This document shows positions 1-52,156 of a DNA stretch of 52,156 nucleotides, piece by piece. Positions within the stretch are counted from its first letter, which is position 1. The number at the start of each line of letters is the position of its first letter. The translations under genes and the position numbers were made by a program. Origin of the DNA: a bacterium (lineage in GTDB: Bacteria > Patescibacteriota > Saccharimonadia > CAILAD01 > BJGX01). The stretch covers positions 1 through 52,156 of the forward strand of contig JAHFOQ010000002.1 in the NCBI GenBank assembly GCA_023261595.1. Reading direction: 5' to 3'. The notes under the pieces were generated by a model, which saw only the letters and a list, made by a program, of their open reading frames with translations, made no database searches and was not told the DNA's origin.

Positions 1-2
1 AA

Positions 3-92
3 GGTGACAAGGTAGAGATTAAAGGTTTTGCAGGTATCGATGAAGCTACCAAGATCTTTGATGAGTGTGTAGAGCGCTATAACAAAAAATAA
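3..92 (+). CDS. 3' end of an upstream CDS (partial, product unknown)
   Basis: The frame is open from the window edge to TAA at 90-92 (…GDKVEIKGFAGIDEATKIFDECVERYNKK*). There is no recognisable domain in 29 aa. Confidence 0.3.
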   Translation, partial: GDKVEIKGFAGIDEATKIFDECVERYNKK

Positions 93-139
93 TCTTTGTG
101 TTACAATCTGAGGGTCACACCAAGTCTAAGGGGGCTAAG

Positions 140-553
140 GTGAAGATCTTTGTATGTTGTAGCAAAACATTTTATCCAAAAGTAGGACCAATCAAGCACC
201 AATTAGAGGCGATGAATCATACCGTAACCTTACCAAATAGTTATGACAATCCCGGTCGTGAAGTTGAAATGCATTCAGCAGGAGCAAAAGAGCATGCCCA
301 GTGGAAGGCCAGTATGATTCGTCTACAAAAACAGAAGGTTGAAGTGTGTGATGCAATATTAGTGCTAAACTTTACCAAGAATGATCAACCAAATTACATT
401 GGTGGAGCGACCTTTTTAGAAATGTATATGGCATTCGAGTTGCATAAGCCAATTTTTCTCTATAACGATGTACCCGATGGGATGTTGCGAGATGAGATTC
501 TTTGCTTTGAGCCAACTGTTATTACTGGCGATCTTCATTTGGTACAGATCTAG
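140..553 (+). CDS. nucleoside 2-deoxyribosyltransferase-like protein
   Basis: ORF track gives 98..553. An in-frame GTG at 140 lies 5 nt after the RBS AAGGGGG (128-134). An extended -10 (TGTTACAAT, 99-107) overlaps the 98 start, so 140 is preferred. The N-terminal KIFVCCS strand and IGGATFLEMYMAFELHKPIFLYN resemble Nuc_deoxyrib_tr-like Rossmann proteins (from memory). Confidence 0.55.
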   Translation: MKIFVCCSKTFYPKVGPIKHQLEAMNHTVTLPNSYDNPGREVEMHSAGAKEHAQWKASMIRLQKQKVEVCDAILVLNFTKNDQPNYIGGATFLEMYMAFELHKPIFLYNDVPDGMLRDEILCFEPTVITGDLHLVQI

Positions 554-573
554 AATATCTAGATCTTTTTTTT
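546..573 (+). terminator. intrinsic terminator of the 140..553 gene
   Basis: An 8-bp stem AGATCTAG/CTAGATCT (546-553/559-566) with loop AATAT is followed by a T-run to 573. It overlaps the stop codon. Confidence 0.6.
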
Positions 574-574
574 A

Positions 575-583
575 TGCTAAAAT
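575..583 (+). promoter_or_regulatory. extended -10 promoter (TGCTAAAAT) for the GC-rich non-coding transcript
   Basis: TG at 575-576 and TAAAAT at 578-583. The predicted TSS near 590 coincides with the jump in G+C. Confidence 0.45.
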
Positions 584-589
584 TTAGTT

Positions 590-1461
590 GAGACACCGCC
601 GGCTAAATGAGATCGATCAGGCAAAAATCGGCCTCTGGTTTGTTAGCGCGATCCAAAGCAATTTGGATCGAACTGTGGTTTCAATATGACGTGTGTTGAG
701 GTGGACCAATCGGCACGTTAACACACAACCCTTAGGATGGTGCCGACTGTCCTTTGTGGTAATATGTACCTAACCCGCAAGCGTTTCGGGTTCTACAACG
801 GTTTGGCCTTACCGCAACTCGCTACTCATCATTAAAAAACTTGCACCCATCACCAATCAGCGAGAGAAAAAGCAAACGCTCCTCGACACCCGGATAATCC
901 GCCAACCGGCGGACGGGGTAATTGGTTATCGAAACAAGTGTGGTGTGTGCTTCGGCGCCCAGCGACATTGGGAAAAGCACCGCAAACTAGCTCGACGGTT
1001 TAAGCCCAGCCGATACCATCCAAGGTTAATGGGATTAGATACCCCGGCAACCAAGGTAAAGAAATGGGTACGTGGATTGTGGATCTGCAAAGACAGCCAG
1101 GACTAAGGCTTAGAAGCAGCCTAAGGTTGAAAGAGTGCGTAACAGCTCACTGGCCGAGTAAGTCCGCGCCACCGCACATAGATGTCTTGGCGGTGCCGGA
1201 GACGTGCGCCGAATTGGCTTTAGGGCCCACCATGCATCAACTCCACTGCCAGCAGCCGCGGTAACAGTAGTGTAGGGTGGAGGGCTGTGCCAAGCAGCTT
1301 GCCACCATATTCTGCCTTGGCCCGTGCGCAAGCACCACGCTGAAAGGGCAGAAAACTAATAGCGGCAGGATGAAGGCCTTCGGGCTGTAAACTGCAACAA
1401 CGCCGGTGTGGCGGACAGAGACGGATTCCGACCCCGTTTCTGTCCGCCCTCCGGTTTTTTT
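590..1461 (+). ncRNA. large GC-rich structured non-coding RNA candidate carrying rRNA-like segments (unclassified)
   Basis: About 55% GC against about 35-40% in the flanks. It is bounded by the promoter at 575-583 and the terminator at 1403-1461. It contains only short, overlapping ORFs without RBS. Structure signals: a GCAA-tetraloop hairpin at 649-670, UUCG hairpins at 947-958 and 1375-1386, and pseudoknot topology at 691-746. rRNA-like blocks lie at 1031-1047, 1091-1169, 1247-1264 and 1372-1391. Confidence 0.6.
1403..1461 (+). terminator. strong intrinsic terminator ending the GC-rich transcript
   Basis: GGCGGACAGAGACGG (1410-1424) pairs with CCGTTTCTGTCCGCC (1434-1448). The stem is extended by CCGG 1403-1406 pairing with CCGG 1451-1454. 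T7 follows immediately at 1455-1461. Confidence 0.75.
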
Positions 1462-1513
1462 ATTTTGCGTGCGCTTTTTGTTCGCCAGCAATTATTCATA
1501 GTACAATATAGCA

Positions 1514-3667
1514 ATGAGCAAAATACTCGATGACCTTAACGAGCAACAACACCAAGCAGTACTCGCAATCGAAGGGCCAGTACTTATGCTGGCGGGCGCG
1601 GGTTCGGGTAAAACCAAAACCCTTACTCACCGCTTAGGATATTTAGTACAAGAAAAAAAGGTTAGTCCTGCTAATATATTGGCAGTTACATTTACTAACA
1701 AAGCAGCCGGAGAAATGCGTCGTCGGGTTGCTCGTTTATTACGCTTTGATGAAAATAATTCTCAATACCTGCCGTTTTTAGGTACTTTTCATTCTATTGC
1801 CAATAGAATTCTCCGTCGTGAAGCCGCTGAGATTGGATACAGTAGCAACTTTCTTATTTACGATATGTCAGATAGTCAGTCGCTGATAAAAAAAATCCTT
1901 AAGCAACTTAAAATTGATGAAAAACAAATAACACCAAGTGGAATTAGCAATGCAATTTCGAGCGCAAAAAATGAACTTGTAGGTCCAGACGAATATAAAA
2001 CTTTTGCCACTGGAAGAGTACAAGAAGCAGCAGCACAAGTATATCCCGTTTATCAGCGCGAACTTCGCAAGGCTGGAGCAATGGATTTTGACGATCTTAT
2101 TATGAAACTTACTCTCTTGCTTATAGAAAATGAAACAATTAGAGAAAAATATCAAAAACAGTTTGAATACATTCTGGTAGATGAGTATCAAGATACCAAC
2201 CAGGCACAGTATCAAATGGTTAAATTACTTGCTCAAAAGCATCATAATATTTGTGTTGTAGGAGATGACTGGCAAAGTATTTATTCTTGGCGCGGAGCAA
2301 ATTACGAAAATATTTTAAACTTCGAAAAGGATTATCCAGAAGCAAAAGTAATAAAATTAGAACGTAATTATCGCAGTACACAAAATATTTTAGATGCTGC
2401 CCATGCTGTTATTACACGCAATACATCACGATCAGAAAAGAATCTATGGACCGAGCAAGGTGCAGGAGAACAAATACATATTGTAGGAGTTCGAGACGAA
2501 CTCGACGAAGGGCGATTTGTGATAGAAACGATTAAAAACCTACAAAAACAGGATAGTAGATTAGGATTACACGACTTTGCTATTTTGTATCGCACGAATG
2601 CCCAAAGTCGTAGCTTAGAAGAAGCCTTTTTGCGTTATGGCGTACCGTATCAAATTATTGGTGGTGTACGTTTTTATGAAAGGAAAGAAATAAAAGATGT
2701 GTTGGCATATTTACGATATATTTATCAACCCAACGATGCAGTGAGCCTTGCACGAATTATTAATGTGCCCGCACGGGCTTTAGGACAAAAATCGCTCAGT
2801 GTGTTTTATGATCATGCAGCAAAATACGAACTACCATTGCTCGAAGCCATGGCTCAAGCCGGTCAAATTGATGGGTTAAGTGCACGAGCTAGCGCTAGTT
2901 TGGTGGAATTCGGAGCTATGATAACGAGCTTGGGAGAACTGAGTAAAACTGTTCCCGTGAGTGAATTTATCGATGCGGTGCTAAAACGCAGTGGGTATTT
3001 AGAATATTTAAATGACGGAAGTTTGAGCGCAGAAGAACGTGTTGAAAACGTACGCGAGCTTATCTCTGTTGCGAAAGCATATGACACGACTGGTCTAGAT
3101 GAGTTTTTGTCTGAGATATCCTTAATTGCAGATGTTGATAGCCTAAAGAACGGTGGCGAAGCAGTTGTTATGATGACACTTCATTCTGCCAAGGGCTTAG
3201 AATTCAATACTGTTTTTATCTGTGGTATGGAAGAAGGAATTTTTCCTCATAGTAGAACATTTTTTGAACCAAGCGAATTAGAAGAAGAACGGAGGCTTTG
3301 TTACGTAGGAATGACTCGCGCCAAAGAACGACTTTTCTTGTTACATGCCCATGGTAGATTATTATATGGCACAACCCAACATAACGTGCCATCTCGTTTT
3401 CTGAGTGAGATACCAGATAATTTGGTTGTGCATGACAGTAAAAATACTATCGCAAGTATGCAGTCTCAACATTCGGTTCAAACGGAATATAGTGATGATT
3501 CGTTTATGCCAGATCTGCCTAGCTTAACCTCTGGTGATAGAGTAATGCACGAAAGTTGGGGTGAAGGCGAAGTAATAAATGCGGGTGAATATGAAATTAC
3601 GGTAAAATTTGCGAGTGTAGGGCAAAAAACGCTTAATCTCAACTTTGCTCCACTAAAAAAATTATAG
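1514..3667 (+). CDS. pcrA: ATP-dependent DNA helicase PcrA/UvrD family
   Basis: 717 aa. Walker A AGAGSGKT, DEYQDT, and the VGDDWQSIYSWRGA, RNYRST, YRTN, TLHSAKGLEF and LCYVGMTRAK motifs. TACAAT at 1502-1507 lies 6 nt before the ATG, so the gene looks leaderless. Confidence 0.92.
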   Translation: MSKILDDLNEQQHQAVLAIEGPVLMLAGAGSGKTKTLTHRLGYLVQEKKVSPANILAVTFTNKAAGEMRRRVARLLRFDENNSQYLPFLGTFHSIANRILRREAAEIGYSSNFLIYDMSDSQSLIKKILKQLKIDEKQITPSGISNAISSAKNELVGPDEYKTFATGRVQEAAAQVYPVYQRELRKAGAMDFDDLIMKLTLLLIENETIREKYQKQFEYILVDEYQDTNQAQYQMVKLLAQKHHNICVVGDDWQSIYSWRGANYENILNFEKDYPEAKVIKLERNYRSTQNILDAAHAVITRNTSRSEKNLWTEQGAGEQIHIVGVRDELDEGRFVIETIKNLQKQDSRLGLHDFAILYRTNAQSRSLEEAFLRYGVPYQIIGGVRFYERKEIKDVLAYLRYIYQPNDAVSLARIINVPARALGQKSLSVFYDHAAKYELPLLEAMAQAGQIDGLSARASASLVEFGAMITSLGELSKTVPVSEFIDAVLKRSGYLEYLNDGSLSAEERVENVRELISVAKAYDTTGLDEFLSEISLIADVDSLKNGGEAVVMMTLHSAKGLEFNTVFICGMEEGIFPHSRTFFEPSELEEERRLCYVGMTRAKERLFLLHAHGRLLYGTTQHNVPSRFLSEIPDNLVVHDSKNTIASMQSQHSVQTEYSDDSFMPDLPSLTSGDRVMHESWGEGEVINAGEYEITVKFASVGQKTLNLNFAPLKKL

Positions 3668-3896
3668 CTTCTCACCTTATTTCGAACACATATTTTGTTC
3701 GAGTCAAGATTGACAAGCAGTAACCATAAACGATAAAATAGCGCTTAAGGTAAAACAAAAACAAAATCACGAGATAGTTTACTAACAAAGTGAGGCAGTT
3801 ATTTTACCGAAGTTTGATAGCGTTTCTCGTAAACGTTTTATACACAAAAAAAAGAGCAGAATAGTAAAATCGAAGCCATATACCTTCAAGCGAGGC

Positions 3897-5012
3897 TTGT
3901 TAGTATTTGGGCTTATTTTTATGTTTATTATGGTTGTGAGTAATTGGGCTAATAATCAGATTACTCCTCCATCCGATCAAAAGGCCTTTGCAGAAGGTCA
4001 AAACCTCGTAAGTGTATATTATGACGGCAACAAGAAAACCGTTGCTACATCTGCAAATACTGTAGGAGAAGCACTCCAGAAGATGGGCGTATCACTTGGC
4101 CAGGGTGATGTTGTTGAACCTGCTGCAGACCAGCCATTGAATGAAGCTGTAACCAATATTAATGTCTACCGTGCCTTCCCTTATGTTATATATGATGGAA
4201 ATAAGAGAATACAGACACTTTCAGGATATCGCAGCCCACGAAGAATTATCGAGCAGGCGGGAGTAAAAATTTATCCAGAAGATGATATTACAACGGATCG
4301 TATCGATCAGTTTGGAGCTGCTGGATCGGTTGGAGAAAGTATTCAGATACATAGAGCTACACCTGTTAATGTAGTGTTAGCTGGTAAGACATTTGAATTT
4401 CGTACTCATAAGAACACAGTAGGTGAACTTTTTGCAGAAAAAGGTTTAGAAATTAAGCCTACAGACGGGTTAAATGAACCGCTTACCGCAACACTAAAAT
4501 CAGGAATGCAAATTATTGTACGTCGTCTAGCTCAACATATCGTTACCCAGCAACAAGCGATAGACCCAAATATTCAATATATTACTGACGAGACGAAACC
4601 AGTAGGCTTTAGTCAGGTAAAAGATCCAGGAGCACCAGGTTCTCAAACACTCAGCTTCTTAGTGACTGATCAAGACGGTGTAGAACAGAGTCGCCAATTA
4701 CTAGACACACAAATTACCTTGCAGCCCCATACTAAAGTTGTAGTTATCGGCCCGTCAACTCTTCATTCTGGTAATAGTCTTTCTGACGGTTGGGCTAAAC
4801 TACGTCAATGCGAATCAGGCGGAAATTATGCCAATAAGAGAAATCCAATCTATCGAGGAGCCTACCAATTCGACTTTTCTACCTGGGGTAACTACGGTGG
4901 TTATCATGATCCAGCCGATGCTCCACCTGCCGTACAAGATGCAAAGGCTCAAGAAACCTATGCTCGACGTGGTGCAAGCCCATGGCCACTTTGTGGAAGA
5001 TTCTTGCGCTAG
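3897..5012 (+). CDS. RpfB-like peptidoglycan hydrolase (3x DUF348 + G5 + Rpf transglycosylase-like domain)
   Basis: 371 aa. The C-terminus WAKLRQCESGGNYANKRNPIYRGAYQFDFSTWGNYGG is the Rpf lysozyme-like motif. Upstream are repeated DUF348-like modules and a G5-like segment. The listed TTG start truncates a TM helix. The in-frame upstream sequence back to 3801 encodes a basic segment (…KKKSRIVKSKPYTFKRG), so the true start may lie upstream or be non-canonical. Confidence 0.75.
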   Translation: MLVFGLIFMFIMVVSNWANNQITPPSDQKAFAEGQNLVSVYYDGNKKTVATSANTVGEALQKMGVSLGQGDVVEPAADQPLNEAVTNINVYRAFPYVIYDGNKRIQTLSGYRSPRRIIEQAGVKIYPEDDITTDRIDQFGAAGSVGESIQIHRATPVNVVLAGKTFEFRTHKNTVGELFAEKGLEIKPTDGLNEPLTATLKSGMQIIVRRLAQHIVTQQQAIDPNIQYITDETKPVGFSQVKDPGAPGSQTLSFLVTDQDGVEQSRQLLDTQITLQPHTKVVVIGPSTLHSGNSLSDGWAKLRQCESGGNYANKRNPIYRGAYQFDFSTWGNYGGYHDPADAPPAVQDAKAQETYARRGASPWPLCGRFLR

Positions 5013-5054
5013 AATCTTATCCCGCGAGTATGCACGTCGTGGTACAATCTTTGC

Positions 5055-5846
5055 ATGAAGATTAAAGCTAATAAAGCATTTGGCCAGCATTGGTTGCGTG
5101 ACAAAACCGCCTTATTTGATGTGTTAACAGCAGCCGAAATTACCAAAAATGACACAGTTTTAGAGGTTGGCCCTGGTCTTGGTACATTGACCGAAATTTT
5201 GTCTGAATCTGCAAAAGAAGTAATTGCGGTGGAGGCAGATACGAAACTTGTCGGGCCTTTAAGGGTGCAGTTTTTTCAAAAACCAAATGTTACTTTTGTA
5301 GAAGCAGACATTCTTAAATTTGATCTTACAACGTTGCCATCTCAGTATAAGGTGGCAGCAAATATACCGTATTACCTTACCTCTAATTTAATTCGGACAT
5401 TGTTAGAAGCGAGCAACCCTCCGCAGGTTATGGCGCTACTAATTCAGAAAGAAGTTGCTGAGCGAATTACTGCAAAGCCTGGTCAAATGTCAGTCTTGGC
5501 TTTTTCTGTTCAGTATTACGCAGCTGCTCAGATAATTCGAGTTGTTGGTAAAGAGCTGTTTGATCCACCACCCAAAGTAGAATCAGCAATTATACAAATT
5601 ATCCGTCGCCCACAACCAGCATTTGAAGCAGATAATGAAAAGCTATTTAAATTAGTAAAAGCTGGGTTTGGTGAAAAACGCAAAATGTTACGTAACTCGC
5701 TAGCAGGTGGTTTGCAGTTAGAAACCAATCAAGTTGAAGGGTTATTGAAAGAATCTGGTTTGTCAGCAACTGCTCGTGCACAAGAGCTTAGTTTGGATGA
5801 TTGGCATCGATTGTATAGTAGTTCTTTAGCTTTACAGGTTCTCTAG
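5055..5846 (+). CDS. rsmA: 16S rRNA (adenine1518/1519-N6)-dimethyltransferase RsmA/KsgA
   Basis: 263 aa. FGQHWL, VLEVGPGLGTLT, ANIPYY. An extended -10 TGGTACAAT ends 6 nt before the ATG. Confidence 0.9.
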   Translation: MKIKANKAFGQHWLRDKTALFDVLTAAEITKNDTVLEVGPGLGTLTEILSESAKEVIAVEADTKLVGPLRVQFFQKPNVTFVEADILKFDLTTLPSQYKVAANIPYYLTSNLIRTLLEASNPPQVMALLIQKEVAERITAKPGQMSVLAFSVQYYAAAQIIRVVGKELFDPPPKVESAIIQIIRRPQPAFEADNEKLFKLVKAGFGEKRKMLRNSLAGGLQLETNQVEGLLKESGLSATARAQELSLDDWHRLYSSSLALQVL

Positions 5847-5871
5847 ATTAGGTACAATATCTATATCTGTA

Positions 5872-6381
5872 ATGTCTGAAAGGGAGACGGAAATGAAAGA
5901 GCTGAATATTTATCAGCTTGTACCTCAACATTTTAGTAATGAATCTCATCCACGCGGCCGTTTAGAAGAAAATCTACTTACTTTATTCTCACAGCTTATA
6001 AGTAATGTGAATATTAATCATATTAACTCCACAGTATGTAGTGATAGCTCCAAGCTTATTGTGGCCGAAATTGATAGAAAATATACCAATAGAGGAACAG
6101 TATTTGGTGAAATTATCGGTACTGCGACTTTAATAATAATGAGTACACCTCATGGTCCAGTTGGTTATGTACATGATGTGGTGGTAGATGAGCAACACAG
6201 AGGCAATGGTATTGGTCGAAAGTTAATGCTAGCTATAATTGATATTGCACGTTCAAATAATCTTACTGAATTGAACTTAACGACTAATTCACAAAAACGA
6301 CCGACTGCAGAAGCCCTCTACGTCGGATTGGGATTTAAACAAAAACCCACTGGGTTTTATGTTCTAAAGCTCACACAATAA
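5872..6381 (+). CDS. GNAT family N-acetyltransferase
   Basis: 169 aa. Acetyl-CoA motif QHRGNGIGRKLM. An alternative ATG at 5893 follows the RBS GGGAG. A terminator hairpin lies at 6380-6407. Confidence 0.7.
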   Translation: MSERETEMKELNIYQLVPQHFSNESHPRGRLEENLLTLFSQLISNVNINHINSTVCSDSSKLIVAEIDRKYTNRGTVFGEIIGTATLIIMSTPHGPVGYVHDVVVDEQHRGNGIGRKLMLAIIDIARSNNLTELNLTTNSQKRPTAEALYVGLGFKQKPTGFYVLKLTQ

Positions 6382-6409
6382 CCCTAATTATTTCGATTAG
6401 GGTTTTTAT

Positions 6410-8434
6410 ATGTCACCAGATACGGCTTATGCTAAAATAAATATAATGAATAAGCACAACAGAATTATGCGATATTTGCGCGGTAGTCTCGCGATTCTTC
6501 TTGGTATACTTATTCTATTTACTGTTTTTGCCAGAACGGGGCAAGCAAGTAGTGATTTTAGCTATAATGTCGCCGTTAACTATCGGGTTACGAGCGATGC
6601 AAATACTCGTGTACAAGAAACATATAGTGTTACGAGCCATACTGCAAATAAATATCTTTCAAACATCCAGCTTTCCACACCAACTGACGATGCAAGGAAT
6701 ATTAATGTTGAATATAGCGACGGAACTAATATTCCTTTTACTACGGTAAAGAAACATACTGAAGTATCGGGCTATCCTTATGATTATGTAGAGATTGACA
6801 TTAACTTTACTCGACAAACATCTGGCGTGGGAACAACATGGAGCTTTATTGTAAGCTATGACACCTCTAAATTAGTTGAAACAAAAGGTGGAGCCCACAC
6901 TGTTTATGTACCAGCAATATCTCAAGATGTAAGTGAAAATTATTCAGTTAAGCTTACTGTTCCGGAGAGCTTTGGTACATTACACACCACAGGACCAAGA
7001 CCGGTGAATCAAAGCAGCAAGAATGGCCAGGTTACATACGAATTTAATAAGAAAGATTTAGTTGATAAGTCTCTTGCACTAGTTTTTGGCGATAGTACTA
7101 TTTATAAAATTAATTTTAACTTTCCACTAAATAATGATTCACCCATAACTCAAACTTTTACTGTTGCGCTTCCTCCAAATACTTCCGGACAAAAAATTAT
7201 CCTAAGAAGCTTAAATCCGCAACCCAAGAACACTCGGCTTGATGTAGACGGAAACATACTTGCTGACTACGACGTACCAGCTCACACACACATTGTGGTG
7301 CAAACTGATATACAGGCAGTGATTCGGTATTTAGAATATGATTTATCAAGGAGTGGTACTAAAGCACAGATTCCAAAAGAACTTGTTGCTCGTTACACAA
7401 ATTCTCAACAGTATTGGCCGGCTAACAATGCACAAATTCAAGCGAAAGCAAAAGAACTAACTGCAGGGAAAAATACTGTTGCCGAACAGGTATTAGCTAT
7501 TAACAATTACGTTATTGATACGCTGAGTTATAATAACGAAAAAATTAAATACAACATTCGACAAGGTGGATTAAAGGCATTACAAAATCCAGATAATGCA
7601 GTATGCCTCGAATACTCTGACTTAAGCGTGAGTTTACTCAGAGCTGCTGGGATTCCGGCTCGGATGCCAATTGGATATGGATATAGTGGAGATCTAAAGC
7701 AATCGAATTCTGTAACTGATTCTTTACACAGTTGGGTACAAGCGTATGTACCTGGTATTGGGTGGATGAATCTTGATCCAACATGGGGTGAAAAATTTCA
7801 TAATTTTGGTAGTTCAGACTTAGATCATGTTGCGTTTGCAATTTGGGGAGAAAGTGATGTTAACCCTGTCGCAGTAACTGCATCGGGTCGTGATGTTAAT
7901 TACCAATACGAAAACACTACTATTACTTATGAGAGTCTGCCGGCTAACATTGTACTCGACGGTAAACTCAGCGGAAGTAAATGGCAAATTTTACCATTCT
8001 TTTCTGTGGTCAAATACGACGTTGTTGCACCAACTTCAACTGCCGGCGAAGATTATATGCTCGAATCGCGTTCGGGTAATTCAAATTTTACTATTAAGCT
8101 CGGAAATCTAGCCCCACAGCAAAAAGCCACTTTTTATCGATCTGAGTTTGGATTTATGGCAGCTAATAGTGAGCTGGTTGAGTTTACTCAAAATGGTAAT
8201 ACAGCATTAATTTTGGCTACCAAAAAGTTTAGCGTAATTAATTGGACAATGTGGCTTGTACTTGTTTTGGTAGCTAGCCTTATTATCTGGAAAATGCTAC
8301 AATTAAGAACCAAAAAGGCTAAACGTTTACGCAGTGAAGAACCAAAAACGATCCCTACACTGAAAACTGCTCCAGACGAAAAAGAAGAAGTACACAATGA
8401 AGAAAACAACCCAACAAAATCAGACAAGAAGTAA
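6410..8434 (+). CDS. transglutaminase-like domain membrane protein
   Basis: 674 aa with N- and C-terminal TM helices. Cys-His-Asp core: CLEYSDLSVSLLRAAGIPARMPIGY … HSWVQAYVPGIGWMNLDPTWG. The start could instead be 6446. Confidence 0.7.
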   Translation: MSPDTAYAKINIMNKHNRIMRYLRGSLAILLGILILFTVFARTGQASSDFSYNVAVNYRVTSDANTRVQETYSVTSHTANKYLSNIQLSTPTDDARNINVEYSDGTNIPFTTVKKHTEVSGYPYDYVEIDINFTRQTSGVGTTWSFIVSYDTSKLVETKGGAHTVYVPAISQDVSENYSVKLTVPESFGTLHTTGPRPVNQSSKNGQVTYEFNKKDLVDKSLALVFGDSTIYKINFNFPLNNDSPITQTFTVALPPNTSGQKIILRSLNPQPKNTRLDVDGNILADYDVPAHTHIVVQTDIQAVIRYLEYDLSRSGTKAQIPKELVARYTNSQQYWPANNAQIQAKAKELTAGKNTVAEQVLAINNYVIDTLSYNNEKIKYNIRQGGLKALQNPDNAVCLEYSDLSVSLLRAAGIPARMPIGYGYSGDLKQSNSVTDSLHSWVQAYVPGIGWMNLDPTWGEKFHNFGSSDLDHVAFAIWGESDVNPVAVTASGRDVNYQYENTTITYESLPANIVLDGKLSGSKWQILPFFSVVKYDVVAPTSTAGEDYMLESRSGNSNFTIKLGNLAPQQKATFYRSEFGFMAANSELVEFTQNGNTALILATKKFSVINWTMWLVLVLVASLIIWKMLQLRTKKAKRLRSEEPKTIPTLKTAPDEKEEVHNEENNPTKSDKK

Positions 8435-9851
8435 GTTTTATGTAACGACACCGATTTATTATATTAATGACGTGCCACATATTGGCCACGCTTACTCTAC
8501 AATCGCTGCAGATACTTTGGCTCGATTTTATCGTGATAAACTCGGCAAAGATAATGTACTATTTGTTACGGGTACAGATGAAAATTCTCAAAAAAGTGTT
8601 GATGCTGCAAAAAAAGCAGAAAAATCTATTCAAACGTACACCGACGAGACTGCCCAGAAATGGCAGGGAATTTTTGATAATTTAGGTATTACGTATGACC
8701 GATTTATTCGCACTACCGATACAGACCATATTGCAACCGTGCAGGATATCCTGCAGAAAGTATATGACAATGGAGATATTTATAAGGGTGTGTATGAAGG
8801 TCTCTACTGTGTTGGTCACGAAGCTTTCATGAAAGAAGATGACTTAGTTGATGGGTTATGTCCAGATCATAAAAAAGCTCCCGAACACATTAAAGAAGAA
8901 AACTGGTTTTTTAAACTCAGTAAGTACCAAGATCGCCTGAAGCACTATATTTTAGATAATCCAGATTTTATTCAACCACAGTCGCGTCGTAATGAGGTTC
9001 TGAGTTTTATTGAAACGAAGGGACTCGAAGATTTTAGTATTAGTCGAGAAACACAAGAGTGGGGAATTCGATTGCCTTTTGATGATAGTCAAGTTGCATA
9101 TGTTTGGTTTGATGCATTGCTCAACTATGTCACTGCAGCAGGCTACGGTACAGACAATTTTGATAAATGGTGGCCGGCTGATTTACATATTGTCGGTAAA
9201 GATATTATTAAGTTTCACTGCATTTATTGGCCAGCAATGTTGTGGAGCGCAGGCCTAGATTTGCCTCGACAAGTTTTTGCTCATGGCTTCTTTACGATTA
9301 ATGGTGAAAAAATCAGCAAAAGTCTTGGTAATGCTATCGATCCTACCGAATTGGTACAAAAGTATGGCAATGATGCATTAAGATATTATTTATTACGTGA
9401 AATTACATTTGGTTCTGATGGCGACTTTAGCTTGCAACGTTTTAATGACGTATATAACTCAGATCTTGCCAACAACTTAGGTAATTTAACCTCACGACTT
9501 TCGACTATGCTGATCAAATACAATAATGCAAAATATAATGAAGTAAAAGTTAAACCTCGATACGAATATGAAGATGATATTACGAGTCTTAAATTTCATA
9601 CTTGCCTGAGTGAATTGTTTTCTTGGCTCGATAGTTTAAATGGTGCAATCGAAGAAAATAAACCGTGGGAATTATTTAAAACTGACCCAGAAAAAACTGT
9701 TACCGTTCTTAGTGCAATCGCTTGCGAGCTATTATTGATAACAAAATATCTCGAACCATTTTTACCTGAATCTAGTAAAAAAGTTCAAGCAATTTTTCAC
9801 AATGGCGTTATTACACAAAATTCAGAAGTTCTATTTCCAAAGTTCGACTAA
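8397..9851 (+). CDS. metG: methionyl-tRNA synthetase (short form, no C-terminal tRNA-binding domain)
   Basis: 484 aa. HIGH motif (PHIGHAYS) and KMSKS motif (KISKSLGN). It overlaps the upstream gene by 38 nt. Confidence 0.92.
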   Translation: MKKTTQQNQTRSKFYVTTPIYYINDVPHIGHAYSTIAADTLARFYRDKLGKDNVLFVTGTDENSQKSVDAAKKAEKSIQTYTDETAQKWQGIFDNLGITYDRFIRTTDTDHIATVQDILQKVYDNGDIYKGVYEGLYCVGHEAFMKEDDLVDGLCPDHKKAPEHIKEENWFFKLSKYQDRLKHYILDNPDFIQPQSRRNEVLSFIETKGLEDFSISRETQEWGIRLPFDDSQVAYVWFDALLNYVTAAGYGTDNFDKWWPADLHIVGKDIIKFHCIYWPAMLWSAGLDLPRQVFAHGFFTINGEKISKSLGNAIDPTELVQKYGNDALRYYLLREITFGSDGDFSLQRFNDVYNSDLANNLGNLTSRLSTMLIKYNNAKYNEVKVKPRYEYEDDITSLKFHTCLSELFSWLDSLNGAIEENKPWELFKTDPEKTVTVLSAIACELLLITKYLEPFLPESSKKVQAIFHNGVITQNSEVLFPKFD

Positions 9852-9873
9852 TACTTAAGTGGAGGCAAATTTG

Positions 9874-10674
9874 ATGAAACTCATTGATTCTCATGCTCAC
9901 ATTCATTTTGACGAGTTTAGAGATAATCTAATAGAGTTATTTAGTAATGCACGGTCTACTGGTGTAACAAAAATAATCACCGTAGGTACGGACGATGTAG
10001 ATTCTCGCAATGCGTTAAACTTTGTGAATAATAGTGAAGTTTTAAAGCAAGCCGAGGGTATTCAATTATTCGCTACGGCCGGTATTCACCCACATGAGGC
10101 ACAGCTTGGCGGTGATGGGTTTCTATCAATAAAAGAACTTACTCAAGATACTGACTATTCTCATTGCCTTGTTGCGATTGGAGAGTGTGGGTTAGATTTT
10201 AATAAAAATCTTTCCTCACCGAGTGAACAAAAAGAAATATTACGTTGGCAAATAGAACTCGCATTAGAGTGTTCTTTACCATTAATTTTTCATGTACGTG
10301 ATGCTTGGGAAGATTTCTTTACGATTATCCAAGATTATCCTAAAATTCGCGGTGTTATTCATAGTTTTACGGGCACCAAGAAAGAAGTCGAAAAAGCAAA
10401 AGATTATGATTTGTACTTTGGCTTGAATGGTATTATTACATTTACAAAAGAACAGCAGCAACTTGATGCGGTTATAGCAATCCCAGAAGAGCGAATTATT
10501 CTAGAAACCGATTGTCCGTATTTGTCACCAATTCCTATGAGAGGCAAACAAAATGAACCAAGTTATATTCAATACACGGCTGAATTTATTGCAGAGTTGA
10601 GAGGCACTAATCAAACTGAGTTCACCCACCAAGTATTTCAGAATACCAACACACTGTTTAAGCTTGATAAATAA
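9874..10674 (+). CDS. tatD: TatD family metal-dependent hydrolase/DNase
   Basis: The ATG at 9874 follows the RBS GGAGG (9861-9865). MKLIDSHAHIHF, IGECGLDF, HSF and ETDCPYL motifs. Confidence 0.85.
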   Translation: MKLIDSHAHIHFDEFRDNLIELFSNARSTGVTKIITVGTDDVDSRNALNFVNNSEVLKQAEGIQLFATAGIHPHEAQLGGDGFLSIKELTQDTDYSHCLVAIGECGLDFNKNLSSPSEQKEILRWQIELALECSLPLIFHVRDAWEDFFTIIQDYPKIRGVIHSFTGTKKEVEKAKDYDLYFGLNGIITFTKEQQQLDAVIAIPEERIILETDCPYLSPIPMRGKQNEPSYIQYTAEFIAELRGTNQTEFTHQVFQNTNTLFKLDK

Positions 10675-10701
10675 TTTAAAAATCCGTATAATAATGCAAC
10701 T

Positions 10702-11850
10702 ATGAAGCAGGTTTATTTAGATTACGCGGCTGCTACGCCAATAGATCGAGAAGTAGTACAAGCTATGCAAGCAGCAATGGCAGATTTTACGAACCCAGCA
10801 AGCCCGTATACATCTGGAAGAAATGCTCGCAAAGAACTCCAAAATGCCCGTAAAAAACTCGCAATGTTTCTGGGAGCGAATCTCGACGAAATTATTTTTA
10901 CGAGTGGTGCGAGCGAGTCGAACAACTTAGCTATTTTAGGCACAGCACGCACTAAAGTTAAAGGAGAAATTATTTCTGTTCAGACTGAGCACAGTTCTAT
11001 ACGTGAGCCTCTTAGTCAGCTAGAGAACGAAGGTTATAAAGTTAAGTGGTGTGAGGTTGATAAAAACGGAAGAATTAATGAATCGCAGTTTGCAAAGCTT
11101 TTAACTAAAAAAACAATCATGGTGAGTATTAGTCTAGCTAATTCTGAATACGGCACCATTGAAGACATATCGCGGTTAAGCAGAATTGTGCATCAATTTA
11201 ATGAACAAGAAAAATGTAATATTTTGTTCCATACAGATGCGAGCGCTGCTGCACTGGTGCAAAATTGTACTATTTCTCGTTTGGGCGTTGATTTACTTAC
11301 ACTCAGTAGTGCAAAAGTCTACGGCCCAACCGGTATCGGGTTATTATATGTACGTAGAGGAACTGAAATACAACCACTTATTTATGGTGGAAACCAAGAA
11401 AGTGGCTTGCGGGCAGGTACCGAGAGTGTATTTTTGGCAGTTGGTTTTGCAAAGGCCGTTGAACTTATTCAGAAGTATCAAAAAAAAGATGATGAACATT
11501 TTCGAGAACTGTATACACAACTTTCAAAATACTTTGAACAAAAAGGTATTCAACTTAATGGAGATCAAAAGAAAAGATTATATTCAATCTTAAATGTGAG
11601 TTTTAATAATCTTAATGGTGAAGATTTGGTTGCGTATTTAGATATCCAGGGGTTTGAAGTATCTACCGGAGCTGCATGTGAAGTAAGTAATCAATTACCT
11701 AGCAAGGCTCTTTTATCTCTTGGTCTCTCTAAGAAGTATGCACAGGGTAGTCTACGCATCTCATTTGGTCGTACCACAACTAAATCTGATTTATCTGCGT
11801 TCACAAAAGCCTTAGATGCTACGTTAACTATATTAGAGCAGAAAAAATGA
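10702..11850 (+). CDS. cysteine desulfurase (class V aminotransferase, NifS/IscS-like)
   Basis: 382 aa. YLDYAATTP, FTSGASESNN, HTDA, and the PLP-lysine region SSAKVYGPTGIGLLY. Confidence 0.85.
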   Translation: MKQVYLDYAAATPIDREVVQAMQAAMADFTNPASPYTSGRNARKELQNARKKLAMFLGANLDEIIFTSGASESNNLAILGTARTKVKGEIISVQTEHSSIREPLSQLENEGYKVKWCEVDKNGRINESQFAKLLTKKTIMVSISLANSEYGTIEDISRLSRIVHQFNEQEKCNILFHTDASAAALVQNCTISRLGVDLLTLSSAKVYGPTGIGLLYVRRGTEIQPLIYGGNQESGLRAGTESVFLAVGFAKAVELIQKYQKKDDEHFRELYTQLSKYFEQKGIQLNGDQKKRLYSILNVSFNNLNGEDLVAYLDIQGFEVSTGAACEVSNQLPSKALLSLGLSKKYAQGSLRISFGRTTTKSDLSAFTKALDATLTILEQKK

Positions 11851-12437
11851 AAAAATTTCTTATAACCGCAGGGATAATACTCGCGATCTTAACAATATTA
11901 GTTGTCGTTTTTTTTGCTGGTGTAGGCTATTATCTAAGTCCTCAGTCAAAACTTGAAAAGACCGACGCTATAGTGGTAATTTCTGGTGGTCAAACAACCT
12001 CACGCGCTGATAAAGGAATAGATTTATACAAACAGGGTTATGCAAAAAACATAATTTTTTCTGGTGCTGCATTAGACGATGGGCCAAGTAATGCATCTGC
12101 TATGAAACAACAAGCATTAGAGGCAGGAGTTAACGAGAATATTATTCATACCGATGAAGCATCTCAAGATACCTATCAGAACGCCGAGAATAGCAAAAAA
12201 ATTCTCGAAGATTTGCATGAAAAGAAAATAATTTTGGTAACCAGCCCGTATCATCAACGTCGCGCATACGAAACATTTAAGCAAGTGCTTGGTCCGGAAT
12301 ATACTATTTTAAATCAAAGTGCATTTGATGACCGTTGGAGTAAGTCTCATTGGTGGGGTCGAGGTTTTGCATACAACATTACATTGAGTGAATCTGCAAA
12401 ACTGTTTTACATATTGGTTACAGGCAATTACCGATGA
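11847..12437 (+). CDS. YdcF/DUF218 family membrane-anchored protein
   Basis: 196 aa with an N-terminal TM helix. IVVISGG… and LVTSPYHQRRA are typical of DUF218. Start and stop are coupled to both neighbours by ATGA overlaps. Confidence 0.7.
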   Translation: MKKFLITAGIILAILTILVVVFFAGVGYYLSPQSKLEKTDAIVVISGGQTTSRADKGIDLYKQGYAKNIIFSGAALDDGPSNASAMKQQALEAGVNENIIHTDEASQDTYQNAENSKKILEDLHEKKIILVTSPYHQRRAYETFKQVLGPEYTILNQSAFDDRWSKSHWWGRGFAYNITLSESAKLFYILVTGNYR

Positions 12438-13474
12438 GTCGAGTATTCGTAGGGCTCTCTGGTGGGGTAGATAGTGCTGTCGCTGCTGCATTATTACAAG
12501 CGAGCGGGCACGAGGTGACTGGGGTATACATGAAGAACTGGAGTAGAGATATTGCCGGATATCACTGTCCTTGGCAAGACGACCTTGCTTCAGCTCGCTT
12601 GGTTGCTGCGCATTTGCAAATTCCATTTAAAATTTATGATTTTGAAAAAGAATATTACAATACAGTAACAAAGTACTTATTGGATACATATAAAAAAGGC
12701 CAAACTCCAAATCCAGATGTAATGTGTAACCAGTCGATAAAGTTTGATGTATTTTATAAACAGTGTATGTCTGAAGGTGCCGAGCTTGTAGCAACTGGAC
12801 ATTATGCGCGTATTATAAACGGTAAGTTACATACTGCTTTTGACAAAGAAAAAGATCAAACATATTTTTTGTACCGCATGAACCCAAGTATTGCTCAGGA
12901 TATTCTTTTCCCTCTAGGTGAATTGAAAAAATCCGATGTCAGAAAATCTGCCCAAAAGTTTCAATTACCGAACTTTGATCGACCAGATAGCCAGGGGTTG
13001 TGCTTTGTAGGGCCAGTACCAATGCGCGATTTTTTAAGCGAGTTTATTCAACCTCAAGTTGGAAATATTATTGACGAGAATGGGGACATCCTTGGACAGC
13101 ATAATGGGGCGTATGCCTATACAATTGGACAAAGGCATGGGTTAGGGATTGGCGGCGGTCAGCCATATTATGTGTATGCCATCAATACAAAAAATAATTT
13201 AGTGCATGTAACGAGTAACGAAGATTCATCCTTACTTAATAAGACAGAATTTGAAATAAATGATTGTATTTGGTGGAAACAACCACAAGATAATGAGAAT
13301 AAACTAAAAGTAAGAGTTCGGTACCGTAGTAAAACTATTCCATGTACTATTCAAAAAACAAATGAAGATAACTGGAAGATAGTGTTGGCTCAAAGCGAAC
13401 GTGCCATTGCTGCGGGTCAGTCAGCAGTTTTATATGACGACGATCTAGTGGTTGGTGGCGGTATAATTTGTTAA
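12434..13474 (+). CDS. mnmA: tRNA 2-thiouridine(34) synthase MnmA
   Basis: 346 aa. PP-loop GLSGGVDSAV, NPDVMCN, ATGHYAR, KDQTYFL and GLCFVG motifs. Confidence 0.9.
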   Translation: MSRVFVGLSGGVDSAVAAALLQASGHEVTGVYMKNWSRDIAGYHCPWQDDLASARLVAAHLQIPFKIYDFEKEYYNTVTKYLLDTYKKGQTPNPDVMCNQSIKFDVFYKQCMSEGAELVATGHYARIINGKLHTAFDKEKDQTYFLYRMNPSIAQDILFPLGELKKSDVRKSAQKFQLPNFDRPDSQGLCFVGPVPMRDFLSEFIQPQVGNIIDENGDILGQHNGAYAYTIGQRHGLGIGGGQPYYVYAINTKNNLVHVTSNEDSSLLNKTEFEINDCIWWKQPQDNENKLKVRVRYRSKTIPCTIQKTNEDNWKIVLAQSERAIAAGQSAVLYDDDLVVGGGIIC

Positions 13475-13525
13475 ATACCACTCTCAATTTTTACTAAGCA
13501 TAAGTATTTGGCTTATAATAGCCAT

Positions 13526-14401
13526 ATGAATACGAGCGAAGTACATAATAATAGAAATGTTCAAACGGGTAAGATTGATTCTCCCAATCCAGCTGTATTA
13601 GTCAAAGAGCTACAAACTATTACTAATGCCTCGGCTCAAGAAAAAAATGAAAAAGCCGAAACAAAGCGGCAGGAAGAAACTTTTAGCACTAAACAAGAAG
13701 AACAATCTTCTGTCTTAGAATTTCAACAATTACTTATTGATGAATTTAACCAATTGGGTAATGGTATTGACCGATACGTGTGGATGCAAAGAGAAATAGA
13801 AGGGCAAATTCGTACCATGCTTCATTTGGTTGATGCTCAGCACGATAAAGATAGTCAAGTAGATCGTATGGTTGCTTCAGTTGCTCGCGATATCGCAGAG
13901 CAAACAATAAGTGAAGATCCGCAAGGTAATATTGCTCGTACCGGGTATAACAAACAGTTCGATATAGAAATTGAACAACTTTCGGAATCTTATAAAAGAC
14001 GATTAGTTGAAATCAATGCAGAACTCGAAAGAGCAGAGGCTGAAGGTAACGCCGGCAAGAAAGCACAAATTGTACATGAAGCCATTCGTAATGTACTAGA
14101 ACATGTACTAAGTTTTATACATTCAACCCATGAAGAAATGATTCGGATATTACGATCACAACGAGATGTAATTATTAGTGAGATAAATCGTTTTCAGGAA
14201 CTGCAGTATTTTAAAACAGAAGAAGTTTGGCAGAATACAACATACCGCTTGTTAAGTGAGTATAGTCAAAAAGCTCTCATAACACTCGAAACAATAATCG
14301 GTAAGCTAAAAATTCAAGCTGAAGGAGAAGAAAGACAGATTGCTTCTCTCGCAAAAGAATCTGTTTTACTCACCCGAACACTTACTGAAGAACAGGAATA
14401 G
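13526..14401 (+). CDS. hypothetical acidic coiled-coil protein
   Basis: ORF track gives 13508..14401. The ATG at 13526 lies 6 nt after TATAAT (13514-13519). The sequence is E/Q/K-rich with no recognisable domain. Confidence 0.5.
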   Translation: MNTSEVHNNRNVQTGKIDSPNPAVLVKELQTITNASAQEKNEKAETKRQEETFSTKQEEQSSVLEFQQLLIDEFNQLGNGIDRYVWMQREIEGQIRTMLHLVDAQHDKDSQVDRMVASVARDIAEQTISEDPQGNIARTGYNKQFDIEIEQLSESYKRRLVEINAELERAEAEGNAGKKAQIVHEAIRNVLEHVLSFIHSTHEEMIRILRSQRDVIISEINRFQELQYFKTEEVWQNTTYRLLSEYSQKALITLETIIGKLKIQAEGEERQIASLAKESVLLTRTLTEEQE

Positions 14402-14402
14402 T

Positions 14403-15065
14403 ATGAAGAAAAAAGAAGATTTGCATACCGAAAAAAGTCAGGGCAAGACAGTTGCCATTGTTTTGCTTGTGCTATGTATTTTTCTTTCGCTTATGCTCAG
14501 TTTTTTAGCCTTTAGTTCGCGTGCTCACGTGCTCACTGAATTGAAAGAGTCAGATAATCAATTGCAAATTTCACGTAATGTAAATGCTCAGTTGCAAACT
14601 CAGATAGAAACTATGCGCACGGCTAACAATAATGCACAATATATTCTGATTAGTGATATGGGGGTACGAATACCAAAAACTGCTGATCTTCAAAACGTTG
14701 TGGTAGGTATCGAAACAGTCGCAAACCCCAAACAACCATTTGCACATTTTACGAGTGGGGAAATTTTAGCCGCGGTAATGAGTAACCCTGCCGGACCATA
14801 CAGTAGCAACCAATGTGCATTAGGCGATAGTCCCCTTGGAGTTATTACACGCTATAGTTCTGGCAGTGTAGTATCTGGTAAAAAGGTTGAAACTATTACC
14901 GATACAAATGTTAAGAAGATTGGTGACTACTATTACGTTTATACAAATTCAGCCACTTCGTGCACGAGTAATAAGGTAGTTTCTGACTATATTACTGCTC
15001 AACAACAAAAATTTGCTTCTGCCTTTGCTAGTCTAGAAGCTATTACTACATCTACAATTAATTAA
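14403..15065 (+). CDS. membrane-anchored coiled-coil protein, paralog 1 of 3
   Basis: The ATG at 14403 follows the upstream stop directly. It has an N-terminal TM helix, a coiled coil, and an ectodomain with the conserved C…SPLGVITR and YYYVYT…SC motifs shared with the next two genes. Confidence 0.55.
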   Translation: MKKKEDLHTEKSQGKTVAIVLLVLCIFLSLMLSFLAFSSRAHVLTELKESDNQLQISRNVNAQLQTQIETMRTANNNAQYILISDMGVRIPKTADLQNVVVGIETVANPKQPFAHFTSGEILAAVMSNPAGPYSSNQCALGDSPLGVITRYSSGSVVSGKKVETITDTNVKKIGDYYYVYTNSATSCTSNKVVSDYITAQQQKFASAFASLEAITTSTIN

Positions 15066-15112
15066 CGACGTGGTATAATAAGCACAAGAATTAAACAGGA
15101 AACCATATACAA

Positions 15113-15799
15113 ATGGAACCCCAACAAGTACATCCACAATCATCTCCGCTCGAGCCAACATCACAAATGCCAGAATCAAACCCAATGCCAGCCAAGAAAG
15201 GTGGAAAGGGTTGGATGATCGTAGCGATTTTAGCAATAGTTTTACTTATTGCAACTCTTGCTTTTGGTTATTACAAGTGGCAGGCGTACCGCACAAAAGT
15301 AGGAGACTTGGGCGCACAGGTAAATGCTTTGCAAGCGCAAGTTGATACACTTACCACAGCTGCGGCTTCTACCACCATCTTAAAAATAAATGAATTTGGT
15401 GTACAAATGACCAAACCAGCCGATGCAAAAGACGCCTATTACTATATTTCAAAAAATGCAGAAGGCAATCAAGTTGCTTCATTTACTTCTCCAGGGCTAC
15501 AGAACTTAGCAGCTACCAATCCATCGAGCCCAGCTGTGAGTAACGCTTGTGGTTTAAATAGTGCACCACTTGGAACGATCACTCAAGTAAAAGCAGGAAC
15601 CCTTATAAAGGGCGTAAAAGTAGAAGATGTTAAGAGTACCGATACTTTAATTGTAAAAAAACAAGATGTTTCTTATTACATCTATACAGCACCAGCTACT
15701 CAATGTTCTACGGTAAAAACAGTACAAGATTTGCAAGCAAAGCAAGCCAAATCATTGCAAGAAACTTTTAACACTAGCCTAGCAGCGCTTGCCAAATAG
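15113..15799 (+). CDS. membrane-anchored coiled-coil protein, paralog 2 of 3
   Basis: 228 aa with the same architecture. Motifs CGLNSAPLGTITQ and YYIYTAPATQC. Confidence 0.55.
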   Translation: MEPQQVHPQSSPLEPTSQMPESNPMPAKKGGKGWMIVAILAIVLLIATLAFGYYKWQAYRTKVGDLGAQVNALQAQVDTLTTAAASTTILKINEFGVQMTKPADAKDAYYYISKNAEGNQVASFTSPGLQNLAATNPSSPAVSNACGLNSAPLGTITQVKAGTLIKGVKVEDVKSTDTLIVKKQDVSYYIYTAPATQCSTVKTVQDLQAKQAKSLQETFNTSLAALAK

Positions 15800-15809
15800 G
15801 TAATGACAA

Positions 15810-16472
15810 ATGAAAGACAAAAATACACAATCAACAGTTCATCAGTCGTCAGCGGATCATATTCAGCTTCCTAAAAGAGATCGAGCTAAAACAGTATGGA
15901 TGATAGTAGCCATCGTAGCAATTATTGCATTTGTTGGTTTAGCTACCTTTGGTTATTACAAAATTACTAATTTGAATAAACAGATTAAAGAACAGCAAAC
16001 ACAAATAACTGAGCTGAGTAATACTAAGAAGACACTAGAGGATGCAGCCAGTGCAGCTGCAGCTTCTGCAGTTAATGCTACGGCTAGTGCAATAGCAAAT
16101 TCTAACAACTTTGTCGAAGTTAAGGAGCTCGGGTTTAAATTGCCGGTAACTGATGAAATTAAAGACCTACAGTACTTTGTAAATGATAAGACAGTATTCT
16201 TTTCTTCAAAATCATTAATGAGTAGTGCATGGGCAGCTGACAAGGGAAATGCTGCAAAGTATTGTGCCCCTGGGGTACTTCCGTTCGGTGCAATAACTCG
16301 CTTTGCTAATACTACTGAAGCCGGTCCAACCCAGCAGAAAAATCTTGGTACATTTATACTTGGCTATGCACCACCTCAATCATATTGTTCGGACAATGCA
16401 GCAACTACAACTTTGCAAAACAAACAAAAGGCAGCTTTGCTGAATGCCTTTAATAATGCTCAAAAACTATAG
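15810..16472 (+). CDS. membrane-anchored coiled-coil protein, paralog 3 of 3
   Basis: 220 aa with the same architecture. Motifs CAPGVLPFGAITR and LGYAPPQSYC. Confidence 0.55.
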   Translation: MKDKNTQSTVHQSSADHIQLPKRDRAKTVWMIVAIVAIIAFVGLATFGYYKITNLNKQIKEQQTQITELSNTKKTLEDAASAAAASAVNATASAIANSNNFVEVKELGFKLPVTDEIKDLQYFVNDKTVFFSSKSLMSSAWAADKGNAAKYCAPGVLPFGAITRFANTTEAGPTQQKNLGTFILGYAPPQSYCSDNAATTTLQNKQKAALLNAFNNAQKL

Positions 16473-16521
16473 TATCTTTACTTACTCGCCCTGTATCTGA
16501 TTTCTTGATATAATAACAGGC

Positions 16522-18345
16522 ATGACAACATCTGAGATTCGTTCTAAATTCTTAGAATTCTTTAAAGAAAAAGATCACCAAATAATTCCATCTGCACCTG
16601 TGGTACCCGAACATGACCCTACGGTATTGTTTACTACCGCCGGAATGCATCCACTGGTTCCATATCTGCTCGGAACGCCACATCCACAAGGTAAACGACT
16701 TGCCGATGCACAGAAATGTGTACGTACTACTGATATCGAAGAGGTGGGAGATGCAACACATCTAACTTTTTTTGAAATGCTGGGTAACTGGAGCTTGGGT
16801 GATTATTTTAAAGAAGATTCTATTGCATGGAGTTGGGAATTTTTAACTGACTCGCGTTGGCTTGGAATAGATCCACAAAAATTATATGTAACGGTCTACG
16901 AAGGCGATGGTGTAGTGCCAAAAGACGAAGAGTCTATTGCGCTGTGGCAAGAACAATTTGCAAAAGTAGAAATTAATGCAAAAGAAGGCGAAAGAATACT
17001 GGCATTAGGCAAAAATGATAACTGGTGGGAACAAGGCGGAGTAGCTACCGGCCCTGCCGGCCCAGATACCGAGATATTTTATTACATTGGTAACGAACAG
17101 AACCCTAAGTTCGACACAGAAAATAATAAATTTGTAGAAATTTGGAATAATGTCTTTATGGCATACCAACGCCAAGAGGACGGGAGCTATACTGAGCTCA
17201 AAAATAAAAATGTTGATACTGGAATGGGACTCGAGCGAGCAAGTTTTACATTGCAAGGTTTACATAGTGTGTATGACACAGATATGTTAAACCAAATAAA
17301 GTCGGCAGTAGCACACTATGCACACGAAGTACGAGAACCAACTTTTATTGCTACCCAGCCCGACACAACCGAAAGAGCCGAAAGAATAATCACTGACCAT
17401 ACCAGAACTGTTACCTTTATGGCTGCAGACGGTGTAGTGCCGAGCAATAAAGACCAGGGGTATGTAATGCGTCGCTTGGCTCGTCGTGCTATTCGCGAAG
17501 CACTTGTGCTGGGAATTCAACATGATCTCTTTGCTCGTATTGTTCCGCGTGTAATAGCATTGTATGAAGATGAATATCCAGAGCTTGGTACAAATCAAAT
17601 TCAAATTATGGAAGTTCTACTGCGCGAAGAAAATGCTTTTCGTCAAACCCTCGTAAAAGGATTGAAAGAGTTTGAAAAACTTTTGGGTGATAAAGAAAAT
17701 CTGAGTGGGCATACTGCCTTTACTCTCTACGATACATATGGATTCCCAAAAGAACTAAGTCTAGAAGAAGCTAAAAGGATTAATCTGCCAGTAAGTAACT
17801 TATTCGAAGCTGAGTTTGAGCAACAATTAGATGCGCAACGTCAACGAAGCCGAACAGCTACATCCGGACAGTTTAAGGGTGGTTTGGCAGATGATAGTGA
17901 AATTGCAACTCGATATCATACTGCAACTCATTTAATGTATAAAGCCTTGCGCAATGTACTGGGAGATCACGTAATGCAACGGGGTAGTAATATTACCGCC
18001 GAACGCATGAGATTTGATTTTTCGCATCACGAAAAAATGACACCCGAGCAGATTGAACAAGTAGAAGATATGGTAAATGCACAAATTACCAAAGATTTGC
18101 CAGTAAGTTTTACCGAGATGCAAAAAGACAAGGCTTTCGAAGCCGGAGCACTTGGTGCTTTTGGTGAAAAATATCCAGATATTGTAAAGGTGTATACCGT
18201 TGGTGATCCAGAAGGGGATTATTACTCTAAAGAAATTTGTGGCGGACCGCATGTGAGTAAAACTTCAGAAATTGGCACATTTACAATTATCAAAGAAGAA
18301 TCCAGCTCGGCCGGAGTACGGCGCATAAAGGCTACAATAAAATAG
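16522..18345 (+). CDS. alaS: alanyl-tRNA synthetase, truncated form lacking the C-Ala domain
   Basis: 607 aa. Catalytic core (FTTAGMHP, FFEMLGNWSLGDYFK, EIWNNVFM, DTGMGLER) and editing domain (HTATHLMYKALR, CGGPHV). It ends at …GVRRIKATIK, where the C-Ala domain would normally begin. An extended -10 TGATATAAT ends 7 nt before the ATG. Confidence 0.92.
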   Translation: MTTSEIRSKFLEFFKEKDHQIIPSAPVVPEHDPTVLFTTAGMHPLVPYLLGTPHPQGKRLADAQKCVRTTDIEEVGDATHLTFFEMLGNWSLGDYFKEDSIAWSWEFLTDSRWLGIDPQKLYVTVYEGDGVVPKDEESIALWQEQFAKVEINAKEGERILALGKNDNWWEQGGVATGPAGPDTEIFYYIGNEQNPKFDTENNKFVEIWNNVFMAYQRQEDGSYTELKNKNVDTGMGLERASFTLQGLHSVYDTDMLNQIKSAVAHYAHEVREPTFIATQPDTTERAERIITDHTRTVTFMAADGVVPSNKDQGYVMRRLARRAIREALVLGIQHDLFARIVPRVIALYEDEYPELGTNQIQIMEVLLREENAFRQTLVKGLKEFEKLLGDKENLSGHTAFTLYDTYGFPKELSLEEAKRINLPVSNLFEAEFEQQLDAQRQRSRTATSGQFKGGLADDSEIATRYHTATHLMYKALRNVLGDHVMQRGSNITAERMRFDFSHHEKMTPEQIEQVEDMVNAQITKDLPVSFTEMQKDKAFEAGALGAFGEKYPDIVKVYTVGDPEGDYYSKEICGGPHVSKTSEIGTFTIIKEESSSAGVRRIKATIK

Positions 18346-18354
18346 AAAAGTGAA

Positions 18355-18378
18355 GAGCCCCTGCAGGTGCAGGGGCTC
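18355..18378. terminator. GC-rich hairpin between convergent alaS and the high-GC gene
   Basis: GAGCCCCTGCA-GG-TGCAGGGGCTC. On the minus strand it is followed by the T-rich TTCACTTTTCTATTTT. Confidence 0.5.
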
Positions 18379-18411
18379 GGGGTTTACGCCACGCGGGCGT
18401 TTGGGTTGGCG

Positions 18412-18873
18412 TCAGCCGCCGAGGGGGAGTCCGAACTGGAGTCCCTCTGTGCTGACGCAGGTGGCAGGGGCCGAATCCTGCTTGTCGAAGGGAACTGCCT
18501 GGAAGGCCGCGATTCCGAACGACTGTCCGTCGGGGCTGACCAGGACCGGAGCGGTGCAGCGCTTCTGCGCGGCCTCGCCCTGGGTCCAGGTTGCCACGAG
18601 CTGATCGCCGGACCAGACGACGCTCATCGACTTGAGCTCGGGGACACCTTGTCCCTTCATCGTGTCGTTGAAGCGAGCCCGGAGGACTGCCTCGGCCTTG
18701 CTGCGCGTCTCCTCGGGGTGCGAGGTGTCCCGCTGGGACATGACGAGGAGCGCGATGCCCACCAGCGCGATGGCGATGGCGAACCAGATCCAGGCGAGGC
18801 TGATGCCGCGCGTGGGCTGGTCGGTGTCGTTGTCCGGCGACTCGACGGACGGCTTGTTCTGGGTGGCGGTCAT
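18412..18873 (-). CDS. bitopic membrane protein encoded by a high-GC island; diverged homolog of the adjacent 19064..19654 gene
   Basis: 153 aa. RBS GAAAGGA lies 7 nt upstream of the ATG. One TM helix (ISLAWIWFAIAIALVGIALLVM). The ectodomain aligns with the neighbour at SMSV, RCT.PV, PD.Q, VP.DK.D and CV[ST][ST], including a conserved Cys pair. About 65-70% GC. Confidence 0.65.
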   Translation of the reverse strand: MTATQNKPSVESPDNDTDQPTRGISLAWIWFAIAIALVGIALLVMSQRDTSHPEETRSKAEAVLRARFNDTMKGQGVPELKSMSVVWSGDQLVATWTQGEAAQKRCTAPVLVSPDGQSFGIAAFQAVPFDKQDSAPATCVSTEGLQFGLPLGG

Positions 18874-18917
18874 AGGACCGTCCTTTCTGTTTGGTGCGGG
18901 TACGAACTAACACAAGC

Positions 18918-18946
18918 ATAGTAGCACAGATTTATATTTAAGTCAA
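18918..18946 (-). promoter_or_regulatory. near-consensus sigma-70 promoter driving the high-GC gene
   Basis: On the minus strand: TTGACT (18946-18941), a 17-nt spacer, then TACTAT (18923-18918). It sits in AT-rich backbone just outside the island. Confidence 0.55.
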
Positions 18947-19026
18947 TACTTTTTGACAGTTATTTATATATTAAAACCAGGTTAAATTTTATATAAATAC
19001 GAATAATAGAAAAAATATATTAACAA

Positions 19027-19056
19027 AATAAAAACCCCTACGCCGATAACGTAGGG
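19027..19056 (-). terminator. intrinsic terminator of the 19064..19654 gene
   Basis: On the minus strand: CCCTACG-TTATCGG-CGTAGGG followed by GTTTTTATTTTG. Confidence 0.65.
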
Positions 19057-19063
19057 TAAATAA

Positions 19064-19654
19064 TTATGACGTTGTTGTTTCACCGAGTCTATCTGGGGAA
19101 ATCGATGTTACACATTTGTACAAAGTAGTATCGAGTTTATCGACAGGCACAGGTTCGATCTTAGGTGTCCAGTACAAGTAATGTTGTTTATCTGGTGGGT
19201 TAACTGGTACCGTACAGCGTGCATTTCCCTGATAAAAACTTAGTACAAGCTTTTTGTAATCAACATACGATACTGACATGCTATCAACGTTGAGTTGATT
19301 GTTAGCAGGCAGATTCCGATTAATCTCAATAGCCGAACTCTTCAGTTCGCGCTCAGCTGTAGTCCGCACGTTCTCTCTATCGTGAGCGTCAGAAATAAAG
19401 AGAAAAATTACCGTAATGATACCAACAAATATCAAACTAGCAACAACCCAAGCCATAGTAGACCTAAAAGATCGCTTAGGCAGATTGCTTTTTACAGCTT
19501 CAGAAGAAGTTATGGAATTAGAAGAGTTTTCAAAATCACGTTCTTCGGCATGTTTGCGCGCAGACTCTCGTTCTTCATCAGTAAGCACACGACCGCGCGC
19601 TGCCGCACCGTGTTCTCTTACTTTACCAATTTGCTGGTCAGTAGGCATGTGCAT
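19064..19654 (-). CDS. bitopic membrane protein (low-GC paralog of 18412..18873)
   Basis: 196 aa. A ~65-aa cytoplasmic N-terminus is followed by a TM helix (MAWVVASLIFVGIITVIFLFI) and an ectodomain with a Cys pair (RCTVPV … KCVTS). Confidence 0.6.
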   Translation of the reverse strand: MHMPTDQQIGKVREHGAAARGRVLTDEERESARKHAEERDFENSSNSITSSEAVKSNLPKRSFRSTMAWVVASLIFVGIITVIFLFISDAHDRENVRTTAERELKSSAIEINRNLPANNQLNVDSMSVSYVDYKKLVLSFYQGNARCTVPVNPPDKQHYLYWTPKIEPVPVDKLDTTLYKCVTSISPDRLGETTTS

Positions 19655-19725
19655 CCTTCGAATTGTAGGGTGCTACTCCGCCCGAATATATTAGTATAAA
19701 TCTATTGTGATGTCAATTTAATTAT

Positions 19726-21006
19726 CTATACAGAAAGAGTACGGCTCAGACGTTGAAGAATATTTTCGCCGACAGAATCACTACCTACAATATCTAACCC
19801 TAAATTTGCCAATCCCATTGGTGTAATATCTTGAGGTGATGTAAGTTCTCCAGTACTGTCAATTACTCTGTTAACCTCTTTTGGCTTTACAAAATCTACG
19901 GTTGGTTTGCGCGTAAAAGGCAATCCTTTGTACCAATTTTCATGAGTGAGTGCGGCTTTAATTTCAGGTAAGGCAGAACCGCCACCACACAAGAGTATTC
20001 TGTTAGGCAGGTGCTCTAGCGTATCAAACTCACCTAATGCTAATTCCACTCCACTAATCCAAGTTTCAGCATCATTCTTAAGCGCCTCGCTCACTTCTTT
20101 TTCTTTCTTTTCATCGAGCTTACCTGCCGAGTGATCTAGTTTGAGCTTCTCGGCAGAATCAAACGTTACCCCAAGAGTCGAAGCAATTCGTTTGGTAAAA
20201 CTGCGTCCACCAATGGCAAACATTTGTGTACCCTCAACTCCACCATTGTTTACGACGGCAATGTCACTGGTTCCACCACCAATGTCGATAAAAATAGCTG
20301 AAAACTCAGTACTGTCGTCTGCTCCAACACTTTTTGCAACTGCAAATGGCTCGGCAGCAATGTTAACTAAGTTTAGGTCTAAGTCTGCTGCTACTGTTTG
20401 TAGGGCACCTAAATGTACCATAGGTGCAAAGGCATTAAATATTTGAATCGTTACATCTTTACCCTGAAACCCAACTGGATTTGTTACACGGTAGCCATCA
20501 ATATGAACATCTACTACTGCTGCATTTACGAGCTTTACTTCGAGCTCTTTTTTACCTGTTTCCCACATAAGTTGTTTGCGCACTTCTTCGTACGCTTGCT
20601 TTTGAATGCGCCCTATAATGTCCATCATCTCAGCTTGATCTATTTTTACATCAGGTCTGGCTCGGCGATAACTTACACTTGTTGTTCCGCCCTTTACGAG
20701 TTCACCAGCAATACCGAGTACGGCATCTTTGGCGACCACTTCGGCCATTTCTTCAGCCCTACGCAAGGCGGCATCGCAGTTTTCTACCACACCGGCAATA
20801 TCGGTTACCGCACCACCTGCCATATCAGTAAGTCGTTGGCGTTGACGACCCACACCAATAACTTCAACTACTTGGTATGTTTTACCCGCAGAGTCAGTAT
20901 TGTCTCGAACTTGTCCGATTAAAGCCTTGGCATACTCAGTACCAATATCGAGTGCTACAAGATATTGGCCAGACTTTTTCTTTTTTGTAAGTAATGGAAT
21001 TTTCAT
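19726..21006 (-). CDS. actin-like ATPase of the FtsA/PilM family
   Basis: 426 aa. Phosphate-1 ALDIGTEYAK, phosphate-2 FIDIGGGTSDIAV, adenosine motif LCGGGSALP. The length fits FtsA, but no ftsZ lies nearby. Confidence 0.7.
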   Translation of the reverse strand: MKIPLLTKKKKSGQYLVALDIGTEYAKALIGQVRDNTDSAGKTYQVVEVIGVGRQRQRLTDMAGGAVTDIAGVVENCDAALRRAEEMAEVVAKDAVLGIAGELVKGGTTSVSYRRARPDVKIDQAEMMDIIGRIQKQAYEEVRKQLMWETGKKELEVKLVNAAVVDVHIDGYRVTNPVGFQGKDVTIQIFNAFAPMVHLGALQTVAADLDLNLVNIAAEPFAVAKSVGADDSTEFSAIFIDIGGGTSDIAVVNNGGVEGTQMFAIGGRSFTKRIASTLGVTFDSAEKLKLDHSAGKLDEKKEKEVSEALKNDAETWISGVELALGEFDTLEHLPNRILLCGGGSALPEIKAALTHENWYKGLPFTRKPTVDFVKPKEVNRVIDSTGELTSPQDITPMGLANLGLDIVGSDSVGENILQRLSRTLSV

Positions 21007-21124
21007 AATTTTGCTTATGTTTATTGTAATACGGATTAGCTACCTTTACCAAAACCATTATTGAGTTTTTTGTTCTCGTAGGCTACAATTAAGCAGATTT
21101 GGCACCTTTCAAAGGGAGAAATCC

Positions 21125-22033
21125 TTGAAAACGAACATCGAGGGGGAGTGTGTGGCTGAAGTAATGGTAATGAACCGCCGTCAAAGGCTCGTGTATTTTC
21201 CGAGCCTCCATTCTAACGAAGGAAAGATTACCACCCCGTTTAAGCTTTTGTTTGAGATTATAACTAAAATTACTATCAACTGGTGGGCATTAATTCTTCT
21301 GTGGATGGCCGAGAAAACCCGCCAACGTTGGCTTATGGTGATTGTAAAGCAAATACCGAATTCCCTCAGCTTTTTTAGAATAATTGCAACGCCAATTATT
21401 TGCTACAATCTCGCAATTGCCATCAAGGCAGATATACATTCTGATGCAATAGGTTGGTTTATGGTAATGCTTGTGGTGATCTGTTTGGATGCGCTCGACG
21501 GACCAGCAGCAAGAGATTTGGATGCTGTGAGCGAATTTGGTGCCCGACTCGATCCAGCTTCTGACAAGTTTTGTTTCTTCTGTATTGTAATTACCTATTG
21601 TGTGGCTAGTGTGTTCGAGTACAGCCTAGCTTTTTGTATTGTTGCTATTGGTTTGGCGCTGTGGTGTTTACATGTAGAGCTCAAACTCATTCGACTCTCA
21701 CTAGGGCCGTTCCGACAAATCTTGGCAGTATTAAAGCAGTATGATCCAGAGTTTTCTGACCCGGGTGCATTCTTGGAAGGAAAAATTAAGTTCAATCTGC
21801 AAATGGCCGCATGTGTAATTGGTTGGCTCGGACTCATCTGGCTTCCAGCTGATCCGACCGCAATTCTACTTATGGCAATCACCTTGTTTGCCGCACGTAG
21901 ATATGGTGACAAGTCACTTGGTAAGCATAGGAATGAGTTTGCTTGGCTGGCGGTGGTTGCACTTATTTTGCAGTATCCAGTGAGATGGGGCACTGAGAAT
22001 GATAATGTTATACCTATTCGCAAACCTGCATAA
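21125..22033 (+). CDS. CDP-alcohol phosphatidyltransferase family protein
   Basis: The signature DALDGPAARDLDAVSEFGARLDPASDK matches D-x2-DG-x2-AR-x8-G-x3-D-x3-D, and the protein is multi-TM. The start is uncertain: TTG 21125, GTG 21152, or ATG 21164/21170 after the RBS AGGGGGAG. Confidence 0.8.
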   Translation: MKTNIEGECVAEVMVMNRRQRLVYFPSLHSNEGKITTPFKLLFEIITKITINWWALILLWMAEKTRQRWLMVIVKQIPNSLSFFRIIATPIICYNLAIAIKADIHSDAIGWFMVMLVVICLDALDGPAARDLDAVSEFGARLDPASDKFCFFCIVITYCVASVFEYSLAFCIVAIGLALWCLHVELKLIRLSLGPFRQILAVLKQYDPEFSDPGAFLEGKIKFNLQMAACVIGWLGLIWLPADPTAILLMAITLFAARRYGDKSLGKHRNEFAWLAVVALILQYPVRWGTENDNVIPIRKPA

Positions 22034-22163
22034 ACATATGCTCCAAACGAAAGTTTGGAGTTTTTTCTTACTTAAAGTGTCACATCAAATTGCTTAAGAT
22101 GGTTATTTTTAGTGGTATCTACCTGCAAGCGTAAGCCGTTTGCGGTATAATAATCTCATAACT

Positions 22164-23822
22164 ATGCCTGAAGAACATTCACCAGATATTATCTACCTAG
22201 AAGCCGATAGCGAAATAACAGAAGCAATCGACAAGTTTAAAGCTGCCAAGGCTCATGAGGTAAGAGTGGCTGTTCCTGCTCGATCTGCTCTTTTGCAAAG
22301 TGCTGTGAATATTAAATTATTTAAAAAAGCTGCTGAAAATAATAAGAAAAAACTCGTTTTAATTAGTAACGATAAGGCTACACTAAGTCTTGCTGCTGGT
22401 CTTGGAGTACTCGTTGCAAAAAACGTTAAAGCTGAGGCTGCAATTCCAGAAGCTCTTACCGGTTCTATGGGCCAGAAAGCAGCCAATGAACCAATTATTA
22501 TAGAACAAGAAGCTCAACCAACCGAGAGTGCTAGTGGAAAAACGAAAAAATCTAAATCTAATGATAGTTTTCAAAAACAACATATTGCTTTGGACGATGA
22601 AGAAAAACATACTACTGCTCGCGAAGACGACGTACTTCCTCAAAGTGCGACTCATCATAAATCAAAAGATAAGAAAGTACCAAACTTCGGGGGCTTAAAT
22701 AAGAAGATATTTTGGATTGTTGCGGGTGTAGGTGCGCTTATTGTATTAATTCTTGGGTATATCTTCTTGCCAACCGCTAAAGTCGCGCTGGTTGCGAAAG
22801 CACAAAAAACACCGGTCAATCTAAGATTTACACTCGATGCCGGAACAAAGCGTTCTGACTTAGCCGGTGGCGACATTGCTGCGGATACAATTTCTACTAC
22901 CAAAGAAGTGAGTGGACAGTTTAGCGCTACAGGCAAAAAAGATATTGGCAGTAAGGCGACTGGTAATATTACGATAAAGAATGCTGCAAGCTCGAATACG
23001 ATAAGTGTTCCTGCTGGTACGACGGTGAGTTCTGGTGGTAAAAGTTTTACTACGAATCAAGCAGTAAGTATTCCTGGTGCATCTGTCTCGGGTGGTCAGA
23101 TAGTACCAGGGTCTGCCAGTGTGGCTATTACTGCCACCCAAAATGGAGATAGTTATAATGTAAGCAGTGCTTCATTTACCGTTTCTGGTTTTAATGGGTT
23201 GACGGCTACTGGCTCAACAAGTGGAGGGGTATCAAAGACGGTTACTGTAGTTACCCAGTCAGATATAGATAAAGCTCAAGCAACTCTCGTAGAAGGTGCT
23301 ACTAACGCTACGAAAACTGAGTTACAAAATAAAGCCGGTGAAAACCAACATGTTTTCGAACAAACCCTAACAGCACAGCCAACTTCAGTTTCAAGTTCGG
23401 TACCAGTGGATAGCGAAGGCAGTACTGCTACATTAACTGCTCAAATTAAATTTTCAGAACTAGCAGCTGCTAACTCTGTGCTTGATGAATTATTTAAAAC
23501 ACAGATTCAAAGCAAGGTGCCAAGTGGCAATGATATTTATCAGAGCGGTGCAAATGACGCTACTTATATGTTAGTTAAGAGTTTTGGTGCAGACAAAGCA
23601 GATATGTCGGCGAGCAGTAATGCGTTCTATGGACAGAGTATTGATAAGGACCAAGTAGCACGTGCGGTTGCCGGCAAAAGCAGAAAAGATGCCGCCGATA
23701 TTATTAAGCCATTATATCCGCAAGTTTCTCAAGTATTGGTCGAAACAAATCCTTGGCTGAGTCCAAATTTACCATTCTTTGCAAACAGAATTAAGGTAGA
23801 GATTCGAGTTCAAACCGACTAA
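22164..23822 (+). CDS. hypothetical membrane protein (possibly baseplate-J-like beta-rich ectodomain)
   Basis: ORF track gives 22140. The ATG at 22164 is preferred, because TATAAT at 22146-22151 overlaps the earlier start. It has a cytoplasmic N-terminal domain, one TM helix (IFWIVAGVGALIVLILGYIF) and an S/T/G-rich beta-type C-terminal region. Confidence 0.5.
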   Translation: MPEEHSPDIIYLEADSEITEAIDKFKAAKAHEVRVAVPARSALLQSAVNIKLFKKAAENNKKKLVLISNDKATLSLAAGLGVLVAKNVKAEAAIPEALTGSMGQKAANEPIIIEQEAQPTESASGKTKKSKSNDSFQKQHIALDDEEKHTTAREDDVLPQSATHHKSKDKKVPNFGGLNKKIFWIVAGVGALIVLILGYIFLPTAKVALVAKAQKTPVNLRFTLDAGTKRSDLAGGDIAADTISTTKEVSGQFSATGKKDIGSKATGNITIKNAASSNTISVPAGTTVSSGGKSFTTNQAVSIPGASVSGGQIVPGSASVAITATQNGDSYNVSSASFTVSGFNGLTATGSTSGGVSKTVTVVTQSDIDKAQATLVEGATNATKTELQNKAGENQHVFEQTLTAQPTSVSSSVPVDSEGSTATLTAQIKFSELAAANSVLDELFKTQIQSKVPSGNDIYQSGANDATYMLVKSFGADKADMSASSNAFYGQSIDKDQVARAVAGKSRKDAADIIKPLYPQVSQVLVETNPWLSPNLPFFANRIKVEIRVQTD

Positions 23823-24223
23823 TGGCTGGCTGTTTGGCATTTGATTATGGTAGCCAAAGAATTGGTGTAGCAATTGGCGGTGGCAAACTTGGCCGTCCTG
23901 AACCATTAGCAATTCTATCGAATGATCAGCACAGTATGCATGAAATTCAAAACCTAATAAATCAACACAGACCCACAAAGCTTATTGTTGGCTTACCACA
24001 TAATTTAGACGGTGAAGAAACTGCTCAGTCGGCAGAATGTCGTACCTTTGCCCGTAGCCTAGAAGACTTTAATCTGCCGGTAATACTCTACGATGAATCA
24101 CTTTCATCCGAGCGGGCAGAACATCGACTAGGCTTAGTATCGTTACGTAAAAAGAAACGCCAACTCGACGCGATAAGCGCTCAAATAATATTAGAGGACT
24201 ACCTTGCTCATGCAGCCAAATAA
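23822..24223 (+). CDS. ruvX: Holliday junction resolvase-like nuclease RuvX/YqgF
   Basis: 133 aa. LAFDYGSQRIGVAIG, IVGLPHNLDGEE and ERAE motifs. A TAATG overlap couples it to the upstream gene. Confidence 0.85.
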   Translation: MAGCLAFDYGSQRIGVAIGGGKLGRPEPLAILSNDQHSMHEIQNLINQHRPTKLIVGLPHNLDGEETAQSAECRTFARSLEDFNLPVILYDESLSSERAEHRLGLVSLRKKKRQLDAISAQIILEDYLAHAAK

Positions 24224-25304
24224 TCACATTCACCAACCATCACCGTCACATCAAGCAGTGCCACCAGAAAAGAAACCAGTAGATCAGTTTAAAAAACGTG
24301 TTCGAAAGACTCCGCTCTGGCTTGTAATACTTTTAGCCATACTTGGCGTTGCATTGGCAGGAATTGTTGCAGGATTAATCTGGCTATTCTCGGCAGTGTA
24401 TTTTGTACGAACCAATGTTTCGGTGAACGGGCAAGTCTTTGAAGTCAAGAAAGGCGAAAGCATAAGTGAGATTGCTAATGAATTATCAGCCCAAGGATTA
24501 ATTGATAATCCAACTGCATTTGTCCTGTATGCAAAGCTTGGACCGGCCCATGGACAACTTATTCCCGGCCCGTATCTCATCCGTCCATCTAGTTCTATTG
24601 CTACAATTATTAATGATATGAATGCTGGTAAAATTGCCCAAAATAAAATTACTTTTCCAGAGGGGATTACCTTAGCTGATATGGCAACTCGTTTTGCTAA
24701 TGCAGGGTATGGTAGTAAAGAAGAGTATATAACTGCAGCAAAAAGCCTCTCGGCTAATTATGATTTTGTTCCGGTAAGCGCTAAGTCTAATCCTGAAGGA
24801 TATCTCTTTCCTTCAACTTATACGTTTGTTCCGAATAGAGGTGCAAATGAATTAGTAAAAAAACAATACGAAGCATTCCAGACTAAACAGGTACCACTTC
24901 TCCAAGGCCCGAAACCAGCTAATTTAACATCAAACCAGGTGTTAATATTAGCCTCGATTGTAGAAAAAGAAGGTCTTACCGAAAAAGATCGTAAATTAAT
25001 TGCTGGAGTTTTTCTAAATAGACTTTCTCTCGGTATGAAGTTTGAAAGTGATGTAACGGTTAATTATGCCACAGGTAAGAAAACTACAGCACCAGCTGAC
25101 TTAAGTGTTGATTCCCCGTATAATACCTATAAGGTTAAAGGATTACCACCGACACCAATTAATAATCCTGGCACTGATAGTGTTGAAACAGTGCTGAATT
25201 ATACGCCAAATGACTACATTTTCTTCTTAGCGGGTAACGATGAAGTAGTATATTTTGCAAAAACTTTGGCTGAACACAACCAAAATATCAAAAACCACCT
25301 ATAG
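24204..25304 (+). CDS. mltG: endolytic murein transglycosylase MltG (YceG-like)
   Basis: 366 aa with an N-terminal TM helix. YLFPSTYTF, LILASIVEKEG, FESDVTVNYA and SPYNTYKVKGLPPTPINNPG motifs. Confidence 0.88.
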   Translation: MLMQPNNHIHQPSPSHQAVPPEKKPVDQFKKRVRKTPLWLVILLAILGVALAGIVAGLIWLFSAVYFVRTNVSVNGQVFEVKKGESISEIANELSAQGLIDNPTAFVLYAKLGPAHGQLIPGPYLIRPSSSIATIINDMNAGKIAQNKITFPEGITLADMATRFANAGYGSKEEYITAAKSLSANYDFVPVSAKSNPEGYLFPSTYTFVPNRGANELVKKQYEAFQTKQVPLLQGPKPANLTSNQVLILASIVEKEGLTEKDRKLIAGVFLNRLSLGMKFESDVTVNYATGKKTTAPADLSVDSPYNTYKVKGLPPTPINNPGTDSVETVLNYTPNDYIFFLAGNDEVVYFAKTLAEHNQNIKNHL

Positions 25305-25619
25305 TTCGTTTGTTTTTGCTTTTATAAAAGTAAAAAATGCCTCTTGCACACACTATTTCTTCGTGCTAGTATAGGCAACGTACTCTTTCAAGGATAAGCA
25401 TTAAGTTCAGGTTACGGTTTGTGAGCCTATCTTTGAAAGCGTTCCTGCAAATACCTTATCAGCAGAAGGAAAATAAAACAGTAACCCTGTTTTGAAAGAT
25501 TAATTAATAAGGTCGAATTTCCTGGTTCCAGAAAAATTTTCTGGAAGACGATAAGCTGCAGCGATTTCTCATCTCTTACGAAACGATGGGAAAGGGAGAA
25601 TTTTATTCGTAAAAAAGTA

Positions 25620-26813
25620 TTGGGATTGCCCCTACAAGTGCGCAGTGAATCTTTTACTAGCGTGGGGCAGCAAGATCAGTTTTCTAAAACAAACAATCCC
25701 AACCAAATAAAACCAGATACTTCGGACTCATCGCCGAAAGCTTCTGCTGTACTTGATCCAAAAAACCGACTCTTTTCGAGTCTTGTTAGTGAAAAATCGA
25801 AAAATCATCAGAAAAAGAATCATTTAGCACCAAGGTATTTCTTACATGCCGCTTTTATTATTGGTGTTGTTTTGGCCGTTGGAGCCGGTAAAGTTCAATC
25901 GCAATCAGGACTAATTTCTGCAAGTTCAGATACACCTCTCGATCAAACTTCGATGATTACTACAGGTGCCGTACTGGCTGAAAGCTCTGTAAGTTTGGTT
26001 AATTCTGATCTTAATCAAGAAGCTAAGACAATTAATTCACAAACCACAATGTCTACAGCTGGTAATGAATTCTTGCAAAAGGGCCAGCCTGTTTTAGTTG
26101 GAAGCCAAAGCCGAGATATCAGCACATACACTATTCAGAACGGTGACACTCTCAGCACAATCGGACAGAAGTTTAATATTACGACTGATACCATTAAGTG
26201 GTCGAATAATATTACTGACGAAAATAGTATTAAGCCTGGTGATAAAATTGTCATCTTACCTGTATCTGGCGTTCTGTATACAGCTACGGGCGATGATGAT
26301 CTAGTTGCAGTAGCTGCTCGATTCCAAGCTAACATAGCTTTGATTGATAGTTTTAACAACCTCGAAGGTAAAGCTCCGGTTGCTGGACAAAAATTAGTTA
26401 TTCCAGATGGTGTAGTAGCAGCTCCGGCTCCAGTCGTAGCTAAAACTGCTGTAGCTACTACCAACCCTACCACTACAACAAATGTAATTACCGGATTTCA
26501 TGGCGGTGGTGGTAGTTCGAGCAATAGCTATTCGTATGGTTACTGTACGTGGTATGTTGCAAGTCGTCGTTATGTTCCACCATTCTTGGGTAATGCGAAC
26601 CAATGGCCAAGCAATGCACGTCGTGCAGGTATGAGTGTAAGTAACTCTCCTGTAGCAGGTGCAGCTGGTGTTACACGATATGGTAACCATGTAGTTTACA
26701 TCGAGCGTGTACAGGGTGGTACTGTGTACTATACTGAAATGAATGGTCCTGCCGGATGGGGACGTGTTAACTCAGGTAGTGCTTCGGCCAGCAACTTCAT
26801 CTACGTCTACTAA
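25620..26813 (+). CDS. secreted peptidoglycan hydrolase with two LysM domains and a C-terminal CHAP domain
   Basis: LysM domains at YTIQNGDTLSTIGQKF…IKPGDKIVILP and YTATGDDDLVAVAARF…AGQKLVIP. CHAP domain at YGYCTWYVASRR … GNHVVYIE. The start is uncertain: there is no ATG, and the candidates are TTG 25620 or GTG 25638. Confidence 0.75.
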   Translation: MGLPLQVRSESFTSVGQQDQFSKTNNPNQIKPDTSDSSPKASAVLDPKNRLFSSLVSEKSKNHQKKNHLAPRYFLHAAFIIGVVLAVGAGKVQSQSGLISASSDTPLDQTSMITTGAVLAESSVSLVNSDLNQEAKTINSQTTMSTAGNEFLQKGQPVLVGSQSRDISTYTIQNGDTLSTIGQKFNITTDTIKWSNNITDENSIKPGDKIVILPVSGVLYTATGDDDLVAVAARFQANIALIDSFNNLEGKAPVAGQKLVIPDGVVAAPAPVVAKTAVATTNPTTTTNVITGFHGGGGSSSNSYSYGYCTWYVASRRYVPPFLGNANQWPSNARRAGMSVSNSPVAGAAGVTRYGNHVVYIERVQGGTVYYTEMNGPAGWGRVNSGSASASNFIYVY

Positions 26814-26824
26814 ATAAAATAAAA

Positions 26825-26850
26825 AAGATCCCCGCAACAGCGGGGATCTT
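26825..26850. terminator. bidirectional hairpin terminator between convergent genes
   Basis: An 11-bp stem AAGATCCCCGC/GCGGGGATCTT with loop AACA. It is flanked by an A-run on the 5' side, which reads as a T-run on the minus strand. Confidence 0.6.
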
Positions 26851-26910
26851 GTTATGCACGGATAATCAATTCCTTTCAGAGAGTTAATACTCATTCAATC
26901 TAGGTAAAGA

Positions 26911-27114
26911 TTAAAGGAAATGGATTTCCCTACGATTACCTTCATGATCTTCAAGCATAACTATATGGCCTACTTTTTGTTCATCACGAAGAAATTTTTG
27001 CGTGAGAATAGATTTTCGAACAATCTCTGTAGCAGTTAATTCATCCTCTGCTTGTATTTCGGCAAGTATATCTGCTTCTTTATCAGGAAGATTCATACTG
27101 AGTCTTTTAGTCAT
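26911..27114 (-). CDS. ribbon-helix-helix (CopG/Arc-like) small protein
   Basis: 67 aa. KRLSMNLPDKEADILAEIQAEDELTATEIVRKSI fits the RHH strand-helix-helix pattern. No toxin-like partner gene lies adjacent. Confidence 0.5.
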   Translation of the reverse strand: MTKRLSMNLPDKEADILAEIQAEDELTATEIVRKSILTQKFLRDEQKVGHIVMLEDHEGNRREIHFL

Positions 27115-27176
27115 TTGACCTCCGATAGAGTAAAATGCTGTAGAAATTATAATATTACTATGCTATAATGTCAACT

Positions 27177-28439
27177 ATGTTTATAGATGTAGCGATAGTA
27201 AAAATACAAGCGGGCAATGGTGGAAACGGTTACCTAAGTTTTCATCGTACCAAAGGGAACGCCAAGGGTGGGCCAGATGGTGGTGATGGAGGTAATGGTG
27301 GCAACGTTATCTTGCGCGCAAGTCATAATACCAGTACCCTATCAAAATACCGTTCAAGCAAGCTTTGGGCGGCCGAAGATGGCGAACAAGGAGGAAGTAA
27401 TCGGTGTCACGGTAAGAATGGCGAATCAACTGTACTACTCGTTCCACCAGGAACTATTGTATTTGATGATGATACGGTATTAGCCGATCTTACAGCAGAC
27501 GGACAAGAAGCAATAATTGCCCAAGGTGGTAAAGGTGGTTTTGGAAACACTCATTTTAAGAGCTCAGTACGCCAAGCTCCACAAATGGCTGAACTAGGTG
27601 AACGTGGCGAGACCAAAACTTTAAAACTCGAACTTAAGATAGTGGCTGATGTTGGTCTGATTGGTCTACCAAATGCGGGTAAGAGCACATTGCTTTCTGT
27701 TGTAAGTTCAGCGAAACCAGAAATTGCCGATTACGCCTTTACTACTTTGGTACCAAACTTAGGTGTGGTTGATATCGACGGCAAAAGCATGCTTTTGGCT
27801 GATATACCTGGGCTGATTGAAGGGGCGAGCAAAGGAAAAGGCCTTGGTGTTGAATTTCTGCGTCATGTTGAGAGATGTAGGGTATTATTACAACTTATCG
27901 ACGCTACCTCGGCTAACTGGGTGAAAGATTTTCAGACGGTTCGAGCAGAGCTTATAGAGTATTCAAAAGAATTAGCAAACAGACCATTCTTAGTGGTTAT
28001 TTCAAAAGCCGAAAGTGTTCCTGAAGCTGAACTTAATAAAAAAATTGCTGACTTTATGAAACAAACTAAACTAAAAAAGCCAGATGTATATACGATATCG
28101 GCTGTTGCAAATACCGGTATTGTTACCTTGCTTCGGGCTACACAAAAAATGGTAGAGAAAAACGAAAAACAGTCTAAGAAAAAACAACCCGAAGATGAGC
28201 TAGAAGTTATTACACTTACCCCGGGTGAGACTTGGGAAGTTATAAAGGAAGAAGATTTTTATAGTATTGTGGGTACCCGTTTAGAACGTTTTGCTGCTCG
28301 AACAAATTTTGACCAACCAGATGGAATTCGTCGTTTGCGCGATATCTTAAAGCGCGAAGGAGTTGGGAGAGAATTGAATCGACTTGGTGCAGAACGAGGA
28401 GATACAATTAAAATTGCTGGTAAAAAACTCCAATGGTAA
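27177..28439 (+). CDS. obg: GTPase Obg/CgtA
   Basis: MFIDVAIVKIQAGNGGNG, the glycine-rich Obg fold GGPDGGDGGNGGNV, G1 GLPNAGKST, and DIPGLIEGAS. The ATG at 27177 lies 7 nt after the extended -10 TGCTATAAT (27161-27169), and that -10 overlaps the 27168 ATG. Confidence 0.92.
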   Translation: MFIDVAIVKIQAGNGGNGYLSFHRTKGNAKGGPDGGDGGNGGNVILRASHNTSTLSKYRSSKLWAAEDGEQGGSNRCHGKNGESTVLLVPPGTIVFDDDTVLADLTADGQEAIIAQGGKGGFGNTHFKSSVRQAPQMAELGERGETKTLKLELKIVADVGLIGLPNAGKSTLLSVVSSAKPEIADYAFTTLVPNLGVVDIDGKSMLLADIPGLIEGASKGKGLGVEFLRHVERCRVLLQLIDATSANWVKDFQTVRAELIEYSKELANRPFLVVISKAESVPEAELNKKIADFMKQTKLKKPDVYTISAVANTGIVTLLRATQKMVEKNEKQSKKKQPEDELEVITLTPGETWEVIKEEDFYSIVGTRLERFAARTNFDQPDGIRRLRDILKREGVGRELNRLGAERGDTIKIAGKKLQW

Positions 28440-28987
28440 ATGTAGATGTTGCCGATATTCGTCTAAGATGCGAAACGAAGCCGGATTTATTTTCACCAAA
28501 AGGTCTCGACAACGGTTCGCGATTATTACTTGAAACTATTATTAAGCAAGAGCTTAATCCACAATCTATTTTAGATTGGGGTTGTGGCTGGGGAGCGATC
28601 GGTCTAATTTTGGCGAGTGAGTTTACGACGTCTTCTGTTATAGCGGTTGATTCTGATATCGCAGCAGTTGCTACTACAAAAGAAAATACCGAAATGAATA
28701 AAATAAAGAACCTTGAGGTTATTGCGAGTCATGGTTTTAGCGAAATTCCAAAAACTCAATATAATCTTATTGCCTCTAATCCTCCTACTCACCGAGGGCG
28801 TGAGGTAGTAGATACAATGATTAGTCAGAGCTTTGCGCACTTAGAAAACAATGGAATGTTGGTAATTGTTGTAGAGGCTCGATTGAAACCCTGGGTAGCA
28901 CGTCAGATGAAAACAGTATTTGGTGACTATAAAATTGCCAAGCGCGGACCTAAACACGTAGTTTTGATTGCAAAAAAAACTGAATAA
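28433..28987 (+). CDS. class I SAM-dependent methyltransferase, RsmC/RsmD-like small domain (MTS)
   Basis: 184 aa. The SAM motif LDWGCGWGAIGL and the catalytic-type NPPTHRG motif. It overlaps the obg stop (ATGGTAA). Confidence 0.7.
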   Translation: MVNVDVADIRLRCETKPDLFSPKGLDNGSRLLLETIIKQELNPQSILDWGCGWGAIGLILASEFTTSSVIAVDSDIAAVATTKENTEMNKIKNLEVIASHGFSEIPKTQYNLIASNPPTHRGREVVDTMISQSFAHLENNGMLVIVVEARLKPWVARQMKTVFGDYKIAKRGPKHVVLIAKKTE

Positions 28988-29002
28988 ACTTATGATTAAG
29001 CT

Positions 29003-29215
29003 ATGGAAAAACAAGAACACAAGCACAATCGAGCCGCCACACAATTTTTTCGCGAAGGAAAAGAACTACAAGCTCGCGATATAGCTCGCAGTGCACACTA
29101 CACGTATCGTGATGGTTTTCGTTTGGGCCTTGGTATATTTATTGGTTTTTTAGTTGGCTCTCTCGCTCTAATTTTAGTAGTATATCTACTAAACTTTCTC
29201 ATGCGTCTTATCTGA
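29003..29215 (+). CDS. small hypothetical membrane protein
   Basis: 70 aa with one C-terminal TM helix (LGIFIGFLVGSLALILVVYLLNF). There is no homology signal. Confidence 0.35.
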   Translation: MEKQEHKHNRAATQFFREGKELQARDIARSAHYTYRDGFRLGLGIFIGFLVGSLALILVVYLLNFLMRLI

Positions 29216-29260
29216 TTGTTAAAAAAAGTATAATCTGTTAGAATTATTCCCGTTAGATAA

Positions 29261-29336
29261 GGGGCATTGGCGCAGTTGGTAGCGCGCATCCATGGCATGG
29301 ATGAGGTCATCGGTTCGAACCCGATATGCTCCACCA
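29261..29336 (+). tRNA. tRNA-Ala (anticodon GGC), CCA encoded
   Basis: Manual cloverleaf. Acceptor GGGGCAT/ATGCTCC contains the G3:U70 alanine identity pair. Anticodon stem CATCC/GGATG with loop ATGGCAT. T-arm ATCGG-TTCGAAC-CCGAT. 3' end ACCA. Confidence 0.9.
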
Positions 29337-29620
29337 GTATAAAGTCCCCAATTGTGGGGACTTTATACTGGTAATGTATACGTTTTGAGAAACCGAAGGT
29401 TCGGTGGAGTGAGGAGCACAGTGAAACGCCAAACCAGTTTGAGCGATTTCCGAGCACCGAACGAAAAAGGCGGAGCCGCCCCGATATGCTCCACCAAGAT
29501 TATGGCCCCATATACTGGGGCTTTAATCTTGGAAAAATAGCGAGAACCGTAACTGCAATGCAGTCGGTTCGAAATCGCTCGCTCATAGCGGTCGCGCAGC
29601 GATCTATGCTCCACCCGAAG
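29321..29620 (+). repeat. tandem copies of the tRNA-Ala 3' end, each followed by a long hairpin (att-like scars)
   Basis: CCGATATGCTCCACCA occurs at 29321-29336 (the true tRNA end) and again exactly at 29481-29496. A degenerate third copy, GCGATCTATGCTCCACC, ends near 29614. Related hairpins follow the first two copies: 29335-29370 (16 bp) and 29494-29532 (about 17 bp with 1 mismatch). Confidence 0.6.
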
Positions 29621-29721
29621 GGTCTTATCGAATTACTGCTCCAATTTCGGGCTGTGGTATATTTATGATTTACAGTCACTTATTGCTTATAACTATTACC
29701 TTAAAATGATAGAATGATCCT

Positions 29722-30003
29722 ATGTCTTTCCAAGCTTACCTCGATAATATTGAAATAAAAACTGGCAAAACGCCAAATGATTTTCTTGAGCTCGCGTCAG
29801 CAAAGGGTTTTAATAAAGATACAAAAGCCAGTGAAATAATTGATTGGCTAAATCAAGATTTTGGTTTGGGTAGAGGCCACGCTATGGCTCTTGTGCATAT
29901 AATAAAAAACGGTGCGCAAATTGGATCAAAACATCTTAATAGCGGAAGTACACATAGTGATGCCAGTAGCGAGCTAAGACTCGATGGTATTAAGAAAAGA
30001 TAA
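29722..30003 (+). CDS. DUF4287 domain protein
   Basis: 93 aa. MSFQAYLDNIEIKTGKTPNDF … DFGLGRGHAMALVH is typical of DUF4287 (from memory). The extended -10 TGATAGAAT ends 6 nt before the ATG. Confidence 0.6.
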   Translation: MSFQAYLDNIEIKTGKTPNDFLELASAKGFNKDTKASEIIDWLNQDFGLGRGHAMALVHIIKNGAQIGSKHLNSGSTHSDASSELRLDGIKKR

Positions 30004-30149
30004 TCAGTCAAATTTATTATTTGTAAATTATGGCAGGTAAACCACATGTAAATGTGGATTCGTTTTTACAGTAGAATCAAAATGTAGAAAAAATACTAAA
30101 AAGATGGTAAAATACCGAAGTTCTTACCTGAACCTTAAAAAGGAGCACA

Positions 30150-31982
30150 ATGCTTACAGAAGCAATTGCGCTGGCGCTCAAATACGGCACATACGTTTTT
30201 GATGAACATAGCATTATCGATAGAGAGAATGCAATATTTTGTTTTGATGATGGTGATTTTACTCCAAACTATTCACGCAAAGATTTTGCTGCTTCAGAAG
30301 TATCAGTACTTGATACGTTGAATCAAAATTTTCAAGCTTTAACGCCACAAGAGTTGCAACATAGAAGTCTTGGCCCGCACTATATGAGCACACTCTTAGG
30401 TACTATGCACCGAAAAGATGCATTGCGTAGAGCACGTAAACAAACATTCTTACCAGTACAACCTGAATGGGAACAGAGAGAAGTGGAATATGAGCTTACT
30501 CTGTTAGGAACGTGGCTGATGCGAGAAGCTCAACGTAGTTTGCCATTCGGTTGTGTAGAAGCAGCGATTGGCTTTAGCCAGAAAAGCTTAAAGGAGCGAG
30601 AAGATAGAATTAAGGTTGTTTTTGAGCAACTTAAGTGTAGTAATTGGTATACACTCAATGAGTATCGTGCCAAAAATTTTGCACAAGAAATGCGACATAA
30701 TTCGCTTGAAGTACTACCTCGTCAGTACGGCCAGTACCCTTCGAGCCTTGTAAGGCCAAATTGCTTAGGTATTAGTGCGATGCTCTGTGGCTGGTGCGAA
30801 TTGGCCGGTGTGGAATATATGTATGTTAATACCGTTCGAGATAGAAGCAGTACCCTCGCTGAGATGTTTGTAGAGACCATAAAACATTCTATTGAGTGGT
30901 GCACAGAAAACGAAATTACTATTCCAGAAATGGATCTGTTTGCAATGCAATCTCAGTTAGAAGAGTTTAAAACTCCGTATACAGCAAACAGTTTTCATCA
31001 CTGTGTAGCGGTAAAGATGGCAGACGATTATTGGTTAATGCTCGATCCATACCAAGAAATATTGTTACCAATCTCGCCCGTGAATCATGGAAGTGGAGAA
31101 ACTATCGATGAAACCTTTAGGCTTCTCACGAGAATGGCAAAACCTTTACCTGGAATAGTATTGCAATATGAATCAGAAGATTACGAAGCAATTCGAGGAC
31201 CGGCAGAAAGTCACTTAAGGGATAGTTTTATGTCTGCTGTTGATGCAAAACTCTATATAAAGTATTTTGGCGATGAACCAAATAGGTTATTCGGTGCAAT
31301 TTATGTTGCTCTAGAAAATGGATGGTTTAGTAGTTTTTGGGGTGATAATTGGGAGTCGTGTGGTGTCTCGAGTAGCCACCTAACATTTCCAAATAAAAAT
31401 CGAAAAATTAACCAAAGAACTTTTTATGATTGTATGTATGGTTGGGTTGGGGCATCAATACTGAACCTAACCACAGAATATCGGTTTTCAAGTATTGAGA
31501 AATTGAAGGCCTATTATTCTCAAAATGATGGTTTTGCCTATAGATTTAGAGAATTGTTTCAGGTTCTACCAATTATTCAACTTGTGCATAAGATGCAAAA
31601 GTATGCATACGATGATAAATCGAAATATAATCATTTTGTGGTTGAATTTGGTAATCCTGCCTTTCAGTTAGCATGTAATACACTCAATCATCTCTCAGCT
31701 TGGGATGTTGAGTTTTCTGAATTGATCGATCCATTTGATATTGCGAAGTTTAGTGGGAGTCAATTAATCTGGCACGATGCGCTCGCTAGATGGTATAATA
31801 CTGACCAGCCTCAGTTAGACCCTGAGTGGGAAGCATACCTCACCTCTCAGCTAAGTAAACTACATATGTACCAATGGCATTTCCAAACCCGGCAAATGCT
31901 TACCCATCCCGACCAGGAGGAACCCAACGATGCCGAGAATGACAAAGGAACAGAAGGCAGCAGAGATCAAGAAGCTGCGTGA
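30150..31982 (+). CDS. hypothetical 610-aa protein with a possible transglutaminase/papain-like Cys-His-Asp core
   Basis: RBS AAAGGAG lies upstream of the ATG. Candidate triad: NCLGISAMLCGW … FHHCVAVKMADDYWLMLDP. The last ~25 codons lie inside a GC-rich island. Confidence 0.55.
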   Translation: MLTEAIALALKYGTYVFDEHSIIDRENAIFCFDDGDFTPNYSRKDFAASEVSVLDTLNQNFQALTPQELQHRSLGPHYMSTLLGTMHRKDALRRARKQTFLPVQPEWEQREVEYELTLLGTWLMREAQRSLPFGCVEAAIGFSQKSLKEREDRIKVVFEQLKCSNWYTLNEYRAKNFAQEMRHNSLEVLPRQYGQYPSSLVRPNCLGISAMLCGWCELAGVEYMYVNTVRDRSSTLAEMFVETIKHSIEWCTENEITIPEMDLFAMQSQLEEFKTPYTANSFHHCVAVKMADDYWLMLDPYQEILLPISPVNHGSGETIDETFRLLTRMAKPLPGIVLQYESEDYEAIRGPAESHLRDSFMSAVDAKLYIKYFGDEPNRLFGAIYVALENGWFSSFWGDNWESCGVSSSHLTFPNKNRKINQRTFYDCMYGWVGASILNLTTEYRFSSIEKLKAYYSQNDGFAYRFRELFQVLPIIQLVHKMQKYAYDDKSKYNHFVVEFGNPAFQLACNTLNHLSAWDVEFSELIDPFDIAKFSGSQLIWHDALARWYNTDQPQLDPEWEAYLTSQLSKLHMYQWHFQTRQMLTHPDQEEPNDAENDKGTEGSRDQEAA

Positions 31983-32178
31983 GAGCGGCATGAGTGATGC
32001 TGACATCATCGCTGAGAACGGCAACCTGCAAGCCGGCTTCGTCTGGCTGAAGGAGAACCCAGGCAGCGACGCCAAGGCAGAGAAGCCCAAGCAGCCGGTT
32101 GGTTCTGGATCGATGCCGGCAACCCCGCAACCCGCCAAGAGCTACGCCGCGGAGTTCCGCACCCCCACGCTCACGTAG
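31930..32178 (+). CDS. small hypothetical protein encoded by a GC-rich island (possible HTH)
   Basis: 82 aa. A perfect SD AGGAGG lies 8 nt upstream of the ATG. About 60-68% GC. It overlaps the end of the 610-aa ORF by 53 nt. SGMSDADIIAENGNLQAGFVWLKE is helix-turn-helix-like and the tail is P/A-rich. Confidence 0.45.
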   Translation: MPRMTKEQKAAEIKKLRESGMSDADIIAENGNLQAGFVWLKENPGSDAKAEKPKQPVGSGSMPATPQPAKSYAAEFRTPTLT

Positions 32179-32185
32179 AGCACTT

Positions 32186-32211
32186 GCCAGTCTTTAATGA
32201 CTGGCTTTTTT
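32186..32211 (+). terminator. intrinsic terminator
   Basis: GCCAGTC-TTTAAT-GACTGGC followed by T6. Confidence 0.7.
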
Positions 32212-32281
32212 AATTATGCTTTTGTTAATACAAAATTACTTCAGTATAATAGGTTACACTACCTACCAAGGAGTAGTGCAC

Positions 32282-32650
32282 ATGGGGTTTGTGGATGTTC
32301 TCCCAAAAACATTTTTTATCGACACAACAAAGGTTCGAACGTACGAGGAATTCTTTGCACTTGGTCCACATTGCACATATTGGTGGCAACATAAAGAAGA
32401 AGATGAACCTTGGCCAACAGTTAAGCTCGAACAGAGAACAGCTGTTAAATTATGGGACGGTAGAGTAAAGGTTTTGTACAAGGGTGATTATTTGGTTTGG
32501 TGCAATTCAAACCCTGTCCAGATTGGTATGATTTCGTACATTGCATATGAACTTGGAAACCATACAACGATTATGGTGCAAAATATTGCTCAGACGCTTA
32601 GTGCTGAGCTTTGGAATGCCTGGATAATGAGCAAAGTAGTTAATGTTTAA
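32282..32650 (+). CDS. hypothetical protein
   Basis: The ATG at 32282 lies 8 nt after the RBS AAGGAG (ORF track start is 32216). 122 aa with no recognisable domain. Confidence 0.45.
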   Translation: MGFVDVLPKTFFIDTTKVRTYEEFFALGPHCTYWWQHKEEDEPWPTVKLEQRTAVKLWDGRVKVLYKGDYLVWCNSNPVQIGMISYIAYELGNHTTIMVQNIAQTLSAELWNAWIMSKVVNV

Positions 32651-32722
32651 TAATTTCTCCTAGTAAATTGCTAGGGGTTTTTTACTGTCACAATCTGTAC
32701 ACTCTGGCGTTATTTCTGTATC

Positions 32723-33166
32723 ATGAAAGAAAAGATGGAAACAGTAAAAAACATTAGTAAAAAAACTGCTGAAAAAGCTCAAAAACAGGCACAAATGCAC
32801 GCCAGTGGTTTTATGGAATTTATTCGTGAACAAGGTGTAATAACTTTGGCAGTAGGGTTTATTTTAGCCGCAGCAGTAACGAAAACAGTAAACTCACTGG
32901 TAATTGATATTATTAATCCAATTCTTGGTATATTCCTGGGAAAAACTAATCTTGCAAGTGCAACCTGGCAAGTTGCTGGAGTTACTATTGCCTGGGGTAA
33001 TTTTGTAAGTGCCCTTATCGACTTTGTCGTTATCGCATTTGTGGTGTATATCGGTTTTAAAGTATTGCGACTTGATCGACTTGATATTGATAAAAAGAAA
33101 CGTGAAAAAGAAGCAGAAGAAGCTGCAAAAAAAGAACACGCAAGCGAAAAATCTCAGAAAAAATAA
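32723..33166 (+). CDS. mscL: large-conductance mechanosensitive channel MscL
   Basis: FMEFIREQGVITLAVGFILAAAVTKTVNSLVIDIINPILG matches the MscL TM1 signature. There is a second TM helix and a K/E-rich tail. Confidence 0.85.
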   Translation: MKEKMETVKNISKKTAEKAQKQAQMHASGFMEFIREQGVITLAVGFILAAAVTKTVNSLVIDIINPILGIFLGKTNLASATWQVAGVTIAWGNFVSALIDFVVIAFVVYIGFKVLRLDRLDIDKKKREKEAEEAAKKEHASEKSQKK

Positions 33167-33178
33167 TCAAATTAATCT

Positions 33179-33490
33179 ATGCTAATATTTGCCTTCTTCA
33201 CCCTTGTCGTCACATTTTTATTTTGGATGGGTATTCAAGTAGAAACGGGCAGAAGAAAACCCCGACCAAATGATCGTTTCTTTCCACTTTTTGGAAGAAA
33301 TATTGATTATGTTATAGGAACAGCAGGAATACTCGTTGGTACCGGAATTATTATTGAAGCACTTGGTTTGAGTGTAAGTTCTTATACATTAATTGGAATC
33401 GGATTAGTTTTTATTCTGACTGGTATTATTCGTCCGTTTCTTAATCCAAAAAAATTTGGTCCAAGCTGGATTAGAAAAGTAAAGTATTAA
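33179..33490 (+). CDS. small hypothetical membrane protein
   Basis: 103 aa with three predicted TM segments. Confidence 0.4.
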   Translation: MLIFAFFTLVVTFLFWMGIQVETGRRKPRPNDRFFPLFGRNIDYVIGTAGILVGTGIIIEALGLSVSSYTLIGIGLVFILTGIIRPFLNPKKFGPSWIRKVKY

Positions 33491-33550
33491 TTGTTGACAT
33501 ACTAGCGCGATAAAACTACCATACACTTACGTACCTAAAAAAAAGGTGGG

Positions 33551-34315
33551 ATGATGACCACAACTCCATATATTGGCGTTACTGGGTTTATGAACCGCAC
33601 ACAAGTTGAACAAGCGCTCGAAGGGTTTCCACATACTCCGTTTCTTAAATTAATGGTTGGGGTCTTAGCGAGTGATAAGACTCTCTCAGGTGTTCCAAAT
33701 AGTCATCCCAACAGTTTTCCTCACCCTGATGATATTGCTGAAATTTTTGTAGATGATCCAAGAGTTTTAAATTTGGTTCACTATAATACTCATAATCAAA
33801 AAGGGTTAGCTCGACAGCTAGATACTCTTTTTGAAACGGCCGGGCCGAATTGTCATGGCGCACAACTTAATGTTACTTGGCCGAGCCCGGAAGAATTGAA
33901 ATGGCAACATAACGCCTGGGGTGATAAGCAGATTGTTTTGCAACTTGGTCGCGAGGCGTTTCAGTCAAAACAAAGTCCTGTTATGGTTGCAAGATATCTT
34001 GGTATTTACAAACAATTGATTGATTATGTACTTTTCGATATGAGTGGTGGATTCGGAGTGGAAATTGATGTTAATTTAGCGACAGAGTGTCTGGTTGAAT
34101 ATCTCAAGTATGGTCTCGATAGGTATTTTGGGTTTGGATTAGCTGGAGGACTTGATGCTGAGAAGGTGAGTAATTTGGCATCATTGTTGCGCGTTTCTCA
34201 GACCTTAAGTGTTGATGCACAGGGTAAGCTTCGCAGTAACGATCAGCTTGATCTACAAAAAGTCCGTGCCTACATTCAATCAGCCCTTCGTTTGTACAGA
34301 CCGGTAAAAACATAA
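33551..34315 (+). CDS. hypothetical protein, possibly a TrpF/PRAI-like TIM barrel
   Basis: 254 aa. IGVTGF, HGAQLN, LFDMSGGFGVEID and GLAGGLDAEKV weakly resemble phosphoribosylanthranilate isomerase motifs. This is a weak call. Confidence 0.4.
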   Translation: MMTTTPYIGVTGFMNRTQVEQALEGFPHTPFLKLMVGVLASDKTLSGVPNSHPNSFPHPDDIAEIFVDDPRVLNLVHYNTHNQKGLARQLDTLFETAGPNCHGAQLNVTWPSPEELKWQHNAWGDKQIVLQLGREAFQSKQSPVMVARYLGIYKQLIDYVLFDMSGGFGVEIDVNLATECLVEYLKYGLDRYFGFGLAGGLDAEKVSNLASLLRVSQTLSVDAQGKLRSNDQLDLQKVRAYIQSALRLYRPVKT

Positions 34316-34365
34316 AATCTTCTCCGAGACGTGAGCTCGGAGTTTTTTAATGCTAGAATAAAACA

Positions 34366-35640
34366 ATGAAACAACTAGCAAAGAACGTTATTATTCGCCG
34401 ACTCAACAAACGTGTGCGCAAACTACTCACACTACACAATATTACAATTATTGAAGTAACGGGTACTGTAGGTAAGACAAGCACTAAGTCTGCAATAGGC
34501 CAAGTTTTAGCTAAGAGTAGAAAGGTTCATTACACCGAAGATAGTTATAATACTGATATTGGTATACCACTAAGCATGTTTAATATTAAAGCACCCGGAC
34601 AGTTATGGAACCTTAACTCATGGCATAAAATATTTACCCAGATTGATATGCAACTTGATGATTATCCGTACGATACAGTAGTTCTTGAACTAGCCGAAGA
34701 CGAACCTGCCATGATGGCACAAGTTCAAAAGATACTCCCACCAGATATTTCGGTTATTACCGAAGTTACACCTGCTCATATGGAAAGAATGCACGACCTA
34801 AAGACACTTCTCCATAATGCCTGGAAGATCGCGGCTCGAGGAAAATACATTTTTTATAATGCAGATAGCGATGGATTACGCAAAAAGGCATATAAAAGTA
34901 ATACCCTTGGCTATGGACTAAATAATGGAAAAGTTCGGTTTACCGAAATACGTCGACAGAAAAATGGGTTACTAAACGCTAAACTTATTCTTGGTAAAAA
35001 TACTAAAATAATCCAGACTAAGATGGCAGGAAAACAAAATCTGCATGCGCTCTTGGCCGCTGCGGCCGTTGCTGATTATCTACAGATACCATTTTCTAAT
35101 ATTAGTAAGAGTCTTGAGCAAATTGCACCCGTTAATGGTCGTATGAATCTTTTACTAGCATTACATGGTGCGACGCTGATTGATGATAGTTATAATTCTA
35201 GCCCCGATGCTGTTATTGCTGCATTAGACGCCCTAGCAGAATTTAAAAGTAAAAAAATAGCGGTACTTGGTAATATGAATGAACTTGGCGAACACAGTCC
35301 GGCAGAACACGAAAGAGTAGGTAAGTATGCTGCAAGTATAGTTGATTTACTTATTGTAGTAGGCCCACATGCAGAGAAATATCTTGCCCCAGCGGCAGAA
35401 CAAGCTGGAATGAAGCAAGATAATATAAAGCGTTTCCGTACACCATATGAAGCTGGATATTATATTAAATCAATTTTACAAAAAAATGATGTAATTCTTG
35501 TTAAGGGCAGCCAAAATGGTGTGTATTCCGAAGAAGTAAGCAGAATATTGCTCGATCCAAGCCTTAATCCCACTGAAAAGTTAGTTCGACAAAGCAAAGA
35601 TTGGCGCCGCAAAAAGAAAAAGGCTTTTGCCTTACATTAA
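34366..35640 (+). CDS. murF: Mur ligase family protein, MurF-like (UDP-MurNAc-peptide D-Ala-D-Ala ligase)
   Basis: 424 aa. P-loop VTGTVGKTSTK, DDSYNSSPDA, LGNMNELGE. The extended -10 TGCTAGAAT ends 6 nt before the ATG. Confidence 0.8.
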   Translation: MKQLAKNVIIRRLNKRVRKLLTLHNITIIEVTGTVGKTSTKSAIGQVLAKSRKVHYTEDSYNTDIGIPLSMFNIKAPGQLWNLNSWHKIFTQIDMQLDDYPYDTVVLELAEDEPAMMAQVQKILPPDISVITEVTPAHMERMHDLKTLLHNAWKIAARGKYIFYNADSDGLRKKAYKSNTLGYGLNNGKVRFTEIRRQKNGLLNAKLILGKNTKIIQTKMAGKQNLHALLAAAAVADYLQIPFSNISKSLEQIAPVNGRMNLLLALHGATLIDDSYNSSPDAVIAALDALAEFKSKKIAVLGNMNELGEHSPAEHERVGKYAASIVDLLIVVGPHAEKYLAPAAEQAGMKQDNIKRFRTPYEAGYYIKSILQKNDVILVKGSQNGVYSEEVSRILLDPSLNPTEKLVRQSKDWRRKKKKAFALH

Positions 35641-35660
35641 AACAGCGTACAATTACGCTC

Positions 35661-36344
35661 ATGGGAGAGATGCTTATGACCCAAAAAAGTGAGAAAGATC
35701 CTGAACCTGTTGACGTGTATTTGGATGTTAGCCATGTTTGGCAACTTGATCCTGAACACGAAATTCCAGAAGATGAACGTAGAACAATATGTGCGATTGC
35801 ATGTATGAAAATGGTTATTGATTATGTAACTCCTGAAAAAGCAGATATTAGTTTGCATAAGGTTTTTAAAGAAATGCAAGAATCTGGTGCACAAGATAGT
35901 AAGTTAGACTGGAAACATGCTGATCAGGTAAATTACTTTAAAAAACTTGGCTTGGTGGCATGGCGACGAAATTGGTTAGCTCCTAACCCAGACCCGAAAT
36001 GGTTTGCCGATAATGAAGGATACAATAATGAACAGCTCGTGGTTGTTTCAGGCCAAATGCTTGATGAAATGACAACTGGCGGATATCTACAGCAAGCACT
36101 ACACAGTATTAAAGAATCACTTAAGCAAGATACACCTGTAATAGTTAGTGTGGCGGCAGATTTTAGCGAAAACCCAGCTAATCATCAAATAGTTATTAAT
36201 GGTTTTGGTAATGACACGAAAGAAGAATGGTTATACTATGTTGATCCTATTCTTTCTCCAGAGAAGCACCAAGATCGACAAAAAGTTAGTCTGGAGCATT
36301 TTCTTAAATATTTTAATTGTCGAGCGATATTTGTAAAAAAATAA
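35661..36344 (+). CDS. putative C39-like (papain-fold) cysteine peptidase domain protein
   Basis: The ATG at 35661 lies 7 nt after TACAAT (35648-35653). The candidate catalytic Cys is in RRTICAIACMKMVIDYV and the candidate His in ANHQIVINGFG. Confidence 0.45.
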   Translation: MGEMLMTQKSEKDPEPVDVYLDVSHVWQLDPEHEIPEDERRTICAIACMKMVIDYVTPEKADISLHKVFKEMQESGAQDSKLDWKHADQVNYFKKLGLVAWRRNWLAPNPDPKWFADNEGYNNEQLVVVSGQMLDEMTTGGYLQQALHSIKESLKQDTPVIVSVAADFSENPANHQIVINGFGNDTKEEWLYYVDPILSPEKHQDRQKVSLEHFLKYFNCRAIFVKK

Positions 36345-36345
36345 A

Positions 36346-36380
36346 AGCTATCTGTTATTTGACAGGTAGCTATTTATTTT
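36346..36380 (+). terminator. intrinsic terminator
   Basis: AGCTATCTGT/ACAGGTAGCT stem (one G-U pair) followed by ATTTATTTT. Confidence 0.55.
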
Positions 36381-36387
36381 GTATTCT
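36359..36387 (+). promoter_or_regulatory. sigma-70 promoter for a leaderless mini-ORF
   Basis: TTGACA (36359-36364), a 17-nt spacer, then the extended -10 TGTATTCT (36380-36387). The ATG at 36395 lies 7 nt downstream. Confidence 0.5.
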
Positions 36388-36394
36388 AATAATT

Positions 36395-36460
36395 ATGCAA
36401 CGAACTCTATTAAATCTACTCGGTTTATTACTGCCACAGGCGGTGCGGGTTCGTATATAA
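36395..36460 (+). CDS. 21-codon Leu-rich mini-ORF (candidate leader peptide)
   Basis: It encodes MQRTLLNLLGLLLPQAVRVRI*. Seven Leu codons fall within nine codons (36407-36433). The geometry is leaderless, like more than 10 other genes in this window, and a terminator follows at 36488-36516. Confidence 0.4.
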   Translation: MQRTLLNLLGLLLPQAVRVRI

Positions 36461-36487
36461 TTTTGTAAAAGAATAGTTTCGAAACCA

Positions 36488-36516
36488 AACCGCCATAATT
36501 ACTGGCGGTTTTTTTT
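36488..36516 (+). terminator. intrinsic terminator (candidate attenuator) upstream of leuS
   Basis: AACCGCCA (36488-36495) pairs with TGGCGGTT (36503-36510) around a 7-nt loop, and the T-run extends to 36516. GGCGGT at 36439-36444 could pair with ACCGCC at 36489-36494 as an alternative structure. Confidence 0.7.
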
Positions 36517-36845
36517 GTTTGTCAGAATTGGTTTCGAAGCAATTCGAAGCCGAAATGCCAAAGAAGCCCGCATTACAAAAGGAGAATGCTTTGATAAAGA
36601 CAAAAGATCGTATGGTTTCCACATCAGATAGCTCAACAATCAATAAAGATGAGTCTGCTCCACAAGCAGAAAGTGCTGTAGGAAGAGTAAAGCAAGCTGT
36701 ACCTGCGTGGGACTATAAAAAGTTTCCAGACGGAAGATTGCCTTACGCATAGTGATCTCTTAATTCCCTTGCGGGCACTGGAGTGGGGATAGAGAAATCT
36801 ATCTCCACTCCACGCTCGATTACGTTCTAGGTATAAATAAGGTAG

Positions 36846-39701
<2,856 letters not shown>

Positions 39702-39713
39702 AAAAGACATCGG

Positions 39714-40094
39714 TTAGGACGTCTGTGGTTGTGATTCTCTTACATTAGCAAATCTAAGATTACAGGCTTTTTCTATGGCGGAGTAGTTTTCATACGTGTT
39801 ACCAAATAGTAAAAGTGCATCTTGAATATACTCCGCCCAATCAGGCGCAACATAGTCAGATTTAACATTATCTGGTTCTGGAATAGGAAAGCTAATGTCT
39901 AAAATCATTGTAAGCGTGTCATAAACGGCAGAAACAACTCTACTGCCACCATGTCCAATAACTTCATACGCTTTATCACAAGCTGCAAAAAACAGTCTAC
40001 AGGTAATATCCGATGGCGAGTCTTCACCATCGGTACAAAGAAAACGTTTCATTTCTTCAGTGCTATATTGGTAATTATGGTAATCAAATGTCAT
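39714..40094 (-). CDS. hypothetical protein
   Basis: The ATG at 40094 follows the RBS GGAGG (ORF track start is 40112). 126 aa with no recognisable domain. It is convergent with leuS. Confidence 0.5.
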   Translation of the reverse strand: MTFDYHNYQYSTEEMKRFLCTDGEDSPSDITCRLFFAACDKAYEVIGHGGSRVVSAVYDTLTMILDISFPIPEPDNVKSDYVAPDWAEYIQDALLLFGNTYENYSAIEKACNLRFANVRESQPQTS

Positions 40095-40235
40095 GATTCC
40101 TCCAAGGTGCATGAGTGATTTTATTTTAGCTACGGTTAAGTCTATTGTAAAACATAACCGATTTTCAGCCCGTTCTCAGTTTTGGCAAGTAATCTTAATA
40201 TCAGGTAGCAAGGGGACTGTCAGAAGAAGTGGGGG

Positions 40236-40264
40236 TTGCAATTTTACGCGGAATACGCTACAAT
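40236..40264 (+). promoter_or_regulatory. sigma-70 promoter upstream of rpmF
   Basis: TTGCAA (40236-40241), a 17-nt spacer, then TACAAT (40259-40264). This predicts a ~210-nt 5' leader before rpmF. Confidence 0.5.
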
Positions 40265-40481
40265 ACGAGGCGAAATGCTTAAAGTATGAACCAGATTATA
40301 TGGTTCGAGCATTCTGGAGATCCCAGGTTCGACACGAATAGTGTCATAAGTCTTCGTATTATCATACGAGACATATTGCAAGAACGAAGTCACATATGAA
40401 CTCGTGGCATCGTTGCATTCAGTACCTCTCTAGAATCACTTAGGTGTTTAATAACACAATTAAACCAAAAGGAGCACTGCT

Positions 40482-40652
40482 ATGCCAGTACCAAAAAAAC
40501 GCCGAACTAGCTCGACTCGTGGTCAGCGTCGTTCGCACGATAACCTTAATAGTCTACAGCTTATGTATGAAAAAAATTCTAAGTTAAATGTACCACGTAG
40601 ACTAAAAAAAGCTGCCGAACTCGGTCTTTTAAAAACTCGTCGAAGTATTTAA
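40482..40652 (+). CDS. rpmF: 50S ribosomal protein L32
   Basis: 56 aa, [22 protein letters not shown]…, with RBS AAAGGAG upstream. It is below the ORF-track length cutoff and was found by manual translation. Confidence 0.85.
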
Positions 40653-40702
40653 CAAAAGTTTCCTTTCCCCTAAAAAGTACGTTACAATTAAAAGTAAGAA
40701 CT

Positions 40703-41338
40703 ATGGCATCGAACCGTCACCTCTGTAGAATAATAGCCTTGCAAAGTTTGTATGAATACGACTTTCGCATTTCTTTAGATATGGAAGATCTTAAGACCGA
40801 TATGGATGAAATATTGGCACGGAATCTTGCTGTCTATGCTGATTCTTTAGAAGAAGATGACTTTGTAGTTGATCTTGTAAAAGGGACACTCAAAAACCAA
40901 GAAAAACTCGATGCTTTGATAGTTCCTGCAGCTCCAGAATGGCCAATTGACCAAATTGCTAAAGTAGATAAAGAAATCTTACGCCTTGCCACGTATGAAC
41001 TTATGATTAAAAGAGATGTTCCACCTAAAGTTGCAATCAACGAAGCTGTTGAACTTGCGAAGAGCTTCGGTGGAGATAACTCAAGTAAGTTTATCAATGG
41101 TGTGCTCGGTACAATATATAGAAGTAGTGAAATTTATGAACCAGAAGAAGACAAAAAATTCCAGGCAGAAAAGCAGGCGATGGCGCCGAAGCCAGCAAAA
41201 TCAGCTGAGCCAGACAAACCAACAGACGCCGAACAATCCGCTAGCCAACGGACAGTCCAATCAGACGACAACACCGGAAGAGACTCAGGTTCAGAAGCAG
41301 AACCAGAATCAGAACCAAAACCAAAATCGTCAGCCTAA
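40703..41338 (+). CDS. nusB: transcription antitermination factor NusB with an acidic low-complexity C-terminal extension
   Basis: 211 aa. The NusB core runs to about …[11 protein letters not shown] (residue ~140). A ~70-aa E/P/K/S-rich tail follows. Confidence 0.85.
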
Positions 41339-41831
41339 TCGGAATAAGAAAAAGCATCCAGGTACGCACACTCAAAAAGTTGCGCGCCAGAAAGCTGTCC
41401 GCGAATATTCGAGTGGCGGTATTGTTTTTCGTGTAGTAGACAATACTATAGAGATATTACTATTGCAAGATCTTAAAACACGCTGGTCTATTCCTAAAGG
41501 GCATATAGAATCGGGTGAAACTCCAAAGCAAGCCGCTTTGCGTGAAGTTTCTGAAGAAACAAATCTTAAAGAGCTAAAAATTCATTCAAAGCTTGATAAA
41601 ATTCATTTTTTCTATCGTATGGAAGGTAAACTGATTTTTATGACGAATTTTATCTATCTTATTGAATCAACCAACCATACCGAAAGTATTAAAACCGAAG
41701 AAGACGCTCCGTGGATTACTGATGTACAGTGGTTTGAAGCTGAACAGGCATATGATATCCTAGAGTATAAGGCAACCAAAATAATTTTGCGTGAAGCAAT
41801 TAACCGAATTAAGGTTCTAAATAATCTCTAA
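41136..41831 (+). CDS. Nudix hydrolase with a basic Q/N-rich N-terminal extension
   Basis: Nudix box [23 protein letters not shown]. The only canonical starts in frame are ATG 41136 or 41016, and both lie inside nusB, so the overlap is 203 nt or more in the +1 frame. Confidence 0.7.
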
Positions 41832-42523
41832 TGGTATATAACAAAGAAAAAGTTGAGGCAATTTTAGGAGTTACATTTGAAAATGCAGAACTTTTAAAGA
41901 CTGCATATACTCATCGAAGTTATCTAAATGAACATCGTCGTACAAGCCTAGAACATAATGAGCGTATGGAATTTTTAGGTGACGCGGTTTTAGAATTAGT
42001 CGTAACAGATTATCTCTATAGAAATTATAAAAATCCAGAAGGTGAACTTACCGCATGGCGTTCTGCACTGGTAAAAACTGAATCGCTTGCTGAGCTCGCC
42101 GAAAAACTTGAACTTGGTCAGTTTTTACTTATGAGTCGAGGTGAGGCTAAAACTGGTGGACGAACCCGCCAGGCCTTACTTGCAAATCTCGTAGAAGCTA
42201 CTATTGGCGCAATTTATTTAGAAAAGGGTTATGACGAAGCGAAAAAATTTATTGAAAACAATATTGTTATTAAACTCGAAGAAATTATTAAAACTGGAGC
42301 TTATATTGATGCAAAAAGTCAGTTTCAGGAATTATCACAAGAAAGTCATGGTGTTACCCCGAGCTATAAAGTATTAGAAGAAACTGGTCCTGATCATGAT
42401 AAAACATTTCTTATGGGAGTGTATCTTGGTGAAAAAGAGTATGGGCGAGGTGAAGGCAGTAGTAAACAGGCCGCTCAACAGAGTGCGGCTCTCGATGGTT
42501 TAAAAAAACTACAAAAAAAATAG
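41831..42523 (+). CDS. rnc: ribonuclease III
   Basis: 230 aa. The RNase III signature ERMEFLGDAVLELVV plus a C-terminal dsRBD (GPDHDKTF…GEGSSKQAAQQSAA). Confidence 0.92.
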   Translation: MVYNKEKVEAILGVTFENAELLKTAYTHRSYLNEHRRTSLEHNERMEFLGDAVLELVVTDYLYRNYKNPEGELTAWRSALVKTESLAELAEKLELGQFLLMSRGEAKTGGRTRQALLANLVEATIGAIYLEKGYDEAKKFIENNIVIKLEEIIKTGAYIDAKSQFQELSQESHGVTPSYKVLEETGPDHDKTFLMGVYLGEKEYGRGEGSSKQAAQQSAALDGLKKLQKK

Positions 42524-42609
42524 TTTTCATTTATGATAAAAGTAGTTAGACTTAAGCTAACAGCTTGAGCCTCAAGTTGAGTACCTCTGAAAGAAAGAGG
42601 TGATCTAAC

Positions 42610-43380
42610 GTGAACCTTACTACATTAACGATCTCTGGTACTCTTGCTCCTCCGCCGAGTAGAGTGTACTACGAACCGCTCTTGCATGTTTGTCATAAAC
42701 ATAGTCAAGATAATACCTATTTTGAAACAATTTTTCTTCTTGGTTTGGGAGATATAGTTCGTGCAGTGGATGAACTTGATAACAAGTATTTTCTCGGTAA
42801 TACTAATAACTTTGTTTTGCTCGGACATTCGCAGGGTGGACTTATTGCAAGTCTTCTCGCGATGCGTCATCCAACCCGGGTTAAGGCTGTAATTGCACTT
42901 GCTACACCCTTTAAGGGCACTACTTGGGTCGATCCTGTGAATATGCCTATACGTGGCATAGTAGAAGCAGTAAGTCTTGTATCTAGGGGTAAAATACGCC
43001 TAAAGCCAACTCTGCGACAGCTTGTTGTTCCGATTTTGCCCATCGTTAGAGATCTTTGTGCGCATAGCGATATTTGTGAGAGTATTGTAAGCTATCTAGA
43101 AGAACAAATTAGCGGACATAAAACCTTTGCAATAATTGGCAGTAACGATATGTTGGTATTCCCCCATCGTTCAGCTAATCCGACTGGTCCCATGGTAACG
43201 AGCTTCATAGTTTCACCTAAGAAAGAATATCAGAGATTACAGACGGTATTGCCTCATGGCTTAGAACACATAGACTCACGTGCTGGGCATCTTTCAATCG
43301 TATTAAATCCAAAGGTACTTGGTTGTATCGACCAAATAATAACAACAACTATCGATAACTATCCGGCTAACGTGAGTTGA
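42610..43380 (+). CDS. alpha/beta-fold hydrolase (lipase/esterase-like)
   Basis: The GTG start follows the RBS AAGAGGTGA. The nucleophile elbow is GHSQGG. Confidence 0.6.
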   Translation: MNLTTLTISGTLAPPPSRVYYEPLLHVCHKHSQDNTYFETIFLLGLGDIVRAVDELDNKYFLGNTNNFVLLGHSQGGLIASLLAMRHPTRVKAVIALATPFKGTTWVDPVNMPIRGIVEAVSLVSRGKIRLKPTLRQLVVPILPIVRDLCAHSDICESIVSYLEEQISGHKTFAIIGSNDMLVFPHRSANPTGPMVTSFIVSPKKEYQRLQTVLPHGLEHIDSRAGHLSIVLNPKVLGCIDQIITTTIDNYPANVS

Positions 43381-43460
43381 GCCGGATTTTCTTTTAGTCT
43401 AAAAAGATTCATACATAACTTGCCTGATACTATGAAACCTTGGCATGATACAATAAGATA

Positions 43461-45980
43461 ATGAAAAGCGAGGGTCAGGTTCTCCAGAGTCTTGAGATTG
43501 CAGGATTTAAGTCTTTTGGGAGACGTAAAAAACTTAATTTTTCCGAGGGCATCACTGCAATTGTGGGTCCGAATGGTTCGGGCAAAAGTAATGTGGCAGA
43601 TGCATTGCGTTGGGTCTTAGGTGAACAGAGAACCACTCGTCTCCGGGGCGGAAAATCAGAAGAATTAATTTTCCATGGAACAGACAATAAGGCTATGGCA
43701 AGTGTTGCTGAAGTTACACTTGTTCTTAACAATACAGATAATCAATTTTCATTACCCGCAAGTCAGATTGAGATTAGTCGCCAACTTTATCGTTCGGGCG
43801 AAAGTAACTATAGGTTAAATGGACGCAAAGTTAATTTTTCTCAAGTCGAGGAATTATTAGCTAGTGGTGGTATAGGAAAAAACAGTTATGCGGTGGTAGG
43901 TCAGGGAATGATAGACCAGCTCTTAACTATGGATGGTAAAGATCGTAAAATGCTTTTTGACGAAGCATCGGGAATTCGCCAATATGAAATTCGGCGTATC
44001 GCAGCTAAACGAAAGCTTGAACAATCAAGTAATGATCTCGAAAAAGTATCTTCAATTATTCAAGAAATTTTACCAAGTTTACATGCATTGCAAAAACAAG
44101 CCGAGATTGTAAAAAAACAGACTCAACTCAAAGAGTCTGCTGAGAAATTAAAAAAAGAATATATTCTTTATTGGAGTGATGCGTATAAAAACAAGAAAAA
44201 TGCATTAAAAATAGCGATACAAAAAGATACAAGTTTGCTCGAAAAAATAGAGAATGATTTAGCTCAAGCGCGTCAAGCAACCAGAGTCCCTGAAAAAAGT
44301 AAGAACATAATCGAACTAGAAAAATATCAGGCTAAGGTAAATGCACACGAAGAAGAAAAAACTGCTTTGGTAGGCTCACTCATCCAAGTCGAAGCAGAAA
44401 TTGTAAGTCTTCGAAATAGTGCACAAAAAGAAACAAGCGTTTCATCGAATGAAATTAAAAAAAATATTCATGCAGAAACTTTGTTACAAAACAAAATACA
44501 TAAAAGTTTAGAGACACACAACAAAAAAGTTAGTTCCCACGAGAATAAGGTAAAAGATATAAATGCTGAGCTTAATACGATATCTAAAACACTTAACGAT
44601 ACTCGTAAGAGGTTAGAAAAGAACCAAAAAAGTGAATTCTTTCATCACGCGAATGGACTTATTACGACCGTTCGTACGCAACTAAGAAATGCAACTGATC
44701 GACGTGAAATAGACCAAACTATGCAACGTTTGGCGGATATGATTCGTATTGCATTAACCGATAATGCAACTGAGCTTGCGCTAACGATTAATAAGTTACA
44801 ACTAAAAATCAGCACAAGAATGGGTGAAAGAGAAGAAATTATTGAATTGCAAACAAAAGAGATAATTAAAATTCGTTCATTAGAATTAGACTTAGTCGCA
44901 AGTAAGGAGCGACTTGGTAGAATGGAGGCTGAACTTAAAGTTGAACTTGATAATTTTAAGTTCAAAAAAGAGTCAGCAATAAAATTAAAGAAAATGACTG
45001 CTCAGCAAATTCAATGTAAACAGAAGATAATATTACTAGAAAAAGAAATAGCTAAACTACAGGATCAGATAACCACCATTCAACAGAAACTGCATCAACA
45101 GAATTCAAGCGACCTGTTTAGCCATTTTGAAAAACTGGTGTCAGAACAAAAGACACTCGAAATGTTTATAGCGAACAATAATGAACAGATAGAAAACATT
45201 ATAAATAAAGAAAAATTTCTTGAAAAGAACAAAGAAGATTGGTTTGGTTCTTCAACGATTACTGGCGATGTTCCAAAACGGGCCATAGAGTTTGAAGAAA
45301 TTACAAAACTAGAATCTGAATTAAATATTATAAAAGATATTGATGCCGGTACTCTTGAAGAAGCAAATGAACTTGCACAAAGAGTTGAATTCTTACAAAC
45401 TCAACAGAAAGATTTACACAAAGCGATAGAAGATAGTGAGGAATTTATTCGCAAAATTGAAACTGAAACAAAACAAAAGTTTGTGAAAAATTTTGAAAAG
45501 ATTAATTCTCAATTTCAAAAATACTTTGTTGATCTATTTGGCGGGGGTGTAGCTAAACTTAATCTCATTACCAAAGAAGATTTTGCAATCGAGATTATTA
45601 CTACTCCCCCTGGTAAACGAACTCACAGTATCTCTGCACTTTCTGGTGGCGAAAAATCACTTGCATCAGTCGCACTTCTAGCTGCAATTTTAACAAGCAA
45701 TCCTACACCTTTCATTTTTCTCGATGAGGTTGATGCTGCACTTGATGACGAAAATTCCACACGATTTAACAAAATTCTCAAGGATCTTTCTAAGCATTCA
45801 CAAATCGTTGTAATTACACATAACCATGAAACAATGCAAGCAGCCAAACAGCTCTTTGGTGTTACGACAGGAAATAAGGGAGATAGTGAAGTGCTCAGTT
45901 TACAATTGCAACAAGCGGATGAATTAGCCCGAGAAGCTCAACCTTCCAAACCTGTTGACAAGGCGTCATCTTTCAAGTAG
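43461..45980 (+). CDS. smc: SMC-family chromosome segregation ATPase (short, no obvious hinge)
   Basis: 839 aa. N-terminal FKSF…GPNGSGKSNVADALRWVLGEQ, C-terminal signature LSGGEKSL and Walker B FIFLDEVDAALD. The middle is continuous coiled coil. Confidence 0.75.
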   Translation: MKSEGQVLQSLEIAGFKSFGRRKKLNFSEGITAIVGPNGSGKSNVADALRWVLGEQRTTRLRGGKSEELIFHGTDNKAMASVAEVTLVLNNTDNQFSLPASQIEISRQLYRSGESNYRLNGRKVNFSQVEELLASGGIGKNSYAVVGQGMIDQLLTMDGKDRKMLFDEASGIRQYEIRRIAAKRKLEQSSNDLEKVSSIIQEILPSLHALQKQAEIVKKQTQLKESAEKLKKEYILYWSDAYKNKKNALKIAIQKDTSLLEKIENDLAQARQATRVPEKSKNIIELEKYQAKVNAHEEEKTALVGSLIQVEAEIVSLRNSAQKETSVSSNEIKKNIHAETLLQNKIHKSLETHNKKVSSHENKVKDINAELNTISKTLNDTRKRLEKNQKSEFFHHANGLITTVRTQLRNATDRREIDQTMQRLADMIRIALTDNATELALTINKLQLKISTRMGEREEIIELQTKEIIKIRSLELDLVASKERLGRMEAELKVELDNFKFKKESAIKLKKMTAQQIQCKQKIILLEKEIAKLQDQITTIQQKLHQQNSSDLFSHFEKLVSEQKTLEMFIANNNEQIENIINKEKFLEKNKEDWFGSSTITGDVPKRAIEFEEITKLESELNIIKDIDAGTLEEANELAQRVEFLQTQQKDLHKAIEDSEEFIRKIETETKQKFVKNFEKINSQFQKYFVDLFGGGVAKLNLITKEDFAIEIITTPPGKRTHSISALSGGEKSLASVALLAAILTSNPTPFIFLDEVDAALDDENSTRFNKILKDLSKHSQIVVITHNHETMQAAKQLFGVTTGNKGDSEVLSLQLQQADELAREAQPSKPVDKASSFK

Positions 45981-46057
45981 AATAAGTCAATGTTGTATTG
46001 CTCTTCGAGGTATTCGAGAGCTTTCATAATCTTAATCAAGGAAAACATACAGAATAT

Positions 46058-46552
46058 ATGTTAGTTATTCGCTTGGCCCGACATGGCCGTAATAAATATC
46101 CAGTTTACCGAATCGTTGCTGCTGACAAACGCCGCGCCGCTACTTCTAAGTACGTGGCTAATTTAGGTAACTACAATCCTCATACGAAAGAGATAGTTCT
46201 CGATAAAGAAAAGATTGAAATGTATCTAGGTAATGGTGCTCAGGCAAGCGATAGAGTATTACGATTACTAAAAGCTGAAGGGGTAAAATTACCAAGTTGG
46301 GCAAACATTCATGATCGAAATAAAGCTCCAAAAAATCCAGAAGAAGCAGAAACTGAAAAACCTGCTGAAGGAGTAGAAACTGCTGAAGCTAGTACGGAAT
46401 CTACTGAAGAAAAAGCTGAAGACCAAAAAACTGACGTAGGAACTGCTAAAGAAGCTGATGAAGTAAAAACCGAGGTAGAAGCTCAAGAAAAAGCAGCTGA
46501 TGCAGCCGAAGAGGCTAACAAAGAAGTTAAAGAAGAAAAACAACCAGAATAA
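46058..46552 (+). CDS. rpsP: 30S ribosomal protein S16 with an acidic C-terminal extension
   Basis: The ATG at 46058 gives MLVIRLARHGRNKYPVYRIVAADKR… The S16 core is about 85 aa, followed by about 75 aa of E/K/A-rich tail. Confidence 0.88.
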   Translation: MLVIRLARHGRNKYPVYRIVAADKRRAATSKYVANLGNYNPHTKEIVLDKEKIEMYLGNGAQASDRVLRLLKAEGVKLPSWANIHDRNKAPKNPEEAETEKPAEGVETAEASTESTEEKAEDQKTDVGTAKEADEVKTEVEAQEKAADAAEEANKEVKEEKQPE

Positions 46553-46569
46553 GTACTGGTTGTTTTTTT
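46538..46569 (+). terminator. intrinsic terminator after rpsP
   Basis: AAACAACCAG/CTGGTTGTTT stem spanning the stop codon, followed by a T-run. Confidence 0.65.
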
Positions 46570-46624
46570 GTTAATAATAAGTTTTGTTGTATAATGAAAC
46601 TATTAATAAAAAGGAGACCATGAT

Positions 46625-47065
46625 ATGGCTGCAACAGAACACGACCAAGTATTTCTCGAATACGTAGTAAAGGCTTTGGTAGATCAACCTGATAAAGTCG
46701 AAATAAAGCGAACCGTTGATGAGCGTGGTGTACTCTTAGAACTTACTGTAGACCCTGAAGATATGGGTAAGATAATTGGTAAAGCAGGCGCAACTGCAAA
46801 ATCTATACGTACGTTACTTCGTGTTTTAGGTGCGAAAGACGACGCGCGGTATAATCTAAAGATTGTCGATCAAGAAGGTAGTGAACGTCCAGTGAGAGAC
46901 GAAGAGCCAACTGCTACAGAAGAAGAATCGAACGATACTTCATCGGCTGAAGAAGCAGCAGAATCAACCGAAGAAACTACTCCAGATAGTGAAGAGAATA
47001 CAAAAGCTGAGGATATCAAATCTAAAGCTCGCGAAGGTCTAGAAGATCTCGATACGGATATTTAA
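46625..47065 (+). CDS. khpA: KH-domain RNA-binding protein (KhpA/YlqC-like) with an acidic tail
   Basis: 146 aa. The GxxG KH motif is in MGKIIGKAGATAKSIRTLL. RBS AAGGAG lies upstream. An E/T/S-rich extension follows. Confidence 0.8.
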   Translation: MAATEHDQVFLEYVVKALVDQPDKVEIKRTVDERGVLLELTVDPEDMGKIIGKAGATAKSIRTLLRVLGAKDDARYNLKIVDQEGSERPVRDEEPTATEEESNDTSSAEEAAESTEETTPDSEENTKAEDIKSKAREGLEDLDTDI

Positions 47066-47187
47066 TACTCGCGTCAACAGGGTATATATAAGTCAAAATA
47101 TATAAATCATACTTCGAAAATTACCATTGTTTTTAATATAACCAACTAACTTTGTCCGATAGGTAAGTAGTAACCTATACTAATTTT

Positions 47188-47865
47188 ATGAACAAAATTT
47201 CAATCATCACGTTATTTCCAGACATGTTTGAGCCTGTACTCAATACGAGTATGTTATTAAAGGCACAAAAGCATAATTTAGTAGAATTTAGTATTATAAA
47301 TTTGCGTGATTTTGGTATTGGAAAACGTAAAACAGTCGATGACACACCATATGGAGGAGGGGCAGGTATGATATTAAAACCTGAGCCGATATTTATGGCT
47401 GTAGAACATGCTGGCAAGAAGATGCTTCAACCTAAAGTGTTACTAATGAGCCCCCGGGGCAAACCATTTAATCAATTACTCGCAAAAGAAATGAGCTCAG
47501 TAAAAGAGTTAATAATTTTATGTGGGCATTATGAAGGTTTTGATGAACGAATAATGAGTATCGTAGATGCTGAAATCTCAATGGGAGATTTTGTGCTGAC
47601 CGGTGGTGAAATTCCTGCTATGGCAGTCGTTGACAGTGTTGTACGGTTAATTCCTGGTGTACTTGGAGATGACCAAAGTAATAAAGACGAATCGTTTGCA
47701 CAGGGTCTCCTAGAATATCCACAGTATACACGACCAGAAAACTTTAATGGTATGGAAGTACCAGAGATATTAAAAGGTGGTAACCATGCTGAAATACATA
47801 AGTGGCGCAGAGGACAAGCGATAAAGAAAACCCAACTTAATCGCCCAGATCTTATAGAATTTTAA
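47188..47865 (+). CDS. trmD: tRNA (guanine37-N1)-methyltransferase TrmD
   Basis: 225 aa. TLFPDMF, DDTPYGGGAGM, CGHYEGFDERI and GDFVLTGGE motifs. TATACT ends 6 nt before the ATG. Confidence 0.92.
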   Translation: MNKISIITLFPDMFEPVLNTSMLLKAQKHNLVEFSIINLRDFGIGKRKTVDDTPYGGGAGMILKPEPIFMAVEHAGKKMLQPKVLLMSPRGKPFNQLLAKEMSSVKELIILCGHYEGFDERIMSIVDAEISMGDFVLTGGEIPAMAVVDSVVRLIPGVLGDDQSNKDESFAQGLLEYPQYTRPENFNGMEVPEILKGGNHAEIHKWRRGQAIKKTQLNRPDLIEF

Positions 47866-47905
47866 GTTGAAATACGCTAGAATAACCAAGTTCAAAATTT
47901 TATAG

Positions 47906-47980
47906 TGGGACGTGGCCAAGTGGTAAGGCGCCTGATTCTGGCTCAGGAGATCGAAGGTTCGACCCCTTCCGTCCCAGCCA
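47906..47980 (+). tRNA. tRNA-Gln (anticodon CTG), CCA encoded
   Basis: Manual cloverleaf. Acceptor TGGGACG/CGTCCCA (U1:A72) with discriminator G73. Anticodon stem CCTGA/TCAGG with loop TTCTGGC. T-arm GAAGG-TTCGACC-CCTTC. Confidence 0.88.
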
Positions 47981-48043
47981 AAATATTTTGTTAAGAGTTA
48001 TGCTTATGATAAACTATTTGTAACTATTAAGCAGAAAGAAAAA

Positions 48044-48523
48044 ATGTCGAAAAAAATATCAGGTTTGGTACTACCAGGAATGCTTATTCTTGCTTGGGTA
48101 CTCGCATTAACTGGGGTAACGGCACCTGGACATATGTTGGGCGATACAAACTCTGTTACTTATTTGCGATGGCTCTTATATTTTGCGGGTTTTGTTTTTA
48201 TTTTTTCTTCTGTTATGCATTCGGTGTTTGCAAAAAGTATGGCCGCATCTATCGGCTGGAAAACAAATGGATTTCAGTATGAGATTGCTGCAGTTTCACT
48301 CGGTTTAGGTTTAGGTAGTTTTTATGCTGTTTACCATGGAGTTGAAGCTTGGGTTGCTATTTCGTTACCGATAATCTCTTTTCTGACGTTAGCAGGGGTC
48401 AACCATCTTATTGAAATTATACGTAAAAAGAATTATGCACCAAATAATAGCCTTATATTAGTTTGGGATTTTGGTCTTCCATTATCACTGATTGTTTTAC
48501 TTGCCTCAATAGTAAAATTCTAA
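48044..48523 (+). CDS. hypothetical integral membrane protein
   Basis: 159 aa with about 4-5 TM helices. Confidence 0.5.
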   Translation: MSKKISGLVLPGMLILAWVLALTGVTAPGHMLGDTNSVTYLRWLLYFAGFVFIFSSVMHSVFAKSMAASIGWKTNGFQYEIAAVSLGLGLGSFYAVYHGVEAWVAISLPIISFLTLAGVNHLIEIIRKKNYAPNNSLILVWDFGLPLSLIVLLASIVKF

Positions 48524-48560
48524 ATATAAAACTCTCACAATCGTGAGAGTTTTATATTTA
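48521..48560. terminator. bidirectional terminator (18-bp inverted repeat) between convergent genes
   Basis: TAAATATAAAACTCTCAC-AATC-GTGAGAGTTTTATATTTA. Confidence 0.6.
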
Positions 48561-48585
48561 GACAAAGTTTCGGGAAACAATCTAA

Positions 48586-49089
48586 TCATTGAACTTGCTG
48601 ATTTTCTCCTTGTGGAGGTTCGGGCATATTTTGCGACATCATTTTACCGCCTCTATGCATTCTGCCTTGTGGACCCATTACGCCAGCAGGAATTCCATTG
48701 TCTTTTTCCCATTGTTGCATTTCAGCCCGCAGGGCATCGAGACTTTTCTTTCTTTCTGCTGGGTCAGATATTTGGCGTGCTGTTTCCATCTTTGGCTTCA
48801 TTTCTTCGAGTTTGGTAATAATTTTAGCTTCTTGGTCTGAAGTAATTTTACCTTCTACTACGAGTTTATCGAGATGTTGCTTCATATGATCTTGATGTTG
48901 CTGATCAATAACCTTTTGAACATCGTCTTTATTTAGATTAAACTTAGACGCAATTGCTTGGGCTAAACCACCTTGTTGACCATTGGTTGTTTGAGCGAAA
49001 GCCACCCCACCTACAATTAAGGTGCCGGCTAGGGCAGCCGAAGCTAAACTCGTTGCTAAGAGTGCTTTCTTTTTGTTCGCTGTTCTCAT
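48586..49089 (-). CDS. secreted hypothetical protein (possibly Spy/CpxP-like helical)
   Basis: The ATG at 49089 follows the RBS AAGGAG. Signal peptide MRTANKKKALLATSLASAALAGTLIVGGVAFA. The mature part is helical and K/E/Q-rich. Confidence 0.5.
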   Translation of the reverse strand: MRTANKKKALLATSLASAALAGTLIVGGVAFAQTTNGQQGGLAQAIASKFNLNKDDVQKVIDQQHQDHMKQHLDKLVVEGKITSDQEAKIITKLEEMKPKMETARQISDPAERKKSLDALRAEMQQWEKDNGIPAGVMGPQGRMHRGGKMMSQNMPEPPQGENQQVQ

Positions 49090-49236
49090 TAATGTTACTC
49101 CTTTTCTTAGTGTGCTAAATAATAACCATTTAGAGGAGAGCTTGTGACTTGTTATAATTTTAATCAAAGTCCCTCTTAATCTGGCATAATTACATACTAA
49201 AACAGCAATCTGAAAAGAAGCTGAAAGTATACGAAA

Positions 49237-49581
49237 TTATATTTTTCTTTTAAATCTTTGCTTACCTTCTTTAGCTCGAGCTTCTGATTTTTCGACTGCT
49301 CGTTCTCCTGCACGACGTACAAATAGGTTTGCGAAAGTTACAATGACACCTATACCTCCTAAGATATAAAATATATCCACGATTTTTCCGAGACTGGTGT
49401 GAGGAGTAAAATCTCCATAGCCAACTGTAGCAAGGGTTACTGTACAGAAATAAAAACTATCAAGCCAGCTCCATTTTTCTTGAAAGTGAAAAAATATAGC
49501 CCCACCTACTAAGAGTGTAAGAGCGATAATTGCAGTTAAGCGAAACAGGCGTTTTGTATTAAAGATTTTGCTTGGTTCCAT
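49237..49581 (-). CDS. two-TM potassium channel (KcsA-like pore domain)
   Basis: 114 aa. Selectivity filter TVGYGD, flanked by two TM helices. Confidence 0.75.
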   Translation of the reverse strand: MEPSKIFNTKRLFRLTAIIALTLLVGGAIFFHFQEKWSWLDSFYFCTVTLATVGYGDFTPHTSLGKIVDIFYILGGIGVIVTFANLFVRRAGERAVEKSEARAKEGKQRFKRKI

Positions 49582-50255
49582 TAGTTGGCATCTCCAAAAA
49601 TACGTAGTAAGAATAAGAATAGATTAATAAAATCTAGATAGAGTGCTAGAGCACCCATAATAGCAAGTTGATCCTTTTTATCAGAATCATAAAATCCTTT
49701 TATCTTTTGTGTGTCGTAAGCAGTTAGGCCTAAAAATATTGCAACACCTAGATAAGACACAACTATCTGCACAACACTTGATTGTAAAAAGATATTAACA
49801 ATAGTCGCGATAATAATACCTATCAAGCCCATTAGTAGGATACCTCCGAGACGACTAAGATCCTTTTTGGTTATATATCCAATAATCGCCATAATAAAAA
49901 ACATACTTGCAGTAATAAAGAAGATGCGCATAATCGAAGTGCTTGTATAAGCCAAAAAGATATAACTAAGCGTAATACCAAGTAAGGCAGCGTAACCCAA
50001 AAAACCTGCACGAGCAGCCATTGGTGACATTTTAGTAATACGGGCAGCTAATAGTATTACAAGAGCAAATTGGGCCACTATTAAGACTATAAGAGTGATA
50101 GGGTTACCAAAGAATGCTTGTTGAGCAACAGAACTATTAGCTACCAACCAAGCAACAATACCACTTACTGTGAGTCCAGCAAACATCCATGCGAAAACTC
50201 CTGCAAAATAATTTGCAATTTCTGCCTCGGTATTTTTACTAATAGCTTGTTCCAT
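49581..50255 (-). CDS. Bax inhibitor-1/YccA family membrane protein
   Basis: 224 aa with 7 TM helices. The C-terminal LALYLDFINLFLFLLRIFG is typical of the BI-1 family. Confidence 0.8.
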   Translation of the reverse strand: MEQAISKNTEAEIANYFAGVFAWMFAGLTVSGIVAWLVANSSVAQQAFFGNPITLIVLIVAQFALVILLAARITKMSPMAARAGFLGYAALLGITLSYIFLAYTSTSIMRIFFITASMFFIMAIIGYITKKDLSRLGGILLMGLIGIIIATIVNIFLQSSVVQIVVSYLGVAIFLGLTAYDTQKIKGFYDSDKKDQLAIMGALALYLDFINLFLFLLRIFGDAN

Positions 50256-50278
50256 CTTGTTAGTATAGCAAACTGTGT

Positions 50279-51274
50279 TTACTTATGTTTATTACTTTTC
50301 TTTTTAGGTTGGGTTTTTGTACTATGAACTTTTGTTGAGAGTAGATCAAGTTGAGAGTCTAGTTGATTTTGTATTTTCTGCATTGGTAAGAAGATATATA
50401 TTACTGCAAAAATTGCACTTAATACGAGACAGACAATTCCAAAATTTCGTGTAGTAGAGAATAGGTAAGTGGCCGCACTATTTATTAATCCATTTACTTG
50501 CTCGCCAATTACTGGATCAGTACTACGTGCACCAAATGCGCTTATAAGAGCTGGGAATATCCAGCTTCCAAGTAAGACAACCACAGCCGGCGCGCCAAAA
50601 ACCCAGGCGAGCGTTTTTGAGAGTCGACGTAAATTACGCAAATTAAGGAGAAGAATAACAATGAAACCAACAGGAATTAACCACCAGAGAATATCTACCA
50701 TGTTATGTACTACGCGTAAGCTATCTCGTACACGTATAAGAACCATGAGTGGGTTATTTGGATGTTTCGAGTTGTCAATTAAGACAAGTTCTTGTGGCAC
50801 CGAGTTAACGAGTGACTGAGCTGGTGACTTAAGGGTATCTGGTAAATTTAGACTATTAACATATCCAATTGCCTGGTCTTTGTATGTAGCAGTTGCAATA
50901 ACTACTTTGTTATCTTGAATAGAGGTTGGAGTATCAGCTGCTTTATACGTTAAACGAAGACCAGGTTGTGCAAGTTTTTCTATGTTTTCAGCTGTAATAA
51001 TATAGTCCATAAACTTATTAATTAAAGCTGATTGTATTACGTTTTTCTTTATTTCCTGGGGTAAACGTTCTGATATTTCCGCTTTTATAATCTCGGCAGT
51101 ATAACTAAACGAATTACTTTCATGGAGAAAATTTTGAAGTTTGGCAGCTGTACCAAAGTTATTAATTAGAGCAGTACCATAACAAATAAGAATAAGTGAG
51201 ATAGTAACTATAATGGCAATAAAACGATTCCACCCACTATGTTTAGTAGGAGAAGTTTTTGCTTCGTTTTTCAT
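50279..51274 (-). CDS. hypothetical membrane protein
   Basis: 331 aa. An N-terminal TM helix, an extracytoplasmic domain, and C-terminal TM helices. Confidence 0.5.
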   Translation of the reverse strand: MKNEAKTSPTKHSGWNRFIAIIVTISLILICYGTALINNFGTAAKLQNFLHESNSFSYTAEIIKAEISERLPQEIKKNVIQSALINKFMDYIITAENIEKLAQPGLRLTYKAADTPTSIQDNKVVIATATYKDQAIGYVNSLNLPDTLKSPAQSLVNSVPQELVLIDNSKHPNNPLMVLIRVRDSLRVVHNMVDILWWLIPVGFIVILLLNLRNLRRLSKTLAWVFGAPAVVVLLGSWIFPALISAFGARSTDPVIGEQVNGLINSAATYLFSTTRNFGIVCLVLSAIFAVIYIFLPMQKIQNQLDSQLDLLSTKVHSTKTQPKKKSNKHK

Positions 51275-51278
51275 TGTT

Positions 51279-51851
51279 CTATGCCTTTCGTTTAGCTGGA
51301 GATTTTTGGGTTAATTTTTTTGTAAAGAAACTTGCAACAACAAGCAACATCCCAGTAAGAATTGTATAAGCACCAATAACCCAGACAAGAGTAAGAGCGC
51401 CAGCTAATGGATTAAATAACATATACACACCAAACACGAGCGAAAGTACACCAGTTAAGATCATAAACCAAGCACCGCTGATCTTCTCTGATGAAGCCAT
51501 AAAACCGGCATATAAGTCGACTACACCAAAGGATAATGCCCAAATGGCAATTAATAACGTTACCACACCTGCGGCAATTTCTGGACGAGCAATAAGGAAT
51601 ATACCAAGAATAACACCGAGTAAACCAAGCAATGCAGTTAATACAGAGTGTGGGTTAGATTTGTCAAAAAGAGGTTCGAAAATTGCAAACATACCTACAA
51701 TAAGAATATTTATGGCAAAAATAAGAATAAGAATGTAAAGGGTAAGACCTGGCCATGCGACAGCAACGAGTCCAAAGATTATATTTAAAATACCGCGTAA
51801 TATTAATGTGCTACGACTTGGGTTACCTACGAGTTCCATTTTTTTCTCCAT
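51279..51851 (-). CDS. HdeD/DUF308 family membrane protein
   Basis: 190 aa. Repeated DUF308-type TM pairs (GILNIIFGLVAVAWPG…). Confidence 0.7.
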   Translation of the reverse strand: MEKKMELVGNPSRSTLILRGILNIIFGLVAVAWPGLTLYILILIFAINILIVGMFAIFEPLFDKSNPHSVLTALLGLLGVILGIFLIARPEIAAGVVTLLIAIWALSFGVVDLYAGFMASSEKISGAWFMILTGVLSLVFGVYMLFNPLAGALTLVWVIGAYTILTGMLLVVASFFTKKLTQKSPAKRKA

Positions 51852-51879
51852 TTATTTATTAATCTTATTGTAATGTCTC

Positions 51880-52098
51880 TTATACCTTGTTGGCAAGTAT
51901 CTGATCTCGCATTAATGTAATTGTACGCAAGAATAGTACAAGCCAAATAAACGTTAGACTAAATGCGATGAGTTCAAAGGCTGTTTGACTAAAGTAGTGT
52001 AGTGGCTGCCACAGAACAAAACAAGTAAGTAGAATAGTTAATATTGTGTAGGAGTTCGCTAAAAAAGATTTGCTAATATCAGGAATGAGCCAGCGCAA
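51880..52098 (-). CDS. small hypothetical membrane protein
   Basis: 72-aa ORF with 2-3 hydrophobic helices. The start is non-ATG or uncertain, and the ORF lies close to the window edge. Confidence 0.3.
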   Translation of the reverse strand: MRWLIPDISKSFLANSYTILTILLTCFVLWQPLHYFSQTAFELIAFSLTFIWLVLFLRTITLMRDQILANKV

Positions 52099-52156
52099 AC
52101 CAACAATAATTATGGTGAATCCAACAACAAGAAGATACGCACAAGCATTATGTAAG

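Follow-up and report, generated by a model that had tools for sequence, protein, structure and literature searches.

The window analyzed here, a stretch of 52,156 nucleotides of a Saccharibacteria genome (contig JAHFOQ010000002.1), carries a GC-rich non-coding segment in which short pieces resembling 16S and 23S rRNA follow one another. Is this element a broken rRNA gene, a decaying insertion, or an RNA gene in its own right, and, in the latter case, what are the ribosomal pieces for? The original prediction, made from the nucleotides of the window, left two options: a novel structured RNA that mimics rRNA sites, or a rearranged relic of foreign high-GC rRNA. Judging from sequence comparisons, the element is most likely an RNA not described so far, in which sites of the ribosome are imitated.

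Locus and Expression Signals

No ORF-free gap in the window is larger than the non-coding one at 554-1513 (960 nt), and no other large gap is GC-rich. The G+C content is 0.534 across 585-1461, compared to 0.395 for the entire window. The longest ORF within the gap has 84 aa and none of its ORFs is conserved; the homologues described below differ by indels of any length and share no conserved ORF, and the element is thus considered non-coding. High GC is usual for structured RNAs in AT-rich genomes, and there is no sign of foreign origin. It should be noted that a clear high-GC foreign island is found elsewhere in the window, at 18350-18920.

The coordinates of all features are given in Table 1. 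The terminator that precedes the element belongs to the upstream 137/151-aa gene (98-553), and the same arrangement, an upstream terminator and the element promoter, was found in L002, L087, L090 and L082. The transcription start of the window element is predicted at ~590. The extended -10 motif T[AGT]TGnnAnAAT is present in the same position in all nine copies of the element, and strong terminator hairpins (-34 to -38 kcal/mol), which differ in sequence, were found in all six complete copies. The gene behind the downstream promoter block is pcrA in the window and dut in L002 and L087; the block is also found in L086, a relative that does not have the element. Thus, the element has its own promoter and intrinsic terminator, conserved across homologues, as in independent bacterial ncRNA genes, and it looks like a transcription unit of its own, set between the terminator of the preceding gene and the promoter of the next; its transcription is predicted from these signals. 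The GC-rich non-coding unit with a promoter and a terminator that was originally proposed is therefore confirmed.

The neighbors have housekeeping roles (ppa, the 137-aa Nuc_deoxyrib_tr-like gene, dut, pcrA), and their order is kept in relatives that do not have the element. No linked partner gene was found among them, which counts against the decoy function discussed below. A functional link to the upstream 137-aa gene was considered and rejected, because members of this family are common in Patescibacteria that do not have the element, and because the element may stand on either side of the gene.

Table 1. Features of the element and of its boundaries in the window.
Feature	Position	Strand	Description
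Intrinsic terminator of the upstream gene	546-573	+	9-bp stem followed by a T run; 5' boundary of the RNA unit
Extended -10 promoter TATGCTAAAAT	573-583	+	TG 575-576, -10 hexamer 578-583; directly after the upstream terminator
5' extension	589-767	+	Only in the window genome; structure from a single sequence
Conserved 5' domain	768-887	+	Hairpins P1, P2, P3 and conserved block GAGAGAAAAAGCAAACGCUCCUCGAC (862-887); from alignments
Variable middle region	888-1028	+	Compound hairpin 888-919, C(UUCG)G hairpin ~944-960, linker
16S h24 tip mimic (790 loop)	1029-1049	+	Stem U1030-G1033/C1043-G1046; loop AUUAGAUAC 1034-1042
23S H42-H43-H44 mimic (GTPase-associated center, GAC)	1075-1170	+	Rfam RF02541 local match
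Conserved middle block GCACRUAGRU...	1174-1240	+	Helices GCACR/YGUGC and GRUGUAC/GURCAUC
16S h18 upper hairpin mimic (530 loop)	1241-1282	+	CUCCAC 1241-1246/GUGGAG 1277-1282; loop UGCCAGCAGCCGCGGUAA 1247-1264
Small conserved hairpin GCUGU-GCCAA-GCAGC and insertion	1284-1362	+	Hairpin 1284-1298; insertion only in the window genome, with GCAA hairpin 1324-1335
Whole 16S h16 mimic (406-436)	1365-1395	+	Stem GCAG/CUGC; rRNA-like internal loop GAUGAA/GUAAA; GGCC-UUCG-GGCU
Intrinsic terminator of the element	1402-1461	+	~20-bp hairpin 1402-1454, then U7 1455-1461; -37.3 kcal/mol
Conserved promoter block of the next gene	1466-1513	+	Outside the RNA; 3' boundary; near-identical in the window and L002

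rRNA-Like Modules

Four rRNA elements are copied, all in sense orientation: 16S h24 with the 790 loop, 23S H42-H44, 16S h18 with the 530 loop, and 16S h16. Their order (790, 23S GAC, 530, h16) is collinear with no rRNA gene, as noticed originally, and rRNA-like sequence totals only ~190 nt of the element. Compared to shuffled sequences, local alignments gave z-scores of 10.7 for h18, 8.3 for h16 and 4.3 for h24. The two loop blocks reported at the outset proved to be exact copies: window positions 1032-1044 are identical to E. coli 16S 785-797 (13/13), and positions 1247-1264 to 16S 516-533 (18/18); in the homologue L082, 23 of 24 positions match 16S 776-799. For h16, window positions 1372-1391 match 16S 413-432 at 19 of 20 sites, and the module matches Arthrobacter 16S at 23 of 25. 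The original prediction had drawn this block wider (16S ~375-430); the part corresponding to 406-436 (h16) is significant, but the rest is not, and the GCAA hairpin at 1324-1335 is merely h15-like.

The 23S-like block was detected by the Rfam model RF02541 (LSU_rRNA_bacteria), which matches 1075-1170 with 73.2 bits (E=1e-19; model positions 1071-1165 of 2925). Window positions 1107-1121 are identical to 23S 1062-1076 (15/15), and positions 1137-1159 match 23S 1091-1113 at 21 of 23 sites. The block is therefore real, but it had been misplaced: it corresponds to E. coli 23S ~1036-1125 (H42-H44), not to 1150-1220. The weaker 23S-like similarity that had been suspected on both sides was not found, as 585-1000 and 1165-1240 are no more rRNA-like than shuffled sequence. 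In the ribosome, L11 and L10 bind to H42-H44, which is also the site of thiostrepton.

No further rRNA-like blocks above chance were found in comparisons with the E. coli, Arthrobacter and Paenibacillus rrn operons. The sequence AAGCAACGC is that of h31 (the 966 loop) of Paenibacillus 16S, a lead without statistical support. Two other resemblances are also treated as leads only, i.e., GGCGGACGGGGUAAU (908-922) to 16S 104-121 and GCAAGCGUU (777-785) to 16S 544-552. The duplicated CCAAGGT that was reported around the 790 block is present (1020-1026 and 1051-1057); it is absent from the homologues, and the duplication is thus probably incidental.

Checking homologues for covariation, as had been proposed originally, yielded compensatory changes in the modules. 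When four element copies of GAC were aligned with E. coli 23S, 94% of the cells were in pairs, and both sides have changed in 9 of 29 pairs, which was matched by none of 500 shuffles; the GAC copy keeps every H43 and H44 loop nucleotide, and its secondary structure is held by compensatory changes. The h24 module has compensatory changes in four of five stem pairs (six homologues), and the h16 module in four of eight pairs, with no non-canonical pairs among 32 cells. In the h18 module, the loop length of 20 nt is retained in five homologues, positions 517/534 covary (G-C <-> C-G), and a covariance model built from this region of the element also recovers E. coli h18. These covariation statistics are descriptive because they come from only nine sequences, six of them complete. 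The rRNA-like loops stay identical to rRNA while the stems covary, which is indicative of selection at the RNA level. This pattern favors the structured RNA mimicking rRNA sites among the two options considered originally.

Element-Specific Parts

The rest of the element is not rRNA-like above chance. The 5' extension (589-767) is absent from every homologue and belongs to this part; it holds the 9-bp GCAA hairpin (649-670) and two interleaved helices (691-699/718-726 and 710-716/740-746), predicted within a block that has no homologue. These structures and the C(UUCG)G hairpins at ~947-958 and 1375-1386 are all present where the original prediction had seen them. A second extended -10-like sequence, TGGTAATAT (757-765), aligns with the promoter of L002. 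The core common to the copies is ~490-550 nt long (768-1461 in the window); thus, the originally proposed length of ~870 nt holds for the window genome, but not for the conserved unit.

In the conserved 5' domain, P1 is formed by CCCG-CAAGCGUUU-CGGG (774-790) and P2 by CGGU...ACCG (799-814), with a U-A to C-G change among homologues. P3 pairs CUCGCU (818-823) with AGCGAG (859-864) around an A-rich loop; this variant is shared by the window and L082, and L002, L087 and L090 have CUCCC/GGGAG. The compound hairpin at 888-919 takes the place of the loop GGAUAAGCAACGCC of other homologues. The middle block (1174-1240), also not rRNA-like above chance, has two pairs changed on both sides in helix 14-20/70-76 and one in helix 7-11/37-41, and would have pseudoknot topology if both helices form. 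The stem of the small hairpin at 1284-1298 occurs as UCUGC/GCGGA, AUUGC/GCAGU and GCUGU/GCAGC among the copies.

Homologues and Module Turnover

Eight more homologues were found in related Saccharibacteria assemblies, giving nine copies, six of them complete. Four of the five complete homologues other than the window are ~490-545 nt long, and L088 is ~790 nt long. Module indels defeat full-length alignment by MAFFT and RNAalifold. The variation of the module set between relatives is the most informative feature of the element. For example, GAC is missing from L002, the 790 module from L087 and L090, and h16 from L088; L084 and L088 have H43 and H44 replaced. The order of the 790 and h31-like modules varies. 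Some modules are visibly degenerate, i.e., the 530 loop in L092, GAC in L084 and L088, and the 790 loop in L088 and L095; the substitution A1067U is present in L095. The constraint on loops is therefore not absolute, given the mutated loops in L088, L092 and L095.

The element was found in a small Saccharibacteria clade. Close relatives without it are L086, L094 and the P0122 contig (the latter by gene map only), which makes the element dispensable. A genome scan guided by PcrA found one element-bearing relative (L002) among 80 loci, and L003-L006, with PcrA 53-70% identical, have no element by BLAST or by a covariance model. A pattern scan of metagenomes for the 530 mimic together with an element-specific stem returned two contigs only, one already in the set. 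In phage and plasmid collections, BLAST found no homologues of the element; only real 23S genes match the GAC module.

Comparison with Known RNA Families

Rfam 15 was run permissively on the window region and six homologous loci. The local LSU match described above is the only ribosomal one, and the other entries reported are two microRNA-model matches with E above 1. A 23S gene or pseudogene would be collinear over most of the 2.9-kb model; here, the match covers only 1071-1165 of 2925, and the flanks are not 23S-like. The 16S segments are not in their native order, and no SSU match was found even at E up to 10 with the Rfam SSU model, which does not report the short 16S modules. The matches are thus short and local, in the wrong order, and with covarying stems; we agree that the element can be taken neither for an rRNA gene nor for a simple pseudogene. 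No matches were found in Rfam 15 for RNase P, tmRNA, SRP, 6S, OLE, GOLLD, ROOL, raiA, HEARO, or group I/II introns, and literature searches found no described RNA family of such organization, as originally suspected.

Ribosomal-protein leaders mimic rRNA, and are the closest precedent. The L10 leader mimics H42-H44 (review cited as ref. 43 of PMC11109978). This rplJ leader (Rfam RF00557) copies the same H42-H44 region as the element, in shape and in the key nucleotides of the protein-binding site. However, such leaders are short cis 5' UTR elements with one site each, located in the operon that they control, whereas the element is free-standing, carries up to four or five mimics from both subunits, and has no ribosomal-protein neighbors; its own terminator precedes the next gene. 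In addition, it copies functional loops (530, 790) that do not belong to the classic primary binding sites of ribosomal proteins. No leader family, including L10, was detected by cmscan at E up to 10 in the window and up to 1 in the homologues.

Three other groups share single properties with the element. (i) Sponge RNAs (CsrB/RsmZ, 6S) titrate proteins by imitating a natural nucleic-acid ligand, and CsrB is a modular array of hairpins. The element likewise carries ligand mimics, four rRNA hairpins with kept loops and covarying stems; however, CsrB/RsmZ repeat one motif and 6S mimics promoter DNA, while the element presents different rRNA sites and has no homology to them in sequence or structure. 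(ii) OLE, GOLLD, ROOL and raiA are also long, GC-rich, ORF-free, covarying intergenic regions with narrow phylogenetic ranges, but none is built from rRNA copies. (iii) Type III antitoxins (ToxI-like) are pseudo-substrate RNAs that neutralize a protein and are fast-evolving and patchy; they are tandem repeats beside an endoribonuclease toxin, whereas the element has no repeat by eye and no toxin-like neighbor.

Discussion

The explanation that we favor, although we would give it slightly less than an even chance, is an independently transcribed, highly structured and fast-evolving ncRNA that presents rRNA-like hairpins as trans-acting decoys for ligands of rRNA sites. The element-specific helices would form a scaffold carrying a changeable set of ribosome-site hairpins (23S H42-H44, the 530 loop of h18, the 790 loop of h24, h16 and, possibly, the 966 loop of h31). 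These hairpins would compete with real rRNA for the molecules that recognize such sites, and would thereby titrate these molecules. Of the partners that can be predicted, L11 and/or L10-(L7/L12), on the GAC module, are the most concrete. For the 530, 790 and h16 modules, the ligands would be factors, enzymes, toxins or antibiotics that recognize these hairpins. That single modules are gained, lost or decay between close relatives points to a set of ligands that is not the same in every strain. Against a decoy, the 530 and 790 hairpins belong to composite pockets in the ribosome, and many ligands would not bind either hairpin on its own; furthermore, we know of no antibiotic or toxin that targets h16.

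An unlikely elaboration is that the RNA is a shield, in which interchangeable decoys soak up ribosome-targeting toxins or antibiotics, or a weapon delivered into the host cell. As an 'immunity RNA', a shield might act against thiopeptides or ADP-ribosylating effectors that target GAC, or against ligands of the 530 or 790 loop, coming from actinobacterial hosts or competitors. A few dozen RNA copies reach a micromolar concentration in an ultrasmall cell, which would make a shield workable. In the weapon version, ribosomal proteins or translation factors of the host would be sequestered by the delivered RNA. If either version is true, module turnover between strains would record an arms race.

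A structured RNA with a function unrelated to rRNA ligands, into which rRNA hairpins were co-opted as folding or stabilizing modules, appears somewhat unlikely to us. The hairpins would have been copied from the most abundant RNA of the cell, and the host RNA might be an unknown RNP, a ribozyme, or a protective or processing scaffold. This would agree with the lack of rRNA similarity across much of the conserved core (the 5' domain, the middle block), and with the loss or divergence of modules in L002, L084, L088 and L092 while core, promoter and terminator persist. However, stability alone gives no reason for rRNA-identical loops of 13-18 nt on changing stems, and UUCG or GNRA hairpins would stabilize equally well.

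We consider it quite improbable that the element is a non-functional relic or a selfish insertion, in which pieces of own or foreign rRNA were patched into the intergenic region, for example through illegitimate recombination or RNA-templated repair, and have been decaying since. All helices remain paired through compensatory changes, and the element-specific helices covary too; every module is in sense orientation relative to the element promoter, and the promoter (all copies) and terminator (six complete copies) are conserved despite the turnover of sequence. The GAC part is at most 82% identical to real 23S genes (BLAST, phage and plasmid collections), yet ~93% identical between element copies (read from alignment A3). 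These observations outweigh, in our opinion, the patchy presence and absence in close relatives, the visible degeneration (the 530 loop of L092, the 790 loops of L088 and L095, GAC of L084 and L088) and the foreign island elsewhere in the window, all of which a relic would explain. The decaying foreign high-GC rRNA relic that the original prediction had kept as its second option is thus disfavored by the covariation, and no sign of foreign origin was seen. Decoy DNA for homing endonucleases or introns (insertion sites S516 and S788) was also rejected, as the selection observed concerns RNA pairing, and a decoy that draws cleavage to the chromosome would do harm.

A cis-acting leader or attenuator, controlling the downstream pcrA or dut via terminator read-through, is suggested by the position of the element, which stands on the same strand immediately upstream of dut or pcrA in four of the six complete copies. 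We find this very improbable, because the downstream gene's own conserved promoter follows the terminator and is present without the element as well, the terminators are very strong with no alternative antiterminator evident, and the element precedes the 137-aa gene in L088, a DUF7768 gene in L092 and another gene in L090.

It is hardly credible that the element supplies rRNA pieces in trans or is a ribosome-associated RNA, even though the non-collinear short pieces of both subunits resemble the fragmented, scrambled rRNA of apicomplexan mitochondria (PMC10948144), and mitochondrial rRNA genes of dinoflagellates and chlorophyceans are similarly arranged. Such mitochondrial fragments together make up all of the rRNA and become part of ribosomes (PMC10948144), whereas the element has few pieces, carried by a single transcript, that vary between relatives. 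Of the essential sites, GAC, the 790 loop and h16 each have at least one close relative in which the element does not carry them, and L086 and L094 have no element at all. The rRNA operon of the organism lies outside the window. A circularly permuted S4 five-way junction, suggested by the h18-then-h16 order, could not be supported.

An assembly chimera of a Saccharibacteria contig with rRNA reads is a negligible possibility: the Logan contigs L082, L083 and L095 do all end at one and the same position of the GAC copy, which indicates that rRNA-identical k-mers disturb assembly, but the gap has equal length (960 nt) in three independent assemblies. Moreover, many projects have diverged homologues with compensatory changes in this neighborhood, and the diverged homologues come from more than eight separate sequencing projects in all. 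A synthetic 16S spike-in or amplicon artifact was likewise rejected; the 515F and 806R primer sites do occur, but their order is wrong and they lie within diverged, covarying homologues.

To our knowledge, rRNA mimicry is known only as short cis leaders, by which a single ribosomal protein regulates the operon that encodes it. A free-standing RNA in which several of the most conserved functional hairpins of both subunits are shuffled, and swapped between close relatives, would be a new architectural class of ncRNA. Such RNAs are likely to be under-assembled and under-reported in metagenomes, because rRNA-identical k-mers break short-read assemblies inside the element, as in the three contigs above. 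Saccharibacteria are ultrasmall epibionts with reduced genomes, and we are aware of almost nothing that is known of their RNA-based regulation. They are naturally transformable (PMC10633639). If the element is a decoy, it would offer a direct route to the molecules that recognize isolated 530, 790, h16 and GAC hairpins in vivo, for which ribosomal proteins, assembly factors, toxins and antibiotics are the candidates, and it might bring to light a novel kind of resistance or of host manipulation.

Locus and rRNA-like hairpins

The element sits in a 960-nt gap (window 554-1513), which is the longest without an ORF in the 52-kb window and the sole long one that is GC-rich; the longest ORF within it has only 84 aa. 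The G + C fraction is 0.534 at 585-1461, compared to 0.395 for the whole window, and the flanking signals listed in the table agree with the original prediction of a GC-rich non-coding unit bounded by a promoter and a terminator. A separate conserved pcrA promoter lies 3' of the element's terminator. It should be noted that folding energy alone is weak evidence for a structured RNA, because the z-scores against shuffled sequence were -3.4 for the plus strand and -2.2 for the minus strand.

Features of the window, with identities to the E. coli rrnB operon, the reference for block comparison
Feature	Window	rRNA positions	Identical	Remark
Gene 5' of gap	98-553			True start probably 140; weak Pfam Nuc_deoxyrib_tr match
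Terminator of upstream gene	546-573
Extended -10 promoter TATGCTAAAAT	573-583			Directly 3' of upstream gene's terminator
790 loop, h24	1032-1044	16S 785-797	13/13
H43	1107-1121	23S 1062-1076	15/15
H44	1137-1159	23S 1091-1113	21/23
530 loop, h18	1247-1264	16S 516-533	18/18
h16	1372-1391	16S 413-432	19/20
Element's terminator	1402-1461			~20-bp hairpin and U7; -37.3 kcal/mol
pcrA/uvrD, gene 3' of gap	1514-3667

The Rfam search of the region returned a local match of window 1075-1170 to bacterial LSU rRNA (model positions 1071-1165, 73 bits, E = 1e-19) and nothing else. The matched segment comprises H42-H43-H44, which form the GTPase-associated centre (GAC), i.e., the thiostrepton site and the platform for L11 and L10. 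The 23S-like block proposed earlier is real; however, its numbering was wrong, the correct E. coli 23S positions being about 1036-1125. The 16S-like blocks exceeded shuffled controls with z-scores of 10.7 (h18), 8.3 (h16) and 4.3 (h24), and similarity to rRNA was not above chance in such controls at 585-1000 and 1165-1240. Every block runs in the sense direction with respect to the promoter, and the block order, 790, GAC, 530, h16, cannot be produced by deletion from an rrn operon; the suspected non-collinear mosaic of 16S- and 23S-like segments was thus confirmed. Every block is a complete hairpin, more than a conserved word. The GAC copy retains all three helices, and in the h16 copy the basal stem, internal loop and tetraloop stem of 16S 406-436 are all present. 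A 6-bp stem is retained in the h18 copy, and the five other homologues also have the exact 20-nt loop; in the window, the fully complementary 3' strand is located further downstream.

Homologues and modularity

Using a genome collection, contigs encoding relatives of the two flanking proteins and one metagenome pattern scan, we found eight further copies (n = 9 with the window, whose host was assigned to Candidatus Saccharibacteria). Those on the related contigs L002, L087, L088, L090 and L092 are complete, and those on L082 (with L083), L084 and L095 end at the contig end inside the GAC. The window's arrangement, including the 960-nt gap, is also present in independent ENA and Logan assemblies; this recurrence and the existence of diverged homologues in many projects rule out an assembly chimera, a concern raised in the original prediction.

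The element is absent from the close relatives L086 (137-aa protein 68% identical) and L094 and from the contig encoding protein P0122, and from all more distant Patescibacteria loci examined, by BLAST and by covariance model. Beyond its six training sequences, the covariance model has a single match, to the true h18 in E. coli 16S (E = 0.01), which shows the mimicry independently. Phage and plasmid collections contained no homologue, the GAC part being matched only by true 23S genes (≤82% identity).

The neighbourhood pyk-tpiA-ppa ... pcrA is constant and the exact slot of the element is variable: 3' of the 137-aa gene in six copies, 5' of it in L088 and elsewhere in L092. L002 (5558-6001) and L087 (1328-1779) have a dUTPase-like gene between pcrA and the element; its absence from the window represents gene gain or loss directly beside the element. 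The pcrA-side promoter block CGTGCGCTTTTTGTTCGCC...TAGTACAAT (window 1466-1513, L002 5506-5557, L086 3420-3470) is more conserved than the surrounding coding DNA and is retained where the element is absent. Its -10, TACAAT (1502-1507), stops 6 nt short of the pcrA start codon (ATG at 1514), suggesting that the pcrA mRNA is leaderless; the same applies to dut in L002.

rRNA-like modules in the nine copies (530 and h16 columns cover the six complete copies; L082, L084 and L095 break off inside the GAC)
Copy	GAC	790	530	h16
Window	yes	yes	yes	yes
L002	absent	yes	yes	yes
L087	yes	absent	yes	yes
L090	yes	absent	yes	yes
L088	H42 kept, H43/H44 replaced	loop mutated	yes	absent
L092	yes	yes	degenerate	degenerate
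L082	yes	yes, 23/24 identical to 16S 776-799
L084	H42 kept, H43/H44 replaced	yes
L095	yes, with A1067U	loop mutated

The loop GGAUAAGCAACGCC recurs in an internal hairpin and, in L087 and L090, also in the terminator loop; its order relative to the 790 module differs between subgroups. It includes a 9-mer of the 16S h31 (966) loop in its Paenibacillus form, so that a fifth mimic is plausible, with a match that lacks statistical support. The 10-nt loop of the internal hairpin, AUAAGCAACG, is likewise the terminator hairpin loop in two homologues (L090, reverse complement, 464-477; L087 element 500-513), and this recurrence suggests that the motif itself is a selected, putative binding site.

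Window positions 589-767 and 1299-1362 have no counterpart in any homologue, and comparison with L082 shows that the former was inserted 3' of the promoter, ahead of the conserved 5' hairpin. Since both are unmatched, the conserved unit is about 490-550 nt long, and the 870 nt of the window are a lineage-specific enlargement; the predicted length of ~870 nt holds for the window, but not for the family. Within the element there is a second extended -10-like sequence, TGGTAATAT (757-765), which lines up with the promoter of L002; hence the window element might yield two RNA forms, long and core-length.

Selection on the RNA

The promoter motif T[AGT]TGnnAnAAT is found just 5' of the first conserved nucleotides in 9/9 copies. 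The six complete ones all end in a terminator, with energies of -34 to -38 kcal/mol and a sequence that varies from copy to copy. In the h16 stem, 4/8 pairs are compensatory and 0/32 cells are unpaired, with tip variants GGCC-UUCG-GGCU, GCGC-CUUG-GCGU and GCGC-CUCG-GCGU and basal variants GCAG/CUGC, GGAA/UUCC and GAAG/CUUC; in the h24 stem, 4/5 pairs are compensatory. Across four element copies and E. coli 23S, 94% of GAC cells are paired and both sides changed in 9/29 pairs, a result reached by 0/500 shuffles; in slid controls the paired share fell to 29-42%. Positions 517/534 of h18 switch between G-C and C-G. As read from the sequences, H43 retains a non-Watson-Crick pair at 1060/1078, which is U-U in E. 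coli and A-A, G-G or A-C among the copies, and the adjoining pair covaries.

Element-specific helices covary, as do the rRNA-like stems: the 5'-domain hairpins P2 (CGGU/ACCG, CGGC/GCCG) and P3 (CUCGCU/AGCGAG, CUCCC/GGGAG), and also the small hairpin 3' of h18 and two middle-block helices, vary. With nine sequences these statistics are descriptive, and the pattern is uniform over every helix examined. No ORF is conserved across homologues and indels are of arbitrary length; therefore, the element encodes no protein.

Other features of the window

A GC island of about 0.67 (genome, 0.395) at 18350-18920, just after alaS, carries a 153-aa minus-strand ORF (18412-18873) with a membrane anchor, next to a low-GC ORF of similar layout (19064-19654, 196 aa). 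The island resembles DNA that was recently acquired by horizontal transfer from a high-GC genome, perhaps that of the actinobacterial host. A local bump of 0.55-0.59 at 31930-32178 covers the end of a 610-aa ORF and a charged-residue-rich 82-aa ORF.

Discussion

A cis leader of the downstream gene is unlikely, given that this gene has its own promoter, kept in relatives lacking the element, and is not the same in all copies. A neutral relic is contradicted by stem covariation, conserved expression signals and uniform sense orientation of the modules, and this speaks against the rearranged foreign rRNA relic offered as an alternative in the original prediction. Block order, tiny coverage and the absence of each "essential" site from some close relative rule out an rRNA gene or pseudogene, as had been anticipated for a functional gene or simple pseudogene, and likewise rRNA pieces supplied in trans. 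What remains after these exclusions is an independent structured RNA, in which the selected feature is the hairpin display of rRNA-identical loops. That the element represents a real family of structured ncRNAs under selection is, in our view, highly probable.

The element matched none of the Rfam 15 families, and full-text literature searches turned up no free-standing RNA of shuffled rRNA hairpin copies, consistent with the earlier impression that no such family had been described. The systems closest to it in concept differ in defining respects: ribosomal-protein leaders are cis-acting and mimic one site each, CsrB and 6S sponges follow another ligand logic, and scrambled mitochondrial rRNA fragments are true rRNA.

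Molecular mimicry would be the simplest mechanism: ribosomes, or nascent rRNA, would have this RNA as a competitor for the molecules that bind the copied sites. A decoy or sponge in general is a tentative proposal, to which we give slightly less than even weight. The best-defined prediction is binding of the GAC module by L11 and/or L10-(L7/L12); the isolated 58-nt GAC RNA binds L11 and thiostrepton, and the region is also mimicked by the L10 leader. The other modules (530, A-site; 790, P-site; h16, mRNA entry; possibly 966) are functional-centre loops and not classic primary r-protein sites, so their ligands could be factors, modification or assembly enzymes, toxins or antibiotics. ksgA/rsmA, encoding the 16S dimethyltransferase that docks near h24, lies 3.6 kb downstream (5055-5846); its proximity is probably coincidental, because synteny is identical in relatives without the element. 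A putative conflict-related decoy would fit the rapid module turnover, patchy distribution and epibiotic life on Actinobacteria. Antagonism between host and epibiont is documented (PMC13622651).

Three independent Logan contigs stop at the identical base of the GAC copy (...GCGTAACAGCTCACTGGTCG; L082 3846, L083 3569, L095 1708). rRNA-identical k-mers break de Bruijn assemblies; therefore, elements of this rRNA-hairpin kind are probably under-assembled in metagenomes.

Follow-up and report, generated by a model that had tools for sequence, protein, structure and literature searches.

A single GC-rich gene in an AT-rich Saccharibacteria genome: family, synteny and candidate explanations

It is common practice to treat atypical base composition as proof that a gene arrived recently by horizontal transfer. 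A locus in a Saccharibacteria contig (JAHFOQ010000002.1) puts this habit in question: how does a single gene of 0.67 GC come to lie between AT-rich neighbours, and what has kept its composition so different from theirs? The window considered here is the whole stretch of DNA that was analysed, 52,156 nt in length. The initial annotation regarded the gene as a xenolog that came from a high-GC organism, or was exchanged with one, and was set down beside its native counterpart. The analysis described below upholds the anatomy given in that annotation and leads to another view of the gene's origin. Although the gene is extremely anomalous in composition, it is old, keeps its synteny and is confined to one lineage, and its composition has outlasted neutral amelioration. 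Literature searches returned no earlier account of the gene, nor of any GC-island gene in Saccharibacteria.

The GC-rich block and its transcription signals

The reported block of very high GC in AT-rich DNA is confirmed by windowed GC. Positions 18346-18900 have 65-68% GC, compared with a mean of 39.5% for the 52-kb window. In 200-nt windows, GC is 0.62-0.675 across 18300-18899 and 0.29-0.48 on either side, while in 150-nt windows (mean 0.395, SD 0.059) the block lies about 4.7 SD from the window mean. It is one of only three patches above 0.55 GC in the 52 kb. Other single-gene GC islands are known at 31930-32178 of the window and in L009 and L012, where a Cys-rich gene of 109-115 aa forms one. 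All features discussed below are listed here in coordinate order, with the evidence for each in brackets.

16522-18345, plus strand: alaS, a syntenic anchor (ORF; Pfam tRNA-synt_2c on the orthologous genes of L001 and L003)
18336-18378, minus strand: predicted intrinsic terminator of the GC-rich gene, a 10-bp GC-rich stem at 18355-18378 followed by TTCACTTTTCTATTTTATT (terminator scan; perfect inverted repeat)
18386-18400, minus strand: small putative 3'UTR hairpin, ACGCC-loop-GGCGT as read on the minus strand (3'UTR sequences and their alignment)
18412-18873, minus strand: GC-rich coding sequence for a 153-aa bitopic membrane protein (ORF; GC 0.67, GC3 0.88)
18874-18910, minus strand: predicted 5'UTR of roughly 40-45 nt, GC 0.51 (sequence)
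18881-18885, minus strand: Shine-Dalgarno AAGGA, 7 nt from the ATG (sequence)
18918-18946, minus strand: putative sigma-70-type promoter, TTGACT-17-TACTAT, with TG upstream of the -10 (consensus scan)
19036-19056, minus strand: predicted terminator of the AT-rich paralog, a 9-bp stem followed by GTTTTTATTT (terminator scan)
19064-19654, minus strand: AT-rich paralog, 196 aa (194 aa from the second ATG), GC3 0.34 (BLASTP, hhalign)
19688-19716, minus strand: promoter-like site of the AT-rich paralog, TTGACA-17-TAATAT (consensus scan, 10/12 matches)
19726-21006, minus strand: ftsA-like actin-fold ATPase gene, a syntenic anchor (NCBIfam TIGR01174 ftsA, E 1e-29, below the curated cut-off)

The block coincides with one gene. 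Across the GC-rich loci, GC is 0.21-0.43 in upstream intergenic DNA, 0.44-0.58 in the 5'UTR, 0.63-0.70 in the coding sequence, 0.55-0.70 in the 3'UTR and 0.38-0.46 downstream. The plateau ends within tens of bases of the coding sequence and terminator and does not spill into the end of alaS, where the last 150-300 nt have a GC3 of 0.30-0.32 (0.31 for the whole gene). All codon positions differ between the two genes: GC1/GC2/GC3 is 0.63/0.51/0.88 in the GC-rich gene versus 0.56/0.37/0.31 in alaS, which places GC3 about 55 points above that of the flanking genes (0.88 vs 0.31). This anomaly is extreme and extends to codon usage.

The minus-strand frame at 18412-18873 was said to be coding and to have a ribosome-binding site, and both points hold. 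Comparison of its last 60 codons with four relatives gave differences at codon positions 1/2/3 of 0/1/15, 4/2/19, 3/2/11 and 2/3/16, a third-position-dominated pattern showing that the frame is truly coding. An antisense or alternative-frame gene was ruled out. Every one of the synonymous shuffles (100%) retained a stop-free antisense frame, which makes the long ORFs seen on the opposite strand and in the remaining frames by-products of composition. Separately, the public gene call for L010 had chosen the wrong strand.

Based on its sequence signals, the GC-rich block appears to form one complete transcription unit, with a promoter, a 5'UTR, the coding sequence and two 3' hairpins. The proposed promoter, which lies in intergenic DNA of 22% GC, was recovered by the consensus scan and is conserved: TTGAC(T/A)-17-TAnnAT is found upstream of every ortholog examined, as well as upstream of distant family members in other contexts. 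A 5'UTR motif, ...accaaaca(g/t)agaaagg..., is shared by close relatives. At the other end, the GC-rich hairpin proposed to end the gene was also found by the terminator scan and is shared by orthologs, where one U-A pair is replaced by a compensatory C-G. The smaller hairpin is kept in orthologs with changes on both sides of its stem (ACGCC/GGCGT in the window's clade, GTGCC/GGCAC in L009 and L012), although RNAalifold pairs this region differently. As the predicted terminator abuts the alaS stop codon (18343-18345), the GC-rich gene and alaS converge.

The AT-rich neighbour was described as a separate transcription unit, and the predicted terminator between the two genes, together with a promoter for each, supports this. 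Its terminator is present in the scan, but at 19036-19056 rather than at the earlier bounds of 19027-19056.

The encoded protein, its paralog and their family

The GC-rich gene encodes a protein with a cytoplasmic N-terminal tail of 25 aa, a TM helix at residues 26-46 and an ectodomain of about 100 aa. An AlphaFold2 model of the 153-aa protein agrees with the single TM helix and ectodomain previously proposed, and gives the ectodomain an alpha/beta fold (pLDDT 76 overall, 85-93 in the ectodomain). Residues C106 and C139 are invariant among 37 family members, and the ectodomain is probably disulfide-bonded. As modelled, the protein is a Saccharibacteria-specific, N-in/C-out single-pass membrane protein with a small alpha/beta ectodomain. 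Scans of both paralogs and two orthologs against Pfam, NCBIfam and PHROGs gave nothing above threshold and only weak, TM-driven matches. A sequence-profile search of the PDB found no relevant match, and Foldseek of the model against PDB and BFVD found none at E <= 0.001.

Homology between the GC-rich protein and its AT-rich neighbour, as previously claimed, is well supported. A pairwise BLASTP comparison gave 28% identity over 133 aa (E 4e-11), while hhalign of the two subfamily alignments gave a probability of 97.5% and an E-value of 7.9e-12 over 102 columns. All five sequence motifs quoted as common to the two proteins are present, as are both Cys residues, which are invariant across the family of the two paralogs together with a helix motif, R-x-x-AE-x-x-L. 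The AT-rich paralog is longer at its N-terminus, where a cytoplasmic domain of about 65 aa that the GC-rich protein lacks bears a conserved motif (LTDEERExARxHxExRDFG) and precedes the TM helix and the homologous ectodomain.

In a neighbour-joining tree, which has no support values, the AT-rich subfamily (P0016-19, P0025, P0029, P0035-37 and P0041) stands apart from the subfamily that holds the GC-rich genes. Both subfamilies occur in one taxon, with every nameable carrier belonging to Saccharibacteria or Patescibacteria. On this sequence evidence, the GC-rich gene is best read as an ancient paralog of its AT-rich neighbour and not as a recent foreign copy.

The family is narrowly distributed. 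A profile search of 1.84 billion representative proteins found 30 matching clusters, and a second search of 5.8 billion clusters found 31 matches, every named one from Saccharibacteria or Patescibacteria. The named carriers are Saccharibacteria or Patescibacteria contigs; the remaining carriers are AT-rich or, in L022, of mixed GC. A scan of genome contigs with a single peptide pattern found two loci and a metagenome scan found three. No homolog outside Patescibacteria was found in the collections searched, which sample rare actinobacterial and mobile-element genes non-exhaustively. Likewise, tblastn against 50,697 phage and 72,556 plasmid records and a scan of IMG/VR viral contigs gave no family match.

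Persistence of the GC-rich composition and its possible origins

If the gene were a xenolog, patchy presence in sister genomes would be expected. Instead, all related contigs recovered (L001, L003, L004-L008 and L009-L013) carry it, either in the ftsA-like/alaS locus or next to it. The ftsA-like gene and alaS enclose it in L001, L003, L004-L008 and L010-L011, and in L009 and L012 it adjoins the ftsA-like gene; this ftsA-like gene also flanks the family in L001, L003, L009-L012 and L018. The same locus is occupied in at least 10 other assemblies, with promoter, 5'UTR and terminator conserved. For example, a 797-kb Saccharibacteria contig has an identical arrangement of ftsA-like gene, GC-rich gene and alaS. 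Among the loci recovered, the GC-rich gene is the more broadly conserved occupant of this position, and the AT-rich paralog is found there in the window's close relatives only.

The compositional anomaly is shared as well. All syntenic orthologs are GC islands, with GC 0.63-0.69 and GC3 0.77-0.92 versus a flank GC3 of 0.31-0.59, in backgrounds of 40-52% GC. The GC-richness tracks the gene and not the locus: P0026 (in an L21/FtsW/IleRS context) and P0020 (in an Lnt/HxlR/ADH/Pif1 context), both 42-45% identical, have GC3 values of 0.92 and 0.91 where the flanks have 0.35-0.50. In the neighbour-joining tree, the strongly GC-rich genes form one crown clade (coding sequences of 63-69% GC, GC3 0.72-0.92). 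Basal members have a lower GC3, namely 0.50 in P0031, which shares the WhiB/alaS neighbourhood, 0.47 in P0022 and 0.69 in P0028. The existence of low-GC members such as P0022 and P0031 indicates that the function of the protein needs no high GC.

This composition has been retained for longer than neutral decay would allow. Four-fold sites in the flanks are saturated (identity 0.27-0.35). When calibrated on alaS plus ftsA, a two-state model of amelioration predicts that, even from a start at 100% GC, four-fold GC should now be 0.46-0.59, or no more than 0.55-0.71 at the 5% bound. The observed values are 0.71-0.77 in the window and 0.83-0.91 in the others, L009 having 0.88-0.91, so GC retention exceeds neutral amelioration even from that extreme start. 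Synonymous turnover has meanwhile stayed largely within G and C: of 46 invariant four-fold columns compared between the window and L009, 16 are the same, 15 differ by G<->C and 15 involve A or T.

As relatives share the GC anomaly and no outside donor is detectable, the locus resembles a long-kept GC island rather than a recent import. The reading that we prefer, at about even chances, is that of a native paralog, passed on vertically, in which a force confined to the gene keeps the coding sequence GC-rich; the most plausible such force is selection on the mRNA or coding sequence. The crown clade would then have been kept GC-rich through long vertical descent, even after relocation to other contexts. 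Recent transfer, regional mutation bias and recombination effects fit less well than such a gene-confined bias.

The alternative that survives best, although we consider it unlikely, is recurrent or recent import, in which the coding sequence is repeatedly replaced by homologous recombination, with the conserved promoter/UTR and terminator as arms. The source would be an unsampled high-GC reservoir (an actinobacterial host, its phages or plasmids) where the family diversifies, and each copy would be young and unameliorated. This adapts the idea of the initial annotation to the conserved synteny. This would account for a composition and codon usage like those of a ~66% GC genome and opposite to those of the resident genome: the RSCU of the gene correlates negatively with that of the genome (r = -0.57), and 52% of its codons are the genome's rarest synonymous codon. 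It also fits the corrected synonymous divergence between the window and close relatives, which amounts to about one half of the flank value (four-fold identity 0.68 in the GC-rich gene, 0.47 in alaS), and the presence of GC-rich copies in several genomic contexts.

Several observations speak against import, and with it against the initial annotation's xenolog. In the collections searched, neither a copy in a high-GC context nor a homolog from outside Patescibacteria was found, and in nearly all of the roughly 20 loci with DNA available AT-rich flanks directly abut the gene, the exception being the mixed-GC contig L022. Conservation extends from the gene to its AT-rich promoter and 5'UTR. Across the clade, the divergence of the gene parallels that of its flanks. 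No direct repeats lie within 18100-19200. The borders, formed by alaS on one side and the paralog on the other, carry no mobility genes, and no tRNA lies closer than those at 29261 and 47906. An analysis of TM7x also found no strong signal of host-derived genes (PMC7427843). Of the traits expected of a xenolog, deviating composition and codon usage are present, while donor homologs, patchiness, insertion signatures and amelioration are not. A recent xenolog is further disfavoured by divergence that tracks the flanks and by synonymous turnover that stays G/C.

One further point raised in favour of import concerns WhiB. Proteins of this family are typical of Actinobacteria and their phages, and mildly GC-enriched WhiB genes lie near the family in L001, L003 and L018. 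WhiB is absent from the window, L009 and L012, and was therefore rejected as a linked marker of host-derived DNA.

Somewhat less probable again is a scenario in which, long ago and at the origin of the crown clade, the gene was acquired a single time or went through a high-GC genome and back, with slow neutral amelioration ever since that is still incomplete. The single origin of GC-richness on the tree, with basal members of normal GC, is consistent with this, as is the lower four-fold GC of the window copy compared with L009. On terminal branches, third-position substitutions from S to W outnumber those from W to S (60 vs 16), suggesting that the island may be decaying slowly and is not at equilibrium. 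However, the same method distorts flank counts about 2-fold depending on the outgroup, so that these parsimony-polarised counts cannot be relied on. Slow neutral decay is further opposed by the saturation of flank synonymous sites across the clade, by the gap between the predicted 0.46-0.59 and the observed 0.71-0.91, and by the 42-45% identical members elsewhere that still have a GC3 of 0.91-0.92. The GC3 of the gene also does not follow background GC3 across loci.

GC-biased gene conversion at a recombination hotspot, or mutation that is locally biased in some other way, is improbable as the cause. All three codon positions and the 3'UTR are affected, as would be expected under a non-selective bias, and Saccharibacteria are naturally competent. 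Recombining bacterial genes do tend to have a higher GC3, but the reported gene-scale effect is slight (R2 0.03-0.09 in S. pyogenes) and nowhere near a rise from 0.31 to 0.88 (PMC4450053). In addition, the plateau stops within tens of bases and leaves the last 150 nt of alaS untouched, and the GC-richness follows the gene to other loci. A transcription-linked form of such a bias is unlikely because the gene for ribosomal protein S16 has a GC3 of 0.22.

Very improbable, and more speculative, is the idea that the coding sequence is written in the codon dialect of a high-GC actinobacterial host and that its mRNA or DNA is used in that host, or that it is a single-gene isochore. In the first variant, modelled on a translocated receptor that the epibiont would supply itself, the host would translate the gene into a membrane-anchored ectodomain that serves as the docking partner for the epibiont's AT-encoded paralog. 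In the more modest variant, the gene would be the first documented bacterial single-gene isochore, kept by gene-specific selection over hundreds of millions of generations.

Finally, an assembly chimera or non-coding GC-rich filler, for which nothing speaks beyond the sharp change in composition, can practically be dismissed: more than 15 independent assemblies from different samples, including the 797-kb contig, show these junctions, and the segment has the substitution pattern of coding sequence and a confidently predicted fold.

Candidate forces and likeness to known systems

What could hold a native paralog GC-rich? Because the plateau covers the coding sequence and 3' hairpins without leaking into the neighbours, a fixation bias confined to the gene is most likely. 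Our leading guess is selection, either for an mRNA of unusual stability and structure or for decoding by the minor set of G/C-ending codons. The minimum free energy (MFE) of 7 of 8 GC-rich orthologs lies below that of synonymous-codon shuffles (z -2.0 to -5.0), whereas two low-GC family members have z values of 0.2 and -0.6. These low free energies, together with the conserved 3' hairpins, give a hint of selection at the RNA level. However, the AT-rich paralog also has a z of -2.0, and RNAalifold shows no net covariation (a covariation term of +1.4 kcal/mol) and detects no conserved mRNA structure apart from the terminator, the one element that is clearly conserved. These two results leave the RNA-structure idea weak.

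As to decoding, ordinary expression-linked codon bias was rejected, given the low GC3 of the S16 gene and a codon usage that is anticorrelated with that of the genome. Any reading based on maintenance must also face several objections, one being the low-GC family members described above. The GC1/GC2/GC3 values of the gene are those of a gene at equilibrium in a genome of ~66% GC, and these values, together with a shifted amino-acid composition, are what a stay in a high-GC genome would produce. Furthermore, we estimate that keeping GC3 near 0.9 against AT-biased mutation needs a per-site scaled advantage of about 3, which is large for reduced-genome epibionts.

The GC-rich protein is probably an abundant envelope or host-interface protein, and possibly works with the adjacent ftsA-like ATPase. 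That a probably abundant surface protein and its paralog adjoin an ftsA-like gene is of interest as the host-attachment machinery of these organisms is largely unknown. If the preferred reading of a native paralog kept GC-rich is true, composition-based calls of horizontal transfer in Patescibacteria need caution, and an unrecognised force can hold one bacterial gene GC-rich inside an AT-rich genome. Candidates for this force include selection acting on how stable the mRNA is or how it is decoded, a donor pool that has stayed hidden and a link to the high-GC hosts of these epibionts.

In architecture, the GC-rich protein resembles tandem paralogous bitopic envelope proteins of Gram-positive-type bacteria, such as the actinobacterial Rv1733c and Rv0361 membrane-protein families and membrane-anchored anti-sigma factors, which share its order of short cytoplasmic tail, single TM helix, juxtamembrane helix and small extracytoplasmic domain. 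Weak HMM matches were obtained to an anti-sigma model (NF052375, E 5e-5) and, with P0010, to Rv1733c (NF050032, E 6e-4). Identity as an anti-sigma factor was rejected, since the NF052375 match reaches 23.4 bits against a cut-off of 100, covers only the tail and TM helix and includes no anti-sigma domain. Membership of the Rv1733c or Rv0361 families was also rejected: the orthologs P0010 and P0014 score 15-20 bits against 80 and 11-14 against 37, and the window protein is unmatched. The model further recalls NTF2-like and VirB8-like domains, in which a long helix comes after the TM anchor and packs against a curved antiparallel sheet. Foldseek comparisons with AtzH, YybH and the VirB8-like OrfG are not significant (E 0.45-1.8, TM-scores 0.22-0.35), and this resemblance of the predicted fold may serve as a lead only.

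In composition, two known systems invite comparison. Compositionally atypical, horizontally acquired genes are reportedly covered by the amelioration framework of Lawrence and Ochman. Like islets of recent acquisition, the locus has a composition far off that of the resident genome and consists of a single gene with its own promoter and terminator. Unlike them, the GC-rich gene sits at the same locus in all relatives recovered, has neither donor homologs in the collections searched nor mobility signatures at its borders, and keeps its composition through saturating synonymous divergence. GC-biased gene conversion offers the second parallel, as there too a non-mutational force raises GC3 against AT-biased mutation (Lassalle et al. 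2015, PMC4450053). That process, however, has a small statistical effect across genes, whereas here a single coding sequence is raised by about 55 GC3 points, with boundaries at the gene ends.

The GC-rich gene and its AT-rich paralog

Mean GC content across the window is 39.5% (150-nt windows: mean 0.395, SD 0.059), rising to 0.62-0.675 at approximately 18346-18900, with 0.29-0.44 on both sides. This block is bordered by the alaS stop codon on one side and, on the other, by an AT-rich intergenic stretch preceding a 196-aa ORF.

Features around the GC-rich block (promoters and terminators located by consensus scan)
16522-18345, +, alaS; its stop codon borders the block
18378-18355, terminator of the GC-rich gene: 10-bp GC-rich hairpin and T-tract
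18412-18873, -, ORF of the GC-rich gene, 153 aa
18946-18918, promoter of the GC-rich gene: TTGACT-17-TACTAT, with TG before the -10
19056-19036, hairpin terminator of the upstream AT-rich neighbour
19064-19654, -, 196-aa ORF of the AT-rich neighbour (the AT-rich paralog)
19716-19688, promoter-like site of the AT-rich neighbour: TTGACA-17-TAATAT
19726-21006, -, ftsA-like gene (NCBIfam ftsA, E 1e-29, under the curated cut-off)

The initial annotation had described the GC block, its ORF, the transcription signals and the homology between the two neighbours, and these observations were confirmed in full. The 18412-18873 frame is coding, as seen from third-position-dominated differences in the last 60 codons against four relatives (positions 1/2/3: 0/1/15, 4/2/19, 3/2/11 and 2/3/16), conservation of the protein across approximately 30 clusters, and a confident AlphaFold2 model (pLDDT 76 overall, 85-93 in the ectodomain) in which a transmembrane helix (26-46) and a second helix (53-72) are accompanied by four to five strands and a short helix. 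The other frames and the + strand also hold long ORFs, which were rejected as by-products of composition, since all 1000 of 1000 synonymous shuffles kept the antisense frame stop-free. As high GC at third codon positions (GC3) keeps that frame open, databases probably miss or misannotate members of this family. In contig L010, public annotation has a 180-aa protein on the wrong strand, opposite the true GC-rich gene (2763-3305, -, versus 2733-3293, +). The ortholog P0015 (L001, 244-732) overlaps the next ORF and loses family similarity over its final ~14 residues, where …ATDTTAFARRFAAW replaces …GLDYGLPMGK; this divergent end could reflect a sequencing error in the MAG or a frameshift.

Each neighbour has its own promoter-like site and terminator, and the two are therefore separate transcription units. 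The orthologs, too, have a recognisable promoter, a ~45-nt 5'UTR with AGAAAGG, a small hairpin on the 3' side and a terminator. Compensatory changes occur in the terminator hairpin (U-A to C-G) and in the small hairpin (ACGCC/GGCGT to GTGCC/GGCAC), the latter read from the alignment by eye, in a stretch that RNAalifold pairs differently. The two proteins are true homologs: BLASTP gave 28% identity over 133 residues (E 4e-11, single comparison), and profile-profile comparison of the two subfamily alignments gave 97.5% probability (E 7.9e-12, 102 columns). Their joint alignment holds an invariant juxtamembrane helix motif, QG, both cysteines and VP.

Distribution of the family and its loci

The family is small and uncharacterised, and every member found lies on a Patescibacteria contig or on an unassigned AT-rich one. 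When 5.8 billion clusters were searched from word seeds, the GC-rich protein as query returned 15 proteins and the AT-rich paralog four. An HMM search with a joint profile, run exhaustively over 1.84 billion representatives, gave only 30 matches, and a further profile search, over the 5.8 billion clusters, gave 31. The only organism names on any family match were Candidatus Saccharibacteria and Patescibacteria group. Neither tblastn (50,697 phage records, 72,556 plasmids) nor an IMG/VR scan produced a family match, and there was no significant match to family proteins in Pfam, NCBIfam, PHROGs, PDB sequences or either Foldseek search. No actinobacterial donor of the GC-rich gene was found in the collections searched.

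DNA around family members was taken from more than 15 independent contigs. The ortholog lies between the ftsA-like gene and alaS in L001, L003, L004-L008 and L010-L011, with WhiB genes and a 60-aa membrane protein present or absent on the ftsA-like side, and adjoins the ftsA-like gene in L009 and L012. This presence across sister contigs speaks against the proposed foreign acquisition. The arrangement in L011, a 797-kb Saccharibacteria contig, is exactly that of the window (CDP-alcohol phosphatidyltransferase, ftsA-like gene, AT-rich paralog, GC-rich gene, alaS). In all contigs with this locus the gene has 63-69% GC and GC3 0.77-0.92, against GC3 0.31-0.59 in neighbour genes.

Two more distant members (42-45% identity) occupy unrelated contexts: P0026 between L21 and FtsW/IleRS, and P0020 among Lnt, HxlR, NUDIX, ADH and Pif1 genes. 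Both are sharp GC islands (GC3 0.92 and 0.91, respectively; flanks 0.35-0.50), each with a strong promoter and terminator. Enrichment is only slight in other members: P0031, from the same WhiB/alaS neighbourhood, has GC3 0.50 and GC 0.48 (remaining contig 0.39), P0022 has GC3 0.47 and P0028 has GC3 0.69. In a neighbour-joining tree of the ectodomain, which carries no support values, these three are basal, the strongly GC-rich genes form one crown clade, and the AT-rich neighbour falls in the family's other primary branch. From this sampling it follows that the two neighbours are an ancient paralog pair, that the GC-rich gene is the widely conserved occupant of the ftsA-like/alaS locus, and that GC-richness had a single origin and was then retained.

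Genes of the WhiB family (Pfam PF02467), a group characteristic of Actinobacteria and their phages, sit beside the family gene in L001 (2959-3213), L003 (5317-5870) and L018 (4531-4809) and are mildly GC-enriched (0.60 versus ~0.50). They are absent from the locus in the window, L009 and L012.

Limits and persistence of the GC island

GC content by segment across eleven loci
Upstream intergenic DNA: 0.21-0.43
5'UTR: 0.44-0.58
CDS, first 150 nt: 0.63-0.70
CDS, rest: 0.64-0.69
60 nt past the stop codon (two hairpins): 0.55-0.70
DNA beyond the terminator: 0.38-0.46

GC3 is 0.32 over the final 150 nt of alaS, so the island does not spill over, and no direct repeats were found flanking the block. 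Codon usage of the GC-rich gene correlates negatively with that of 19 long window genes (r -0.57; AT-rich paralog +0.54), and the G/C shift spans all degeneracy classes (AAG, GAG, CAG, NNC). A translational optimum was ruled out: the gene uses the genome's rarest synonymous codon in 52% of cases and its commonest in 6%, and the S16 gene has GC3 0.22.

It is about an even call, in our judgement, that this is a native, inherited paralog whose CDS is held GC-rich by a gene-confined force. With the alternatives considered below each argued against, the remaining candidate is a force confined to the transcript or CDS, which would be selection on RNA or decoding. The weakest link is mRNA stability or decoding as the target of selection. 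Folding results are no more than suggestive of an RNA-level effect: the native sequence was more stable than synonymous-codon shuffles in 7/8 GC-rich orthologs (z -2.0 to -5.0), with +0.2 and -0.6 for two low-GC family members, but the AT-rich paralog also gave -2.0, and RNAalifold found no conserved structure except the terminator (covariation term +1.4); both results count against such an effect.

Among the alternatives, an unsampled donor pool is a possible causal force, through repeated, precise replacement of the gene from high-GC sources; no sign of such a pool was found.

Alternatively, the gene may simply not yet have ameliorated. At four-fold sites of alaS and ftsA, the window is only 27-35% identical to L009, L003 and L001, indicating saturation, and identity to L010 is only 0.37 although the ftsA protein is 98% identical. 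Turnover in the gene itself was read from invariant four-fold codons in all ten orthologs, where third bases are scrambled but mostly still G or C; between the window and L009, 16/46 shared sites are identical, 15/46 are G<->C and 15/46 involve A or T. A flank-calibrated two-state (S, G/C; W, A/T) relaxation model gave (u+v)T of 2.1 to >3 (5% lower bounds 1.6-2.8). From a 100% GC ancestor, neutral decay would leave 0.46-0.59 today (conservative bound, maximum 0.55-0.71), below the four-fold GC observed, which is 0.71-0.77 for the window lineage and 0.83-0.91 for the others. The crown clade is much older than the splits used. Parsimony on terminal branches counted 60 S>W against 16 W>S third-position changes, an excess that would fit slow decay or mutation-selection balance, but the same procedure distorts flank counts ~2-fold through outgroup composition; the excess is kept among the points against the favoured reading. 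Flank saturation and the model contradict neutral non-amelioration.

Were a regional mutation or conversion bias the cause, the GC signal would be expected to extend diffusely past the gene borders and not to accompany the gene to other loci. A recent or host-derived origin, part of the xenolog interpretation in the initial annotation, is not supported (no donor, patchiness, insertion signatures or amelioration), while the homology and the separate promoter-driven unit stand; the GC anomaly, taken there as a foreign mark, recurs in GC-rich orthologs of related loci and persists beyond neutral amelioration.

Other GC-rich stretches were seen. At 31930-32178 (+), a second small gene (82 aa, GC 0.61, GC3 0.77 versus window mean 0.33) has its own RBS and downstream hairpin terminator, overlaps the end of a 610-aa ORF (30150-31982) and has no Pfam or phage match, so single-gene GC islands are not unique to the gene studied here. 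Directly 3' of the ftsA-like gene in L009 (5786-6133) and L012 (5225-5554), a GC-rich unit (0.60-0.66, background ~0.45) with its own TTGACT...TATAGT promoter and GC hairpin terminator encodes a Cys-rich 109-115-aa protein (CxxC...C), without Pfam or phage match or counterpart in the window. The stretch at 851-1475, upstream of a UvrD/PcrA-like helicase gene, reaches GC 0.61, especially at 1075-1170 (+), with no credible ORF. There, an isolated 96-nt match to positions 1071-1165 of the bacterial 23S rRNA model passes the Rfam gathering threshold with 67-73 bits; 851-1475 showed neither an rRNA operon nor a tmRNA or RNase P. Possible readings are a stray fragment of rRNA, a mimic of this part of it, or a structured RNA that has not been recognised as such.

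Predicted role and comparison with known systems

The GC-rich gene's protein is predicted to have an N-in/C-out topology and a small ectodomain, probably stabilised by two invariant cysteines. The promoter, which is strong and conserved, and the Shine-Dalgarno sequence suggest that the protein is abundant. Recurrent adjacency to the ftsA-like ATPase gene, together with the conserved 65-aa cytoplasmic domain of the AT-rich paralog, points to a putative envelope role linked to that ATPase. A run of three tandem paralogous ORFs lies upstream of alaS, at 14340-16472 (+) (also L011, 8242-9592). Their products combine a transmembrane helix at the N-terminus with a coiled coil and a two-cysteine domain at the C-terminus; Pfam matches are weak only, and this looks like a further lineage-specific envelope-protein array.

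Saccharibacteria genomes are reported to have 32-51% GC, with no strong signal of host-derived genes in TM7x (PMC7427843). GC-biased gene conversion in bacteria gives a slight gene-scale correlation (PMC4450053). In the literature, no report was found of a single bacterial gene kept far above genome GC over the long term. The GC-rich gene could pass for a textbook islet from horizontal transfer, but of the five tests that define one it fails four, namely those on donor homologs, patchiness, insertion signatures and amelioration. We rate it as a compositional island, of a known kind but with an unexplained maintenance mechanism, in which the surprise is the persistence of the GC anomaly rather than the anomaly itself.
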